Assembly (NCBI GenBank): GCA_031377945.1
Contig: JANMFL010000194.1
Coordinates: 1-41,697 of the forward strand
Length of the DNA: 41,697 nt
Direction: 5' to 3'
Source: Acidimicrobiaceae bacterium
Lineage (GTDB): Bacteria; Actinomycetota; Acidimicrobiia; Acidimicrobiales; Ilumatobacteraceae
In this document: in pieces, positions 1 to 41,697 of the stretch
How positions within the stretch are numbered: position 1 is the first letter of the stretch
Layout: the number at the start of each line of letters is the position of its first letter
The notes under the pieces: generated by a model
The model's input: only the letters and a program-made list of their open reading frames with translations
Database searches by the model: none
What the model was told of the DNA's origin: nothing
Translations under genes and position numbers: made by a program

Positions 1-1119
1 CCCGACGGCCAGCCACGGACCTGCCCGACGGGGCAGTGGGATGCTCGCCAGGGCCTGCGCGCCGAAGTACAGCCCGAAGGGTGTGATGGCCATGAGGTAT
101 CGCAGCGACGGGTTCGGCGCAGAACCGATGATGACCAGGGAGGCGAGCGGGAACACGACCCACGCGATGTCGGCTCGCGGTGCCCGCCACAGGCGTACGG
201 CCATGCCGGCGGCGACGAGCACGATGAGTGCCGCGAACCAGAAGCCGTGCAGCGGCGGCAGCCCCAGTTGGTCGGTGAAGGTGCGTTCGTACGGGCCCGA
301 CACCTTCTCCCACACGGTGCCAAGACCACCCCGGTCGTAATCCGGTGCGAGCGCGCTGGGCAGCAGCAGCTGGAAGCCGACGACACCCACCGCGAACGTG
401 ATGTACGGGGTGAGGGCGTGCCGCCAGTCCACCGTGCGCCATCGGCCGCGAAGCTCGATGGCCTGCAACGCCAGGATCGCAGGGACGATCGCCAGGCCTT
501 CGCGGCGGATGTTGAACAGCATCACCGCGCACAGGCCGAGGACGATGAGGTGGCGACGCGACGCGAGGTCGAGGTGACCCGCAGCGCGGCACTTGTCGAG
601 CCACCGCAGCGTGAGGGCGATGGCGAACAGGTACGGGAACTCACTGAGCAGGTGGTCGGTGTGGACGATGTACGCCACCGTGGTGCCCATCGATGCGATC
701 ACGGCGAGGGCGACCCAACGCTGGGCCCGGACACGGATGAGCTCGTGGAAGCACCACAGGAAGCCGCAGAACAGGGCGACCTCGATGAACTTCAGCCGCT
801 CGTAATCGATGCCGACCAGACGGATGAACGGAGCGAGGAGCAGCGGGAAGACCCACGGGTAGACGTACGGGCTGAACGCGGTCGGCGAGTTGTCGACGGC
901 GAACGTGTTGTCGCTGATGATCTGGCCGATGTTCCCGTTCAGCAGGCTCTGCGACTGGCGGATGTAGAGCGCGAAGTCGTCGCCCCAGGCGTGGCCACGG
1001 TGCAGCTGTCGTGCGCAGATGACGAACACCGCGACGAGGACGACGAGCGTGGCGCCGTGGCGACGTCCGAATTCGATGGCCCTGTCTCGTGCGGCGTGCA
1101 GCCCTTCGCGTGCGATCAC
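1..1119 (-). CDS. Polytopic membrane protein, GT-C-like (ArnT/PMT-type) glycosyltransferase candidate; partial, C-terminus runs off the window start
   Basis: It is absent from the ORF track because it has no stop codon inside the window. My hand translation of the minus strand (codon register 1078-1080) is open from 1119 to 1. It reads VIAREGLHAARDRAIEFGRRHGATLVVLVAVFVICARQLHRGHAWGDDFALYIRQSQSLLNGNIGQIISDNTFAVDNSPTAFSPYVYPWVFPLLLAPFIRLVGIDYERLKF ... AQALASIPLPRRAGPWLAVG. It has many hydrophobic helices and an acidic GDD loop after TM1. The plus ORF 247..1368 over this span is an Asp/Glu/Arg-rich antisense shadow. The GTG start at 1119 is a guess. Confidence 0.55.
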   Translation of the reverse strand, partial: MIAREGLHAARDRAIEFGRRHGATLVVLVAVFVICARQLHRGHAWGDDFALYIRQSQSLLNGNIGQIISDNTFAVDNSPTAFSPYVYPWVFPLLLAPFIRLVGIDYERLKFIEVALFCGFLWCFHELIRVRAQRWVALAVIASMGTTVAYIVHTDHLLSEFPYLFAIALTLRWLDKCRAAGHLDLASRRHLIVLGLCAVMLFNIRREGLAIVPAILALQAIELRGRWRTVDWRHALTPYITFAVGVVGFQLLLPSALAPDYDRGGLGTVWEKVSGPYERTFTDQLGLPPLHGFWFAALIVLVAAGMAVRLWRAPRADIAWVVFPLASLVIIGSAPNPSLRYLMAITPFGLYFGAQALASIPLPRRAGPWLAVG

Positions 1120-1140
1120 GGTGGAGATTATGGTGCCCCC

Positions 1141-1368
1141 ATGTCGCTCCAGCCGCTTTCGCCCGACGAACTGCTGTCCACCACCCGTGCGGTGCGCAAG
1201 CGACTCGACTTCGATCGGCCCGTGCCCGACGACCTGATTCGCGAATGCATGGCACTCGCGATGCAGTCGCCGAGCGGTTCGAACGACTCGTCGATGCAGT
1301 TCGTGGTCGTTCGTGACGCGGCCAAGAAGGCCGACGCCGACACCATCATCCATTGGGACCAGTGGTGA
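1141..1368 (+). pseudogene. 5' remnant of a nitroreductase-family gene (about 75 codons only)
   Basis: From ATG 1141 the tail of ORF 247..1368 reads MSLQPLSPDELLSTTRAVRKRLDFDRPVPDDLIRECMALAMQSPSGSNDSSMQFVVVRDAAKKA. This is the typical N-terminal third of a nitroreductase (R-x-F/L-x-x-x-PV, APSG-N, FVVV). It then diverges (DADTIIHWDQW) and stops at 1366-1368. No continuation in any frame is visible, because the next 660 nt encode a methyltransferase. Confidence 0.5.
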
Positions 1369-2012
1369 GCCTCACGCCCGAACTGCGCACACACGCGCTG
1401 GCGGCCAAGGGGTTCATGCCGCCCGACGAAGGCGACGCCCTGTACGACGCGGCGGTCGCCGCTGGAGGGGCGGTTCCCGACCTGCCGTTCCTGGAGGTCG
1501 GCTCGTACTGCGGCCGGTCGACGGTGTGGCTCGGTGCTGCGGCGCGTGCCTGCGGCACGGTGCTGTTCGCCGTCGACCACCATCGCGGGAGCGAGGAGAA
1601 CCAGGCGGGTTGGGAACACCACGACACATCGTTGGTCGACGCTCGCATCGGGAAGATGGACACGCTGCCCTTCTTCCGGGTCACCATCCACGATGCCGGG
1701 CTGGAGGACGTCGTGTTCGCCGTCGTCGGTCAGTCGGCGCAGGTGGCGAAGGCGATGGCCACGCCGTTGGCGTTCCTGTTCATCGATGGCGGTCACGGCG
1801 ACGAGCCCGCCCGACTGGACTACGAGCGGTGGGTACCGCACGTGGTGGTCGGCGGCACGCTGGCCATCCACGACGTGTTCCCCGACCCGGCCGACGGGGG
1901 CCGACCGCCCTACGAGCAGATCTTCGCTCCCGCACTCGAGAGCGGTCGCTTCCGCCTGCTCAGCGCCACCGGCAGCCTGCGCGTCCTCCAACGCGTCGAT
2001 CGCCCCGCCTGA
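1353..2012 (+). CDS. Class I SAM-dependent methyltransferase (Methyltransf_24 / O-methyltransferase-like)
   Basis: The 219-aa ORF carries LEVGSYCGRSTVWLG (motif I), FAVDHHRGSEE, FLFIDGGHGDEPARLDYERW and GGTLAIHDVF. The track start at 1353 is TTG. In-frame GTG codons at 1362 and 1365 are alternatives. GTG 1365 overlaps the remnant's TGA as GTGA. Confidence 0.85.
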   Translation: MGPVVSLTPELRTHALAAKGFMPPDEGDALYDAAVAAGGAVPDLPFLEVGSYCGRSTVWLGAAARACGTVLFAVDHHRGSEENQAGWEHHDTSLVDARIGKMDTLPFFRVTIHDAGLEDVVFAVVGQSAQVAKAMATPLAFLFIDGGHGDEPARLDYERWVPHVVVGGTLAIHDVFPDPADGGRPPYEQIFAPALESGRFRLLSATGSLRVLQRVDRPA

Positions 2013-2014
2013 TT

Positions 2015-2042
2015 CCGCGCGAACTTAAGTTCCTGGTGAACG
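2015..2042 (+). repeat. Copy of a dispersed 26-28-bp intergenic repeat containing the palindrome GAACTTAAGTTC
   Basis: ccgcgcgaacttaagttcctggtgaacg is identical over 28 nt to 40871..40898. It starts 3 nt after the TGA of the plus-strand methyltransferase and lies between convergent genes. The stop of the minus-strand gene is at 2053. Confidence 0.85.
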
Positions 2043-2052
2043 CGGAGCGAAC

Positions 2053-3120
2053 TCAGGGGCGGGTGAAGAGGCGGCCGGTGGGGGTGTCGAGGAACGCAGC
2101 GAGGGGGATGTGCTCCTGGCGGAGGAAGCCCTGCTGCGGCAGCGTTCCCTGGCGCACCAACTCGATGACCGACGCCACCGACCCGGCGGTCGTCCAGGCG
2201 ATCGCCGTGCGCCGCAGGCCGGCGACCTCGATGGGGCGAAAGGCGCGCACGTACTCCATGCGCCGCAACTGACCGTGCACACTGCCCTCGGAGGCGACAT
2301 GGATGTACACGACGTCGTCGTCGACGGGTGGTTTGGCGTGGGTGAGGATCTCGCCCGCCAGCTCGCGTCGCTCACGCATGAGGAGTTCGTGGAAGAAGAA
2401 GTTCATCAGGTCCATGTGGCCCGGGTACCGAATGGTCTTGTAGTCGATGTTGCGGACCGAGCCGTGGTACGTCTCGCACATCGTGCCCAGCCCACCCGAT
2501 GTCGTGAACGCCTCGAGCTGGCGCCCGTCGATGATGAGCGTCTCCTTCCACTCCATCGACGAGACGGTCTTGCGAACGCCGTCCTCGATGACCTCGGCAT
2601 CGTTCAGGTACTCGTTCACCACGCCTTCGGGTGACCAGTTGAACGCGTAGCCGAGCAGTCCGGTGGGGTGCTGGGGGAGGGCGCCGACGCGGAGCCGAAT
2701 GGAACGGCACTCGTCGAACTGGGCGATCTGCGAGGCGGCGACGATGCCGACGAACCCTGGGGCCAGGCCGCACTGCGGGGCCATGATGCCCTTCGAGGTG
2801 TCGCTCATCTGAATGATGGCCTTCGTGGTGGGCACGTCCTCGGTGAGGTCGAAGTAGTGTAACCCCAGCCCGTGGGCGACCTCGGCCAGCCCCAGGTTCA
2901 GGTGGTACGGCAGACAACTCAGCACCGCCTGCGCCGAACCGATGCCGCGCTCCACTTCGTCGGCCGACCCCATGTCGGCGATGCGTGTGGGGAAGGGTTG
3001 TTGCACTCGCGGTGGTCGGGCATCGATGCCGACGACCTGGAAGCCGGCGTCGTGCAACAGGGTCGCGGCCAGCAGACCCACCTTGCCGAGGCCGAGGACG
3101 GCCACTCGTTCGAAGGACAT
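2053..3120 (-). CDS. Saccharopine dehydrogenase-family enzyme, L-lysine 6-dehydrogenase-like
   Basis: The ORF is 2053..3135. ATG 3120 gives MSFERVAVLGLGKVGLL, a Rossmann GxGxxG at the N-terminus. LEAFTTSGGLGTM and YKTIRYPGH match my recollection of the Geobacillus LysDH motifs (LEAFHTSGG, YKTIRYRGH). It lies 69 nt downstream of the ALDH7-type gene on the same strand. Confidence 0.8.
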   Translation of the reverse strand: MSFERVAVLGLGKVGLLAATLLHDAGFQVVGIDARPPRVQQPFPTRIADMGSADEVERGIGSAQAVLSCLPYHLNLGLAEVAHGLGLHYFDLTEDVPTTKAIIQMSDTSKGIMAPQCGLAPGFVGIVAASQIAQFDECRSIRLRVGALPQHPTGLLGYAFNWSPEGVVNEYLNDAEVIEDGVRKTVSSMEWKETLIIDGRQLEAFTTSGGLGTMCETYHGSVRNIDYKTIRYPGHMDLMNFFFHELLMRERRELAGEILTHAKPPVDDDVVYIHVASEGSVHGQLRRMEYVRAFRPIEVAGLRRTAIAWTTAGSVASVIELVRQGTLPQQGFLRQEHIPLAAFLDTPTGRLFTRP

Positions 3121-3189
3121 GCCCCATTGTGGCACGTTCGTTCCAGGCGTCCGACAGAGGCGAACGTCTGTTCCGTGCGGGTGAGGCGT

Positions 3190-4704
3190 CTAGCCGAACT
3201 CGACGCCCTGAGCGAGCGGCAACGCGTTCGAGAAGTTCACCGTGTTCGTGGCCCGGCGCATGTAGCCCTTCCACGCATCGCTGCCGCTCTCGCGTCCGCC
3301 GCCGGTGGTCTTCTCGCCGCCGAACGCCCCGCCGATCTCGGCGCCACTGGGTCCGATGTTCACGTTGGCGATGCCGCAATCACTGCCCGCTGCACCCATG
3401 AACGCCTCGGCCTCGCGAAGATCGGTGGTGAAGATGCTGCTGGCCAGGCCCTGGGTGACGCCGTTCTGCAGCGCCACGGCCTCGTCGAACGAGTCGTACG
3501 TGAGCACGTAGAGGATGGGCGCGAACGTCTCCTCGGCGACGATGGCGGTCTGCGCCGGCATGGTGACCAGCGCAGGGTGCACGTAGGCGGCGTCGGGTGC
3601 CTCGTCGGCGAGTTCGCGGGTGCCGCCGACCGCCACGGCGCCACCATCGGCCTGTGCGGTGCCGATGGCTGCCTGCATGCGTTCGAACGCCGACATGGTG
3701 ACGAGTGGCCCGACCAGCGTGCCCTTCTCGAGCGGACTGCCGACCGGCAGGCTGGCGTAGGCGGTGGACAGCCGGCCGAGCACCTCGTCGAGACGTGAGC
3801 GATGGGTGATGAGCCGACGAAGGCTGGTGCAGCGCTGGCCCGCTGTGCCTGCCGCGGCGAACGTGACGCCGCGCACCACCAGCTCGATGTCGGCGCTGGG
3901 TGCGACGATGGCAGCGTTGTTGCCGCCGAGCTCGAGGATGCTGCGGCCGAAGCGAGCAGCGACGACCGGGCCGACCTTGCGGCCCATCGCCGTGGACCCG
4001 GTCGCGCTGACGATGGCCACCCCCTCGTGGGCCACGAGGGCGGCACCGGCCACGCCGTCGCCGAGCAGCACCTGGTTGAGGTGTGCGGGCACCTCCATGC
4101 CCGCCGCGGCGCGCTCGAACAGCGCGTGCGTGGCGAGCGCGGTGAGCGGCGTGAGCTCGCTCGGCTTCCAGATGACAGGGTTGCCGCACACCAGCGCCAG
4201 GGCGGCGTTCCAGCTCCACACCGCGACAGGGAAGTTGAATGCCGTGATGACGGCCGTCGGGCCCATCGGGTGCCACTGCTCCATCAACCGGTGCCCCGGC
4301 CGTTCGCTGGCGATGGTGAGGCCGTGCAGCTGTCGCGAGAGGCCGACGGCGAAGTCGCAGATGTCGATCATCTCCTGCACCTCGCCGAGTGCCTCGCTCT
4401 CGATCTTGCCGGCCTCGAGCTGCACGATGCGGGCGAGGTCGGCCTTGTGCAGTCGGAGCTGCTCGCCGAGACGACGGACCAGCTCGCCTCGCAACGGCGC
4501 CGGCGTGGTGCGCCAGATGGCGGAGGCGCCCGTCGCCTGCGCAACGGCGGTGTCGACGTCGACCGTCGCGGCGATGCCGCCGAGCGTCGCGCCGGTGATG
4601 GGCGTGCGGGCCACGTGCGGGCCGTTGCCGAGCGGCGCAGCTCCGCAAGCGGCGAGGGCGTGGTTGGCGAGCGCAGTGAGGTCGGCGGCGGTCGGAAAGG
4701 TCAT
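3190..4704 (-). CDS. ALDH7-type aldehyde dehydrogenase (piperideine-6-carboxylate / alpha-aminoadipic semialdehyde dehydrogenase)
   Basis: This is the C-terminal 504 codons of the 833-aa ORF 3190..5691. ATG 4704 gives MTFPTAADL. Motifs are EAGKIESEALGEVQEMIDICDFAVGLSRQL (the ALDH7 signature), ELGGNNA (catalytic Glu) and GTAGQRCTSLRR (catalytic Cys). The upstream part of the long ORF is Arg/Pro-rich junk antisense to the next gene. Confidence 0.9.
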   Translation of the reverse strand: MTFPTAADLTALANHALAACGAAPLGNGPHVARTPITGATLGGIAATVDVDTAVAQATGASAIWRTTPAPLRGELVRRLGEQLRLHKADLARIVQLEAGKIESEALGEVQEMIDICDFAVGLSRQLHGLTIASERPGHRLMEQWHPMGPTAVITAFNFPVAVWSWNAALALVCGNPVIWKPSELTPLTALATHALFERAAAGMEVPAHLNQVLLGDGVAGAALVAHEGVAIVSATGSTAMGRKVGPVVAARFGRSILELGGNNAAIVAPSADIELVVRGVTFAAAGTAGQRCTSLRRLITHRSRLDEVLGRLSTAYASLPVGSPLEKGTLVGPLVTMSAFERMQAAIGTAQADGGAVAVGGTRELADEAPDAAYVHPALVTMPAQTAIVAEETFAPILYVLTYDSFDEAVALQNGVTQGLASSIFTTDLREAEAFMGAAGSDCGIANVNIGPSGAEIGGAFGGEKTTGGGRESGSDAWKGYMRRATNTVNFSNALPLAQGVEFG

Positions 4705-4746
4705 GCCGTCATGCTGCCACGCCCGGAGTGTTCGCACCGCAGACGG

Positions 4747-4780
4747 CTGTACGGGGCCCGGTACGGGGCCCGTACAGGGG
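4747..4780. repeat. GC-rich tandem/palindromic element (GTACGGGGCCCG x2 plus a partial copy)
   Basis: The sequence is ctGTACGGGGCCCGGTACGGGGCCCGTACAGggg. Two 12-bp units sit at 4749-4760 and 4761-4772. GTACGGGgCCCGTAC is a near-perfect palindrome and the outer arms are CTGTACG/CGTACAG. It sits in the 89-nt gap between the stop at 4794 and the ALDH start at 4704. Confidence 0.7.
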
Positions 4781-4793
4781 TGCGGGCTGGGTG

Positions 4794-5819
4794 TCAGTCG
4801 GTGAGGCGGGGGACGAACACGTTGCTCGCCGCGCTGGCACCGGTGATGGCGTCGGCGGCAAGGATGACAGCGGCGCCCGTGTAGGCGCTCGTCTCGGCCG
4901 GCGGGAAGCTCTCGAGCGTGGGGTACACCAGGCCGGTCAGGTAGGCGCCGTCGTCGCGACGGTGCGGGCGGGTCCAGGCGAGCAGGTCGGTCGCGGTGAC
5001 CGTGTCGCCGATGACGGCGTGAGCGATGCTCGCTTCTGCGGTCTCGCTGGCGGTGACCCACGGCTCGTCGCTGACGCAGCGGATGCCCTTGCCCTCCATC
5101 GCGAACGTCGACCAACTTTCGGCCAGTCGCGCTTTGGCCGCTTCGCCCGTGAGGCACGACGTGAGCACCGGGTAGTACCAGTCCATCGCCCAGCGTTCCT
5201 TGGGTTCGAACGCATCGGGCTGCGTGGCCACCACATGGGCGAGCACATCGCCGGCCTCGACCCAGTCGGGTCGCGGCTCGTTGATCAGCTCGGCCAGGTG
5301 CGCACCGCAGTGCAGCGCGTGAGCGATGCTCGACGAACCGGTGAGCAACGCGTAGTCCCACGGGGCGTCGTCGGCGTTGCGAGCCCACAACGGCGTACCG
5401 TTCGGCTTGCGCATGCTCAGCACCCAGTCGAGGGAACGCTGCACCGTGGGCCACAGGTGGTCCACGAAACCACGGTCCCAGGTGCACAGCCAGTGGTGCC
5501 AGACGCCGGTGGCGATGTACGCGCACACGTTGGTGTCGAGCTTGGCCTCTTCCACCGAGCCGTCGGGCAGGTAGTAGTTCCACCGACTGCCGTTCTCGAG
5601 CTGGATGTCGACCAGCCATTCGTAGGCGCGTTCGGCCGGCTCGTGCAGGCCGGCGACGTCGAGCGCCATGGCCGTCTCGACGTGGTTCCACGGATCGCAG
5701 TGGCCGCCCGGGAACCAGGGAATCATGCCGGTGTCGAGCTGCAACGCAGCGATGGACTCAGCGGTCTGGACCACCTCGTCGGCCGAGAGCACACCCTCGA
5801 TCTCGGGGACGCGACTCAT
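4794..5819 (-). CDS. Prenyltransferase / squalene-cyclase-fold (alpha-alpha toroid) protein of unknown substrate
   Basis: ATG 5819 gives MSRVPEIEGVLSADEVVQTAESIAALQLDTGMIPWFPGGHCDPWNHVETAMAL. The sequence has repeated Trp/Asp-rich helical-hairpin motifs (NGSRWNYY, WDYALLTGSSSIAHAL, DDGAYLTGL). The start overlaps the upstream methyltransferase stop as ATGA (5816-5819). The fold assignment is by eye only. Confidence 0.75.
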   Translation of the reverse strand: MSRVPEIEGVLSADEVVQTAESIAALQLDTGMIPWFPGGHCDPWNHVETAMALDVAGLHEPAERAYEWLVDIQLENGSRWNYYLPDGSVEEAKLDTNVCAYIATGVWHHWLCTWDRGFVDHLWPTVQRSLDWVLSMRKPNGTPLWARNADDAPWDYALLTGSSSIAHALHCGAHLAELINEPRPDWVEAGDVLAHVVATQPDAFEPKERWAMDWYYPVLTSCLTGEAAKARLAESWSTFAMEGKGIRCVSDEPWVTASETAEASIAHAVIGDTVTATDLLAWTRPHRRDDGAYLTGLVYPTLESFPPAETSAYTGAAVILAADAITGASAASNVFVPRLTD

Positions 5820-6532
5820 CGCTTCACTCCGTAGACGATGAAGCTCTTGCCCATCACGGGCGCGAGCAGCTTCTCGATGACCTTCATCGACCCTGGCTGC
5901 TCGGTGATCTCCCACTCGAGCATCTCGCGGTACTTCACGACGGCAGGGTGGTCGTCGTTGCGTGGGCCGACGGCGCACTTCAGCCACCAGTACGGCGAGT
6001 GCAGCGCATGGGCGTGATGACTGCAGAGGACCTGCAGGCCTGCGGTGCGCAGCTTGGCCTTCAGCTCGGTCGCCGAGTAGATGCGCACATGGCCCCCCAC
6101 CGACTTCGGCGCGTGGTACTCGTCGCTGAGCAACCAGTTGATCTTCTCGGGGTACCACGTGGGTACGGTGCACGCGAACGTGCCGCCCGGGCGGAGCACA
6201 CGGACCAGTTCGCCGATGGCGGCAACGTCGTCCTGGATGTGCTCGAGCACCTCGCTGGTGATGACGCGGTCGAACGAACCGTCGTCGAACGGCAGGCGCG
6301 TGGCGTCGCCCTGCAGGGCACCCACGTAGCGGGCCTCGTCGATCTCACCGGCCTCGACCATCGCGCCGAACGTGCCTCGCGTGGTGACGACCTCGTCGGC
6401 CATGTAGTCGAGGGCCACGACGTTCGCCCCGAGACGAGCGAGCTCGAACGCGTGACGGCCGAACCCGGCACCCGCGTCGAGCACGAGGTCGCCCGGGCGT
6501 ACGCCCAGCTCGTCGAATCGAATGGTCAGCAA
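5816..6532 (-). CDS. Class I SAM-dependent methyltransferase (Methyltransf_11-like)
   Basis: The 238-aa ORF carries VLDAGAGFGRHAFELARLG (motif I), DGSFDRVITSEVLEH and LRPGGTF. The start codon is TTG (plus strand caa at 6530-6532). It lies 3 nt after the GT4 stop at 6536. Confidence 0.9.
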   Translation of the reverse strand: MLTIRFDELGVRPGDLVLDAGAGFGRHAFELARLGANVVALDYMADEVVTTRGTFGAMVEAGEIDEARYVGALQGDATRLPFDDGSFDRVITSEVLEHIQDDVAAIGELVRVLRPGGTFACTVPTWYPEKINWLLSDEYHAPKSVGGHVRIYSATELKAKLRTAGLQVLCSHHAHALHSPYWWLKCAVGPRNDDHPAVVKYREMLEWEITEQPGSMKVIEKLLAPVMGKSFIVYGVKR

Positions 6533-6535
6533 GGC

Positions 6536-7849
6536 TCAGATCCGGCCGTTCTTGCGCAGCTTCGCGACGTTGGCCGGCATGGCCAGGACCTCGCGGTACT
6601 GGTCGACCGTCAGCTGGGCGCAGTGCTTCCAGCTCCAGCGCTCGACCACCCGTTGGCGGCCCGCGGCGCCGATGCGCAGGCGCAAGTCGGTATCGTCGAG
6701 CCCGCGACGGATCGCGGTCGTGAGTCCCTCGACGTCGCCGGCCTTGCACTGCAGCACGGTGTCGCCATCGCGGCCGGTGACCTCGGGGAGTGCGCCGCCG
6801 TCGGTGGCCACCAGGCAGATCCCTGTGCTCATCGCCTCGATGGCCGGAAGGCTGAACCCCTCGTAGAGGCTGGGGACGACCGCCAGTTCGGCCTCGGCGT
6901 ACAGCTCGACGATGCGCTCGTCGCTGACGCCCGAGACGAACTCGATGTGCGGTCGCAGACCGAGCTTGTCGATGAGGTCGTTGCTCGCGCCTTCGCGGGG
7001 CTTGCCGATGATGGTGAGCGTGACGTCGCGTTCGGTGCGCAGCTTGGCCATCGCCTCGAGCAGATAGCTGAGCCCCTTCAACGCGACGTCGGCCGACGCG
7101 GTGGTGATGAGGCGGCCCGGGCGGCGCTGCACGTGCGGCATCGGCAGGAACAACTCGGGGTCGACGCCGACGGGCACGAGGCGCATGCGGTCGAGGCTGA
7201 CGCCCATGTCGGCGTGGATGTCCTTGATGCTGTTCTCGCTGACGACCACGACGCGCGGCATGCGACTGGCGACGCGTCCCTGCATCTTCACGAAGCCGTA
7301 CCAGCGGCCGATGCTGCGCTTCTTGCTCTTCTTGGTCTGGTGTTCCATCTCGAGCGCACGGTCCCGGGTGATGGGGTGGTGCAGGGTGACGATGGTGGGC
7401 AGGATCTTCTCGATGCCGAGGATGCCGTAGCCGAGACACTGGTTGTCGTGCACCAGGTCGAACTCGCGCTGGCGTTGCTTCAGCACATCGAGGACGCGGA
7501 CGCTGAAGCCGAGCGGTTCGCCGAACGTGCCCTTGAGGTGCGACAGGGTCTCGATGAGGTCGCCCTTCGACTTCACTTCCCAGTAGGCGGGGAAGCGGCC
7601 GGGGTAGTGCTCGTTCCACAGGTCCAGGCTGGGCAACTTGTGCAGTGTGATGCGCTCGTCGAGCACCGGGTACGGCTGTCCGCTGAACACTTCGACGGTG
7701 TGGCCGAGGTCGACCAGTGCCTTCGTGAGGTGGCGGGTGTACACGCCCTGGCCGCCGACGTGCGGCTTGCCTCGGTACGTGAGATAGGCGAGCTTGAGCG
7801 GCGCGTCGGGGTCGAGGCCCTTCGCGCCAGCCGGGATGACGGCAGACAT
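6536..7849 (-). CDS. GT4-family glycosyltransferase
   Basis: ATG 7849 gives MSAVIPAGAKGLDPDAPLKLAYLTYRGKPHVGGQGVYTRHL. The C-terminal half has the E-x7-E region PSLYEGFSLPAIEAMSTG. The longer 534-aa ORF N-terminus is Arg-rich and overlaps the next gene. Confidence 0.9.
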   Translation of the reverse strand: MSAVIPAGAKGLDPDAPLKLAYLTYRGKPHVGGQGVYTRHLTKALVDLGHTVEVFSGQPYPVLDERITLHKLPSLDLWNEHYPGRFPAYWEVKSKGDLIETLSHLKGTFGEPLGFSVRVLDVLKQRQREFDLVHDNQCLGYGILGIEKILPTIVTLHHPITRDRALEMEHQTKKSKKRSIGRWYGFVKMQGRVASRMPRVVVVSENSIKDIHADMGVSLDRMRLVPVGVDPELFLPMPHVQRRPGRLITTASADVALKGLSYLLEAMAKLRTERDVTLTIIGKPREGASNDLIDKLGLRPHIEFVSGVSDERIVELYAEAELAVVPSLYEGFSLPAIEAMSTGICLVATDGGALPEVTGRDGDTVLQCKAGDVEGLTTAIRRGLDDTDLRLRIGAAGRQRVVERWSWKHCAQLTVDQYREVLAMPANVAKLRKNGRI

Positions 7850-7908
7850 GGCGGGCAACGCTACCGGCGAGTGGTTACCGGTGGGGAAGGCGGCCGAAGA
7901 AGTGCAGG

Positions 7909-8673
7909 TCAGACGGTCCAGGCGATGGTCATGCGGCGCTGCAGCAGCTCGCCCGGTTCGAGCCGAACGGCGCCGCCGATCGTGAACGCATCGGGTGGGC
8001 CGCTCTGCGGTTCGACGGCGGTGGAATCGTCGAGCACGTCGAACACCACCCAGTGGTCGCAGTCGCTGTCGATGGTGACAGCCACGCCGGGGAACCACAT
8101 CCGCAGCGGTCCGGTGGGACGCACGAAGCAGTCGTCCCACGGATGGTCACGCGGCTCGACCAGTTCGTCGACGGCGATGAACTCGTGGTCGCGCACGTAC
8201 ATGCGCTCGAACTCGAGCTCTGTGCGCAGCGGCTTGACGAAGGTCGGGTGCCAGCCGACGACGGCCGGCATCGCCTGCTGCTGGGCGTAGACGCTGAGCA
8301 TGCAGGTGAGACCGCGCTCGCCGAGCGCGATGTGCTGATGGGCGGTGCCGCCGAACGACCACGTGAGTGGGCAGCGCAACTCGCAGTAGTCGCTGCCGGC
8401 GTCGACGACCTCCCACGGCATGGTGAAGGTGGTGCCGTGGATGGCGTGGGGGAGCAGGTTGATGGGCAGTTGGTGCTCCACGCCGTCGAACACGAACCGG
8501 CCGTGTCGCACCCGGCCCGCCCACGGCGCCATCGGGTAGCTGCCCCACGTGAGGTCGCCGCCGCTGCGATCGCCCTTCAACAGCTTGGTCCCGGCCACCT
8601 CGAGCTGCGCCAGGCGACCGCCCGCGTCGTCGTCGATGGTCAAGAACGCGGCGCCAGCCTCCAGCTCGATCAT
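7909..8673 (-). CDS. Aldose 1-epimerase (galactose mutarotase-like) family protein
   Basis: ATG 8673 gives [32 protein letters not shown]. The sequence contains [25 protein letters not shown] and GWHPTF. The family call is by motif only. Confidence 0.75.
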
Positions 8674-8698
8674 CCGCCACTCTCTAGCATGCGGTGGT

Positions 8699-9136
8699 AT
8701 GCGAGGTCTGGTGCAGCGGGTGAAGTCGGCGAGCGTCACGGTCGCGGGAGAGGTGACCGGCGAGATCGGGCAGGGGTTGTGCGTGCTCGTCGGCGTCACG
8801 CACACGGACACGCCGGAGATGGCCAAGAAGCTGGCGGAGAAGATCTGGCACCTGCGGGTGATGGACGACGACGCGGGTGTGATGAACCGCAGCGTCGCCG
8901 ACACCACGCGGCAGGTGTTGATCGTCAGCCAGTTCACGCTCTACGGCGACACGAACGCCGGCCGCCGACCGAGTTGGATCGCCGCCGCCCGCCCCGAACA
9001 GGCCGAGCCCCTGGTGCAGGCCGTGGTCGACCATCTTCGGGCGCTCGGCGCGACGGTCGCCACCGGCCGGTTCCGCACCGAGATGCTGGTCGACATCCAG
9101 AACGACGGCCCCGTCACCGTCCTGCTCGAGCTCTGA
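8699..9136 (+). CDS. dtd: D-aminoacyl-tRNA deacylase
   Basis: ATG 8699 gives [15 protein letters not shown]...[12 protein letters not shown]...SQFTLYGD...[23 protein letters not shown]. The 145-aa length and the SQFTL and NDGPVT motifs are canonical for Dtd. Confidence 0.95.
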
Positions 9137-9189
9137 GCCGGCCGCCGGTTCGGGCGCGTTCGGCGACACACGGGGTCGGGCGCGATTCG

Positions 9190-9273
9190 TCCCAGTATTG
9201 GGACATTTCGCACCCACGGGCGCGGAGTGACCCAGATTTGGGACGTTTCGCGCCCAATGGACCGATCGTCAGG
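9190..9273 (+). repeat. Copy A of an ~85-bp dispersed two-hairpin intergenic element
   Basis: Two 25-nt sub-repeats lie exactly 40 bp apart: gTCCCAGTATTGGGACATTTCGCAC at 9189-9213 and gACCCAGATTTGGGACGTTTCGCGC at 9229-9253. Each contains a TCCC-N6-GGGA inverted repeat. My hand alignment to the reverse complement of 26301..26385 gives 67 matches in 82 aligned positions. Confidence 0.85.
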
Positions 9274-9310
9274 CGGCGACCAGTTGTCCACGATGCGGAA
9301 CGGTTCCGGC

Positions 9311-10576
9311 ATGCGGGACAGGATTGCTAGCATCGCCGTGAACTTTTCGTACCACCTCGCGTTGGGGAAGGCAGGGGCCGTGGCGCTCGCAACACGTTTG
9401 GCCAACTTGGGGACCGAGACCGCGTTCGCCGTGTCGCTCGCGGCCGCAGAGTGGGCCTCGCGAGGAAACCGGGTGTACCCGTTCCACCTCGGCGACATCA
9501 ACCTGCCCACGCCCGGCAACATGGTCGAGGCCATGAACCGCGCGATCGCCGACGGCAAGACCGGGTATTGCCCGGCCGCTGGGATCATGCCGCTGCGCGA
9601 GGCCCTCGCCGCCGACACCGCTGCACGGCGCGGGCTGGACTACTCGGCCGCGAACGTGGTGGTGCAGCCCGGCGGCAAGCCGGTCATCGGCAAGTTCATC
9701 CAGACCGTGATGAACCCGGGGGACGGCGTCCTGTACCCCAACCCCGGCTATCCGATCTACGAGAGCATGATCGAGTACTACGGCGGCCAGAGCCTCCCGT
9801 ACCGGTACGTGCAGACCGATTGCGGCTTCGCGATCGACATGGAGCACCTGCGTTCGATGATCACGCCTTCCACGAAGGCCATCATCTACAACAACCTGCA
9901 GAACCCGCTCGGCTGCGAGAGCACGCCGGAAGAGTTGCAGGCCATCGCCGACCTGGCGATCGAGCACGACCTGACCGTGCTGGCCGACGAGGCGTACTTC
10001 GAGATGCGGTACGCCGGCGCCAGCACGTCGATCGCCTCGTTGCCCGGCATGGCCGAACGCACGGTCATCCTCTACACCTTCTCGAAGAAGTTCGCGATGA
10101 CCGGCTGGCGACTCGGCGCGGCGATCGCCCCACTCCCCATCGCCGAGAGCATCGCCAAGCTGAACACGAACGACGAGAGCTGCACCACCCACTTCGTGCA
10201 GGCGGCCGGCGTCGAAGGCATCGTCGGTTCGCAGGAAGGGCCTCTGGCCATCCTGGCCGAGTTGCAGCGACGGCGCGATGCCGCGTGGGGTGAACTCACC
10301 CAGATCGACGGACTCGTGTGCCCCAAGCCCGACGCCACGTTCTACCTCTTCCCGAGGGTCACCGATCTCATGGAGCGCACCGGTTTCGCGGACGTCAGCG
10401 AGTTCGCCACCGCGGCCCTGCACGAGACAGGGGTGTCGTTCTGCACGCGCCGACACTTCGGTCGCCCACAGCCGGGCGAAACCGACCACTACGTGCGGTT
10501 CGCGTACTCGGGCCTGTCGGTCGACGACATCGGCGAAGGCCTGTCGTGCCTGCGCCAGTGGATCGAGAGCATCTGA
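9311..10576 (+). CDS. Class I/II PLP-dependent aminotransferase
   Basis: Motifs are YPNPGYPIYE, LYTFSKKFAMTGWRLG (the PLP-lysine motif) and NLQNPLG. I chose ATG 9311 because the first 28 codons of the track ORF (GTG 9227) lie inside repeat copy A. GTG 9338, preceded by TAGCAT, is another option. Confidence 0.88.
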   Translation: MRDRIASIAVNFSYHLALGKAGAVALATRLANLGTETAFAVSLAAAEWASRGNRVYPFHLGDINLPTPGNMVEAMNRAIADGKTGYCPAAGIMPLREALAADTAARRGLDYSAANVVVQPGGKPVIGKFIQTVMNPGDGVLYPNPGYPIYESMIEYYGGQSLPYRYVQTDCGFAIDMEHLRSMITPSTKAIIYNNLQNPLGCESTPEELQAIADLAIEHDLTVLADEAYFEMRYAGASTSIASLPGMAERTVILYTFSKKFAMTGWRLGAAIAPLPIAESIAKLNTNDESCTTHFVQAAGVEGIVGSQEGPLAILAELQRRRDAAWGELTQIDGLVCPKPDATFYLFPRVTDLMERTGFADVSEFATAALHETGVSFCTRRHFGRPQPGETDHYVRFAYSGLSVDDIGEGLSCLRQWIESI

Positions 10577-11553
10577 TGCCGCGCATCGCCGTCACCGGCC
10601 GTATCCCCGACGCCGGGTTCGAACTGTTGCACGAAGCCGGCGACGTGGTCGCTTGGGACTCGCTCGAGGTGCCCAGCGTGCGAGAGGTGCACGAGATGGT
10701 CGCCGGCGCCGATGCGGTACTGACACTGCTCACCACCAAGGTCGACGCCGCCTTCCTCGACGCGGCCGGGCCGCAGTTAAAGGTCGTCGCCAACGTGGCC
10801 GTCGGGTACAACAACATCGACGTGCCGGCATGCGCGGAGCGGGGCGTGATCTGCACCAACACCCCGGGCGTGCTCACCGAGGCCACCGCCGACATCGCCA
10901 TGGCGCTGGTGCTGATGGCCACCCGTCGGCTGGGTGAAGGTGAACGAGTCATCCGCGGCGGTACACCGTGGCAGTGGGGCATGTTCTACATGCTCGGTTC
11001 CGGCATCCAGGGCCGCCGCCTGGGCATCGTCGGCATGGGCGACATCGGCCAGGCGCTGGCTCGCCGCGCCCGTGCGTTCGGCATGACCATCGCCTACTCG
11101 AACCGCAAGCCCGTCGCGCCCGCCGTCGAGGCCGAGTTGAGTGCCGAGTTCATGAGCATGGACGAATTGCTCGCCACCAGCGATGTGCTCAGCATCAACT
11201 GCCCGTACTCGCCGGCGACGCACCATCTCATCGGCGCCGAACAGTTCGCGGCGATGAAGCCCTCGGCGTTCCTGGTGAACACCGCACGCGGGCCCATCGT
11301 CGACGAAGCGGCGCTCGTGGCCGCGCTGCAGGTCGGCTCGATCGCCGGCGCGGGACTCGACGTGTTCGAGGACGAACCCGCCGTGCACCCCGGACTGCTG
11401 GAGTGCGAGCAGGCAGTGCTCGTGCCGCACCTCGGTTCGGCCACGGTCGAGACCCGCTCGGCCATGGCTCGCCTCGCCGCGCACAACGCGGTGAACGTGC
11501 TGAACGGCGTCGAGCCTCCTACGCCGATTCCGGGTCTGATTCCGGGCCGCTGA
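10576..11553 (+). CDS. D-isomer-specific 2-hydroxyacid dehydrogenase (glyoxylate/hydroxypyruvate reductase-like)
   Basis: ATG 10576 shares one nucleotide with the upstream TGA (TGATG). Motifs are RLGIVGMGDIGQALARRA (NAD-binding GxGxxG), LVNTARG and PHLGSAT. Confidence 0.9.
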   Translation: MPRIAVTGRIPDAGFELLHEAGDVVAWDSLEVPSVREVHEMVAGADAVLTLLTTKVDAAFLDAAGPQLKVVANVAVGYNNIDVPACAERGVICTNTPGVLTEATADIAMALVLMATRRLGEGERVIRGGTPWQWGMFYMLGSGIQGRRLGIVGMGDIGQALARRARAFGMTIAYSNRKPVAPAVEAELSAEFMSMDELLATSDVLSINCPYSPATHHLIGAEQFAAMKPSAFLVNTARGPIVDEAALVAALQVGSIAGAGLDVFEDEPAVHPGLLECEQAVLVPHLGSATVETRSAMARLAAHNAVNVLNGVEPPTPIPGLIPGR

Positions 11554-13051
11554 CCCGCAGCTGCCGCGTCCGCCACAGCGAACCGGCCAGCAGTACCACC
11601 ATCAGGCCCGCCCACGGCAGGTCGCCGAGGTACGAGTACCAGGTTCGCCCGACTCGACGCTCGATCTCGTGGACGATGACCTCCTGCTCGCTCACCGAGG
11701 TGCGCTGCAGAACGTCGGCGTCAGGAGTGATGAACGCACTGAATCCCGTGGGTGCGGCCTGCGCCACCCAACGACCCTGCTCGACGGCGCGGAGCTTCGA
11801 CGAGGCGATCTGCTGGCTCTGCAGCACGGTCCACGTGTAGCTGCTGCCGTTGGTGGGGTTGATGATGAACTCGCCGCCGTGCTCGGTGCCTTCGTTGGCC
11901 CGGCCACCGAAGAACACCTCCCACGAGATGACCACGCCCATTCGGGCGCCGCCGGGCAACGAGAGCACCGCCGGCCCGGTGCCGGCCACGGCGTCGCGTG
12001 GCACCAGATCGGTGGGCGCGCCGAGCGCGTCGAGCAGCCCGCGCATGGGCATGTACTCGCCGAACGGAACTCGCCGCACCTTCTCGTACCGGTCGTACAC
12101 GTCGCCCTCCGGGGTGACGACGACCTGTGCGTTCAGGAAGTGCTCGCCGTCGGGCGTGTCCTCGGTGATGCCGACGGCGAACGGCGCGCCGATGCGGGCG
12201 GCCTCCTCGGCGACGCTGGCGAGCTCGTCGCTGCCCTCGAACTGGTCGACGTCGATGACGTTCTCGGGCCACAGCACGAAGTCGACGGAACCGGCTGCGA
12301 TGGTGGCGGTTGCCGCGAGATGGCGAACGAACACTTCGCCCGAAGGGGTGTCCTTGGCGTGCGTTCCCTGCGGCCCGCCACCTTGCACGATCGCGACCCG
12401 CAGGAGGGGTTCGTTCGCCGCGCTCGTGCCGTCGGCGAGAGGGCTCGCGAGCCATGCGACGAGTGCGACGAGGAAGACGGTCACCCCATGCCACTCGCCC
12501 TTGGCCGTGACGCCGCGCTTGCGTGCCATCGCCGGCACGAAGGGCGACGGGCCCGCCAGCGCGAAGCCGATGGCGAACGTGAACCACGTCAGCAGCAGCA
12601 CCCCGCCGATCCGCACGACACCGATGAACGGTCCGCCGGCCTGTCCGATGGCGAGGGTGGCCAGCGGAACGCCACCGAACGGGAAACACATCCTCAAGGC
12701 TTCGGCAAGCGTGTGCGCAGCGGGGCGGCCGACGACTCGCCACGGTCCCCGCGGTGCGACGGCTGCGGCCACACCATGGAAACCGGCGAACATCAGGGTT
12801 GCGAGCAGATAGCCGGGGGCCGTCAGGAACCACATCCACACCATGCCCGGTCCGAGCCAACCGATCCCGAAGAGCACGCCTCGGGCCGCGCGCTGCCGTC
12901 CGCGCTCGGCGCCCTGCAGGCCGGTCTCGAACACGGCGATGCCCAGGAACGCAAGGGGCCAGATGCCCCACGGGGGCAGCGCGGCGGCCACCAGCAGACC
13001 GCCGAGCAGGCAGTACAGGACGTGACGGGAAGGGATCATGCGGCGGAACAC
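11519..13051 (-). CDS. lnt: Apolipoprotein N-acyltransferase-like protein (Lnt family), Cys-less CN-hydrolase domain
   Basis: The 510-aa ORF has an N-terminal polytopic membrane domain and a C-terminal CN-hydrolase domain with LWPENV (Glu) and YEKVRRVPFGEYMP (Lys). The expected ICYE nucleophile motif reads VISWEV instead. Start options are GTG 13051 and ATG 13039. The 3' end overlaps the convergent dehydrogenase by 35 nt. Confidence 0.85.
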   Translation of the reverse strand: MFRRMIPSRHVLYCLLGGLLVAAALPPWGIWPLAFLGIAVFETGLQGAERGRQRAARGVLFGIGWLGPGMVWMWFLTAPGYLLATLMFAGFHGVAAAVAPRGPWRVVGRPAAHTLAEALRMCFPFGGVPLATLAIGQAGGPFIGVVRIGGVLLLTWFTFAIGFALAGPSPFVPAMARKRGVTAKGEWHGVTVFLVALVAWLASPLADGTSAANEPLLRVAIVQGGGPQGTHAKDTPSGEVFVRHLAATATIAAGSVDFVLWPENVIDVDQFEGSDELASVAEEAARIGAPFAVGITEDTPDGEHFLNAQVVVTPEGDVYDRYEKVRRVPFGEYMPMRGLLDALGAPTDLVPRDAVAGTGPAVLSLPGGARMGVVISWEVFFGGRANEGTEHGGEFIINPTNGSSYTWTVLQSQQIASSKLRAVEQGRWVAQAAPTGFSAFITPDADVLQRTSVSEQEVIVHEIERRVGRTWYSYLGDLPWAGLMVVLLAGSLWRTRQLRVSGPESDPESA

Positions 13052-13322
13052 TGAGGGGCGACGCTAGCCGCACCGCCCGTCGTCGCTGCGGGCGCGTCGC
13101 CCATTCCGCGCGGTGCGTGGGTGGTCTTGCCGACTTCTTGAAAGATGACACCTTGCCCGTTGAGGAAATGTCACCTACCGTCACTTCGGCGCCTTCGGGC
13201 GCAACGGGATGTGACGATCCGCTGGCTGCAATTGGTCGCTTCGCCAGCGGGGAGCGAGAGCGAAACCGCCCCTATTTCTGATGCCGGGAACACCGCCGCC
13301 CGGCTTGACGTGGAGGTTGGGA

Positions 13323-16300
13323 ATGTCACAGGTGCGCACAGCGCTCCGTTCGACGACCGTGCGCGTGATCGCTGCAGTGATGATGCTGCTCGGTCTCGTC
13401 ACCGTCACTCCGATGCTGTCCGGGGCCGCGAGCGCACACCGCGCCCACCTCGAGGCGTCGGTGTCGTGCGACGGTTCGGTCGAGTGGACGGCCACGTCAT
13501 GGTCGAAGGACGACGACGGATCGAACGACGACGTCCGCATCCATCGCAGCAGCGATGGTGGTGACGCACAGGAGGTCGGTCACGGCTCGTTCTCCGGCGA
13601 CAACGAGTACTCCTTCTCCGGTCACTTCTCGTGGCCTGAGGGTGTCGATCACCTCACGGTCTCCTCCGAGCCGAAGAGCTCGTGGGGCAACGGTGAGGAC
13701 CCCGCCGACGAGGGACACGACGAGGTCGAACTCGACAAGCCCGATTGCGACGGTGACGCGCACGTCGAACACGAACTGCAGTGCGAGGACAGTGCGCCCG
13801 GCTACGGCGACGGTGCGGTCACCCTCACCCTCACCAACCCTGCGGGCCCGTTCGCCCACGACGCCGAGTTCCAGGTCTACGCCCCCGACCAGGACGACGA
13901 GTACGAGACGTACGCCGTTCCCGCCGGTGGCGAGCAGCAGGTGACCTACCACGACCTCGACGAAGGCCGTCACCACATCAAGGTCACCAAGGACGACGAG
14001 GACCACTCCCGCGACCTCGAGGTCGACTGCGATCAGGAAGTCCCCTCGGTCACCGCGTCGCAGGCCTGCGTGGCCGGCGACGGCGCGATCACGGTGAACC
14101 TGTTCAACACCGGCGGCGAGACGGTCACGTTCACCGTCGAACACCCGGTCACCCACGCCGTCGAAAGCGTGGTGGTTGCGGCGAATGCTTCGGCGAGCCG
14201 CACCTACTCGGGTCTCGCCGACGGTGAGTACGTCGTGAAGGTCACCTCGGGTGAGGCGGACCTGTCGCAGCACTTCACGGTCGATTGTGACCGCGAGGTC
14301 GAGCCTCCGAAGGGCGACGAGTGCGAGGCCCCGGGCAGCACCACCAGTACGAGCGTCGACGAGCACGAATCGTCCACCTCGACCGAAGAAGAGGGACCGA
14401 GCACTTCCGAGCGCGACGACGACCACGAGGCGTCGTCGACCAGTAGCTCGGTGGATGCCAACCCCTACTCGCGCTCCTACGCCACCACCACCACGTCCGC
14501 CACCACCACCACGGCCGACGACGACACCCCGTCGACGAGTTCGTCGGTGAAGGGCCACGAGTCGTCGAGCACCACCGATGACGCGTCGAGCACGTCCGAG
14601 AAGGACGACGAGTCCTCCAGTACGACCGACGAATCGACGAGCACGTCCGACGAGCACGAATCGACGAGTACGACGGTCGACGGACCCGACGACGAGCACT
14701 GCCAGCCGCCTGAAGGCGAAGGCACCATTCAGGTGGCCAAGGCGTGTGTGGCCAACGACGGCCAGGTGACGATCACCCTCACGGCGGTCGACGGCGAGGT
14801 CACGTTCGTGGTCGAGGGCACCGAGTACGAGGTGCAGCCGGGCAACCCGCAGCAGGTCGTCATCGGTGGCTTCACCGACGGGACGCACACCATTCACGTG
14901 ATGGCCGGTCACCAGGACCTGTCCTTCGACATCCTCATCGCGTGCGACTTGTCGCCGAAGGTCACGGTGTCGCAGGCGTGCAGCGGCTTCGACGGGGAGG
15001 CCACCTTCGTGCTCGAGAACCTCGGCGACGACCTCGACGCGACGTTCACGATCGACAGTGTGGACCACGTCCTGGCGCCCGGTGCGTCGACGACCGTCGT
15101 CATCGGCGGCCTCGCCGACGGCCCGAACACGTTCACGGTGTCGATCAACGGCGTGGCCATGCCCGACGTCACCCTGACGGTGGACTGCAACCCCTCGTTC
15201 GACATCGTGGCCCAGTGCAACGCCGTCGATCAGACCGGTGCGGTCACCGTGTACTGGTTCACCGTCACCAACACCCAGGACACCGAGATCACCGTCAGCT
15301 GGGACGGCGGCAGCACCGCCATCGCCGCAAGTGCGTCGGTCACCATCGGTTCGACCACTGCGCCACTGATGCTCAGTGTGGGCGGCGAGGTCGTCACCAC
15401 GGCCGCAGCCACCGACGTGGTCTGCAGCCGGTCGGTCACCGTCGACAAGCAACTCATCGGTGCGCCGAGCACTCCCGAGACCTACACCGTCACCATCTCG
15501 CGGCTCGTGGGCGACGCCTACGTTCCCGAATTGACGTTCCCCTTGGTCGCGGGTGAGCCCACCACCATCACCCTGCCGTCCACGCTGGACCCGGCGGGCG
15601 TGCAGTACCTGGTGGAGGAGACCGACAACGGCAGTGCCAACACCAGCGTCGTGTCACCCTCGCAGTTGACGCTGGCCGGCCACCTCGGCGAGACGGTCAG
15701 CGTGGTCGTCACCAACGGGTACGCGTCGGTGCTCATCGACAAGACGGTGTCCAGCCCCCAGATCGGTCTGGGTGGGCAGCTCACGTACACGTTGCAGGGT
15801 CGGAACACTGGCGGACTGACACTCGACCGGGTGGTCGTCAGTGACCGTCTGCCGGCCGGCGTGTCGTTCGTGGCCGCGGCAGTCGCCGACGGCGGTGGGA
15901 CCTGCGCCCTCGACGAGAGCACGCGACCGCAGTTGTTCCACTGCGATCTCGACGGCTCGCTCGCCGCTGGCGAGGGCACTCCGGCGATCACCGTCGTGGT
16001 GAACGTCGATGACGACACCACACTCGTGGGAGCGACGTTGACCAACCAGGCCAAGATCGTCGGCGACTATGCGTCGCCGACGTCATCGGCGGGGGTCGGC
16101 GCGGGCTCGGCGCTGTCGTGCGAGCCGGTGGTGGACGGTCAGGTGTGCGACCTGTCGGCGGCTGTGAACACCGTCATCGTCGGTTCTGACCCGCCGCCGC
16201 CGACCGTGCCTTCGACCACGGTGCCCGTGACCACCACGACCGTCCCCAAGGGTCCGCTCCCGCGGTCCGGCGGGACACCACTGCCACTGCTGTTGCTCGC

Positions 16301-16355
16301 GCTCGGCGCCACCTGCGTGGGTGGCTCACTGCTGCTCGCCCGCCGACGGATCTAG
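13323..16355 (+). CDS. Large secreted, sortase-anchored surface protein with Cys-bracketed repeat modules, an acidic Ser/Thr-rich linker and a DUF11-like C-terminal region
   Basis: ATG 13323 is preceded by GGAGG. The signal peptide is MSQVRTALRSTTVRVIAAVMMLLGLVTVTPMLSGAASA. Five or more modules of ~85-95 aa follow the pattern C-x-GDG-x-VT...F-V...GL-DG-H...VDCD. A low-complexity D/E/S/T tract spans about 14338-14700. KTVSSPQIGLGGQLTYTLQGRNTGGLTLDRVVVSDRLPAGVSFV resembles the DUF11 'conserved repeat domain'. The C-terminus is LPRSG (16257-16271), then a hydrophobic stretch, then RRRI. Confidence 0.85.
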   Translation: MSQVRTALRSTTVRVIAAVMMLLGLVTVTPMLSGAASAHRAHLEASVSCDGSVEWTATSWSKDDDGSNDDVRIHRSSDGGDAQEVGHGSFSGDNEYSFSGHFSWPEGVDHLTVSSEPKSSWGNGEDPADEGHDEVELDKPDCDGDAHVEHELQCEDSAPGYGDGAVTLTLTNPAGPFAHDAEFQVYAPDQDDEYETYAVPAGGEQQVTYHDLDEGRHHIKVTKDDEDHSRDLEVDCDQEVPSVTASQACVAGDGAITVNLFNTGGETVTFTVEHPVTHAVESVVVAANASASRTYSGLADGEYVVKVTSGEADLSQHFTVDCDREVEPPKGDECEAPGSTTSTSVDEHESSTSTEEEGPSTSERDDDHEASSTSSSVDANPYSRSYATTTTSATTTTADDDTPSTSSSVKGHESSSTTDDASSTSEKDDESSSTTDESTSTSDEHESTSTTVDGPDDEHCQPPEGEGTIQVAKACVANDGQVTITLTAVDGEVTFVVEGTEYEVQPGNPQQVVIGGFTDGTHTIHVMAGHQDLSFDILIACDLSPKVTVSQACSGFDGEATFVLENLGDDLDATFTIDSVDHVLAPGASTTVVIGGLADGPNTFTVSINGVAMPDVTLTVDCNPSFDIVAQCNAVDQTGAVTVYWFTVTNTQDTEITVSWDGGSTAIAASASVTIGSTTAPLMLSVGGEVVTTAAATDVVCSRSVTVDKQLIGAPSTPETYTVTISRLVGDAYVPELTFPLVAGEPTTITLPSTLDPAGVQYLVEETDNGSANTSVVSPSQLTLAGHLGETVSVVVTNGYASVLIDKTVSSPQIGLGGQLTYTLQGRNTGGLTLDRVVVSDRLPAGVSFVAAAVADGGGTCALDESTRPQLFHCDLDGSLAAGEGTPAITVVVNVDDDTTLVGATLTNQAKIVGDYASPTSSAGVGAGSALSCEPVVDGQVCDLSAAVNTVIVGSDPPPPTVPSTTVPVTTTTVPKGPLPRSGGTPLPLLLLALGATCVGGSLLLARRRI

Positions 16356-16374
16356 CGGTGCTCGGCCAGCGGAT

Positions 16375-17001
16375 CTAGGTGCCGGACAGTTTCAGGTGCA
16401 CCACGATCCGCTGGCGGGTGGACCCGGGCGGATGGCAGGCGAACATCGTCGCGGTGTAGCCGTCGGCCTGATCGATGATGTGGATGGCATCGGGGCCGAC
16501 GATCTCGGTGCCGACCACTTCGTACACGAACCGACCTTCGAGCGTGGTGAGCACCACCTCGTCGCCGGCCACCAATTGATCGATGTTGCGGAACGGACGA
16601 TCGTGACTGGTGCGATGGCCGGCGATGACCACGTTGCCCCGGTGACCCGGCTGCGCCGTTCCCGGCCAGTGACCGGGACCGTTGTCGAGCACCGTCAAGG
16701 ACACCCCCTCGAACATCGGCTTGGTCACATCGATCTTGGGGATCTCGATGGTGCCGATCTCGACGATCGGCTCGTTCGCACGCGGGTCCGGTGCCGGTGC
16801 GGGCACCGGCAGCGCCTCGGTAGTGGTGGTCGTCGGCTCGACGGTGGTGGTCGGCGCCTCGGTGGTCGTGGTGGACGACGTCGACGTGGTCGTCGTGGAC
16901 GCGGTGGTGGGCGCTGCGGTGTCGGCTGCCTGCCGGGCGTCGTTGCCGCACGCGACCAGCGCGAGTGCTGCGAGTGAGACCAGCGCCGTACGTCGAACCA
17001 T
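16375..17001 (-). CDS. Sortase-family transpeptidase with a lipoprotein-type signal (lipobox LVAC)
   Basis: ATG 17001 gives MVRRTALVSLAALALVACGND, followed by a Thr/Pro-rich linker. Catalytic motifs are VIAGHRTS (His), ATMFACHPPGS (Cys) and RQRIVVHL (Arg). It is convergent with the LPRSG protein and lies 4 nt downstream of the hemY stop. Confidence 0.85.
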   Translation of the reverse strand: MVRRTALVSLAALALVACGNDARQAADTAAPTTASTTTTSTSSTTTTEAPTTTVEPTTTTTEALPVPAPAPDPRANEPIVEIGTIEIPKIDVTKPMFEGVSLTVLDNGPGHWPGTAQPGHRGNVVIAGHRTSHDRPFRNIDQLVAGDEVVLTTLEGRFVYEVVGTEIVGPDAIHIIDQADGYTATMFACHPPGSTRQRIVVHLKLSGT

Positions 17002-17005
17002 CGGT

Positions 17006-18352
17006 TCATTCTGCCAGTGCGGCAGCAGCTTTCTGCGCGCTGTTGATGCACGCGGGCACACCGATGCCGTGATACCCGGCGCCAGCCAGCGCCAGTCCGG
17101 CGGGCAGTGCCGCTTCGATGGCGGCGACCTTGGCGGCGTGATGCGGTCGGTACTGGGGGAACGCTCCCGCCCAACGGGTGACGCGCTGTGCGGTGGGTGC
17201 GAGGTCGATCCCCAGGTGGTGGCCGACCTCGTCGATCGCGGCGTGCAGCAGGTCGTCGTCGCCGAGGTGCAGCACAGGGAGCCCGTCGCGGCCGAGCGAG
17301 ATGCGTAGCAGCACCGAACCCGGCACGGCCCAGTGCGGCCACTTCTGCGAGCCGAACGAGGCAGCCGTCACGAGACGCTGCACCGGCTTGGGCACCAGAT
17401 AGCCGCTCATCGGTCGATACCGGTCGGGCCAGTCGGCGGTGGGGACCGCGAGCGTCACCATGGCGACATCGGCCACGGGGATGGTGGCCAACGACGCGGC
17501 GGGCTCGGGAGCGACGGTGGCGAGCAGCCGCGCGGCTGCCGCCGGCGGGCAGGCCAGCAGCACTCGGTCGAAGCGTTCGCCGTCGACGCGCCAACCATCG
17601 CCGTCGACCGCCAGATCGGTGACCGTTGCGCCCCTGCGCAGGTCGGCGCCACCGGCCGAGGCGGCCTGGGCGACGCCCGCCGCCAGGGCGCCCATGCCGC
17701 CAGACGGGGCGTAGAAGACCGGACCGGCCGTGGGTGACGGTTTGGGCATCTTCCGGCCGGCCACGAGGATGCTCCGTGCCGCGCCGGCGAGATCGGCGAT
17801 CTGCGACACCGCCGCGAGGCTGAAGTGGTCGGTGTCGGCGGCGTAGATGCTGCCGACCAGCGGGTCGACCAACCGCAGGTGCACCTCGTCGCCGAATCGG
17901 GCGCGCACGTACGCGCCGAGCGAATCGTCGTCGAGCGAGGTGCGCGGCCGGAACGGTTCGGTGGCGGCGCGAATCTTGCCCGGCCACGAGATGAGCTTGC
18001 TCTTGGCCAGGGCGAGCACATCGGTGGGCATGCCCAGCAACAGGCCCTGGGGAATGTCGTGCAACTCGTTCCACCAGACCGCCGCCTTGCCCGACGCAGG
18101 CGACACGAGCGTGTCGCCGAGGCCGACCTGGCGGGCGAGCGCCGTGCCCCACGGAAGCCGGGCCAGGAACGCATCGGGGCCTTCGTCGATCGCGTCGTGC
18201 CCGGCGAACGGCGACGTGCGCAGCTTGCCGCCGAGTCGATCGTCACCCTCGAACAGCACGACCTGCTCGCCGGCGGTCGTGAGGGCCTGTGCCGCAGCGA
18301 GTCCGGCGATGCCGCCGCCGACGACGGCGACGCGGTACGGGCTGCGCGTCAC
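17006..18352 (-). CDS. hemY: Protoporphyrinogen/coproporphyrinogen III oxidase (HemY/CgoX family, FAD-dependent)
   Basis: GTG 18352 gives VTRSPYRVAVVGGGIAGLAAAQAL (the FAD dinucleotide fold). Later motifs are FEGDDRLGGKLRT and, at the C-terminus, GAGYHGIGVPACINSA. It lies 2 nt after the ferrochelatase stop. The rest of the 822-aa ORF is shadow. Confidence 0.85.
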   Translation of the reverse strand: MTRSPYRVAVVGGGIAGLAAAQALTTAGEQVVLFEGDDRLGGKLRTSPFAGHDAIDEGPDAFLARLPWGTALARQVGLGDTLVSPASGKAAVWWNELHDIPQGLLLGMPTDVLALAKSKLISWPGKIRAATEPFRPRTSLDDDSLGAYVRARFGDEVHLRLVDPLVGSIYAADTDHFSLAAVSQIADLAGAARSILVAGRKMPKPSPTAGPVFYAPSGGMGALAAGVAQAASAGGADLRRGATVTDLAVDGDGWRVDGERFDRVLLACPPAAAARLLATVAPEPAASLATIPVADVAMVTLAVPTADWPDRYRPMSGYLVPKPVQRLVTAASFGSQKWPHWAVPGSVLLRISLGRDGLPVLHLGDDDLLHAAIDEVGHHLGIDLAPTAQRVTRWAGAFPQYRPHHAAKVAAIEAALPAGLALAGAGYHGIGVPACINSAQKAAAALAE

Positions 18353-18354
18353 CG

Positions 18355-19347
18355 TCAGACCGACGCGATCACCCGTTGTGCGAGCGCGGCCATCACGCCG
18401 GCGTCGTCGTTCACGCACTTGGTGCGCGCGAACGCGATGCCGTGGCCGGCGGCCCGCAGCGACGCCTCGATGTCCAGGTCGTACAGCACCTCGAGGTGGT
18501 CGGCGACGAAACCGACGGCACTGACCAGGACGCCTTGCGTGCGCTCGGCGTCGTTCTCGGTGGCCGCCAAGTCGTCGATGACCGTCAAGATGTCGGGCCC
18601 GAGCCACGGCTCGGGCGTGCGGCCGGCGCTCTGCCACGCGATCGCCCAGTTGCTCCACTGACCCAGACCCACCGCTGCAGCGACCGCTTCGGCCGTGGCC
18701 CGCAGTTGGTCCGGGTAGGGGTCGCCCGCAGCGACGATGCGCTGCGGCAGCGAATGCGCCGTGAACAACACCTTGGTGTTCGCCGGCATGGTGGCCAGCT
18801 TGGCTCGAAGATCGTCGGCGATGAACTGCACGTATGCGGGTTCGGTGGCCCAGCTCTCGATGCCCGCGACGGCGATGCCGTGCGGCGCTGCGGCCGCGCG
18901 GGTGCGATCCAGGTACTGGCCGATGGAGAACGACGAGTAGTGCGGGGCGAGCACCAGCCCGACGATGCGTCGGAAGCCGTGCGCAGCAATGGCGTCGACG
19001 GCGGCTTCGATCTTCGGGTCGGCGTGCTTCAGGCCCAGGCTGACGACGTACTGGTTCGGTGCTGCGGCGTCGAGTGCGGCCTGCAGGGCATCGCGTTGCG
19101 CCTCGGTGCGAGCGGCGAGAGGACTGGTGCCGCCGAGCGCCTCGTAACGCGCCGTCAAGTCCGCGAGGGCCTCGGGGGTGGGTGGGCGGCCACGCCGGAT
19201 GTCGGTGTAGTACGGCTCGATCTCCTCGCGCGTGCGCGGCGTGCCATAGGCCATCAGCAGCACCGCGGTGCGGGTCTCGGCCTGGGCGGTCGTGGGGGTC
19301 GCGGGGGTCGTGGCGGTCGTGGTCGTGGTGGAATTCGTGGCGGTCAT
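18355..19347 (-). CDS. hemH: Ferrochelatase (coproporphyrin ferrochelatase type)
   Basis: ATG 19347 gives MTATNSTTTTTATTPATPTTAQAETRTAVLLMAYGTP. Further motifs are SPLAARTEAQ, LFTAHSLP and VGFVADHLEVLYDLD. The start overlaps the hemE stop as ATGA. Confidence 0.9.
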   Translation of the reverse strand: MTATNSTTTTTATTPATPTTAQAETRTAVLLMAYGTPRTREEIEPYYTDIRRGRPPTPEALADLTARYEALGGTSPLAARTEAQRDALQAALDAAAPNQYVVSLGLKHADPKIEAAVDAIAAHGFRRIVGLVLAPHYSSFSIGQYLDRTRAAAAPHGIAVAGIESWATEPAYVQFIADDLRAKLATMPANTKVLFTAHSLPQRIVAAGDPYPDQLRATAEAVAAAVGLGQWSNWAIAWQSAGRTPEPWLGPDILTVIDDLAATENDAERTQGVLVSAVGFVADHLEVLYDLDIEASLRAAGHGIAFARTKCVNDDAGVMAALAQRVIASV

Positions 19348-20393
19348 CGGGCGGTCCGTTCGTGCACGCGTGCGACCACTGCGGCCAGCACGTCGGGGTC
19401 GGTGGGCGGATGCACGCCGTGGCCGAGGTTGAAGATGTGACCCGGATGGCCGGCGTTGTCGGCCAGCACGGCATCGGTGCCGCGCAGCGCGGGTTCGGTG
19501 CCGGCCAGCGCCAGCACGGGATCGAGATTGCCCTGCACGATCAGGTCGGCGCCCATGCGCGCGCGAGCCTGATGGATGGGCGTGCGCCAGTCCAGACCGA
19601 GCACGTTCGGACCGGCGGCGTACATGCTCTCGAGCAGGTGGTCGCACCCGACGCCGTAGTGAATACCGGGGGCATCGGGATGACGCGCTGCCAGCTGCGC
19701 GAACACCGCCTGCGAGTGGGGAAGTACGAACCGGTCGTAGTCGGCGCGGCTGAGGGTGCCTGCCCAGCTGTCGAACAACTGAAAGGCGCGGCCGCCGTGG
19801 GCGAGCTGGCTGGAGATGGATTCGACGGCGTGCTGCACGAGGCGCTCCATCAGCGCGTGCCACAACTCGGGCTGAGTGTGCAGCATTCGCTTGGTGTGCT
19901 CGTACGTGCGGCTGGGGCGGCCCTCGACGAGGTAGCTGGCGACGGTGAAGGGTGCCCCGGCGAACGCCAGGAGTGGCACCTCGGGGGGCAGTGCCGTCGC
20001 CAGCGCGCGAACGGTGTCGATCACGTACGGGGTGTCCGCCTCGGCGTCGAACGGCCGCAGGCGGTCCAGGTCCGATTCGGTGCGGAACGGCTGCACGCAC
20101 ACCGGGCCGGTACCAGGTGCCACGTCGATGCCGAAGCCCACCGCATGGGCGGGCACGACGATGTCGCTGTAGAGCACTGCTGCGTCGACGCCGTACCGGC
20201 GCACCGGCTGCAGCGTCAGCTCGACCGACAACTCGACGTTCTTGATGGCGTCGAGAATGCTGCCCTCGCCGCGCAGGGCTCGGTACTCGGGAAGGCTGCG
20301 ACCGGCCTGGCGCATGAACCACACCGGGGTGTGCGACGCAGCGCGACCAGCAGCGGCGTCCAGGAACGGGACGTTGGGGGGTGCGCCGGACAT
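19344..20393 (-). CDS. hemE: Uroporphyrinogen decarboxylase
   Basis: The 349-aa ORF carries PVWFMRQAGRSLPEYR, the canonical HemE N-terminal motif, together with GAPFTVASYLVEG and IFNLGHGV. Confidence 0.95.
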   Translation of the reverse strand: MSGAPPNVPFLDAAAGRAASHTPVWFMRQAGRSLPEYRALRGEGSILDAIKNVELSVELTLQPVRRYGVDAAVLYSDIVVPAHAVGFGIDVAPGTGPVCVQPFRTESDLDRLRPFDAEADTPYVIDTVRALATALPPEVPLLAFAGAPFTVASYLVEGRPSRTYEHTKRMLHTQPELWHALMERLVQHAVESISSQLAHGGRAFQLFDSWAGTLSRADYDRFVLPHSQAVFAQLAARHPDAPGIHYGVGCDHLLESMYAAGPNVLGLDWRTPIHQARARMGADLIVQGNLDPVLALAGTEPALRGTDAVLADNAGHPGHIFNLGHGVHPPTDPDVLAAVVARVHERTAR

Positions 20394-20429
20394 CGTCCGG
20401 CACGCTATCTGGCAGCACGGTGGACCAGG

Positions 20430-21209
20430 ATGTCCGCCATGACGGATCTCTTCTCGCTCGCCGGCAAGAACGCCCTGGTCACCGGCGGCAGCCGGGGGAT
20501 CGGCTCCATGATCGCCCGAGGCCTGCTGCAGGCCGGGGCCCGCGTGATCATCAGCTCACGCAAGCAGCACGAGCTCGACGAGGCACAACTTGCGTTGTCC
20601 CAGTTCGGCGAGGTGCAGTCGATTCGTGCCGACGTGAGCACGGTCGAGGGGGTCGAAGAGTTGGCGACCGAGGTGGCGCATCGCTTCCCGGTGCTCGACA
20701 TCCTGGTCAACAACGCCGGAGCCACGTGGGGTATGCCGCTCGACGACTTCGACGAGCACGCGTGGGACAAGGTGATGGACACCAACGTGAAGGGTGTCTT
20801 CTTCCTCACGCAGAAGCTGCTGCCGAACCTCCGCGCGGCCGCTTCGCCCGACGACCCCGCCCGGGTCATCAACATCGGCTCCATCGACGGTCTGCACGTG
20901 AATCCGATGGACACGTACAGCTACGCCGCGAGCAAGGCCGGCGTGCACCACCTCACCCGGGCGTTGGCCCGCAAGCTGGGGCCCGAGCACATCACGGTCA
21001 ACGCGGTGGCACCCGGCCCGTTCGAGAGCAAGATGATGGCGGCCACGTTGCGGGCGTTCGGCGACAACATCGCCCAGTCGGCGCCGCTGCGGCGCATCGG
21101 CCGGCCCGACGACATGGCCGGCGTGGCCGTGTTCCTGTCCAGCCGTGCGGGCAGCTACATCACGGGCGCGGTCATCCCCGTCGATGGTGGCATCGCCACC
21201 ACGAGCTGA
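20430..21209 (+). CDS. SDR-family oxidoreductase
   Basis: ATG 20430 gives MSAMTDLFSLAGKNALVTGGSRGIGSMIA (TGxxxGIG). Further motifs are NNAG, YSYAASKAGVHHL (YxxxK) and PGPFES. Confidence 0.9.
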   Translation: MSAMTDLFSLAGKNALVTGGSRGIGSMIARGLLQAGARVIISSRKQHELDEAQLALSQFGEVQSIRADVSTVEGVEELATEVAHRFPVLDILVNNAGATWGMPLDDFDEHAWDKVMDTNVKGVFFLTQKLLPNLRAAASPDDPARVINIGSIDGLHVNPMDTYSYAASKAGVHHLTRALARKLGPEHITVNAVAPGPFESKMMAATLRAFGDNIAQSAPLRRIGRPDDMAGVAVFLSSRAGSYITGAVIPVDGGIATTS

Positions 21210-21225
21210 GCGGCGCGAGTCGTAC

Positions 21226-21261
21226 GGTCGTGCCGACCGTCGTGCCGACCGTTGTGCCGCT
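21226..21261. repeat. 12-bp tandem repeat x3 (GGTCGTGCCGAC / CGTCGTGCCGAC / CGTTGTGCCGCT)
   Basis: Read directly from the sequence. It fills most of the 52-nt gap between the convergent SDR stop (21209) and the Hcp-like stop (21262). Confidence 0.8.
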
Positions 21262-21822
21262 CTAGGTCGAGATCGTCGTGGCGATGTCGTACGAGGTGCT
21301 GACGTCGTCGTACGAGAACGTGATCTTGCGGAAGTTGATGCTCACGTTCTCGGTGAGCCGCGGTTCGCCGAGCGATCCGCCTTCGCTGACCGAACTGACC
21401 AGGACCTGGTCGAGCCGGATCTTCACGGTCGGCGAGCCCTTCGGGCCGATCCAGGTGAGGACGACCGATGGGAGGTGCCGTCCTGTCACGACGGCGGCGA
21501 ACAGCCGCGGGCTGTTGGCATCGACGTACTTGGTGAACGACAGGTCCTGCACGTTGGGCTTGCCGGCGCCACCCCCTCCGGCGGTCACCGAACCCGAGTT
21601 GGACGCACCCCACGAGAATGCGAGCGCGTTGAACGGCGTCATTCCGTTGCCGTTGATGGCAACCGTCAGCTTCGGCGCCGCGGGTGCCTTCTTGTCGCCG
21701 ACGTGGCCGCCGGTCGAGGCGACGGCGGTGGCTGCGGCGAGGCCGCCGGCGGCCATCAGCACTTCGCGGCGGTTGGCCTCGGTGTGCTCGAAGCCGCTGG
21801 TGGAACGATGGAACACGGACAT
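21262..21822 (-). CDS. Hcp1-family (T6SS tube protein fold) protein with an N-terminal twin-arginine-type signal peptide
   Basis: ATG 21822 is preceded by GGAGGAG. The N-terminus is MSVFHRSTSGFEHTEANRREVLMAAGGLAAATAVAS. The core contains LAFSWGASNSGSVTAGGGGAGKPNVQDLSFTKYVDANSPRLF and LDQVLVSSVSEGGSLGEPRLTENVSINF. These closely resemble P. aeruginosa Hcp1 as I recall it (GGGGGAGKVNVQDLSFTKYIDKSTPNLM and LKEVLVSSVSTGGSGGEDRLTENVTLNF). Confidence 0.8.
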   Translation of the reverse strand: MSVFHRSTSGFEHTEANRREVLMAAGGLAAATAVASTGGHVGDKKAPAAPKLTVAINGNGMTPFNALAFSWGASNSGSVTAGGGGAGKPNVQDLSFTKYVDANSPRLFAAVVTGRHLPSVVLTWIGPKGSPTVKIRLDQVLVSSVSEGGSLGEPRLTENVSINFRKITFSYDDVSTSYDIATTIST

Positions 21823-22010
21823 GGTGGTTCTCCTCCCCGCGCCCCCGGCGCAGCGGCGCGTCGCCAAATTCGACACGCACGTGCAGAGTGCATCGGCGGC
21901 GAACGCGGTGGCCTGGACCGAAAACCTGGTCGGTGGTGGTCGCACACGGTGCCGATAGAGTTTCCAGACCCATGTTTCGGGCGGCTCGCCCGGGCTGGAA
22001 CACCGTTCTC

Positions 22011-24173
22011 ATGACGCAGCACCACCCCGATCTTCCCGCTGAGCAGGAGTTCATCGACTTCGCGTACCGTTGCCTCGAACAGAGCAAGGTCGACGCGTGG
22101 AAGATGCGTGGCCTGCACGAAGGCACGCTCGGCGGCACCTTCCAGGCCCGCTACGAACGCGATGTGTTCGACGAGGCTGTGTTCAACCGGCTCACCCAAC
22201 TCGACCTGGGCGACATGGCCCTGGTCTTTGGCCGGATCGACCGTGGGGTCGATGCCGAGAGCGAGACCGACGTCGCTGCGGTCGGCGTCGTCGACGGCAT
22301 CGAGAGCTTCCACATCGGCCGCCTGGCGGTGGCCGACGAGCACGCCGACCCGGTGGTGGTGGACTGGCGTGCACCCGTCGCCGAGCCGTTCTATCGCGCC
22401 ACGGGCCGCGAACCCCTCGGCCTTGTGCGTCGGCGACACTTCCACGTCCAGGGACGGCAGTTGCTCGGCATCGAGGACGAACTGTTCGGCGAAGGCCATC
22501 TGGGCATCGGCGCCGAGGACGACAGCGAGGCCGTCACGTCGCCGGAGGGCATCCGCGGCTACAGCACGTTGCTCGCCGTGCTCTCGCGCGGACGGACCGG
22601 ACAGTTGGGCGACATCGTCGCCACCATTCAAGGCGAGCAGGACGAGATCATCCGCTCCCCACAGTCCGGTGTGCTGGTGGTGCAGGGCGGCCCCGGTACG
22701 GGCAAGACGGTCGTGGCGCTCCACCGCGCCGCGTACCTGCTGTACACGTACCGGTTCCCGCTCGAGGACCAGGGCGTCCTCGTCATCGGACCGAACCGGG
22801 TGTTCCTGCGCTACATCGAGCGCGTGCTCCCGTCGCTGGGCGAAGCCGGCGTCGAGCAGGTGGTGCTCGCCGACCTCGTCAGCGATGTCCGCTGGGCTCG
22901 CTACGGGGTCGACCCCGCCGACTCGGTGAAGGCGGCCCGGGTGAAGGGCGACACGCGCATGAGCCTCGTCATCGACCAGGCCGTCACCGATCGCGAGCGA
23001 GCGCTGCGCGACGACCTGGTGGTGCCGTTCCGTACCGGCTACGTCCGCCTGCGGGCCGACGAAAGTCACCGCATCGTGCGTGCGGCTCAGCGTCGCTTCC
23101 GTCGGCACAACGCCGCCCGCCGCTGGGTGGAGGGCGAGATCTGGGGAGCGATGGCCGCCTCGTCTCGTCTCGGCGACGTCATGCCCAACGAGGTGCGCGA
23201 CGCCATCCGCAACCTTCCCGAGGTGCGCGAAGCGTTGGAGCGCATCTGGCCGGTCCTCACCCCGGCGCAACTGCTGCACGACCTGTTCGGCAGCAGAGCG
23301 CTGCTGAAGCTCGCCGCACAGAAGCACCTCGACGAGGCCGAGTACCTGTCGCTGTACCGCCTGCGGTCGCCCGGTATCGACGACGTCCGCTGGACCGAGC
23401 ACGACGTCGCACTGCTCGACGAGGCCCGCAACTATCTCGGGTCGAAGCCGTCGAAGAACCGCACCGAGGCCGAGGACGACATCCGCACCTACGGACACAT
23501 CGTCGTCGACGAGGTGCAGGACCTCACCCCGATGCAACTGCGCATGGTCGCCCGCCGCTCGCTGAACGGCAGCATGACCGTCGTGGGCGACCTGGCGCAG
23601 GCCACGGGTGCGCTGGCCCCCGACGACTGGGACGACGTGCTGCGGTTCCTGCCCGACCAGAGGGGGGCGCGGGTCATCGGCCTCAGCGTCGGGTATCGCA
23701 TCCCCGGTCAGATCATGGAGCTCGCCAACAAGGTGATGATGGCCGCGACTCCGACGCTTCGGGCGCCCACCAGCGTGCGCGAGGGCGACGAACACCCCGA
23801 GTACGTGCGGGTGTCCGAGAGCGAACTGCTCGCAGCGGTCGTCGCGGCCACGAAGGAACTCGACACCGACATCGGCGACGGCAACATCGCCATCGTGGTC
23901 CCCGACACCATGTTCGAGTCCGTCGCCGGGGCGCTGACCAATGCTGGCATCGAACACGGTGAGGCCACCCGCTCGGGGCTCGAGATGGGGATCACCGTGG
24001 TGCCGGTCAGCGTCGTCAAGGGTCTCGAGCTCGACGGCGTCATCGTGGTCGAACCGGCCCGTATCGTGCGCGACGAGGAGCAGGGCCTGCGTGCGCTGTA
24101 CGTCGCGCTCACACGCAGCACCAAACGGCTGACGATCGTCCACTGTGAGGACCTCCCGCCCGCGATGGTGTGA
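22011..24173 (+). CDS. helD: HelD-like UvrD/SF1 ATPase (RNA-polymerase-associated helicase IV family)
   Basis: ATG 22011 gives MTQHHPDLPAEQEFIDFAYRCLE, an N-terminal coiled-coil-type domain. Motifs are VVQGGPGTGKTVVALHR (Walker A), IVVDEVQDLTPMQ (motif II) and, at the C-terminus, KGLELDGVIVV...LYVALTRSTKRL. Confidence 0.85.
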   Translation: MTQHHPDLPAEQEFIDFAYRCLEQSKVDAWKMRGLHEGTLGGTFQARYERDVFDEAVFNRLTQLDLGDMALVFGRIDRGVDAESETDVAAVGVVDGIESFHIGRLAVADEHADPVVVDWRAPVAEPFYRATGREPLGLVRRRHFHVQGRQLLGIEDELFGEGHLGIGAEDDSEAVTSPEGIRGYSTLLAVLSRGRTGQLGDIVATIQGEQDEIIRSPQSGVLVVQGGPGTGKTVVALHRAAYLLYTYRFPLEDQGVLVIGPNRVFLRYIERVLPSLGEAGVEQVVLADLVSDVRWARYGVDPADSVKAARVKGDTRMSLVIDQAVTDRERALRDDLVVPFRTGYVRLRADESHRIVRAAQRRFRRHNAARRWVEGEIWGAMAASSRLGDVMPNEVRDAIRNLPEVREALERIWPVLTPAQLLHDLFGSRALLKLAAQKHLDEAEYLSLYRLRSPGIDDVRWTEHDVALLDEARNYLGSKPSKNRTEAEDDIRTYGHIVVDEVQDLTPMQLRMVARRSLNGSMTVVGDLAQATGALAPDDWDDVLRFLPDQRGARVIGLSVGYRIPGQIMELANKVMMAATPTLRAPTSVREGDEHPEYVRVSESELLAAVVAATKELDTDIGDGNIAIVVPDTMFESVAGALTNAGIEHGEATRSGLEMGITVVPVSVVKGLELDGVIVVEPARIVRDEEQGLRALYVALTRSTKRLTIVHCEDLPPAMV

Positions 24174-24229
24174 CGATTCACCCCGAGCAGGGTGAGTCGG
24201 TTCGCGGTGCGACAGGTCACGATGTCGGC

Positions 24230-25135
24230 ATGCGTCGCCACTCTGCTGTGCCCCTCGTCGGCCTCGTCGGTCTCGTCGGTCTCGTCCTCCTCGCGTCCTG
24301 CTCGTCGGACGGCGAGCGAACCCGCCCGACCCTGCCCAGCCGCACCACCGTCGCGTCGAGCGAGCCAGGGGCCACCGCTCCGCCGGCCACCGACCCGCCG
24401 GCGACCGACCCGCCGCCGGTGCAGTCCACCGTGCCGGCGCCCGAGGCCACTCCGCCGGGCACCGAGGCCACTCCGCCGGGCACCGATGCCACTCCACCGG
24501 GCACCGATGCCACCGTTCCCGCGACCACGGCGCCGGTGACCGCAGCACCGACGACGGCGGCGCCGGTCACCGCAGCACCCACCACGGCAGCCCCCGACAC
24601 CGTGCCGGTCACGGAGCCGTCGCCCGAGACCACCGCACCTGTCGAGGTCGACGGCGAGGGTGACGACGACGGGATCACCTGGTGGCCGTGGGCGCTCCTC
24701 GCTGGCTTCCTCGGCGGCCTCGCCGCGCTGCTGTTGCGCCGGCGAGGGCCGAAGTGGCCCGAGAAGGTGACGGTGCTGCTCGACGAACTCGACAGCCGGA
24801 CCGCCCACCTGTCAGCACACACGCCCGAGGGGCTGCGTGCCATCGCTCAGACCGAAGCCGCCGCACTCGCCAGCCTCCGAGCTCGACTGCGTGATCTGGT
24901 CGCTGCCGCACCCGACGATCAGCAGCGTGCGTTGCTCGCCCCGCTCACGGTGCCCGTCGCCGATCTGCACACGGTCGTCGGTGCCGTGGCCCTCTCGCCC
25001 TTGCTTCCGACGCCCGAGGAGCACCAGGCGGTGGTGCGTGCTGCAGCTGTCGTGAACACCACCTCGGCAACGGCACGCGTCTCGATCGTTCCTCCGCCGC
25101 CCCCGCCCTCGCCCTCGAACTCCGTGGGCGGCTGA
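24230..25135 (+). CDS. Pro/Thr-rich lipoprotein with an additional transmembrane helix; function unknown
   Basis: ATG 24230 gives MRRHSAVPLVGLVGLVGLVLLASCSS (lipobox LLASC). Tandem peptide repeats EATPPGT/DATPPGT are encoded by a 21-bp unit x4 at about 24443-24526, and there are APVTAAPTTA repeats. The TM helix is WWPWALLAGFLGGLAALLLRRR, followed by an Ala/Leu-rich C-terminal domain. Confidence 0.7.
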   Translation: MRRHSAVPLVGLVGLVGLVLLASCSSDGERTRPTLPSRTTVASSEPGATAPPATDPPATDPPPVQSTVPAPEATPPGTEATPPGTDATPPGTDATVPATTAPVTAAPTTAAPVTAAPTTAAPDTVPVTEPSPETTAPVEVDGEGDDDGITWWPWALLAGFLGGLAALLLRRRGPKWPEKVTVLLDELDSRTAHLSAHTPEGLRAIAQTEAAALASLRARLRDLVAAAPDDQQRALLAPLTVPVADLHTVVGAVALSPLLPTPEEHQAVVRAAAVVNTTSATARVSIVPPPPPPSPSNSVGG

Positions 25136-25142
25136 TCCGTCT

Positions 25143-25175
25143 CGGCTGCCGACTCGCTGACGCGGTCGGCAGCCG
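25143..25175. terminator. Perfect 11-bp stem / 11-nt loop hairpin between convergent genes (candidate bidirectional terminator)
   Basis: The arms are CGGCTGCCGAC (25143-25153) and GTCGGCAGCCG (25165-25175). The hairpin lies between the stops at 25135 (+) and 25182 (-). No U-tract follows, so it would be a GC-hairpin-type terminator. Confidence 0.5.
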
Positions 25176-25181
25176 TCCCGC

Positions 25182-25592
25182 TCACGCGGTGAGTGTGTCG
25201 GCGAGCGCCTGAAGGTTGCGGTAGGCGCGGTCGGCGTCGGCGGGCCGGCTGCGGTCGGCAGCGGCCCGGCAGCGGCGCACGATGAACTCGAACGACGGCA
25301 CCAGATCCTCGTGCTCCGCGGTGATCTCGGGTCGCATCGCGGTCCACAGCTGCTCGATGAGCGTCGCGCTGGCGTCGTCGCCGGCGTTGGCGGCCACCCG
25401 TTCGGACAGGGCCTTCACCTCGGCCAGCATGACCGGGAGCAGGTCGGCGACGGTGCCGGTGGGCAGCGTGGTGGTGACCGCGACGGTCGTGGTGGTGTTG
25501 GCGATGCTTGCGTCGAACGACGTGCTGCACCCCGACACGGCGAGCACCGCGAGCGACGCGCCCAGCAGGGCGAGCGGAGTGCGGCGACTCAC
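25182..25592 (-). CDS. Small lipoprotein of unknown function, translationally coupled to the DtxR-family regulator
   Basis: GTG 25592 gives VSRRTPLALLGASLAVLAVSGCSTS (lipobox). The GTG overlaps the regulator's TGA as GTGA (25589-25592). Third-position GC is high throughout. Confidence 0.65.
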   Translation of the reverse strand: MSRRTPLALLGASLAVLAVSGCSTSFDASIANTTTTVAVTTTLPTGTVADLLPVMLAEVKALSERVAANAGDDASATLIEQLWTAMRPEITAEHEDLVPSFEFIVRRCRAAADRSRPADADRAYRNLQALADTLTA

Positions 25593-26248
25593 GCGAGCAC
25601 CAGGATGCGGGCGCTGGCGAACGAGCCGACGCCGATGTGCCGTCCCTCGATCTCGATGGTGACGGTGCCGTCGGGCGACGACGCGGTGATCGTGCCCGAG
25701 TGGCCGGGGAGGATGCTGCTCTCCTCCAGGAAGTCGAGCAGGCCCGGTGTGAACTCGAGTTCCTCGGGGATGCGCGACACGGTGAACGAGCTGCCGACTC
25801 GGATCTCCGCGAGCGGCACCATGCTGGGCGCGTCGTACGACGAACCGGGAATGGGGTTGCCGTGCGGGCAGGTGGTCGGGTTGCCGAGGACCCGGTCCAT
25901 CGCAGCCTCGACGGCATCGCTCATGACGTGTTCCCACTTGCCGGCCTCGTGATGGGCGTCGGCCCACGACAGGCCGAGCAGATCGGTGAGGAACCGTTCG
26001 GCGAGGCGGTGACGACGAACCACCTGCTGGGCGAGTGCCTCGCCGCGAACGGTGAGGCGGATGCGGCCGTCGGTGGTGATCAGCCCTTCGGCCTCGAGTC
26101 GCTTGGTCATCTCACTGACGGCGGGACGGCTCACCTGCAGCCGCTCGGCGATGCGCGCCTGGATGACCGCGACGTCGTCCTCCTGCAGTTCGAAGATGCA
26201 CTCGCAGTACTCCTCGAAGGCGGGGTGGTGCTCTCCGCTGGCGGCCAT
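25589..26248 (-). CDS. DtxR/IdeR/MntR-family metal-dependent transcriptional regulator with a C-terminal SH3-like domain
   Basis: ATG 26248 gives MAASGEHHPAFEEYCECIFELQEDDVAVIQARIAERLQVSRPAVSEMTKRLEAEGLI. The sequence RRHRLAERFLTDLLGLSWADAHHEAGKWEHVMS...NPTTCPHGNPIPG is colinear with IdeR as I recall it (RKHRLAERLL...HAEACRWEHVMS...NPTTSPFGNPIPG). Confidence 0.9.
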   Translation of the reverse strand: MAASGEHHPAFEEYCECIFELQEDDVAVIQARIAERLQVSRPAVSEMTKRLEAEGLITTDGRIRLTVRGEALAQQVVRRHRLAERFLTDLLGLSWADAHHEAGKWEHVMSDAVEAAMDRVLGNPTTCPHGNPIPGSSYDAPSMVPLAEIRVGSSFTVSRIPEELEFTPGLLDFLEESSILPGHSGTITASSPDGTVTIEIEGRHIGVGSFASARILVLA

Positions 26249-26300
26249 GGGCGCAAGGCTATCGGTGGCCAGGCGTCCGTCCGTGTCGGCCTCGGCCGCT

Positions 26301-26385
26301 CCTTGGCGACCGGGCCAGTGGGCGCGAGACGTCCCGAATCTGGGACATTCGTCGCCCGTGTGCGCGAAATGTCCCGAATCTGGGA
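26301..26385 (-). repeat. Copy B (inverted orientation) of the ~85-bp dispersed two-hairpin element
   Basis: The sub-repeats are gcgcgagacGTCCCGAATCTGGGAc (26322-26346) and gcgcgaaatGTCCCGAATCTGGGAg (26362-26386), again 40 bp apart. The reverse complement aligns with 9190..9273. It lies between the helicase stop (26473) and the regulator start (26248), co-oriented with the regulator. Confidence 0.85.
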
Positions 26386-26472
26386 GGAAGCGCGCCCAAC
26401 TTCGAGCGACCCGAGTTGCCGCTCTGTGCTCTGGCCAAGTCCCTCGCAGGCGGCGAGATGGGACACACGCGC

Positions 26473-28128
26473 TCAGCGTCGACGAAGCCACGTCTCGCCG
26501 TGGCGCAGGCGTCGTTCGAGTTGGTCGTTGGTGGCGCTGCCGACCGAGGTGATGCCCGACAGTCGGTTCAGTTCGGCCTGCACCTTGGCGTGGCCCCAGC
26601 CGGTGAAGTCGACCAGGCGTTTGGCGATGTCGAAGTTCAGCTGCCGCAGTTCTTCCTTGCGCTCGGCGATGCTCTTCGACCCGGGCAGCATGAAGCCTGC
26701 GTCGGTGGGCACCTCGGGCAGCTCGATGGCGAGTCCGTCGAGTTCGGTGGACTCCGGCTCCGGCACGTCGGGCTCGTCGTCGAACAGGGTGAGCCCGTCC
26801 TCGGTGAACGCGTGGACGGTCATGCCGGTGGCGACCGAACCGATGACGCTGAACAGCGACAGCTGTTCGGGCATCAGGTCCAACTCGCGCTTCGCCTCGG
26901 CCTCGAGTTGCTCGGGCGTGAACTCGTCGTCGCGGTCGGCGGGGGGTGTCAGTACGTGCCTGCGAGCCTCGGCGATCTGGAATGCGTGGGTGCGCAGCCG
27001 GGGGTCGTCGGGGAGGAACACGTAGGCCTTCTGGCTGGACATGCCCTTGGTCCAGCGCACGAATCGGCCGACCGCCTGGCGAAAGAACAGCTCGGTGACC
27101 ACCGTGCTGGCGTACACACCGACCCGCAGCCGCGGGATGTCGACACCCTCGCTGACCATGCGCACGGCGACGAGCCACGGCCGGGTTCCTGCGGCGAACG
27201 CGGCGATCTTGCTGCTCGCATCGGGGTCGTCGCTGACGACGATCTCGGCCTCGACTCGGTACCGGTGGCGAATGAGCCGGGCGATGTCGCGCGCATGGTC
27301 CTGATCCATCGCGATGGCCAGGCCTGCCGCGTCGGGGTGGGTGCGGCGGATGGTCATCAGCCGATCGTGCGCCTGGTCGACGACGGCCGGCAGCCAGTCG
27401 CCCTCCAGGCTGAGCGCGGCGCGCAGTCGGTGTGACGCGCCGGTGCGGTCGAGCTCGTCGTGGAAGTTGGCCGAGAGGATGCTGCCGTCGGGGGCGCTCC
27501 ACTCCATCAGGCCGTCGAACCGGGGGAAGTAGACCGGTCGGACGACGCCGCCGTCGCGCAGCGCGTCGGCGTAGCCGTACGTGTAGTCGGGCTGGGCCTC
27601 CCCGCCGACTCCGGTCTCTTCGTAGCGCACGAACGGGATGCTCGCTGTGTCGCTGCGGAACGGTGTGCCGCTCAGGCACAGTCGGCGTTGGGCGTGTTCG
27701 AACGCCGTGCGCACGCCGTCGCCCCACGCCCGTTCGTCGCCGGCGTGGTGCACTTCGTCGAGCACCACGAACGCGTCGTGCGACAAGCCGCGCAACTTCT
27801 TGGCGGTGTCGGCCGTGGCGACCTGCTGGAAGGTGGTGACGATGCCGTGCACGTCCTTGGCCACACCGTCGTTGGGTGACCAGTTGGGATCGACGTGCAG
27901 ACCCATGCGGTGGGCGCTCGCCGCCCACTGCGTCTTCAGGTGGGTGGTGGGGGCGACGATCACCAGTCGTCGCCGCTCGTTGCCGAGCGCCCAGCGTGCG
28001 CAGGCGAGTGCGAACGTGGTCTTTCCCGCGCCGGGCGTGGCCACGGCGAGGAAGTCCTTCTGCTCGCTCGCGGCGAACTTGTCGAAGGCCTCGCGCTGCC
28101 ATTGACGGAGTTGCACTCGGTCGCTCAT
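26473..28128 (-). CDS. SF2 DEAD/DEAH-box (ResIII-like) helicase
   Basis: ATG 28128 gives MSDRVQLRQWQREAFDKFAASEQKDFLAVATPGAGKTTFAL (Walker A). Further motifs are VVLDEVHHAG (motif II), LSGTPFRSD (III) and FRQAVGRFVRW (VI). About 170 aa of C-terminal extension follow. The track ORF's extra N-terminus translates the 11-bp repeat array and is not credible. Confidence 0.85.
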   Translation of the reverse strand: MSDRVQLRQWQREAFDKFAASEQKDFLAVATPGAGKTTFALACARWALGNERRRLVIVAPTTHLKTQWAASAHRMGLHVDPNWSPNDGVAKDVHGIVTTFQQVATADTAKKLRGLSHDAFVVLDEVHHAGDERAWGDGVRTAFEHAQRRLCLSGTPFRSDTASIPFVRYEETGVGGEAQPDYTYGYADALRDGGVVRPVYFPRFDGLMEWSAPDGSILSANFHDELDRTGASHRLRAALSLEGDWLPAVVDQAHDRLMTIRRTHPDAAGLAIAMDQDHARDIARLIRHRYRVEAEIVVSDDPDASSKIAAFAAGTRPWLVAVRMVSEGVDIPRLRVGVYASTVVTELFFRQAVGRFVRWTKGMSSQKAYVFLPDDPRLRTHAFQIAEARRHVLTPPADRDDEFTPEQLEAEAKRELDLMPEQLSLFSVIGSVATGMTVHAFTEDGLTLFDDEPDVPEPESTELDGLAIELPEVPTDAGFMLPGSKSIAERKEELRQLNFDIAKRLVDFTGWGHAKVQAELNRLSGITSVGSATNDQLERRLRHGETWLRRR

Positions 28129-28168
28129 GGGAACCACCGAGTCTGCCCGGTCACGATCGCACTTGCGC

Positions 28169-28257
28169 GAACCCTCGCCGAAACCGCTCCGAAACGCCTC
28201 CGGAACCCCTTCTGACCCCCTCCGGAACCCCTCCTGAACCCCTCCTGAACCCCTCCT
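28169..28257 (-). repeat. Eight phased ~11-bp repeats (minus-strand RGGAGGGGTTC), the last three identical; G-quadruplex-capable on the helicase sense strand
   Basis: Plus-strand units are gaaccctcgcc, gaaaccgctcc, gaaacgcctcc, (g), gaaccccttct, gaccccctccg, then gaacccctcct x3. C-runs of 4-5 nt at 28206, 28216, 28228, 28239 and 28250 are separated by 6-7 nt. Confidence 0.8.
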
Positions 28258-28288
28258 GTCGGCACCGAGCGCAGTCAGATGACGCCGT

Positions 28289-28321
28289 GTTCGGCAGCAA
28301 GCATGGGTGGATGGTAGGAAA
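28289..28321 (+). repeat. Left terminal inverted repeat
   Basis: GTTCGGCAGCAAGCATGGGTGGATGGTAGGAAA compared with the reverse complement of the right end, GTTCGGCAGCAAGCATGGGTGATTGGTAGGAAA. 31 of 33 positions match. Confidence 0.85.
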
Positions 28322-28353
28322 CTCCGCCACACCCCGTGACGACACTGGCTTGT

Positions 28354-29814
28354 ATGGGAGGCGAAGACCAGCTCGTGACCCGAGCGGTGATGTTCACGCT
28401 CGACGTGTCGCCGGCCCAGGATCAGATGCTGCGCAACTACTGCGGTGCAGCCAGGTTCGGGTACAACTGGGTGCTCGACCAGGCGACAGAGAACCTTGCG
28501 ACACGCTCGGCCGAACGTGAAGCGGGCGTTGCCGAGGACCGGTTGACGCCGGCGATGTCATGGTCTGCATACTCATTCCGCAAACAGTTCAACGCCGAGA
28601 AGACGGACGCCGCACCGTGGGCTGGTGAGGTCGCGAAGCACTGCTTCGACACCGGGATCAGCCAGTCTGCCGACGCCTTGAAGAACTGGTCCCTGTCACG
28701 CAAGGGCGAGCGTGCAGGTGCCCGGATGGGGTTCCCCAAGTTCAAGTCCCGCAAGACCGCGAAGCTGTCCGTGAGCTTCGTCGAGCTCAACCATCAGCTG
28801 TCGTGGTTCCACGACTCAAGACACGCGGTCCGGTTGATGCTGCCCCAGGCGCTGCTGCAGTCGAAGGACCGGCATGTGCGCGCCAAGATGCAGCAGCTCG
28901 TCTGGTTGCACACGATCGAGTCGACCCGACGGCTGTACCGGCTCGTCGAACAGGATCGGGCCACGATCCAGAAGGTGACGATCTCCTACACCGGGGGCCG
29001 TTGGCAAGCGTCGTTCCAGGTTCGTTACCGGGTCGACGCAGCACCGCAGAAGCGCGGTCACACCCGCATCGGTGGTGCATGCGGTGTCGATCTCGGTGTG
29101 ACCCATCTGACGACCCTGTCACGGGCGGTACCGGGTGTCAGCGACATTGAAGGTCACGTGTCGAACCCGCGACCGCTCGCGGTACAGCTCCACCGTCTGC
29201 GGGACCTCGACCGACGGTTGGCACGCTGCCAGGCCGGATCGAAGAACCGGGCCAAGCTCGTACGCCGGCGGGCCAGGTTGCACGGCCGGATCACCAAGAC
29301 CCGTGCGGCGGCACAGCATGCATTGGCCAACGAGCTCGCGGCACGGTTCGACCTGGTCGGCATCGAAGATCTCAACGTGCGTGGCATGTCGCACAACCGG
29401 CCGCTCGCCCGCGCCCTCGCCGACGCCGGTTTGGGCCAGCTCACCGAGTTCATCATCACCGAATGCGCCGACCGTGGCACACCGCTCGTGAAGGTGGGCC
29501 GGTTCTATCCGTCGTCGAAGACCTGCTCGAACTGTGGGACCGTGACAGCCAAGCTGTCCCTCAGCCAGAGGACCTTCGACTGCACCCAATGCGGCATCAG
29601 CGTCGATCGTGACGTGAACGCTGCACGCAACATCGAGCGTGAAGCCATCCGGCTCCACGCTCAACAGCAAGCCAGCCTCGAGCTGGAGGTCGCCGGGCTA
29701 CGACCGGAGACTCGAAACGCTGACCGGAGAACACACAAGACCTCCCCCACCAAGGTGGGGGAGGCAGTGTTCGTTGATGGCAGAACCAGGCAGCCGCACA
29801 CTCGTGTGGCATGA
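28354..29814 (+). CDS. tnpB: TnpB (IS200/IS605-family OrfB, RuvC-like RNA-guided endonuclease family)
   Basis: The track ORF starts at GTG 28336. ATG 28354 and GTG 28375 (VTRAVMFTLDVSPAQDQML, the usual TnpB N-terminus) are alternatives. The RuvC triad looks intact: GVDLGV (Asp), GIEDLNVRGM (Glu) and DRDVNAARNI (Asp). The zinc ribbon is CSNCG...CTQCG. Confidence 0.9.
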   Translation: MGGEDQLVTRAVMFTLDVSPAQDQMLRNYCGAARFGYNWVLDQATENLATRSAEREAGVAEDRLTPAMSWSAYSFRKQFNAEKTDAAPWAGEVAKHCFDTGISQSADALKNWSLSRKGERAGARMGFPKFKSRKTAKLSVSFVELNHQLSWFHDSRHAVRLMLPQALLQSKDRHVRAKMQQLVWLHTIESTRRLYRLVEQDRATIQKVTISYTGGRWQASFQVRYRVDAAPQKRGHTRIGGACGVDLGVTHLTTLSRAVPGVSDIEGHVSNPRPLAVQLHRLRDLDRRLARCQAGSKNRAKLVRRRARLHGRITKTRAAAQHALANELAARFDLVGIEDLNVRGMSHNRPLARALADAGLGQLTEFIITECADRGTPLVKVGRFYPSSKTCSNCGTVTAKLSLSQRTFDCTQCGISVDRDVNAARNIEREAIRLHAQQQASLELEVAGLRPETRNADRRTHKTSPTKVGEAVFVDGRTRQPHTRVA

Positions 29815-29875
29815 GACCTGGACGGGCCGACGGCAACGCCGGCCAGTACGGACAGTGAGCACCGAGCGGCAGGAT

Positions 29876-29908
29876 TTTCCTACCAATCACCCATGCTTGC
29901 TGCCGAAC
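29876..29908 (-). repeat. Right terminal inverted repeat
   Basis: tttcctaccaatcacccatgcttgctgccgaac is the partner of 28289-28321. It is followed by tt and then the 9-bp direct repeat. Confidence 0.85.
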
Positions 29909-30655
29909 TTAGATGACGCAGAGTTGCAAGCTGCCGGCCTGCAGGTTCGCGGTGGCGTCGACGAGTTCGGCCGGGGTCGGCTCGGTGAGTGTGGGGTCGT
30001 GGGGCCGAGTGCCGTGGCGACGGAATCCGATGACCTTGACCCGCATCGCAGGGTCGACCGAGGCCAACCACTCGCCGGTTCGACGCAGCAGATCGGGGGC
30101 GTCGTTGACGCCCTTCACGATGAGCAGGCGCACCTCGTACAGCCGGCCGATCGAGGCGAGCAGTTCGATGCTGCGCAGCACGGGTTCGTTGGACTGCCCG
30201 GTCATCGTGGTGTGGATGGCGTCGTCGAAGCACTTCAGGTCGATCATCGCCCCGTCGGTCACCGGCGCCAGACGTTCCCAGGTGGCGGTGTCGGTGGCGC
30301 CGTTCGAGTCCACGAAACACCGCAGCCGCGACAGTCGTCGGTCCTGCTTGACGGCCGTGAACAGTGCATGCACGAAGTCGGTCTGCAGCGTCGCCTCGCC
30401 GCCCGAGACCGTCAGTCCGCTGATGAACGGTTCGGCGCGGCGGATCTTCATCAGCAGGTCGCCCACGTTCGTCCGGAAGTGCTCACCCTCGGCCAACGGA
30501 ATGGTCTGCGGGTTGTGGCAGGCGATGCAGTCGAAGTTGCAACCCTGGAGGAACACCACGAACCGGTTGCCCGGGCCGTCGACGTTGCTGAACGTGATCG
30601 TGTCGGCGACGTACCCGACGGTGGCGGTCATCGGCGGGTGACTCGCCGGGGTCAT
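29909..30655 (-). CDS. yjjW: Glycyl-radical enzyme activating enzyme (radical SAM, YjjW-like)
   Basis: SNVDGPGNRFVVFLQGCNFDCIACHNP carries the CxxxCxxC cluster, and SGGEATLQ is also present. Three in-frame starts exist: GTG 30673, ATG 30655 and ATG 30631. The two ATG starts arise from a 24-bp tandem duplication. The stop TAA (29909-29911) is partly supplied by the IS end. Confidence 0.85.
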   Translation of the reverse strand: MTPASHPPMTATVGYVADTITFSNVDGPGNRFVVFLQGCNFDCIACHNPQTIPLAEGEHFRTNVGDLLMKIRRAEPFISGLTVSGGEATLQTDFVHALFTAVKQDRRLSRLRCFVDSNGATDTATWERLAPVTDGAMIDLKCFDDAIHTTMTGQSNEPVLRSIELLASIGRLYEVRLLIVKGVNDAPDLLRRTGEWLASVDPAMRVKVIGFRRHGTRPHDPTLTEPTPAELVDATANLQAGSLQLCVI

Positions 30656-30671
30656 CGGCGGGTCACTCGCC
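30626..30671. repeat. 24-bp tandem duplication at the yjjI/yjjW junction
   Basis: ggtcatcggcgggtGactcgcc (30626-30647) and ggtcatcggcgggtCactcgcc (30650-30671) have a 24-nt period and one mismatch. The duplication repeats the ATG and its upstream GGCGAG, giving the peptide repeats PPMTPA / PPMTAT. Confidence 0.85.
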
Positions 30672-32192
30672 ACGGCCGACGCGCTTCACTGCACGGCCGG
30701 TGAGATGGAAGTTGGCCTCGCTGCCGGCGGCGAGATGGTCGCTGCTGTGCCGTGCCGAACCAGTGGCGGCGATCGACGCAAGGTCGCTCTTGCGCACGAG
30801 ATAGCCGGTGATGCGCACGAACTCGTTGTTGTCGAGGTTGAACGTGAAGTCGCGCATCCCCTGGCGGAACCCACCGCGGATGATGTCGACCACGGCTTCG
30901 GGGTTGCGCGCTGCGGTCTCGTCCATGTGGAAGATGTCGCTGATCCCCGCTGCGAAAAGGTGGTGGTGCGGGGCGCACGTCTGCACGTGGCTGATCAGGT
31001 CGGGTTCGTCGCCCACCGGAATGCGGGTGCCGGCGGTGACGCCGTGATCCAGGTCGATGCCGCTCTGGCTGTGCAGGTAGCAGCGGCCGGCACCCCCCGC
31101 GCAGTAGGGCATCGGTCGAGCCGCCACCAGTTCGGCGACTCGCTCGACGAGACGGACGGCGAACGCGTTGGTGACGTCGTCGTGCCCGTATCGACCATCG
31201 TGACCGTCGTGCTCCATCAGCAGGTTCACGCACTCGGCCAGTCCGAAGATGCCGAACATCGCGGAGAACCGATCGATGTCGATCAACCCCTCCTGGGCGA
31301 GCCAGTGCGTCTCGTAGAAGCGTTGCCCTTCGACGAGTGAACGGATGCGTGCCTCGGCCAGTTCGGCCGTCAACTCCACGAAGTGGGGAAGCGTGTCGGT
31401 GAGGAAGTCGACGGCCGGACCGGAGTGGCGCAGCGCCGCCGCCTTCAGGTTGAGGCGAACCAGGGTGTGGGCGCCGCCACCGATCTTGAGCGAGTTGTAG
31501 CAACTGACCGCTGCGTAGTCCTCGCCGTGGTCGCCGACCATCATCGGGTGGTTCACGAAGTGTGGCTTGCCGGTCTCGAAGACCATCCGCACCGCGTCCT
31601 CGACGAGGCTGTCGGGCGTGAGGTCGGGGTCGACCTTCAGCGTGATGTTGGGGACGCTCTGACGCAGGCTGCGCTCGACGCGGAAGATGCTGCGCGCGAT
31701 GCGGCTGTCGGCCGGGCCGAGGTCGAGGTGGACGAACGCGTCGGGCAGCATGCGGTCGATGCCGATCCAGAACCGACGCAGCGCGGTGTCGAGATCGTCG
31801 TCGCCGATCGAATCGTCGACGAACGGGGCGAGCACCTTGTCGAGGTCGCCGAGGTACACCGGGTAGGTGGTGACGCTGGGGACGTTCGCGTACATGACCT
31901 GCAGGAAGGCGAGCGCGTCGGCCAGGTTCTCGGGCGGTGCCATCTCGAGGTGACACGAACCCTGGGCGAGGGCCTTGACGTAGTCGGGGAGGATGTAGCG
32001 CGCCGTGTACGGCGCGTTGCCCTCGTACATGTCGCAGATGATGCGCTTGTCGAGCGCCTCGCGGCACTCGGGCGAGAGGGCGGGGTACGGCAGGGCCTCG
32101 GTGGCCAGCGCGGCCAGCCGGCGCAGCTTCTGGTCGTACGTCGTCGTGCCGTCCTGTACCAGCGTTCGGGCGCGTTCTTGGAACTCGAGCAT
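30663..32192 (-). CDS. yjjI: YjjI-family glycine radical enzyme
   Basis: ATG 32192 gives MLEFQERARTLVQDGTTTYDQKLRRLAALATEALPYP...ICDMYEGNAPY. The C-terminal FVRITGYLVRKSDL matches the R-[VI]-x-G-Y glycyl radical motif. The 509-aa length fits the ~516-aa E. coli YjjI. The rest of the 1359-aa ORF is antisense shadow over the multicopper oxidase. ATG 32318 is a less likely start because of AT-rich codons. Confidence 0.85.
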   Translation of the reverse strand: MLEFQERARTLVQDGTTTYDQKLRRLAALATEALPYPALSPECREALDKRIICDMYEGNAPYTARYILPDYVKALAQGSCHLEMAPPENLADALAFLQVMYANVPSVTTYPVYLGDLDKVLAPFVDDSIGDDDLDTALRRFWIGIDRMLPDAFVHLDLGPADSRIARSIFRVERSLRQSVPNITLKVDPDLTPDSLVEDAVRMVFETGKPHFVNHPMMVGDHGEDYAAVSCYNSLKIGGGAHTLVRLNLKAAALRHSGPAVDFLTDTLPHFVELTAELAEARIRSLVEGQRFYETHWLAQEGLIDIDRFSAMFGIFGLAECVNLLMEHDGHDGRYGHDDVTNAFAVRLVERVAELVAARPMPYCAGGAGRCYLHSQSGIDLDHGVTAGTRIPVGDEPDLISHVQTCAPHHHLFAAGISDIFHMDETAARNPEAVVDIIRGGFRQGMRDFTFNLDNNEFVRITGYLVRKSDLASIAATGSARHSSDHLAAGSEANFHLTGRAVKRVGRGE

Positions 32193-32429
32193 CTCCACGG
32201 CCCCAGTGTCGCGGCTGTCGAGGCGGCTGACCAGGGTCGAAGTTCCCGAGGGTCCTACGACCACGGTCAGTGAGAAATTGGAGAAATCTTTGACGAATTT
32301 GCGAGCACCGCTGGACATTGCGCCGCGGACCGTGACATCTTGATGAGTGCGTCGTTCGAATACCGAGGGGACGCCCAGAGAACGGGAGCTCTCTGGCGGG
32401 AGCCGGTACGAAGCGGGAGGGAGTGGGCG

Positions 32430-34004
32430 ATGCAGTTGTCGCGGCGCGGGTTCGTGATGGGAGCAGTGGGTGTGGGCGTCGCGGCAGCGACGCCGCTGGC
32501 GGTGCCGCGCCGGGTGCAGTCGGGCGCCGCAGACCCGATGCCGGCGCGCAAGTTGCCGAAGCCGTTCGCCGCGACGTTCGTTCGTCCGCCGGTGGCGCGG
32601 CCGGTGCGATCCACCGCGACGGAGGACGTCTACCTCATCGAGATGGCGGCGACGCAGGCCGAGATCGTGCCCGGGTTCCGCACGAACCTGTGGGCGTACA
32701 ACGGTTCGGTGCCGGGACCCACCATCCGGGCGACTCGAGGGCGAGCCGTGAGGGCCCGGTTCATCAACCGCCTGCCGTCCATGCACCCCGTGCTCGGGTA
32801 CGAGTCGTACACGTGCGTCCACCTGCACGGTGCGGCCTCGAAGCCGCAGTATGACGGCTACGCCAGCGACATCATCCACCCCGGTCAGTACAAGGACTAC
32901 CGGTGGGACAACAAGGAGTGCGGCCGGTCGCTCTGGTACCACGACCACGCCGTGCATCACACGTGGAGCAATGTCGCGATGGGGCTCGCCGCTCAGTACT
33001 TCATCGAGGACCCCGACGACGCGAAGTTCGGACTGCCGTCGGGTGCGTTCGACGTGCCGCTGCACCTCAGCGACGCGATGTTCCAGGCCGATGGGCAGCT
33101 GCTGATGGACCTCGAGAGCCTGAAGGGTTTCTGGGGTGACGTGATGTTGGTGAACGGTCGGCCCTGGCCGGCGATGCAGGTGCAGCGACGCAAGTACCGG
33201 TTCCGCGTCGTCAACGGATGTGTGTCGCGGTCGCTGTTCTGGCGGTTGAGCACCAACGACCCGTTCCAGGTGATCGGCACCGACGCCGGTCTCACCGGGG
33301 AGCCCATCACCGTGACCAAGCTGCGCCACGGCAACGGCGAGCGCTACGACGTGGTGATCGACTTCGCCAAGTACGCGCCGGGCACCCGGGTCGTCCTGCG
33401 CAACGACAGTCTCGACTACAACGACGACTACACGAACACCGACAAGATCATGGCATTCGACGTGGTCGGCGGCCAGGTGGACACCACGAACAACGCAGTG
33501 CCTCGCCAACTGCGGCCGGAGAACGAGATCGTCGCCATGCCAGTGCCCACGTGGGCCAAGGTACGGACGTTCCGCACCGAGCGGCAGGGCGGCGAGTGGA
33601 CCGTCGACGGTGTCACGTGGCACGACGTCATCAACAGCAACTATCAGCTCGTCGCCGCGGCACCGGTGGTGGGTGACAGCGAGATCTGGGAGTTCCACAA
33701 CAGTTCTGGCGGCTGGAGTCACCCCATGCACGTGCACGGGTGCGACAGCCGCCTGCTCAGCCGCAACGGTCGGGCCCCGTACCCCTACGAACGCGGGCCG
33801 AAGGACACCTATCTGGTCGGTGAGAACGAAACACTGCGGATCCTGATGAAGTTCGATCTGCCGGGCAAGTACATGATCCACTGCCACAACGGCGTCCACG
33901 AGGATCACGACATGATGGTCCAGTACGAGGCGGTGTCGACCACCGAGATCGCCGACGATCCGTTCTCGGCCCGCGCCAGGCTGTACGACGGCCAGGAGCT
34001 CTGA
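32430..34004 (+). CDS. Three-domain multicopper oxidase with a Tat signal peptide
   Basis: ATG 32430 is preceded by GGGAGGGAG. The signal is MQLSRRGFVMGAVGVGVAAATPLA (SRRxFV). Copper motifs are HLHG, WYHDH, HPMHVHG and HCHNGVHEDHDMM. Confidence 0.9.
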   Translation: MQLSRRGFVMGAVGVGVAAATPLAVPRRVQSGAADPMPARKLPKPFAATFVRPPVARPVRSTATEDVYLIEMAATQAEIVPGFRTNLWAYNGSVPGPTIRATRGRAVRARFINRLPSMHPVLGYESYTCVHLHGAASKPQYDGYASDIIHPGQYKDYRWDNKECGRSLWYHDHAVHHTWSNVAMGLAAQYFIEDPDDAKFGLPSGAFDVPLHLSDAMFQADGQLLMDLESLKGFWGDVMLVNGRPWPAMQVQRRKYRFRVVNGCVSRSLFWRLSTNDPFQVIGTDAGLTGEPITVTKLRHGNGERYDVVIDFAKYAPGTRVVLRNDSLDYNDDYTNTDKIMAFDVVGGQVDTTNNAVPRQLRPENEIVAMPVPTWAKVRTFRTERQGGEWTVDGVTWHDVINSNYQLVAAAPVVGDSEIWEFHNSSGGWSHPMHVHGCDSRLLSRNGRAPYPYERGPKDTYLVGENETLRILMKFDLPGKYMIHCHNGVHEDHDMMVQYEAVSTTEIADDPFSARARLYDGQEL

Positions 34005-34061
34005 CCCCGGCCACTCGCTCATGTCGCGCAAATCCCACCGTTTCGGTCGTTTCGCCGTGAC

Positions 34062-34640
34062 GTGAACGAGCGGGGTAGCGACCACAACCGCCCTGCAATC
34101 CATCCGAACTCTCGCAGCGTTCTTGGTGTCGGCGGCATCGGTACGGGTGTGAGACTTGTTCGTGTGGAGCAACCAGAGGAGGCGGCTAGGGGATCGTTCG
34201 CCCACTTCTATGAGCAGGAACGACAGAGCGCGACCCGACTCGCATGGCTGTTGACGCACCACGTATCGACCGCCGAAGACGTGACCCAGGACGCGTTCAC
34301 CGCGGTGTTCGCTCGGTTCGACAGGCTCGACAATCCGGCCGCGTACCTGCGCAAGGTGATCGTGAACGCGGTCTACGAACGCTCCCGCCGCGGCGGCCGA
34401 GAACGGCGACGCCTCGCCCTCGTCCATCGAGATGCGGTGACATCGATCGACGGCCCGACAGGTGGTCTCGCCGATGCCATCGCCCGCCTCCCGCTCAACC
34501 AGCGAACGGCGATCGTTCTTCGCTACTGGGCGGACCTCGACCATCAAGCCATCGGTGACGCCATGGGGATCCGCCCCAGCAGCGTGCGATCGCTCTGCAC
34601 ACGCGCGACGACACAACTGAGAAAGGACCTCTTCCAATGA
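34062..34640 (+). CDS. ECF-type sigma-70 family RNA polymerase sigma factor
   Basis: Region 2 reads FAHFYEQERQSATRLAWLLTHHVSTAEDVTQDAF. Region 4 reads LPLNQRTAIVLRYWADLDHQAIGDAMGIRPSSVRSLCTRA. The start is uncertain: the track uses GTG 34062, and GTG 34149 or 34164 would give a more typical N-terminus. Confidence 0.85.
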   Translation: MNERGSDHNRPAIHPNSRSVLGVGGIGTGVRLVRVEQPEEAARGSFAHFYEQERQSATRLAWLLTHHVSTAEDVTQDAFTAVFARFDRLDNPAAYLRKVIVNAVYERSRRGGRERRRLALVHRDAVTSIDGPTGGLADAIARLPLNQRTAIVLRYWADLDHQAIGDAMGIRPSSVRSLCTRATTQLRKDLFQ

Positions 34641-35293
34641 TCGACATCGAAGACGCCATCCGTGAAGCCCTCCACGCAGATGCCGGCCAGGCACCGGTGG
34701 CGGACGAGTCGTTCGTTCCCACCACGGCGGTCGTGAGTACACCGACCGGAGGCCCGCCGCGTCGGCCGTACCTCGTCGCTGCTGCGGCAGCGATCTTGAT
34801 CATCGGCGTCGTCTGGGTCGTCGGTGGGCGAGACGCGGGGGACAACTCGCCAGCCGCCCAGACCACTTCCCCCAGCACTGCGCAGCAGTCCCCCGCCACG
34901 CGGTTTCACGTCGTGCTGGACGATCCCGCGTGGACGATCACCATGGCGCGGATCAACTCCGACCAGGTTTCGTCCTCATACCGAAACGACACTGGTAGCG
35001 ATGGCATCGGCCGGCCGGCGGTCGTCATCACGACCGGCGGCGCCGCCGCTGCTCTCGCCGAGGCAGGTTTCGAGCGTTCACCTGTCGCCATCGATGGAGT
35101 GAACGGAACGCTGTACACGAGGACCGGGCTGGCAATCGTCATCGTCGATCTGGGGGACGGCCGACTTGCGACCATCGCGTTCGAGCAGGTGCCTTCTGGC
35201 GAAGTCGACTCGCTCGTCCGTGAACTCCACTTCGTCACCGATTCGGAGTTCGAGTCCGCCGCCGCCAGCGCCACCATTCCGATCCAGCGCTGA
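34637..35293 (+). CDS. Putative anti-sigma factor (single-pass membrane protein)
   Basis: ATG 34637 overlaps the sigma gene's TGA as ATGA. It has a short cytoplasmic N-terminus, the TM helix YLVAAAAAILIIGVVWVV and an extracytoplasmic domain. The function is inferred from position only. Confidence 0.6.
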   Translation: MIDIEDAIREALHADAGQAPVADESFVPTTAVVSTPTGGPPRRPYLVAAAAAILIIGVVWVVGGRDAGDNSPAAQTTSPSTAQQSPATRFHVVLDDPAWTITMARINSDQVSSSYRNDTGSDGIGRPAVVITTGGAAAALAEAGFERSPVAIDGVNGTLYTRTGLAIVIVDLGDGRLATIAFEQVPSGEVDSLVRELHFVTDSEFESAAASATIPIQR

Positions 35294-35338
35294 CCCTGCA
35301 GGGGTTGCGGTGTCGCACCCCTGGAATAGCCTGCGGCC

Positions 35339-38300
35339 ATGTCCGACCATCCGGTGCTGCACGGGTTCTCGCCTGCGGTGCGCGAGTGGTTCGGCGCGTC
35401 GTTCCCCGAGCCGACGCCGCCGCAGGTGCAGGGCTGGCCGGCCATTCGCAGCGGTCAGCACACCCTGGTGTGTGCGCCCACCGGCAGCGGCAAGACGCTG
35501 ACGGCCTTCCTCAGCTCGATCGACCGGCTGGTCACGCCGACCGACGAGCCCATCGACCCCAAGGCGCGTACGCGGGTGCTGTACATCTCGCCGCTGCGTG
35601 CGTTGGCGTTCGACGTCGAGAAGAACCTCCGCTCACCGCTCATGGGCATCCGGTTGGCGGCCGAGCGGTTGGGCGTGCCGTTCGCCGAGCCCAGCGTGGC
35701 GATGCGCACCGGCGACACCAGCGCGAAGGACCGCCAAGCGTTGCAGCGCCGGCCGGTCGACCTGCTGATCACCACGCCCGAGAGCCTGTACCTCATGCTC
35801 ACCAGCGAGGTCCGCAGCACCCTGGTGAACGTCGACACGATCATCATCGACGAGATCCACGCGATGGCCACCACCAAACGCGGCGCTCACCTGATGCTCA
35901 GCCTCGAACGACTGGAGGTGCTCACCAAGCGACCGCCGCAGCGCATCGGCCTCAGCGCAACCCAGCGGCCGCTGGAGGAGATCGCCCACTTCCTCGGTGG
36001 ACACCAGGCCGACGGCCGTCGTCGCCCCGTCTCCATCGTGGACTCCGGCGTGCGCAAGACGCTGCAGGTCGAGGTCGTCGTGCCCGTCGAGGACATGGGC
36101 GAGATGGGTCAGGTCGTCAGCGAGTTGCGCAGCGGACCGGCTTCGGCTGCTGCGCAGGGGCAGCGCAGCAGCATCTGGCCGAGCATCTACCCGCGCATCC
36201 TGCAACAGGTGATGGCACACCGCAGCACGATCATCTTCTGCAATGCCCGTCGTCAGGCAGAGCGCTTGGCCGCAAGGTTGAACGAACTTGCGCTCGCCGA
36301 GGGCATCGGCGTCGCCGACGACGGCACCACGGTCGACCTGGTGAAGGCGCACCACGGTTCGCTCGCTCGCGAGCAGCGCGTCACCATCGAGGACGAACTC
36401 AAGCGCGGCGAGCTGCGCGCGATCGTCGCCACGAGCAGCCTCGAGTTGGGCATCGACATGGGCGCGGTCGACCTGGTCATCCAGGTCGAGTCGCCCGGCG
36501 CGGTGTCACGCGGCCTGCAACGCATCGGCCGCGCGGGCCACAGCGTGGGTGAACCCAGCAAGGGCACCCTGTATCCGAAGCATCGCGGCGACCTGCTGGA
36601 AGCAGCGGTGGTGGCCCGACGCATGCACGAGGGGCTCATCGAGACCTCGCGCTTCCTGCGCAATCCGCTCGACGTGCTCGCCCAGCAGATCGTCGCCCAC
36701 GTCAGCATGTACCCGGAGTGCACGGTCGACCAGCTCGGCGCGCTCGTGCGCGGTTCGGCCTGTTTCGCCGAGCTGAGCGACGACCTGTTGCGCAACGTGC
36801 TCGACCTGCTCTCGGGCCGCTACCCGAGCGACGAGTTCAACGAGTTGCGCCCGCGCATCGTGTGGGACCGCGTCAACGGCACGCTGCGCGCACGCGACGG
36901 TGCAAAGCGGCTGGCCATCGTCAGCGGTGGCACGATTCCCGACCGCGGGCTGTTCGGCGTGTTCCTGCCCGACGGCACGCGTGTGGGTGAGCTGGACGAA
37001 GAGATGGTGTACGAGAGCCGCCCCGGCGAGACGTTCCTGCTCGGGGCGAGCACCTGGCGCATCGAGGACATCACCTTCGAGCGCGTCATCGTGACACCAG
37101 CGCCGGGGCAGCCGGGGAAGATGCCGTTCTGGCACGGCGATCGGCCTGGCCGGCCACTCGAGCTCGGTCGGGCCCTCGGTGCGTTCCAACGTGAGGTGCG
37201 GGCCATGCCCGCGGACACTGCGCTCACCTCGCTGATGGACGACTACTCGCTCGACGCGTGGGCCGCCAACAACGTGGTGCTGTACCTCGACGAGCAGGCC
37301 CAGTCGACGGGCGTGGTGCCCGACGATCGCACCGTGGTCGTCGAACGTTTCCGCGACGAGATCGGCGACTGGCGGGTCTGCATTCTCAGCCCCTTCGGGA
37401 CGCCGGTTCACGCGCCGTGGGCCATGGCCATTCAACGCCGACTCGGCGAGCGGTTCGACATCCCGGTCGAGATGATGTGGACCGACGACGGCATCGTGCT
37501 GCGCCTGCCCGAGGCCGCCGACGACCTGCCGCTCGCCGATCTGATCATCGACCCCGACGACATCGACGAGCTGGTCATGGACGCGTTGCCGCAGACGTCG
37601 TTGTTCGCTGCCCGGTTCCGCGAGTGCGCGGCCCGCGCGCTCCTGTTGCCCCGTCGCCGTCCCGACCAGCGCACTCCGCTGTGGCAGCAGCGGCAGCGGG
37701 CGCACGACCTGCTCGCCGTGGCGTCGAAGTACCCGTCGTTCCCGATACTGCTCGAAACGTCGCGCGAGTGTCTCCAGGACGTGTTCGACCTCCCGGCGCT
37801 GCGCGAGGTGCTCACCCAACTGCGTGACCGCACGGTGCGGGTCGTCAGCGTCGACACGGCCAAGGCGTCGCCGTTCGCGCAGAGCCTGCTGTTCAACTGG
37901 ATCGCTGCCTACATGTACGAGGGTGACGCGCCGCTGGCCGAGCGCCGTGCGGCTGCGTTGGCACTGGACCGCGACCTGCTGCGCGACCTGCTCGGTGCCG
38001 AGGAGTTGCGCGAGCTGCTCGACCCCGGCGCGCTCGCCGACATCGAGCTCGAGCTGCAGCTGTTGGCCGATGGACGCCGGGCCCGCAGCACCGACGAGTT
38101 GCACGACGTGTTGCGCCGTGTGGGCGACCTGTCGCCCGACGAGGTGGACCTGCGGTGCGAGGGCAGCGACAGCGGTGCCTGGCTCGCCGAACTGGTTCAC
38201 GAGCGCCGAGCCGTTGCGGTGTCCGTGGCCGGCGTCGAGCGGTTCATCGCCGCCGAAGACGCGGCCCGATACCGCGATGCGCTCGGGTGCAATGTGCCGC

Positions 38301-39844
38301 TCGGTCTTCCGCGGGCCTTCACCGAGCCGGTGCCGCTCCCACTCGAGACGTTGCTGGCCCGCTACGCCCGCACGCACGGCCCGTTCGTGGTCGACGACGT
38401 GGCGGCTCGCTTCGGCATCTCCGTCGACCGCGCCACCGGTGCGCTCGTCGCGCTCGAGGCCGACGACCGGGTGGTGCGCGGCGAGTTCCGACCCGGCGGC
38501 TCCGGTCGCGAGTGGTGCGACAACGAGGTGCTGCGCCAGATCCGCCGTCGTTCGCTGGCGGCGCTGCGACGCGAGGTCGAACCCGTCGAACCCGAGGCGT
38601 ACGCCCGGTTCGTGCAGGCATGGCACGGCGTCGGCAGCGATCGGCGCGGCCTCGAATCATTGGTCGAGGTGCTCGGCCAGTTGCAGGGTGCCTCGCTCGT
38701 GGCCACCTCCATCGAGTCGGAACTGCTGCCGGCCCGGTTGCGCACCTTCCGGCCCACCGACCTCGACGAACTGTGCACGTCCGGCGAGGTGGTGTGGATC
38801 GGCGCGGGGGCCATCGGGGCCAGCGACGGGCGCGTGCGGCTGTGCTTCGCCGATCAACTGCCGGTGCTCGCTCCAGGGTGGGAGGCCCAGCCATCCCCGA
38901 CCGGTGCGTTGCACGACGCGATCCGCGAGCATCTGCGGGCACGCGGTGCCAGCTTCTGGAACGGCATCCGAGCCGCCGACCCTGCGGCCACGGACATCGA
39001 GTTGCTCGCCGCACTGTGGGACCTGGTGTGGGCCGGCGAGGTCACCAACGATTCACTTGCGCCACTGCGCAGCATGCTCGCGTCGAAGGGTGTGGGCGGG
39101 AAGTCGTCGTCGAAGCCGATGGCGCGCAGCCGGCCCCGCCCCGGGCGTCTGAACCGCATCGGTCCTCCGCTCGGTGCCGGCCGTTGGAGCCTGGTCGCAC
39201 CGCTGCTGCTGCCGGCGGCCACGCCCACCGAGGCCGCTCATGGCACCGCGCTGCAACTGCTCGAGCGGTATGGCGTGGTCACCCGCGAGGCCGTGCTCGC
39301 CGAAGGAGTGGTGGGCGGGTATGCGTCGGTCTATGGTGTGTTGAAGGTGCTCGAGGAACGAGGCCAGGTTCGTCGCGGCTACTTCGTCGCCGGCCTCGGG
39401 GCCGCGCAGTTCGGACTGGCGGGTGCGGTCGATCGGTTGCGTTCGTCCCGGGAGGTCGTCGACGCCGAACTGCATCCCGACGACATTCCCGCCCCGGTGG
39501 TCCTCGCCGCCACGGATCCGGCGCAGCCGTACGGCGCGGCGATCGTGTGGCCGCAATCGCCCGGCCGTCCGGCGAGGTCGGCCTCCGCCGCCGTGGTGCT
39601 GCGCGCCGGGTTGCCGTTGGTGTGGTTCGACCGCCGCGCGTACTCGCTGGTGTCGTTCCCCGCCGCCGAACACGACCGCGGTTGGGCCGATGCGCTCGCG
39701 ACCCTCGTGAAGGATGGCCGGGTGCGCAGCGTGGAGGTGCGCAAGGTGAACGGTGAGGCAGTGCTGCCCTCGTCATCGTGGGCCGAGGCGTTGCGCGGCG
39801 CAGGTTTCGTCGAGGGGTACCGCGGTTGGGTGTTGCGCGCATGA
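35339..39844 (+). CDS. lhr: Lhr-family large ATP-dependent helicase
   Basis: The 1501-aa ORF carries CAPTGSGKTLTAF (Walker A), IIIDEIHAM (DEIH box), the SAT-like LSATQ and LQRIGRAGH (motif VI). The long C-terminal extension and overall length match mycobacterial Lhr (about 1500 aa). Confidence 0.92.
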   Translation: MSDHPVLHGFSPAVREWFGASFPEPTPPQVQGWPAIRSGQHTLVCAPTGSGKTLTAFLSSIDRLVTPTDEPIDPKARTRVLYISPLRALAFDVEKNLRSPLMGIRLAAERLGVPFAEPSVAMRTGDTSAKDRQALQRRPVDLLITTPESLYLMLTSEVRSTLVNVDTIIIDEIHAMATTKRGAHLMLSLERLEVLTKRPPQRIGLSATQRPLEEIAHFLGGHQADGRRRPVSIVDSGVRKTLQVEVVVPVEDMGEMGQVVSELRSGPASAAAQGQRSSIWPSIYPRILQQVMAHRSTIIFCNARRQAERLAARLNELALAEGIGVADDGTTVDLVKAHHGSLAREQRVTIEDELKRGELRAIVATSSLELGIDMGAVDLVIQVESPGAVSRGLQRIGRAGHSVGEPSKGTLYPKHRGDLLEAAVVARRMHEGLIETSRFLRNPLDVLAQQIVAHVSMYPECTVDQLGALVRGSACFAELSDDLLRNVLDLLSGRYPSDEFNELRPRIVWDRVNGTLRARDGAKRLAIVSGGTIPDRGLFGVFLPDGTRVGELDEEMVYESRPGETFLLGASTWRIEDITFERVIVTPAPGQPGKMPFWHGDRPGRPLELGRALGAFQREVRAMPADTALTSLMDDYSLDAWAANNVVLYLDEQAQSTGVVPDDRTVVVERFRDEIGDWRVCILSPFGTPVHAPWAMAIQRRLGERFDIPVEMMWTDDGIVLRLPEAADDLPLADLIIDPDDIDELVMDALPQTSLFAARFRECAARALLLPRRRPDQRTPLWQQRQRAHDLLAVASKYPSFPILLETSRECLQDVFDLPALREVLTQLRDRTVRVVSVDTAKASPFAQSLLFNWIAAYMYEGDAPLAERRAAALALDRDLLRDLLGAEELRELLDPGALADIELELQLLADGRRARSTDELHDVLRRVGDLSPDEVDLRCEGSDSGAWLAELVHERRAVAVSVAGVERFIAAEDAARYRDALGCNVPLGLPRAFTEPVPLPLETLLARYARTHGPFVVDDVAARFGISVDRATGALVALEADDRVVRGEFRPGGSGREWCDNEVLRQIRRRSLAALRREVEPVEPEAYARFVQAWHGVGSDRRGLESLVEVLGQLQGASLVATSIESELLPARLRTFRPTDLDELCTSGEVVWIGAGAIGASDGRVRLCFADQLPVLAPGWEAQPSPTGALHDAIREHLRARGASFWNGIRAADPAATDIELLAALWDLVWAGEVTNDSLAPLRSMLASKGVGGKSSSKPMARSRPRPGRLNRIGPPLGAGRWSLVAPLLLPAATPTEAAHGTALQLLERYGVVTREAVLAEGVVGGYASVYGVLKVLEERGQVRRGYFVAGLGAAQFGLAGAVDRLRSSREVVDAELHPDDIPAPVVLAATDPAQPYGAAIVWPQSPGRPARSASAAVVLRAGLPLVWFDRRAYSLVSFPAAEHDRGWADALATLVKDGRVRSVEVRKVNGEAVLPSSSWAEALRGAGFVEGYRGWVLRA

Positions 39845-40869
39845 CCGAGACCCCCGACCGACCCTTCGCCGATCTGTCCGCCCGTGGCCAACAGGCCCGG
39901 TTGCGACCAGCGGTGCTCGAGGTGCTTCGTCATTGGCCGATCGAGGTCTCCCGTGTGCGGCTGTTGAACCACGGCTACAACACCACCTATCGCGTCGACA
40001 CGGCGACGGGCGAGCGGTTCGCGCTGCGGCTCGACGTGAACCACCGCAAGCCGGTCGAGGAGCTGCGCGCCGAGATGGCGTGGCTGCGTGCGCTGGCCGA
40101 CGACACCGACCTGGTGGTGCCGGTGCCGCAGCCCACGGTCGACGGTGGTCGCACCGCGGCGGTGTTCGTGCCGGCGGTGGGCGCAACGCTCGAGGCAGCG
40201 ATGTTCTCGTGGCTCCCGGGTGCCGACTTGTCGCACCGGGCGACGCCGCACATGGTGCGCGAGCTCGGACGTGTGATGGCCGCGCTGCACACCCATGCCG
40301 AGGGCTGGGCGTTGCCAGACGGTGCGTCGTTGCCCAGTGCCGATCGCTACTGGGATCCCGGGTATCCGTTGTTCGTCTCTGGTCACCCCGAACTCACGCC
40401 TGGGCGCGTCGAGCTGTTTCGGTCGGTCGCCACACGAGTGAGCGAGGTGCACGCGCAGTTGGCGGCGACGGCCGACCCGATCGTGCTGCACGCCGACCTG
40501 CACCTGGCCAATGCGAAGTGGTACCGGGGACGGCTGTCCGTGTTCGACTTCGACGACGCACTCACCGGGGTGCGCGCCCACGACCTGGCCATCAGCACCT
40601 ACTACCTGCGCCCGCGCACGGAACTGGTGGACGCACTGTTCGAGGGGTACGCCTCGGCGCGTCCGTTGCCCCAGCTGCGCGACGATCAGCTCGAGGTGCT
40701 GCTCGCGGCACGCAACCTGCTGCTGGCGCACGAGCTCACCGACACCGACAGCGGCGACTTCCGTGCACTGCTGCCCCAGTTCATGAAGAACTCCGAGATC
40801 CGCCTCCGCCACTTCCTCGACACGGGCGAGCTGCGCCACGACCTCCCCGGCGTCGTCCCGCTCTGGTGA
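39841..40869 (+). CDS. Phosphotransferase (APH / choline-kinase-like) family protein
   Basis: ATG 39841 overlaps the lhr TGA as ATGA. Motifs are VLHADLHLANAKW (the H-x-D-x4-N catalytic loop) and VFDFDDA (the DFD metal site). Confidence 0.85.
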   Translation: MTETPDRPFADLSARGQQARLRPAVLEVLRHWPIEVSRVRLLNHGYNTTYRVDTATGERFALRLDVNHRKPVEELRAEMAWLRALADDTDLVVPVPQPTVDGGRTAAVFVPAVGATLEAAMFSWLPGADLSHRATPHMVRELGRVMAALHTHAEGWALPDGASLPSADRYWDPGYPLFVSGHPELTPGRVELFRSVATRVSEVHAQLAATADPIVLHADLHLANAKWYRGRLSVFDFDDALTGVRAHDLAISTYYLRPRTELVDALFEGYASARPLPQLRDDQLEVLLAARNLLLAHELTDTDSGDFRALLPQFMKNSEIRLRHFLDTGELRHDLPGVVPLW

Positions 40870-40930
40870 ACCGCGCGAACTTAAGTTCCTGGTGAACGGC
40901 GCGAACTCACGTTCCTGGTGAACGGCGCGG
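40863..40930 (+). repeat. 26-bp tandem array (about 2.6 units) of the GAACTTAAGTTC repeat family
   Basis: The units are ctggtgaac-c-gcgcgaac-ttaagttc (40863-40888), ctggtgaac-g-gcgcgaac-tcacgttc (40889-40914) and ctggtgaac-g-gcgcgg (partial). The array starts inside the last codons of the kinase gene and ends at the TetR stop. Confidence 0.85.
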
Positions 40931-41515
40931 TCAGCCGCGGTGGACGGCCCGGAGGCCGGCCCAGGCCAGGTCGGCCATCTGCTGGCCGAGCAGCTCGGGG
41001 TCGAACACGACACCCTTCTCGACCAGGTGGCGACTGACGCCCTCGGCCAGTCCGACCAGACCGTGGGCCAGCATCTCCTGGTGTTCGCCCTCGATGTCGG
41101 CGGCGATGAACGGGGCGATCGCCTGCGCGGCCTCGGCGGTGATGCGCCGGACGGCGATGGTCGACTCCTCGTCGCGGCTGGCCCGCGAGCCGAACAGGAG
41201 CAGGAAGGCGTCGTGGTCGTCGGCCACCCAGCGGAAGTAGGCCTTGAACCCGAGTTCGGTCTGCTGCTTGCCGGAGGTGGCGTCGGCGACGGCATTGCGC
41301 ACGGCGTTGCGCAACCGCGACCCGGCCTCGTCGAGCAGCGCCATGTACAGGTCCTGCTTGCTGTCGAAGTGCTGGTAGAGCACGGGTTTCGTGACTCCGG
41401 CGGCGTCGGCGACGTCGTTCATCGAGGTGGAGTGGAAGCCACGATGGGCGAAGACCTGCACGGACACGTCGAGGATCTGCTCACGTCGGGCAGGGGCAGG
41501 AAGACGCATGCTCAT
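40931..41515 (-). CDS. TetR-family transcriptional regulator
   Basis: The 194-aa ORF has the N-terminal HTH REQILDVSVQVFAHRGFHSTSMNDVADAAGVTKPVLYQHFDSKQDLY. Confidence 0.9.
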   Translation of the reverse strand: MSMRLPAPARREQILDVSVQVFAHRGFHSTSMNDVADAAGVTKPVLYQHFDSKQDLYMALLDEAGSRLRNAVRNAVADATSGKQQTELGFKAYFRWVADDHDAFLLLFGSRASRDEESTIAVRRITAEAAQAIAPFIAADIEGEHQEMLAHGLVGLAEGVSRHLVEKGVVFDPELLGQQMADLAWAGLRAVHRG

Positions 41516-41519
41516 AGGG

Positions 41520-41535
41520 GTTACCAGAGAGTAAC
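41520..41535. promoter_or_regulatory. Small inverted repeat GTTAC-N6-GTAAC abutting the TetR start; candidate operator
   Basis: The sequence is gGTTACcagagaGTAACtgg, 5 nt upstream of ATG 41515. It is relatively AT-rich for this DNA. The call rests on position and symmetry only. Confidence 0.25.
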
Positions 41536-41573
41536 TGGACGGACGGCCGGGCGAAACCCCGCCCGCGATCGAG

Positions 41574-41697
41574 TCACAGTCCGCGCTCGCGGTCCTCGCG
41601 CTCGGCAGCTTTCACGGCGTACCCCAGCACGATCGCCGGCGCCAGCAGCACCGAACCGATGATGACCGAGCCGATGACGATCGACGACACCGCAGCG
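41574..41697 (-). CDS. C-terminal end of a membrane protein; partial, N-terminus lies beyond the window end
   Basis: My hand translation of the minus strand gives ...AAVSSIVIGSVIIGSVLLAPAIVLGYAVKAAEREDRERGL followed by a stop (TGA at 41574-41576). Third-position GC is high and there is a hydrophobic helix. No family could be assigned. Confidence 0.35.
   Translation of the reverse strand, partial: AAVSSIVIGSVIIGSVLLAPAIVLGYAVKAAEREDRERGL

What the first reader, a model, noticed from the sequence alone, without database searches (positions are those of the whole stretch)
21262..21822. Stand-alone Hcp1-family protein carrying a twin-arginine signal peptide
The C-terminal ~130 residues are strikingly similar to the T6SS tube protein Hcp1: GGGGAGKPNVQDLSFTKYVDANSPRLF, VLVSSVSEGGSLGEPRLTENVSINF. 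The N-terminus is a classic Tat-type signal: an n-region ending in NRREVLM, an Ala/Gly-rich h-region and AVAS. Established knowledge is that Hcp is exported by the T6SS itself without a signal peptide, and that T6SS is a diderm apparatus. No Tss, VgrG or PAAR genes are visible within about 20 kb on either side; the neighbours are an SDR and HelD. A good SD (GGAGGAG) and high third-position GC argue that the gene is real. This suggests an Hcp ring/chaperone fold repurposed as a Tat- or Sec-exported extracytoplasmic protein, which I have not seen described.
Basis: partly seen in the sequence, partly recalled or inferred. Interest (0 to 1): 0.75.

Follow-up and report, generated by a model that had tools for sequence, protein, structure and literature searches.

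The report
Exported Hcp-like protein without T6SS
A Gram-positive (Acidimicrobiaceae) bacterium encodes a close relative of the type VI secretion tube protein Hcp that carries a twin-arginine-type export signal and has no secretion-machine genes nearby. A part of a Gram-negative weapon therefore seems to have been turned into an ordinary exported protein, something I could not find described.

Summary
Window 21262-21822 (-) encodes a 186-aa protein. Residues about 51-186 are an Hcp1-type domain (Pfam T6SS_HCP 80.9 bits; P. aeruginosa Hcp1 1Y12 E 9e-29; the AF2 model's best PDB match is 1Y12).

Residues 1-36 look like a Tat signal: NRREVLM, a 16-residue Ala/Gly-rich h-region and AVA|S. The RR motif is invariant in all 18 full-length relatives. 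This region is more conserved than the Hcp domain, so it is translated. The Pfam TAT_signal model does not score the window protein itself. Relatives score at or near the threshold.

The gene sits in a conserved core neighbourhood (HelD | Hcp-like | SDR | hemE/H/Y | sortase) in Acidimicrobiaceae MAGs. No Tss, VgrG or PAAR gene occurs in the window or in the related loci examined.

Compared with ordinary Hcps, the loops that mediate ring-on-ring stacking are trimmed. The gene evolves 3-9 times faster (dN/dS) than its neighbours.

A profile search showed a wider, apparently undescribed set of exported Hcp-domain proteins: Tat-type, Sec-type, and Planctomycete-like proteins with six tandem Hcp domains.

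Best reading: a T6SS-independent exported Hcp-like ring or binding protein. Its function is unknown. It is a new variant of a known kind.

The parts
21262..21822 (-). Complete CDS of the Hcp-like precursor (186 aa plus TAG stop at 21262-21264)
   Evidence: ORF listing and sequence. Pfam T6SS_HCP 80.9 bits. 17 full-length homologues.
21830..21836 (-). Shine-Dalgarno GGAGGAG, 7 nt before the ATG
   Evidence: Read directly from the sequence. A GGAG-rich motif is conserved at the same place in 5 orthologous loci.
21715..21822 (-). Predicted Tat-type signal peptide, residues 1-36 (n-region, RR motif, Ala/Gly-rich h-region, AVA|S)
   Evidence: R18, R19, V21, L22, A25, G27, A29 and A30 are invariant in 18/18 sequences. 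Hydropathy is low. It is comparable to or below that of the Tat signal of the multicopper oxidase in the same window, and far below that of the Sec signal of the DUF11 protein. pN is 0.06-0.13.
21754..21774 (-). Twin-arginine motif N17-R-R-E-V-L-M23
   Evidence: Relatives carry the textbook forms SRRNFVKG, TRRDFVKG and PRRDLLKG, which score 13-22.7 bits on Pfam TAT_signal.
21673..21714 (-). Variable Lys/Pro/Ala-rich linker, residues 37-50 (STGGHVGDKKAPAA)
   Evidence: Low pLDDT. dN/dS is about 1 and length varies among orthologues.
21265..21672 (-). Hcp1-type beta-barrel domain, residues 51-186. Loops L1,2 and L4,5 and the C-terminal hairpin are trimmed; the Gly-rich L2,3 loop is retained
21823..21897 (-). 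Conserved 75-nt leader or promoter region with three palindromes (CACGTG core; GTCGAATTTGGCGAC; CTGCGCC-N-GGCGCGG)
   Evidence: Conserved in 5 loci, including L002, where the upstream neighbour differs. RNAalifold gives -23.7 kcal/mol but only 1 compensatory pair. No Rfam match. Its role is unresolved.

Best explanation
The gene encodes a T6SS-independent, exported Hcp-like protein.

Origin (inferred). An Hcp1-type gene entered or was retained in a Gram-positive lineage, gained a signal peptide, and has since evolved as an ordinary exported protein.

Mechanism. Which steps are shown and which are inferred is marked.
1. The 186-aa precursor is made from the ATG at 21822. Shown by conservation.
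2. Residues 1-36 act as a twin-arginine-type signal that targets the protein across the cytoplasmic membrane. Inferred from motif, composition and relatives.
3. Signal peptidase I probably cuts after A34-V-A36. Inferred.
4. The mature protein of about 150 aa consists of a flexible linker of about 14 residues plus a compact Hcp barrel. It ends up in the wall zone or outside a monoderm Acidimicrobiaceae cell.
5. There it most likely forms Hcp-type hexameric rings that act as a binding or scaffold ring, not as a stacked injection tube. The overhang loops that hold rings together in T6SS tubes are shortened, while the ring-forming core and the Gly-rich L2,3 loop are kept. Inferred.
6. Closely related members use Sec-type signals, so assembly probably happens after export and does not require folding in the cytoplasm. 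Inferred.

Its fast protein evolution suits an exposed protein involved in interactions with other organisms or with variable ligands.
For: - Hcp identity.
- Signal features: the RR motif and h-region are invariant in 18/18 sequences. There is an uncharged stretch of 15-27 residues and KD19 is about 1.4.
- Same-genome comparison: h-region hydropathy (KD12) is 1.77. The window's multicopper oxidase, a classic Tat substrate class with MQLSRRGFVMGAVGVGVAAA, scores 2.14. The Sec-type signal of the DUF11 surface protein scores 2.96.
- Relatives reach Pfam TAT_signal at or near the gathering score: P0163 22.7 bits, P0168 22.2.
- These features match the published definition of Tat signals: S-R-R-x-F-L-K, an h-region of at least 12 residues that is Gly-rich and weakly hydrophobic, and AxA. 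Paired Arg is very rare in Sec signals (PMC7317946).
- The signal region is translated and constrained: pN 0.06-0.13 against 0.27-0.41 for the domain.
- Host: L001 and L002 are Acidimicrobiaceae MAGs. Neighbours are 77-94% identical to L001. A sortase and an LPXTG-type DUF11 protein lie nearby.
- Synteny: HelD | Hcp-like | SDR | hemE | hemH | hemY | sortase recurs in the window, L001 and L083, and partly in L084 and L002.
- No Tss, VgrG or PAAR gene in the window or in the related loci examined.
- Loop trimming: L1,2 is 8 against 18 residues, the C-terminal hairpin 9 against 19, L4,5 10 against 12, and L2,3 is unchanged at 21. L1,2 and L2,3 are described as overhang loops on the ring faces; L4,5, the C-terminus and (in B. 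pseudomallei) L2,3 are the elements placed at the hexamer-hexamer interface (PMC3925092, PMC4650826). No cited source gives a role for the C-terminal hairpin itself.
- The 18 full-length relatives form one clade on the Hcp domain alone (194/200 NJ bootstraps).
- Sec-type members fall among the Tat-type ones.
- dN/dS between the window and L001 is 0.57, against 0.06-0.18 for five neighbours.
Against: - Pfam TAT_signal and TIGR01409 do not score the window protein itself. There are only weak hits to Rieske and formate-dehydrogenase Tat regions (E 0.03-0.1).
- No SignalP or TatP tool was available.
- No tatA or tatC gene is in the window.
- A signal peptide more conserved than its passenger is unusual. 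It could mean an uncleaved anchor or a specific recognition partner.
- Hexamer formation was not modelled; only a monomer was.
- No conserved partner gene gives a functional clue.
- High dN/dS (up to about 1 in some pairs) and the degenerate motifs in orthologue P0011/L083 could indicate weak constraint and not adaptation.
- dS is compressed by GC3 of about 0.88, which inflates dN/dS.
- Whole-genome absence of T6SS rests on general knowledge, not on a scan.
Confidence: 0.6

Rival explanations
1. The N-terminal region is not cleaved. It acts as a Tat-inserted signal-anchor, as in Rieske proteins, so that the Hcp-like domain is tethered to the outer face of the cytoplasmic membrane by the flexible linker.
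For: - The N-terminal 36 residues are the most conserved part of the protein, which is atypical for a cleaved signal.
- The only HMM hits of this region are to Tat signal-anchors of Rieske proteins: UCR_Fe-S_N at E 0.1, and QcrA_N in relatives at E 0.02-0.04.
- The AxA site is short and not strictly conserved; several orthologues have ATAIG.
- A Lys/Pro/Ala linker follows the region.
Against: - The hydrophobic stretch is only about 16 residues and Ala/Gly-rich (KD19 1.41), which is weak for a stable transmembrane helix.
- The HMM hits are far below their cut-offs.
- Small residues at -3 and -1 are present in most members.
Confidence: 0.2
2. The protein is exported, but through Sec rather than Tat. 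The RR pair is an incidental or dual-use feature.
For: - Pfam TAT_signal gives no hit for the window protein.
- Valine replaces the consensus Phe, and there is no Lys at +5.
- Related members of the same clade have plain Sec-type signals.
- Tat and Sec signals overlap functionally (PMC7317946).
Against: - RR is invariant in 18/18 members and in about 18 further Tat-type representatives, several with the textbook S/T-R-R-x-F/L-V/L-K-G.
- Paired Arg is very rare in Sec signals.
- The h-region is much less hydrophobic than the Sec signal of the DUF11 protein in the same genome (1.77 against 2.96).
Confidence: 0.12
3. It is a decaying relic of a horizontally acquired hcp gene with no present function.
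For: - dN/dS is 0.44-0.99 over the Hcp domain and 0.57 overall, against 0.06-0.18 for neighbours.
- Orthologue P0011/L083 has lost several otherwise invariant Hcp motifs: GGGAGK to GGESSTGR, and QDLS to RELA.
- There is no partner gene.
Against: - The ORF is intact, with the same start, SD and leader, in at least 5 syntenic lineages separated by dS of about 0.5.
- 21 columns are invariant across 18 proteins that are as little as 42% identical to the window protein.
- GC3 of 0.88 equals that of neighbours, so the gene is long resident.
- The signal region is under clear purifying selection (dN/dS 0.13-0.36 in most pairs).
Confidence: 0.06
4. It is a normal cytoplasmic tube subunit of a T6SS or other contractile injection system encoded elsewhere, and the signal is an annotation artefact.
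For: High similarity to Hcp1, about 55% identity over 110 residues. The rest of the genome was not seen.
Against: - The N-terminal extension is conserved at the protein level and no alternative start is conserved. M23 is Leu in most orthologues.
- The stacking loops are trimmed.
- The host is an Acidimicrobiaceae with a sortase.
- T6SS is not known in Actinomycetota (established knowledge).
- No tss genes occur in any related locus examined.
Confidence: 0.03

Closest known systems
Hcp1/TssD of P. aeruginosa H1-T6SS (PA0085, PDB 1Y12) and the Pfam T6SS_HCP family
   Same: The sequence is about 55% identical over residues 64-172. The signature GGGGAGK-NVQDLSFTKY and VSSVS-GGS-GE-RLTENV motifs are shared. 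The predicted beta-barrel plus single-helix fold is the same, and the Gly-rich L2,3 loop is retained.
   Different: It carries a 36-residue signal peptide plus linker, whereas Hcp has none and is exported by the T6SS. It lacks the KGES-containing L1,2 loop, about 10 residues of the C-terminal hairpin and 2-3 residues of L4,5. There is no T6SS gene context. The host is Gram-positive. It evolves fast.
Orphan hcp islands and Hcp-ET (Hcp with C-terminal extended toxin domains)
   Same: The hcp gene lies away from a main T6SS cluster.
   Different: Orphan hcp genes and Hcp-ETs still work with a T6SS elsewhere in a Gram-negative genome and have no signal peptide. This protein has no C-terminal extension (186 aa in total) and does have an export signal.
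Canonical Tat substrates of Actinobacteria, such as multicopper oxidases (one lies in this window at 32430-34004)
   Same: The N-terminal layout is the same: polar n-region, RR-x-hydrophobic-hydrophobic, Ala/Gly-rich h-region, small residues at -3 and -1 (PMC7317946).
   Different: The passenger has no cofactor, so there is no obvious need for folding in the cytoplasm. The motif deviates from S-R-R-x-F-L-K (N-R-R-E-V-L-M) and falls below the Pfam TAT_signal threshold.
Tail-tube proteins of phages and extracellular contractile injection systems
   Same: They belong to the same structural superfamily of ring-forming tube proteins.
   Different: The sequence is specifically Hcp1-like and not gp19/tube-like. 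There are no sheath, baseplate or spike genes nearby. The one PHROG hit is a family of unknown function. Those tubes assemble in the cytoplasm without signal peptides.

Membership tests
T6SS tube protein Hcp/TssD | Sequence or profile match to the Hcp family | tested here: met
   Pfam PF05638 scores 80.9 bits against a cut-off of 23.5. 1Y12 scores E 8.7e-29. NCBIfam TIGR03344 is below its threshold, 32.9 against 58.9 bits.
T6SS tube protein Hcp/TssD | Hcp fold (beta-barrel plus one helix) | tested here: met
   AF2 core pLDDT is above 90. The top 50 Foldseek PDB hits are all Hcp structures.
T6SS tube protein Hcp/TssD | No N-terminal signal peptide; leaves the cell through the T6SS | tested here: not met
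   A conserved 36-residue RR-type signal region is under purifying selection.
T6SS tube protein Hcp/TssD | Encoded with, or in a genome with, T6SS core genes (TssA-M, VgrG, PAAR) | tested here: not met
   None in the 41.7-kb window nor in the related loci examined. The whole genome could not be scanned.
T6SS tube protein Hcp/TssD | Full-length overhang loops and C-terminus that mediate head-to-tail ring stacking | tested here: not met
   L1,2 is 8 against 18 residues, L4,5 10 against 12, and the C-terminal hairpin 9 against 19. Roles of L1,2, L2,3, L4,5 and the C-terminus are from PMC3925092 and PMC4650826; the hairpin itself has no cited role.
T6SS tube protein Hcp/TssD | Hexameric ring assembly | not testable with these tools
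   Only monomer prediction was available. The helix and the beta8/beta9 elements of the intra-ring interface are retained in the model.
Tat (twin-arginine) signal peptide | Paired arginines in a Z-R-R-x-hydrophobic-hydrophobic motif at the n/h boundary | tested here: met
   NRREVL at residues 17-22. RR is invariant in 18/18. The definition is from PMC7317946.
Tat (twin-arginine) signal peptide | h-region of at least 12 residues, weakly hydrophobic, Gly/Ala-rich | tested here: met
   VLMAAGGLAAATAVAS has KD12 of 1.77, against 2.96 for a Sec signal in the same genome.
Tat (twin-arginine) signal peptide | Score at or above the curated threshold of the Pfam TAT_signal or TIGR01409 models | tested here: not met
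   No hit for the window protein. Relatives P0163 (22.7 bits, equal to the cut-off) and P0168 (22.2) are at or near it.
Tat (twin-arginine) signal peptide | Signal peptidase site (small residues at -3 and -1) | tested here: inconclusive
   A34-V-A36|S37 is present. The position and residues vary among orthologues. No cleavage predictor was available.
Tat (twin-arginine) signal peptide | TatA/TatC present and export Tat-dependent | not testable with these tools
   No tat genes are in the window. A multicopper oxidase with a textbook SRRGFV signal in the window implies a working Tat pathway.

The most novel reading that the evidence does not exclude
Exported Hcp-domain proteins form a distinct, undescribed, T6SS-independent branch of the Hcp superfamily. 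It would include the Tat-type proteins in Actinomycetota, the Sec-type proteins in other lineages, and the single-chain proteins with six tandem Hcp domains that carry Planctomycete-like N-termini. These proteins would assemble rings, or covalently closed pseudo-hexamers, outside the cytoplasmic membrane as a new kind of extracellular ring scaffold. One concrete possibility for the actinobacterial form is a surface 'sponge' whose lumen captures Hcp-dependent effectors, such as cell-wall hydrolases, released by Gram-negative competitors. That would fit its arms-race-like rate of change.
Probability: 0.25. Interest if true: 0.85.

Novelty: new variant of a known kind. Interest (0 to 1): 0.68.

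Why it matters
Hcp is treated as a diagnostic part of the T6SS. It is regarded as a cytoplasmically assembled tube and chaperone of Gram-negative bacteria that has no signal peptide. Its presence is used to annotate genes as 'type VI secretion' and as a read-out of T6SS activity.

A conserved Hcp homologue that a Gram-positive bacterium exports through a general pathway shows that the ring fold has a second life outside the machine. It also warns against calling T6SS from hcp alone in metagenomes; the JGI entries for these proteins are all named 'type VI secretion system secreted protein Hcp'.

It gives a tractable entry point, a small soluble protein, for asking what an Hcp ring does on its own. 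The six-domain single-chain versions offer a natural test of the hexamer as the functional unit.

Tried and rejected
- The metagenome-contig scan with the family alignment returned only ordinary Hcps. Its second pattern, LTENVTLNF, matches all Hcp1-type genes. The four loci that seemed to cover the N-terminus were upstream read-through. I used the look-up of encoding contigs instead.
- NCBIfam scanning of all 18 members for a Tat model gave only sub-threshold formate_TAT hits.
- I looked for a conserved partner gene that might hint at function. The core clade has only housekeeping neighbours. The P0016 clade has a 70-aa ORF, a 129-aa ORF and ApbE. P0153 has polysaccharide deacetylases. P0137 has DUF6198. 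Nothing is shared.
- Rfam found nothing in the conserved leader. The promoter and terminator scans were uninformative in this GC-rich DNA.
- PADLOC gave no hit and PHROGs gave only a family of unknown function. I therefore dropped the defence-system and phage-tail readings.
- The antisense ORF 21278-21958 (+) has high GC3 (0.87). It is the usual mirror-frame artefact: its homologues are less conserved than the sense frame (48-54% against 62-66%) and it has no domain.
- A single clade of all signal-bearing Hcps appeared in NJ trees (Jaccard 0.91-0.97) but bootstrap support was weak (0.9 or more in only 29% of replicates). I do not claim a single origin for the Tat and Sec forms together.
- Eight literature searches found no description of signal-peptide Hcp or of six-domain Hcp proteins. 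One large comparative paper was also checked.
Full report
**1. What is there**

On the minus strand, an ORF runs from ATG 21822 to TAG 21262-21264 and encodes 186 aa. GGAGGAG lies 7 nt upstream of the ATG. The ORF listing extends it to a GTG at 21945. All orthologues begin with the same MSVFxRS, and the SD and leader are conserved in front of that ATG, so 21822 is the start. Codon-position GC (GC3 0.88) matches the neighbours. The high-GC3 antisense ORF 21278-21958 is a mirror-frame artefact: it is less conserved than the sense frame and has no domain.

**2. The Hcp part is real**

- Pfam T6SS_HCP scores 80.9 bits against a cut-off of 23.5, over residues 66-171 and profile positions 22-129.
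- phmmer against the PDB puts P. aeruginosa Hcp1 (1Y12) first at E 8.7e-29.
- An AF2 model built on 59 sequences has pLDDT above 90 across most of residues 51-180. The first 35-45 residues are disordered.
- The best 50 Foldseek PDB matches are all Hcp structures.
- NCBIfam's stricter TssD model is matched only below its threshold.

**3. The signal part**

Residues 17-23 are N-R-R-E-V-L-M. They are followed by 22 uncharged residues that start with a 16-residue Ala/Gly-rich stretch (VLMAAGGLAAATAVAS) and include A34-V-A36|S37.

In an alignment of the 18 database proteins that cover the whole query, R18, R19, V21, L22, A25, G27, A29 and A30 are invariant.

These are the published defining features of Tat signals: the S-R-R-x-F-L-K motif, an h-region of at least 12 residues that is weakly hydrophobic and Gly-rich, and an AxA site. 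Paired arginines are very rare in Sec signals (PMC7317946).

Within the same window there are two useful comparisons. A multicopper oxidase, a classic Tat passenger class, starts MQLSRRGFVMGAVGVGVAAATPLA. The sortase-associated DUF11 surface protein has a much more hydrophobic Sec-type signal. The best 12-residue hydropathy values are 1.77 (Hcp-like), 2.14 (oxidase) and 2.96 (DUF11).

The weak point is that Pfam TAT_signal and TIGR01409 do not score the window protein. Only faint hits to Rieske and formate-dehydrogenase Tat regions appear. More distant relatives of the same family carry textbook motifs (SRRNFVKGAAG, TRRDFVKGAAG, PRRDLLKGAAG). They score 13-22.7 bits against a cut-off of 22.7.

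**4. The signal region is translated and constrained**

I compared codons among five orthologues (window, L001, L002, L083, L084).

| Region | pN | dN/dS |
|---|---|---|
| Residues 1-36 (signal) | 0.06-0.13 in nine of ten pairs | mostly 0.13-0.36 |
| Linker | not summarised | near 1 |
| Hcp domain | 0.27-0.41 in nine of ten pairs | 0.44-0.99 in nine of ten pairs |

The exception is the near-identical pair L001-L084, with pN of about 0.03-0.04 in both regions and dN/dS of 0.32 for the domain.

No internal Met is conserved; M23 is Leu in most orthologues.

It is odd that a signal peptide is the best-conserved part of a protein. That keeps alive an uncleaved signal-anchor reading.

**5. Host and context**

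A pattern scan of one genome per species (185,579 species) found the NRREVL-type protein in only two, both Acidimicrobiaceae MAGs.

The window is collinear with L001. Most neighbours are 77-94% identical: Lnt, DUF11 surface protein, sortase, hemY, hemH, hemE, SDR, Hcp-like, HelD. The Hcp-like protein itself is only 62% identical.

The same HelD | Hcp-like | SDR | hemE | hemH | hemY | sortase order recurs on independent metagenome contigs.

Pfam scans of about 30 larger ORFs across the window found no Tss, VgrG, PAAR, sheath or baseplate gene. None occurs in the loci carrying more distant family members either.

From established knowledge, Acidimicrobiia are Gram-positive Actinomycetota and T6SS has not been reported in that phylum. 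I could not scan the whole genome.

**6. How it differs from ordinary Hcp**

| Element | Tat-type members (36) | Ordinary Hcps (60) |
|---|---|---|
| L1,2 loop (carries the conserved KGES motif) | 8 residues | 18 residues |
| C-terminal hairpin | 9 | 19 |
| L4,5 | 10 | 12 |
| Gly-rich L2,3 | 21 | 21 |

These values are medians.

Structural work on EAEC Hcp1 and B. pseudomallei Hcp1 describes L1,2 and L2,3 as overhang loops on the ring faces. It places L4,5, the C-terminus and, in B. pseudomallei, L2,3 at the hexamer-hexamer interface needed for tube stacking. The helix and the beta8/beta9 strands make the stronger intra-ring contacts (PMC3925092, PMC4650826). Neither paper gives a role for the C-terminal hairpin itself.

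The window protein keeps the helix (residues 104-113) and the C-terminal strands.

My inference is that ring formation is likely retained and that stacking into a T6SS-type tube is probably not.

**7. Rate of evolution**

Between the window and L001, dS is similar for all genes compared (0.5-0.77). dN/dS is 0.57 for the Hcp-like gene. It is 0.06 for hemE, 0.15 for HelD, 0.16 for Lnt, 0.17 for sortase and 0.18 for DUF11.

One orthologue, P0011/L083, has lost several otherwise invariant Hcp motifs.

This pattern fits either an exposed protein under diversifying pressure or weak constraint. Strong GC3 bias compresses dS, so the ratios are inflated.

**8. Family picture**

On the Hcp domain alone, the 18 full-length relatives form one clade in 194 of 200 NJ bootstraps. 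The signal-domain fusion within this group therefore arose once. Long-branch attraction is a caveat.

A profile of the family was searched against 1.84 billion representatives. With the hits, this gave three groups:

- About 36 Tat-type single-domain proteins.
- About 32 single-domain proteins with Sec-type signals. Some are otherwise canonical Hcps, for example ...SGFS|AVDMFLKIEGIKGES.
- About 70 long proteins. Most have exactly six Hcp domains. Many start with an RRxLxxExLExRxLLA-type motif that I recognise from Planctomycete secreted proteins.

Thirteen Sec-type members nest among the Tat-type ones in the NJ tree. Export seems to be the conserved trait and the pathway is interchangeable. 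That argues that folding or ring assembly in the cytoplasm is not obligatory.

A single clade of all signal-bearing forms is suggested but poorly supported.

Contexts of a Sec-type member and of a six-domain member again lack T6SS genes. The Sec-type member lies next to a 1029-aa protein that fuses Hcp with cadherin-like domains.

AF2 on a six-domain protein gave pTM 0.79 for 1068 residues. Such a value implies a fixed arrangement of the domains, consistent with a single-chain ring. I could not inspect the coordinates.

**9. Mechanism proposed**

Shown: the precursor includes the N-terminal region, the fold is Hcp, the gene is stand-alone and resident in a Gram-positive lineage, and the stacking loops are trimmed.

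Inferred: targeting by Tat, cleavage after A36, an extracytoplasmic location, hexameric ring assembly after export, and a binding or scaffold role rather than a tube.

The function itself is unknown. No partner gene is conserved.

**10. Rivals**

- Uncleaved Tat-type anchor: confidence 0.2.
- Sec rather than Tat export: 0.12.
- Non-functional relic: 0.06.
- Cytoplasmic tube subunit with a mis-called start: 0.03.

**11. Novelty**

Eight full-text searches and a check of the large polymorphic-toxin survey found nothing on Hcp with signal peptides, Hcp in Actinomycetota or six-domain Hcp proteins. Databases simply label these proteins 'type VI secretion system secreted protein Hcp' or 'Hcp1'.

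I rate it a new variant of a known kind. The fold and family are known. The export route, host type, loop architecture and independence from T6SS are new. Interest is 0.68.

Noticed in passing
P0121-P0128, P0130, P0132-P0136 and others; example L092 10001-13207: There are about 70 representative proteins of roughly 900-2160 aa, most with exactly six tandem Hcp domains in one chain. Many start with a Planctomycete-like RRxLxxExLExRxLLA N-terminus. There is no T6SS gene on the 18-kb locus examined. AF2 of P0124 gave pTM 0.79 and mean pLDDT 79.6, consistent with a fixed arrangement of the six domains that may be a single-chain ring. I found no description in the literature.
   Followed up: partly
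L090 8001-8534 and 8545-11634 (also L091): A canonical-looking Hcp with a Sec signal peptide (P0269/P0260: MIYRLLPILLLLAPLSGFS|AVDMFLKIEGIKGES) lies directly upstream of a 1029-aa protein that combines an Hcp domain with cadherin-like, He_PIG and Big_9 domains. There are no T6SS genes within 14 kb.
   Followed up: partly
window 21823-21897 (-): A 75-nt region upstream of the Hcp-like ATG is conserved in five orthologous loci, including one with a different upstream neighbour. It holds three palindromes or hairpins (CACGTG core; GTCGAATTTGGCGAC; CTGCGCC-N-GGCGCGG next to the SD). Only one compensatory pair was seen and there is no Rfam match. Operator or 5'UTR structure is undecided.
   Followed up: partly
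window 21227-21259: A tandem 12-mer, GTCGTGCCGACC, is repeated about 2.75 times in the 52-nt gap between the convergent stops of the SDR and the Hcp-like gene. It is absent from the orthologous gaps in L001 and L002.
   Followed up: no
window 32430-34004 (+): A multicopper oxidase has a textbook Tat signal (MQLSRRGFVMGAVGVGVAAATPLA). It is followed by an ECF-type sigma factor gene at 34062-34640. It is indirect evidence that this organism has a working Tat pathway.
   Followed up: partly
window 28336-29848 (+): An IS605/TnpB-type gene (OrfB_IS605 plus the Cas12f1-like TNB domain) has an Rfam 'Transposase-2 RNA' match (46.8 bits) overlapping its 3' end at 29776-29848. This layout is typical of a TnpB guide RNA.
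   Followed up: no
window 13281-17061: A 1024-aa DUF11/PLipase_C_C surface protein with a Sec signal lies next to a sortase gene (16375-17061, -). The pair is conserved in L001 and marks the host as Gram-positive.
   Followed up: partly
L083 2339-2917 (P0011): This syntenic orthologue keeps the signal peptide intact but has lost several invariant Hcp motifs: GGGAGK to GGESSTGR, QDLS to RELA, and WSWG to FSFG. This may be relaxed constraint or functional drift in that lineage.
   Followed up: no
L085 2775-5111: In the divergent P0016-P0018 clade the Tat-type Hcp-like gene is flanked by a 70-aa ORF and a 129-aa ORF with no known domains, followed by an ApbE (flavin transferase) gene. This context differs from that of the core clade.
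   Followed up: partly
P0175: A 440-aa metagenomic protein has a Sec-like signal (MPMGSLQPLATLYLLGMLVASVLAQSNA) followed by a sequence identical to the N-terminus of P. aeruginosa Hcp1. It may be an engineered construct or a natural fusion. It was not examined.
   Followed up: no

Follow-up and report, generated by a model that had tools for sequence, protein, structure and literature searches.

A tnpB element with terminal inverted repeats and a 9-bp target duplication occupies the stop codon of an activase gene in an Acidimicrobiaceae bacterium

The window analysed here, the whole 41,697-nucleotide stretch of contig JANMFL010000194.1 from an Acidimicrobiaceae bacterium, carries a 1625-bp mobile element (28286-29910) in which tnpB and a guide RNA lie between inverted-repeat ends (Table 1). 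It sits at the 3′ end of a yjjW-like gene for a radical-SAM glycyl-radical-enzyme activase. A repeat search of the window pairs the two 37-nt arms at 34/37 positions (92%). Over the 33-nt span marked in an earlier, sequence-only reading of this DNA, 31 positions match, as that reading had stated, the two mismatches being GA on one arm and AT on the other at positions 22-23. The arm's outer 21-mer, GTTCGGCAGCAAGCATGGGTG, is present in exactly two copies in the window, one per strand, a result reached in 0 of 100 shuffles. The unit is flanked by the 9-bp direct repeat AGATGACGC, which does not abut the inverted repeat: the spacer is CGT on the left and TT on the right. No gene besides tnpB fits within the 1.6-kb element, so the element indeed holds no transposase of its own.

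Table 1. Features of the element and its insertion site, in window positions.
Feature	Position	Strand	Remark
TC dinucleotide, putative TAM end	28275..28276		5′ of duplication; T 26/27, C 26/27 across loci
Original activase TGA stop (TCA on + strand)	28275..28277	-	remnant left of insertion; orthologues end ...ATC TGA
Left copy of 9-bp target-site duplication, AGATGACGC	28277..28285		single copy at empty orthologous sites L140, L141, L142
Left spacer CGT, family consensus YGR	28286..28288	+	between duplication and left arm; travels with element
Left terminal inverted repeat	28289..28325	+	outer GTTCGGCAGCAAG nearly invariant in family
-10-like box GACACT	28341..28346	+	conserved; 7 nt upstream of conserved ATG
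tnpB, 486 aa from conserved ATG	28354..29814	+	RuvC D-E-D triad and C4 zinc finger intact
Omega-RNA scaffold	29689..29910	+	overlaps tnpB 3′ end, runs to right end
Omega-RNA SL1	29739..29765	+	
Omega-RNA SL2	29786..29821	+	
Omega-RNA SL3	29824..29844	+	
Omega-RNA terminal stem SL4	arms 29846..29861 and 29894..29908	+	large imperfect palindrome at right end
Right terminal inverted repeat	29872..29908	-	also 3′ arm and loop of omega-RNA terminal stem
Element-borne TT (family YT)	29909..29910	+	Y 27/27, T 27/27 across loci; TC at empty site
Right copy of 9-bp target-site duplication	29911..29919		repeat match; single copy at empty orthologues
Predicted omega-RNA guide, AGATGACGCAGAGTTG	29911..29926	+	matches empty site 3′ of ...GTC
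Radical-SAM activase, yjjW-like, 248 aa (P0121)	29909..30655	-	target gene; downstream of YjjI-like gene

The gene caller's version of tnpB (P0001) starts at 28390 and gives 474 aa. Pfam HTH_OrfB_IS605 (PF12323), OrfB_IS605 (PF01385) and Cas12f1-like_TNB (PF07282) all match above their cut-offs, as does NCBIfam guided_TnpB (219.7 bits, cut-off 100). D234, E326, D408 and C379/C382/C398/C401 are invariant in an alignment of 35 TnpB homologues, in agreement with the intact RuvC triad and zinc ribbon recognised in the sequence-only reading. The best NCBIfam model is IS607_TnpB (NF038280), at 307.7 bits and under its cut-off of 350, while NF038281, on the IS200/IS605 side, reaches 169.5 bits (cut-off 425). 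Identity to the nearest TnpBs annotated as IS607-type is 33-39%, and PGAP names relatives "IS607 family element TnpB". The protein has no extra domain, the match spanning residues 2-448 of 474 against a 431-position IS607_TnpB profile. A sigma-70 consensus scan for a tnpB promoter found nothing; an alignment of 27 left ends has a conserved GTCACACCC box, gACa.Tg and then caTG. From these boxes we infer that the tnpB mRNA is probably leaderless, starting inside the left arm's inner boundary. RNA-level pairing of both arms was considered and rejected, as an mRNA with this likely start (-10 box, ATG) should be without the left arm.

A guide RNA had been expected at roughly 29650-29910, and a structured scaffold was found there, at ~29689-29910. 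The covariance search proposed with that expectation gave Rfam RF03015 (Transposase-2 RNA), full-length at 29776-29848 (+), scoring 46.8 bits (gathering score 42.7, E = 8e-8); it is the only Rfam match on the element, and no intron was found. Both sides change in 25 of 34 omega-RNA pairs, and the covariation score is 0.512, compared with 0.203 in shuffles (0/500 reach it) and ~0.08 when slid; the fold z-score for the omega-RNA is -4.84. SL4 appears in nearly all single-sequence folds and shows compensatory changes in L024 and L035, and was not called by RNAalifold on a ragged alignment. In these folds the right repeat arm also serves as terminal stem of the omega-RNA, whose covariation is strong. 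The guide boundary was placed using the IS607 precedent, in which the nucleotide flanking the right end belongs to the scaffold (PMC10711439), and the guide length of 16 nt was assumed by analogy with other TnpBs.

On the minus strand, the activase ORF now ends ...TGC GTC ATC TAA, in which TAA is 29909-29911 and the AA is supplied by the element's TT. The left copy of the duplication still reads GTC ATC TGA. Three syntenic loci (YjjI-like gene, activase, helicase) in related genomes, L140, L141 and L142, are without the element and have a single ...GTC(A/G)TC TGA. Given that these orthologues have one repeat copy and a TGA, both the 9-bp duplication and the change from TGA to TAA are due to the insertion. 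Hence, the insertion split the activase TGA between T and GA and duplicated nine target bases, and since the element's terminal TT rebuilds the stop, the activase protein is unaltered. The ORF and its orthologues thus bear out the earlier placement of the insertion precisely in the stop codon, with the right copy ending in a TAA completed by the element. The flanking repeat that had been noted proves to be target-derived, although it is separated from the inverted repeats by the spacers described above.

An exact scan of genome contigs with the window's 21-nt arm found no match. As this arm variant is lineage-specific, relatives were sought by a protein-profile scan, and 27 non-redundant loci in Acidimicrobiia MAGs (TnpB ~40-80% identical) have the same architecture. 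They follow the rule TC-[9-bp repeat]-YGR-GTTCGGCAGCAAGG...CCTTGCTGCCGAAC-YT-[9-bp repeat], with an exact or near-exact repeat at a fixed offset. Other copies thus carry both kinds of repeat, whereas their absence there would have marked the repeats in the window as coincidental. The 9-mer changes from locus to locus, also among copies with 92-97% identity; L024 and L026, for example, are 96.6% identical in DNA and have different insertion sites. The nearest relative, L265 (TnpB 84% identical), shares the window's TIR variant and TT at another site. Both arms vary in parallel from lineage to lineage, and the outermost bases (YGR left, YT right) are variable and asymmetric. The unit is a member of an unnamed, widespread TIR family found chiefly in Acidimicrobiia. 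Outside these genomes, a 16-mer TIR scan of viral contigs returned 89 single matches and 0 pairs, which were treated as chance, BLASTN with the consensus arm gave no match among PLSDB plasmids, and a full-text literature search for the arm sequence returned irrelevant matches only.

The length of the duplication was judged from close relatives. L018 and L036 share the left trinucleotide TGA, and L024 and L026 share CGG, despite differing targets there; the YGR is therefore element-borne and the duplication is 9 bp. A duplication of 10 or 12 bp was rejected, as positions 10-12 match at about the chance rate and 9 bp with an element-borne YGR fits better. Some loci are slightly awkward for a 9-bp reading, namely L265, and L027, L029 and L031 (decayed left ends, 12-13-nt repeats).

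The profile score and PGAP names given above, together with the large palindrome SL4 at the right end, would suit a conventional solo tnpB element of the IS607 or IS200/IS605 kind that depends on a serine or Y1 TnpA for its movement, its repeats being an omega-RNA by-product or chance. Those families, however, are without TIRs or duplications, and IS607 has GG cores (10.1101/2023.11.20.567912, PMC10711439, PMC13565253), whereas here a target-derived 9-bp repeat occurs at at least 27 loci, is confirmed by empty sites and accompanies a right end that reads AAC-YT and not GG. Furthermore, neither a serine-recombinase nor a Y1 tnpA was seen at ~50 tnpB loci, and two more distant IS607-type relatives, L143 and L144, have no terminal repeats. 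We therefore regard this explanation as extremely unlikely.

None of the ~50 tnpB loci has a transposase beside it, and no transposase gene lies within these repeats in any locus examined (with flanks of ~3 kb) or among the metagenome matches listed. The only additional gene, on a further 1.4 kb in L025, encodes a nested IS110-family transposase and is not a plausible partner. In the metagenome scan with an 18-mer of the TIR, most of the matches listed are chance occurrences in coding sequence (peptide VFGSKVS), and ~15 of 80 loci among them are real family members. These matches include elements that have the same TIRs, TC and 9-bp repeat and no tnpB: MITEs (243 and 351 bp), glyoxalase cassettes (551 and 681 bp) and other cassettes (892 and 1785 bp). 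The fixed-offset 9-bp repeat recurs in at least six distinct MITE or cargo copies. The 243-bp MITE retains the entire omega-RNA; cassettes with neither tnpB nor omega-RNA still bear 9-bp repeats.

Taken together, we think it rather probable that the unit is a non-autonomous TIR/TSD element that carries tnpB and its omega-RNA as an IS607-like retention module and relies on a DDE-like transposase acting in trans. A non-autonomous TIR element with tnpB had already been suggested from the letters, and it remains the best-supported reading. The ~50 transposase-less tnpB loci and, among the matches listed, the tnpB-less MITEs and cassettes with the same ends are consistent with mobilisation in trans by a partner that is itself hypothetical. 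A transposase encoded elsewhere would have recognised the ~35-bp inverted repeats and, like enzymes of the DDE type, cut the target with a 9-bp stagger at sites like gYCGnssTC|AGN5GN|YGA. Since no transposase was found, the label "DDE-type" is drawn from the TIR/TSD signature; of the earlier claim, the TIRs with a fixed 9-bp duplication stand, and a DDE transposase is absent from the loci examined. TnpB and the omega-RNA (the 3′ end of tnpB and the right arm) would then act as a retention, or homing, module. Its guide would be read from the right flank of the element, and an empty allele (...TC followed by AGATGACGCAGAGTTG) would be cut by TnpB and repaired from the filled copy. The filled right junction would be spared because its TC is replaced by TT.

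A check for a conserved TAM-like motif next to the left end had been proposed, and the TC conserved there is a candidate TAM end; a comparison of the empty site with the right junction likewise points to a putative TAM ending in TC. TC lies beside the right end in only two distinct cassettes without omega-RNA (among the matches listed) and in 0 of 28 tnpB copies, a pattern that hints at self-avoidance. Two features count against mobilisation in trans by a DDE-like enzyme. The tips of DDE ends are normally their most conserved part, so the variable, asymmetric outermost bases of this family are unusual; in addition, the parallel change of the arms is not obviously explained by a single trans-acting transposase.

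That parallel change bears on a different reading, in which the element is autonomous and TnpB, an enzyme of RuvC/RNase-H fold, cuts and pastes it with or without the omega-RNA, also moving the MITEs and cassettes. The right arm forms part of the terminal stem of that RNA, and the left arm, its reverse complement, varies together with it, so that the sole element-encoded factors track the ends. The tnpB elements are, moreover, the only enzyme-coding members found bounded by these repeats among the matches listed, and one MITE, as noted, keeps the whole omega-RNA. If true, this would be the first TnpB to act as a transposase rather than as a homing nuclease alone. Nevertheless, TnpB and Cas12 make their cuts at the far end of the R-loop, some 15 nt or more away from the TAM, unlike the stagger here, which falls at 0 and +9 relative to the conserved TC. 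New sites cannot be chosen by a guide that copies the present flank, this TnpB has no additional DNA-binding domain, and the 9-bp repeats persist in cassettes that lack both tnpB and omega-RNA. Transposition of IS608 and ISDra2 is also independent of TnpB (PMC13565253). We consider autonomy unlikely.

Insertion at gene 3′ ends with the gene end restored is reminiscent of integrative elements at tRNA genes, and the element could be site-specific, integrated by a tyrosine or serine integrase acting in trans with the 9-mer as attP/attB crossover core. The target gYCG..TC resembles the abutted ends GCCGAACYT, and tandem copies (L022, L181) are spaced exactly 14 nt apart. The 9-mer, however, varies at every locus, which means that the element carries no fixed core, and one-point reciprocal recombination cannot duplicate target bases. 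We thus give this possibility almost no weight, and return to the TIR/TSD element moved in trans as the reading we prefer.

At approximately 21-23 of the 27 loci the insertion coincides with the stop codon of a convergent gene, and the genes concerned are unrelated (activase, transaldolase, acyltransferase, RDD protein). Coding-like stops make up 78% of observed sites, compared with 33% (9/27) of strict-motif and 5.5% of TCAG background sites, the strict motif having itself been derived from the observed sites. The bias may partly reflect selection and not targeting. No IS elements that overlap stop codons came up in a literature search. It could be argued that such positions betray an exapted function, in which TnpB and the omega-RNA regulate or protect the adjacent host gene and the element is no longer a transposon: the guide lies, without exception, antisense to the 3′ end of the convergent gene, whose last codons are complementary to it, and SL1 on the minus strand is terminator-like for that gene. 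The count of terminator-like structures is not above that in shuffles, however, and the target genes are unrelated, related copies are inserted elsewhere and sister genomes have the activase site unoccupied. The RuvC triad here is invariant, in contrast to exapted TldR-type TnpBs, whose nuclease activity is lost. We regard exaptation as very improbable.

Solo tnpB genes greatly outnumber TnpA-adjacent copies, and their movement is largely assumed. This family is a clean case for such movement, with its sharp ends, fixed 9-bp duplication, empty sites and end-sharing derivatives. It would place an IS607-like TnpB/omega-RNA module on a different bacterial transposition chassis, in parallel with the path proposed for eukaryotic Fanzors. 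Splitting a TGA stop and bringing a replacement is a harm-avoiding strategy of which we found no description; the replacement dinucleotide also differs from the target TC, the putative TAM end. The overlap of a transposon end with the guide-RNA terminal stem would give one sequence both DNA and RNA functions. The prediction for this TnpB is a short TAM ending in C (...TC), together with a defined scaffold.

Altae-Tran et al. 2023 (PMC10691335) reported prokaryotic TnpBs in TIR transposons (branches DDE-1 to DDE-6), among them solo copies that are mobilised in trans, and the DDE families partnering TnpB are IS630, ISL2 and IS1031 (PMC13565253). As here, a symmetrical transposon end is found no more than ~250 bp from tnpB, solo copies that have their ends in common with other members are regarded as mobilised in trans, and transcription of the omega-RNA leads outwards through the right end (PMC10691335, PMC13565253). 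In this respect, the suggestion of an undescribed tnpB architecture goes too far, TIR-bounded TnpBs being known from these same two studies. The present family differs in that no partner transposase was seen, its TnpB is closest to the IS607 type by sequence and stop codons are split and rebuilt. Duplications are TA in IS630 and 2-3 bp in ISL2 and IS1031 (IS5 subgroups), in contrast to the 9 bp found here, and to that extent the suggestion stands. What is new here is the 9-bp duplication, the splitting of a stop codon with its restoration, and the missing transposase across the loci and matches searched.

IS607 elements (IS1535, ISXfa1, CboIStron) have the closest TnpB sequence family and likewise have consecutive omega-RNA stem-loops upstream of the guide. 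In both cases, one or two fixed flank nucleotides seem to have become part of the scaffold, and self-cutting would be avoided by a right junction that only resembles a TAM (PMC10711439; 10.1101/2023.11.20.567912). IS607, by contrast, is without TIRs or duplication and has GG crossover cores, a TGGG or GGG TAM and a serine-recombinase TnpA, where this family has ~35-bp TIRs, the 9-bp duplication, an AAC-YT right end, a TC target and no serine recombinase. IS200/IS605 elements, including IS1341, have asymmetric ends with subterminal hairpins and insert 3′ of a tetra- or pentanucleotide, unlike the TIRs and 9-bp duplication seen here. In IStrons (IS605/IS607 with a group I intron), a TnpB element has also evolved a way of making insertions harmless; these splice from the mRNA, whereas here avoidance is at the DNA level, by stop-codon insertion and a new stop, with no intron.

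The Fanzor TIR/TSD transposons (SfAV Fanzor1) resemble this family in being non-autonomous and nuclease-only, with a TIR within the guide-RNA scaffold (PMC10711439). They are eukaryotic or viral, however, and their scaffold takes in a duplication of fixed sequence. The present family has a bacterial host and a duplication that varies, which would place the duplication in the guide. Mobile insertion cassettes (MICs) are mobilised in trans by a cognate IS transposase. Like MITEs and MICs, the short TIR-bounded derivatives described here, with or without passenger genes, share their ends and duplication length with a longer element; in the classical case that longer element encodes a transposase, whereas here it encodes TnpB only.

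Within 28277-29919 we find one long plus-strand ORF, with the Pfam domains HTH_OrfB_IS605, OrfB_IS605 (RuvC) and Cas12f1-like_TNB. The sequence-only reading had placed this tnpB between inverted repeats and a 9-bp direct repeat, inserted exactly at a stop codon, and each of these claims was confirmed (see the table). Across the 41.7-kb window there are exactly two copies of the arm's outer 21-mer, which appears in 0 of 100 shuffles. The direct repeat does not abut the arms: the left gap is CGT (28286-28288) and the right gap TT (29909-29910). Beyond the element's right end, on the minus strand and downstream of a YjjI-like gene, is the radical-SAM activase gene, whose end now reads ...TGC GTC ATC TAA, whereas the left repeat copy reads ...GTC ATC TGA.

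We located the contigs (L140, L141 and L142) that carry the closest homologues of the activase, which are 83-86% identical. L140 has the same gene order as the window (YjjI-like gene, activase, helicase, DtxR-type (Fe_dep_repress) repressor), with an activase-helicase gap of only 59 nt, and L141 and L142, which span the activase and the downstream ORF, agree with it over that short stretch. The activase of each of the three ends in ...CTCTG(T/C)GTC(A/G)TC TGA, present once and with no element. Hence, the original stop was TGA, and the comparison with genomes lacking the insertion, as proposed earlier, shows the duplication to be target-derived. The element entered between the T and the GA of the stop with duplication of nine target bases; its terminal bases made the stop TAA and left the activase protein unchanged. 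The window also holds seven copies of an 11-nt unit, AACCCCTCCTG, in tandem (83% matches, visible from ~28160) in the stretch from the element's left flank to the helicase start codon. This array is missing from the orthologous 59-nt region of L140, and it apparently expanded from a GGTTCGCG segment common to both.

Coordinates of the features in the window and in related loci
Feature	Locus	Position	Remarks
Inverted-repeat arms	window	28289-28325 and 29872-29908	37 nt, 34 matches; 31/33 over the span first reported
Direct repeat AGATGACGC	window	28277-28285 and 29911-29919	
Activase stop TAA	window	29909-29911	minus strand
11-nt tandem array	window	28182-28258	
-10-like box, conserved	window	28341-28346	
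ATG, conserved	window	28354	
Transposase-2 RNA (RF03015)	window	29776-29848	above gathering score
Head-to-tail tandem	L022	86-127	
Head-to-tail tandem	L181	2055-2100	
Enlarged element	L025	1602-4502	2.9 kb; normal ends; 9-bp repeat 8/9
IS110-family ORF	L025	1648-2505	minus strand
MITE, 243 bp	L147	6766-7008	left arm fused to complete guide-RNA region
MITE, 351 bp	L167	1273-1623	part of guide-RNA region
Cassette, 551 bp	L157	2533-3083	glyoxalase-family gene
Cassette, 681 bp	L201	3018-3698	glyoxalase-family gene
Cassette, 892 bp	L194	8657-9548	ORFs without Pfam match
Cassette, 1785 bp	L215	539-2323	ORFs without Pfam match

TnpB homologues 55-84% identical are found in metagenome assemblies of Acidimicrobiia and other Actinomycetota; scanning one genome per species with a profile gave 46 loci, and individual protein lookups added more. 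When other copies with inverted and direct repeats were sought, the same architecture was present in 27 non-redundant loci, in tnpB orientation B-T-C-[A-G-N5-G-N]-Y-G-R-GTTCGGCAGCAAGG ... CCTTGCTGCCGAAC-Y-T-[A-G-N5-G-N]-Y-G-A, the bracketed 9-mer being the exact or near-exact direct repeat. YT follows the right end in 27/27 loci, and the nearest relative, L265, has TT. Mobility of the family is supported by related copies whose insertion sites differ (L024 and L026, 96.6% identical in DNA; L018 and L036, 91.7%). To the left of GTTCGG, one close pair has TGA/TGA against targets CTA and TTA, and the other CGG/CGG against targets TGA and TCA. Thus, these three bases are element-borne and the duplication is 9 bp.

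The head-to-tail tandem copies have a spacer of exactly YT + 9 + YGR = 14 nt, and their internal 9-mer differs from the visible outer flank; this would be consistent with later transposition of a dimer as one unit, and it does not resemble a simple circle junction. L027, L029 and L031 have lost the outer left arm, ~100-130 nt upstream of tnpB (at 3001), and their direct repeats are 12-13 nt rather than 9; one idea is that a 12-nt match beside TC might turn the left junction into a candidate target of the element's own TnpB. One typical family member lies on a GTDB contig, CAYZFZ010000018.1 (L007 and L266), labelled 'uncultured Bifidobacterium sp.', and all other hosts are Acidimicrobiia or unclassified Actinomycetota; the label could reflect a binning error, a labelling error or transfer.

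On the opposite strand, YTA reads TAA or TAG, and TCA reads TGA. The rebuilt stop terminates an open frame of at least 86 codons in 23/27 loci, with coding-type GC3 as well in 21/27, and in all four loci with gene calls it belongs to a real convergent Pfam-domain gene (activase, RDD protein, transaldolase, acyltransferase). Background matches to the strict target motif fall on coding-like stops in 9/27 cases versus 21/27 observed sites, a test that is partly circular because the motif was derived from surviving sites; TCAG alone falls on such stops in 5.5% of cases. The stop-codon bias may reflect genuine targeting of stops, or a preference for the motif combined with selection. The activase's last codons, AGAGTTGCAAGC (plus strand, 29920-29935), resemble the left end at 28289-28302, CGTGTTCGGCAGCAAGC, with CGGCA removed, and the right flank of L215 likewise continues with GTTCGC. 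Resemblance to the element's own left end may play a part in the choice of target.

A guide RNA had been predicted at ~29650-29910, and a covarying scaffold is indeed present there, including the Rfam match. Alignment of the 27 right ends gives three stem-loops with both-side changes in 25/34 pairs and a covariation score of 0.512, versus 0.203 in shuffles (0/500 reach it) and ~0.08 with partners slid; the fold of the window's sequence has z = -4.84. Single-sequence folds of nearly every member add a terminal stem that pairs internal GTTCGnCAGC, just after stem-loop 3, with terminal GCTGnCGAAC, and L024 and L035 carry compensatory changes. Since this stem includes the outer right arm, the arm is both transposon end and last guide-RNA helix; the left arm mirrors it, and both change together between lineages. 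Judging from the conserved -10-like box and ATG, the tnpB mRNA would be leaderless, starting inside the inner boundary of the left arm, and pairing of the arms as RNA is therefore unlikely. The first guide-RNA hairpin plus CTTGTGTGTT (minus strand, 29740-29765) has a terminator-like score ~150 nt past the activase's new stop; it may mean nothing, because such sites are no more numerous than in shuffles.

Since the sequence common to the empty site and the right junction begins only at the A of the duplication, the guide is predicted to start at 29911, with YT as a predicted part of the scaffold and a putative TAM ending in TC. In IS607, too, a flanking nucleotide belongs to the scaffold (PMC10711439). 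The TC to the left of the repeat, where a TAM-like motif was to be looked for, is conserved, with T in 26/27 loci and C in 26/27.

The best-supported account is that a transposase encoded elsewhere would bind the ~35-bp arms and insert the element, by a 9-bp staggered cut, into sites resembling its own abutted ends, and that TnpB and its guide RNA would then police the empty allele. Against it stand the variable, asymmetric extreme tips, the co-variation of the arms, and the partner transposase, which was not found in the loci examined: none lies beside tnpB in ~50 tnpB loci. The main rival, that TnpB is itself the transposase, is improbable: the cut geometry does not fit, since cleavage by TnpB and Cas12 enzymes occurs far from the TAM, a guide that is a copy of the current flank could not select new sites, and TnpB has no extra domain. 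Extra genes at loci seemingly without a left end were rejected, as these left ends have decayed instead. L025 is the one enlarged element among the loci examined; its nested ORF, between left arm and tnpB, encodes an IS110-family transposase (DEDD_Tnp_IS110, Transposase_20) and includes no more than the C-terminal two thirds of the DEDD domain.

In an arm-sequence scan of metagenomes, most matches listed are chance matches in coding sequence, and at least six of the listed loci are true family members without tnpB. These six share the family inverted repeats, and all have TC and the 9-bp repeat; the dinucleotides beside their right ends are CT, CT, TC, TC, CG and GC. A stop codon is rebuilt in 31/33 copies (27 with tnpB and these six). 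TC, a dinucleotide that would restore the left flank of the target, occurs among the copies listed only at the right end of two distinct guide-RNA-less cassettes.

The best TnpB model is NF038280 (IS607-type), at 307.7 bits, below its cut-off of 350, and the nearest annotated relatives, 33-39% identical, have an IS607-type PGAP name; two such relatives checked, L143 and L144, have no terminal repeats. IS607 and IS200/IS605 elements have no TIRs and no duplications, and IS607 uses GG recombination cores and a TGGG or GGG TAM (10.1101/2023.11.20.567912; PMC10711439; PMC13565253). Since the window element has both TIRs and a duplication, membership in either family as a transposon fails. IS630, ISL2 and IS1031 elements duplicate TA or 2-3 bp, unlike the 9 bp of the present family. 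These three are the partner families listed for TnpBs in TIR transposons (PMC13565253). Prokaryotic TnpBs inside TIR transposons are known, among them solo copies believed to be mobilised in trans (PMC10691335); hence, of the sequence-only interpretation, a TIR/TSD insertion carrying tnpB with no transposase inside stands, while a wholly undescribed architecture does not. The nearest functional parallel is a eukaryotic Fanzor-only TIR element, in which the TIR lies inside the guide-RNA scaffold (PMC10711439).
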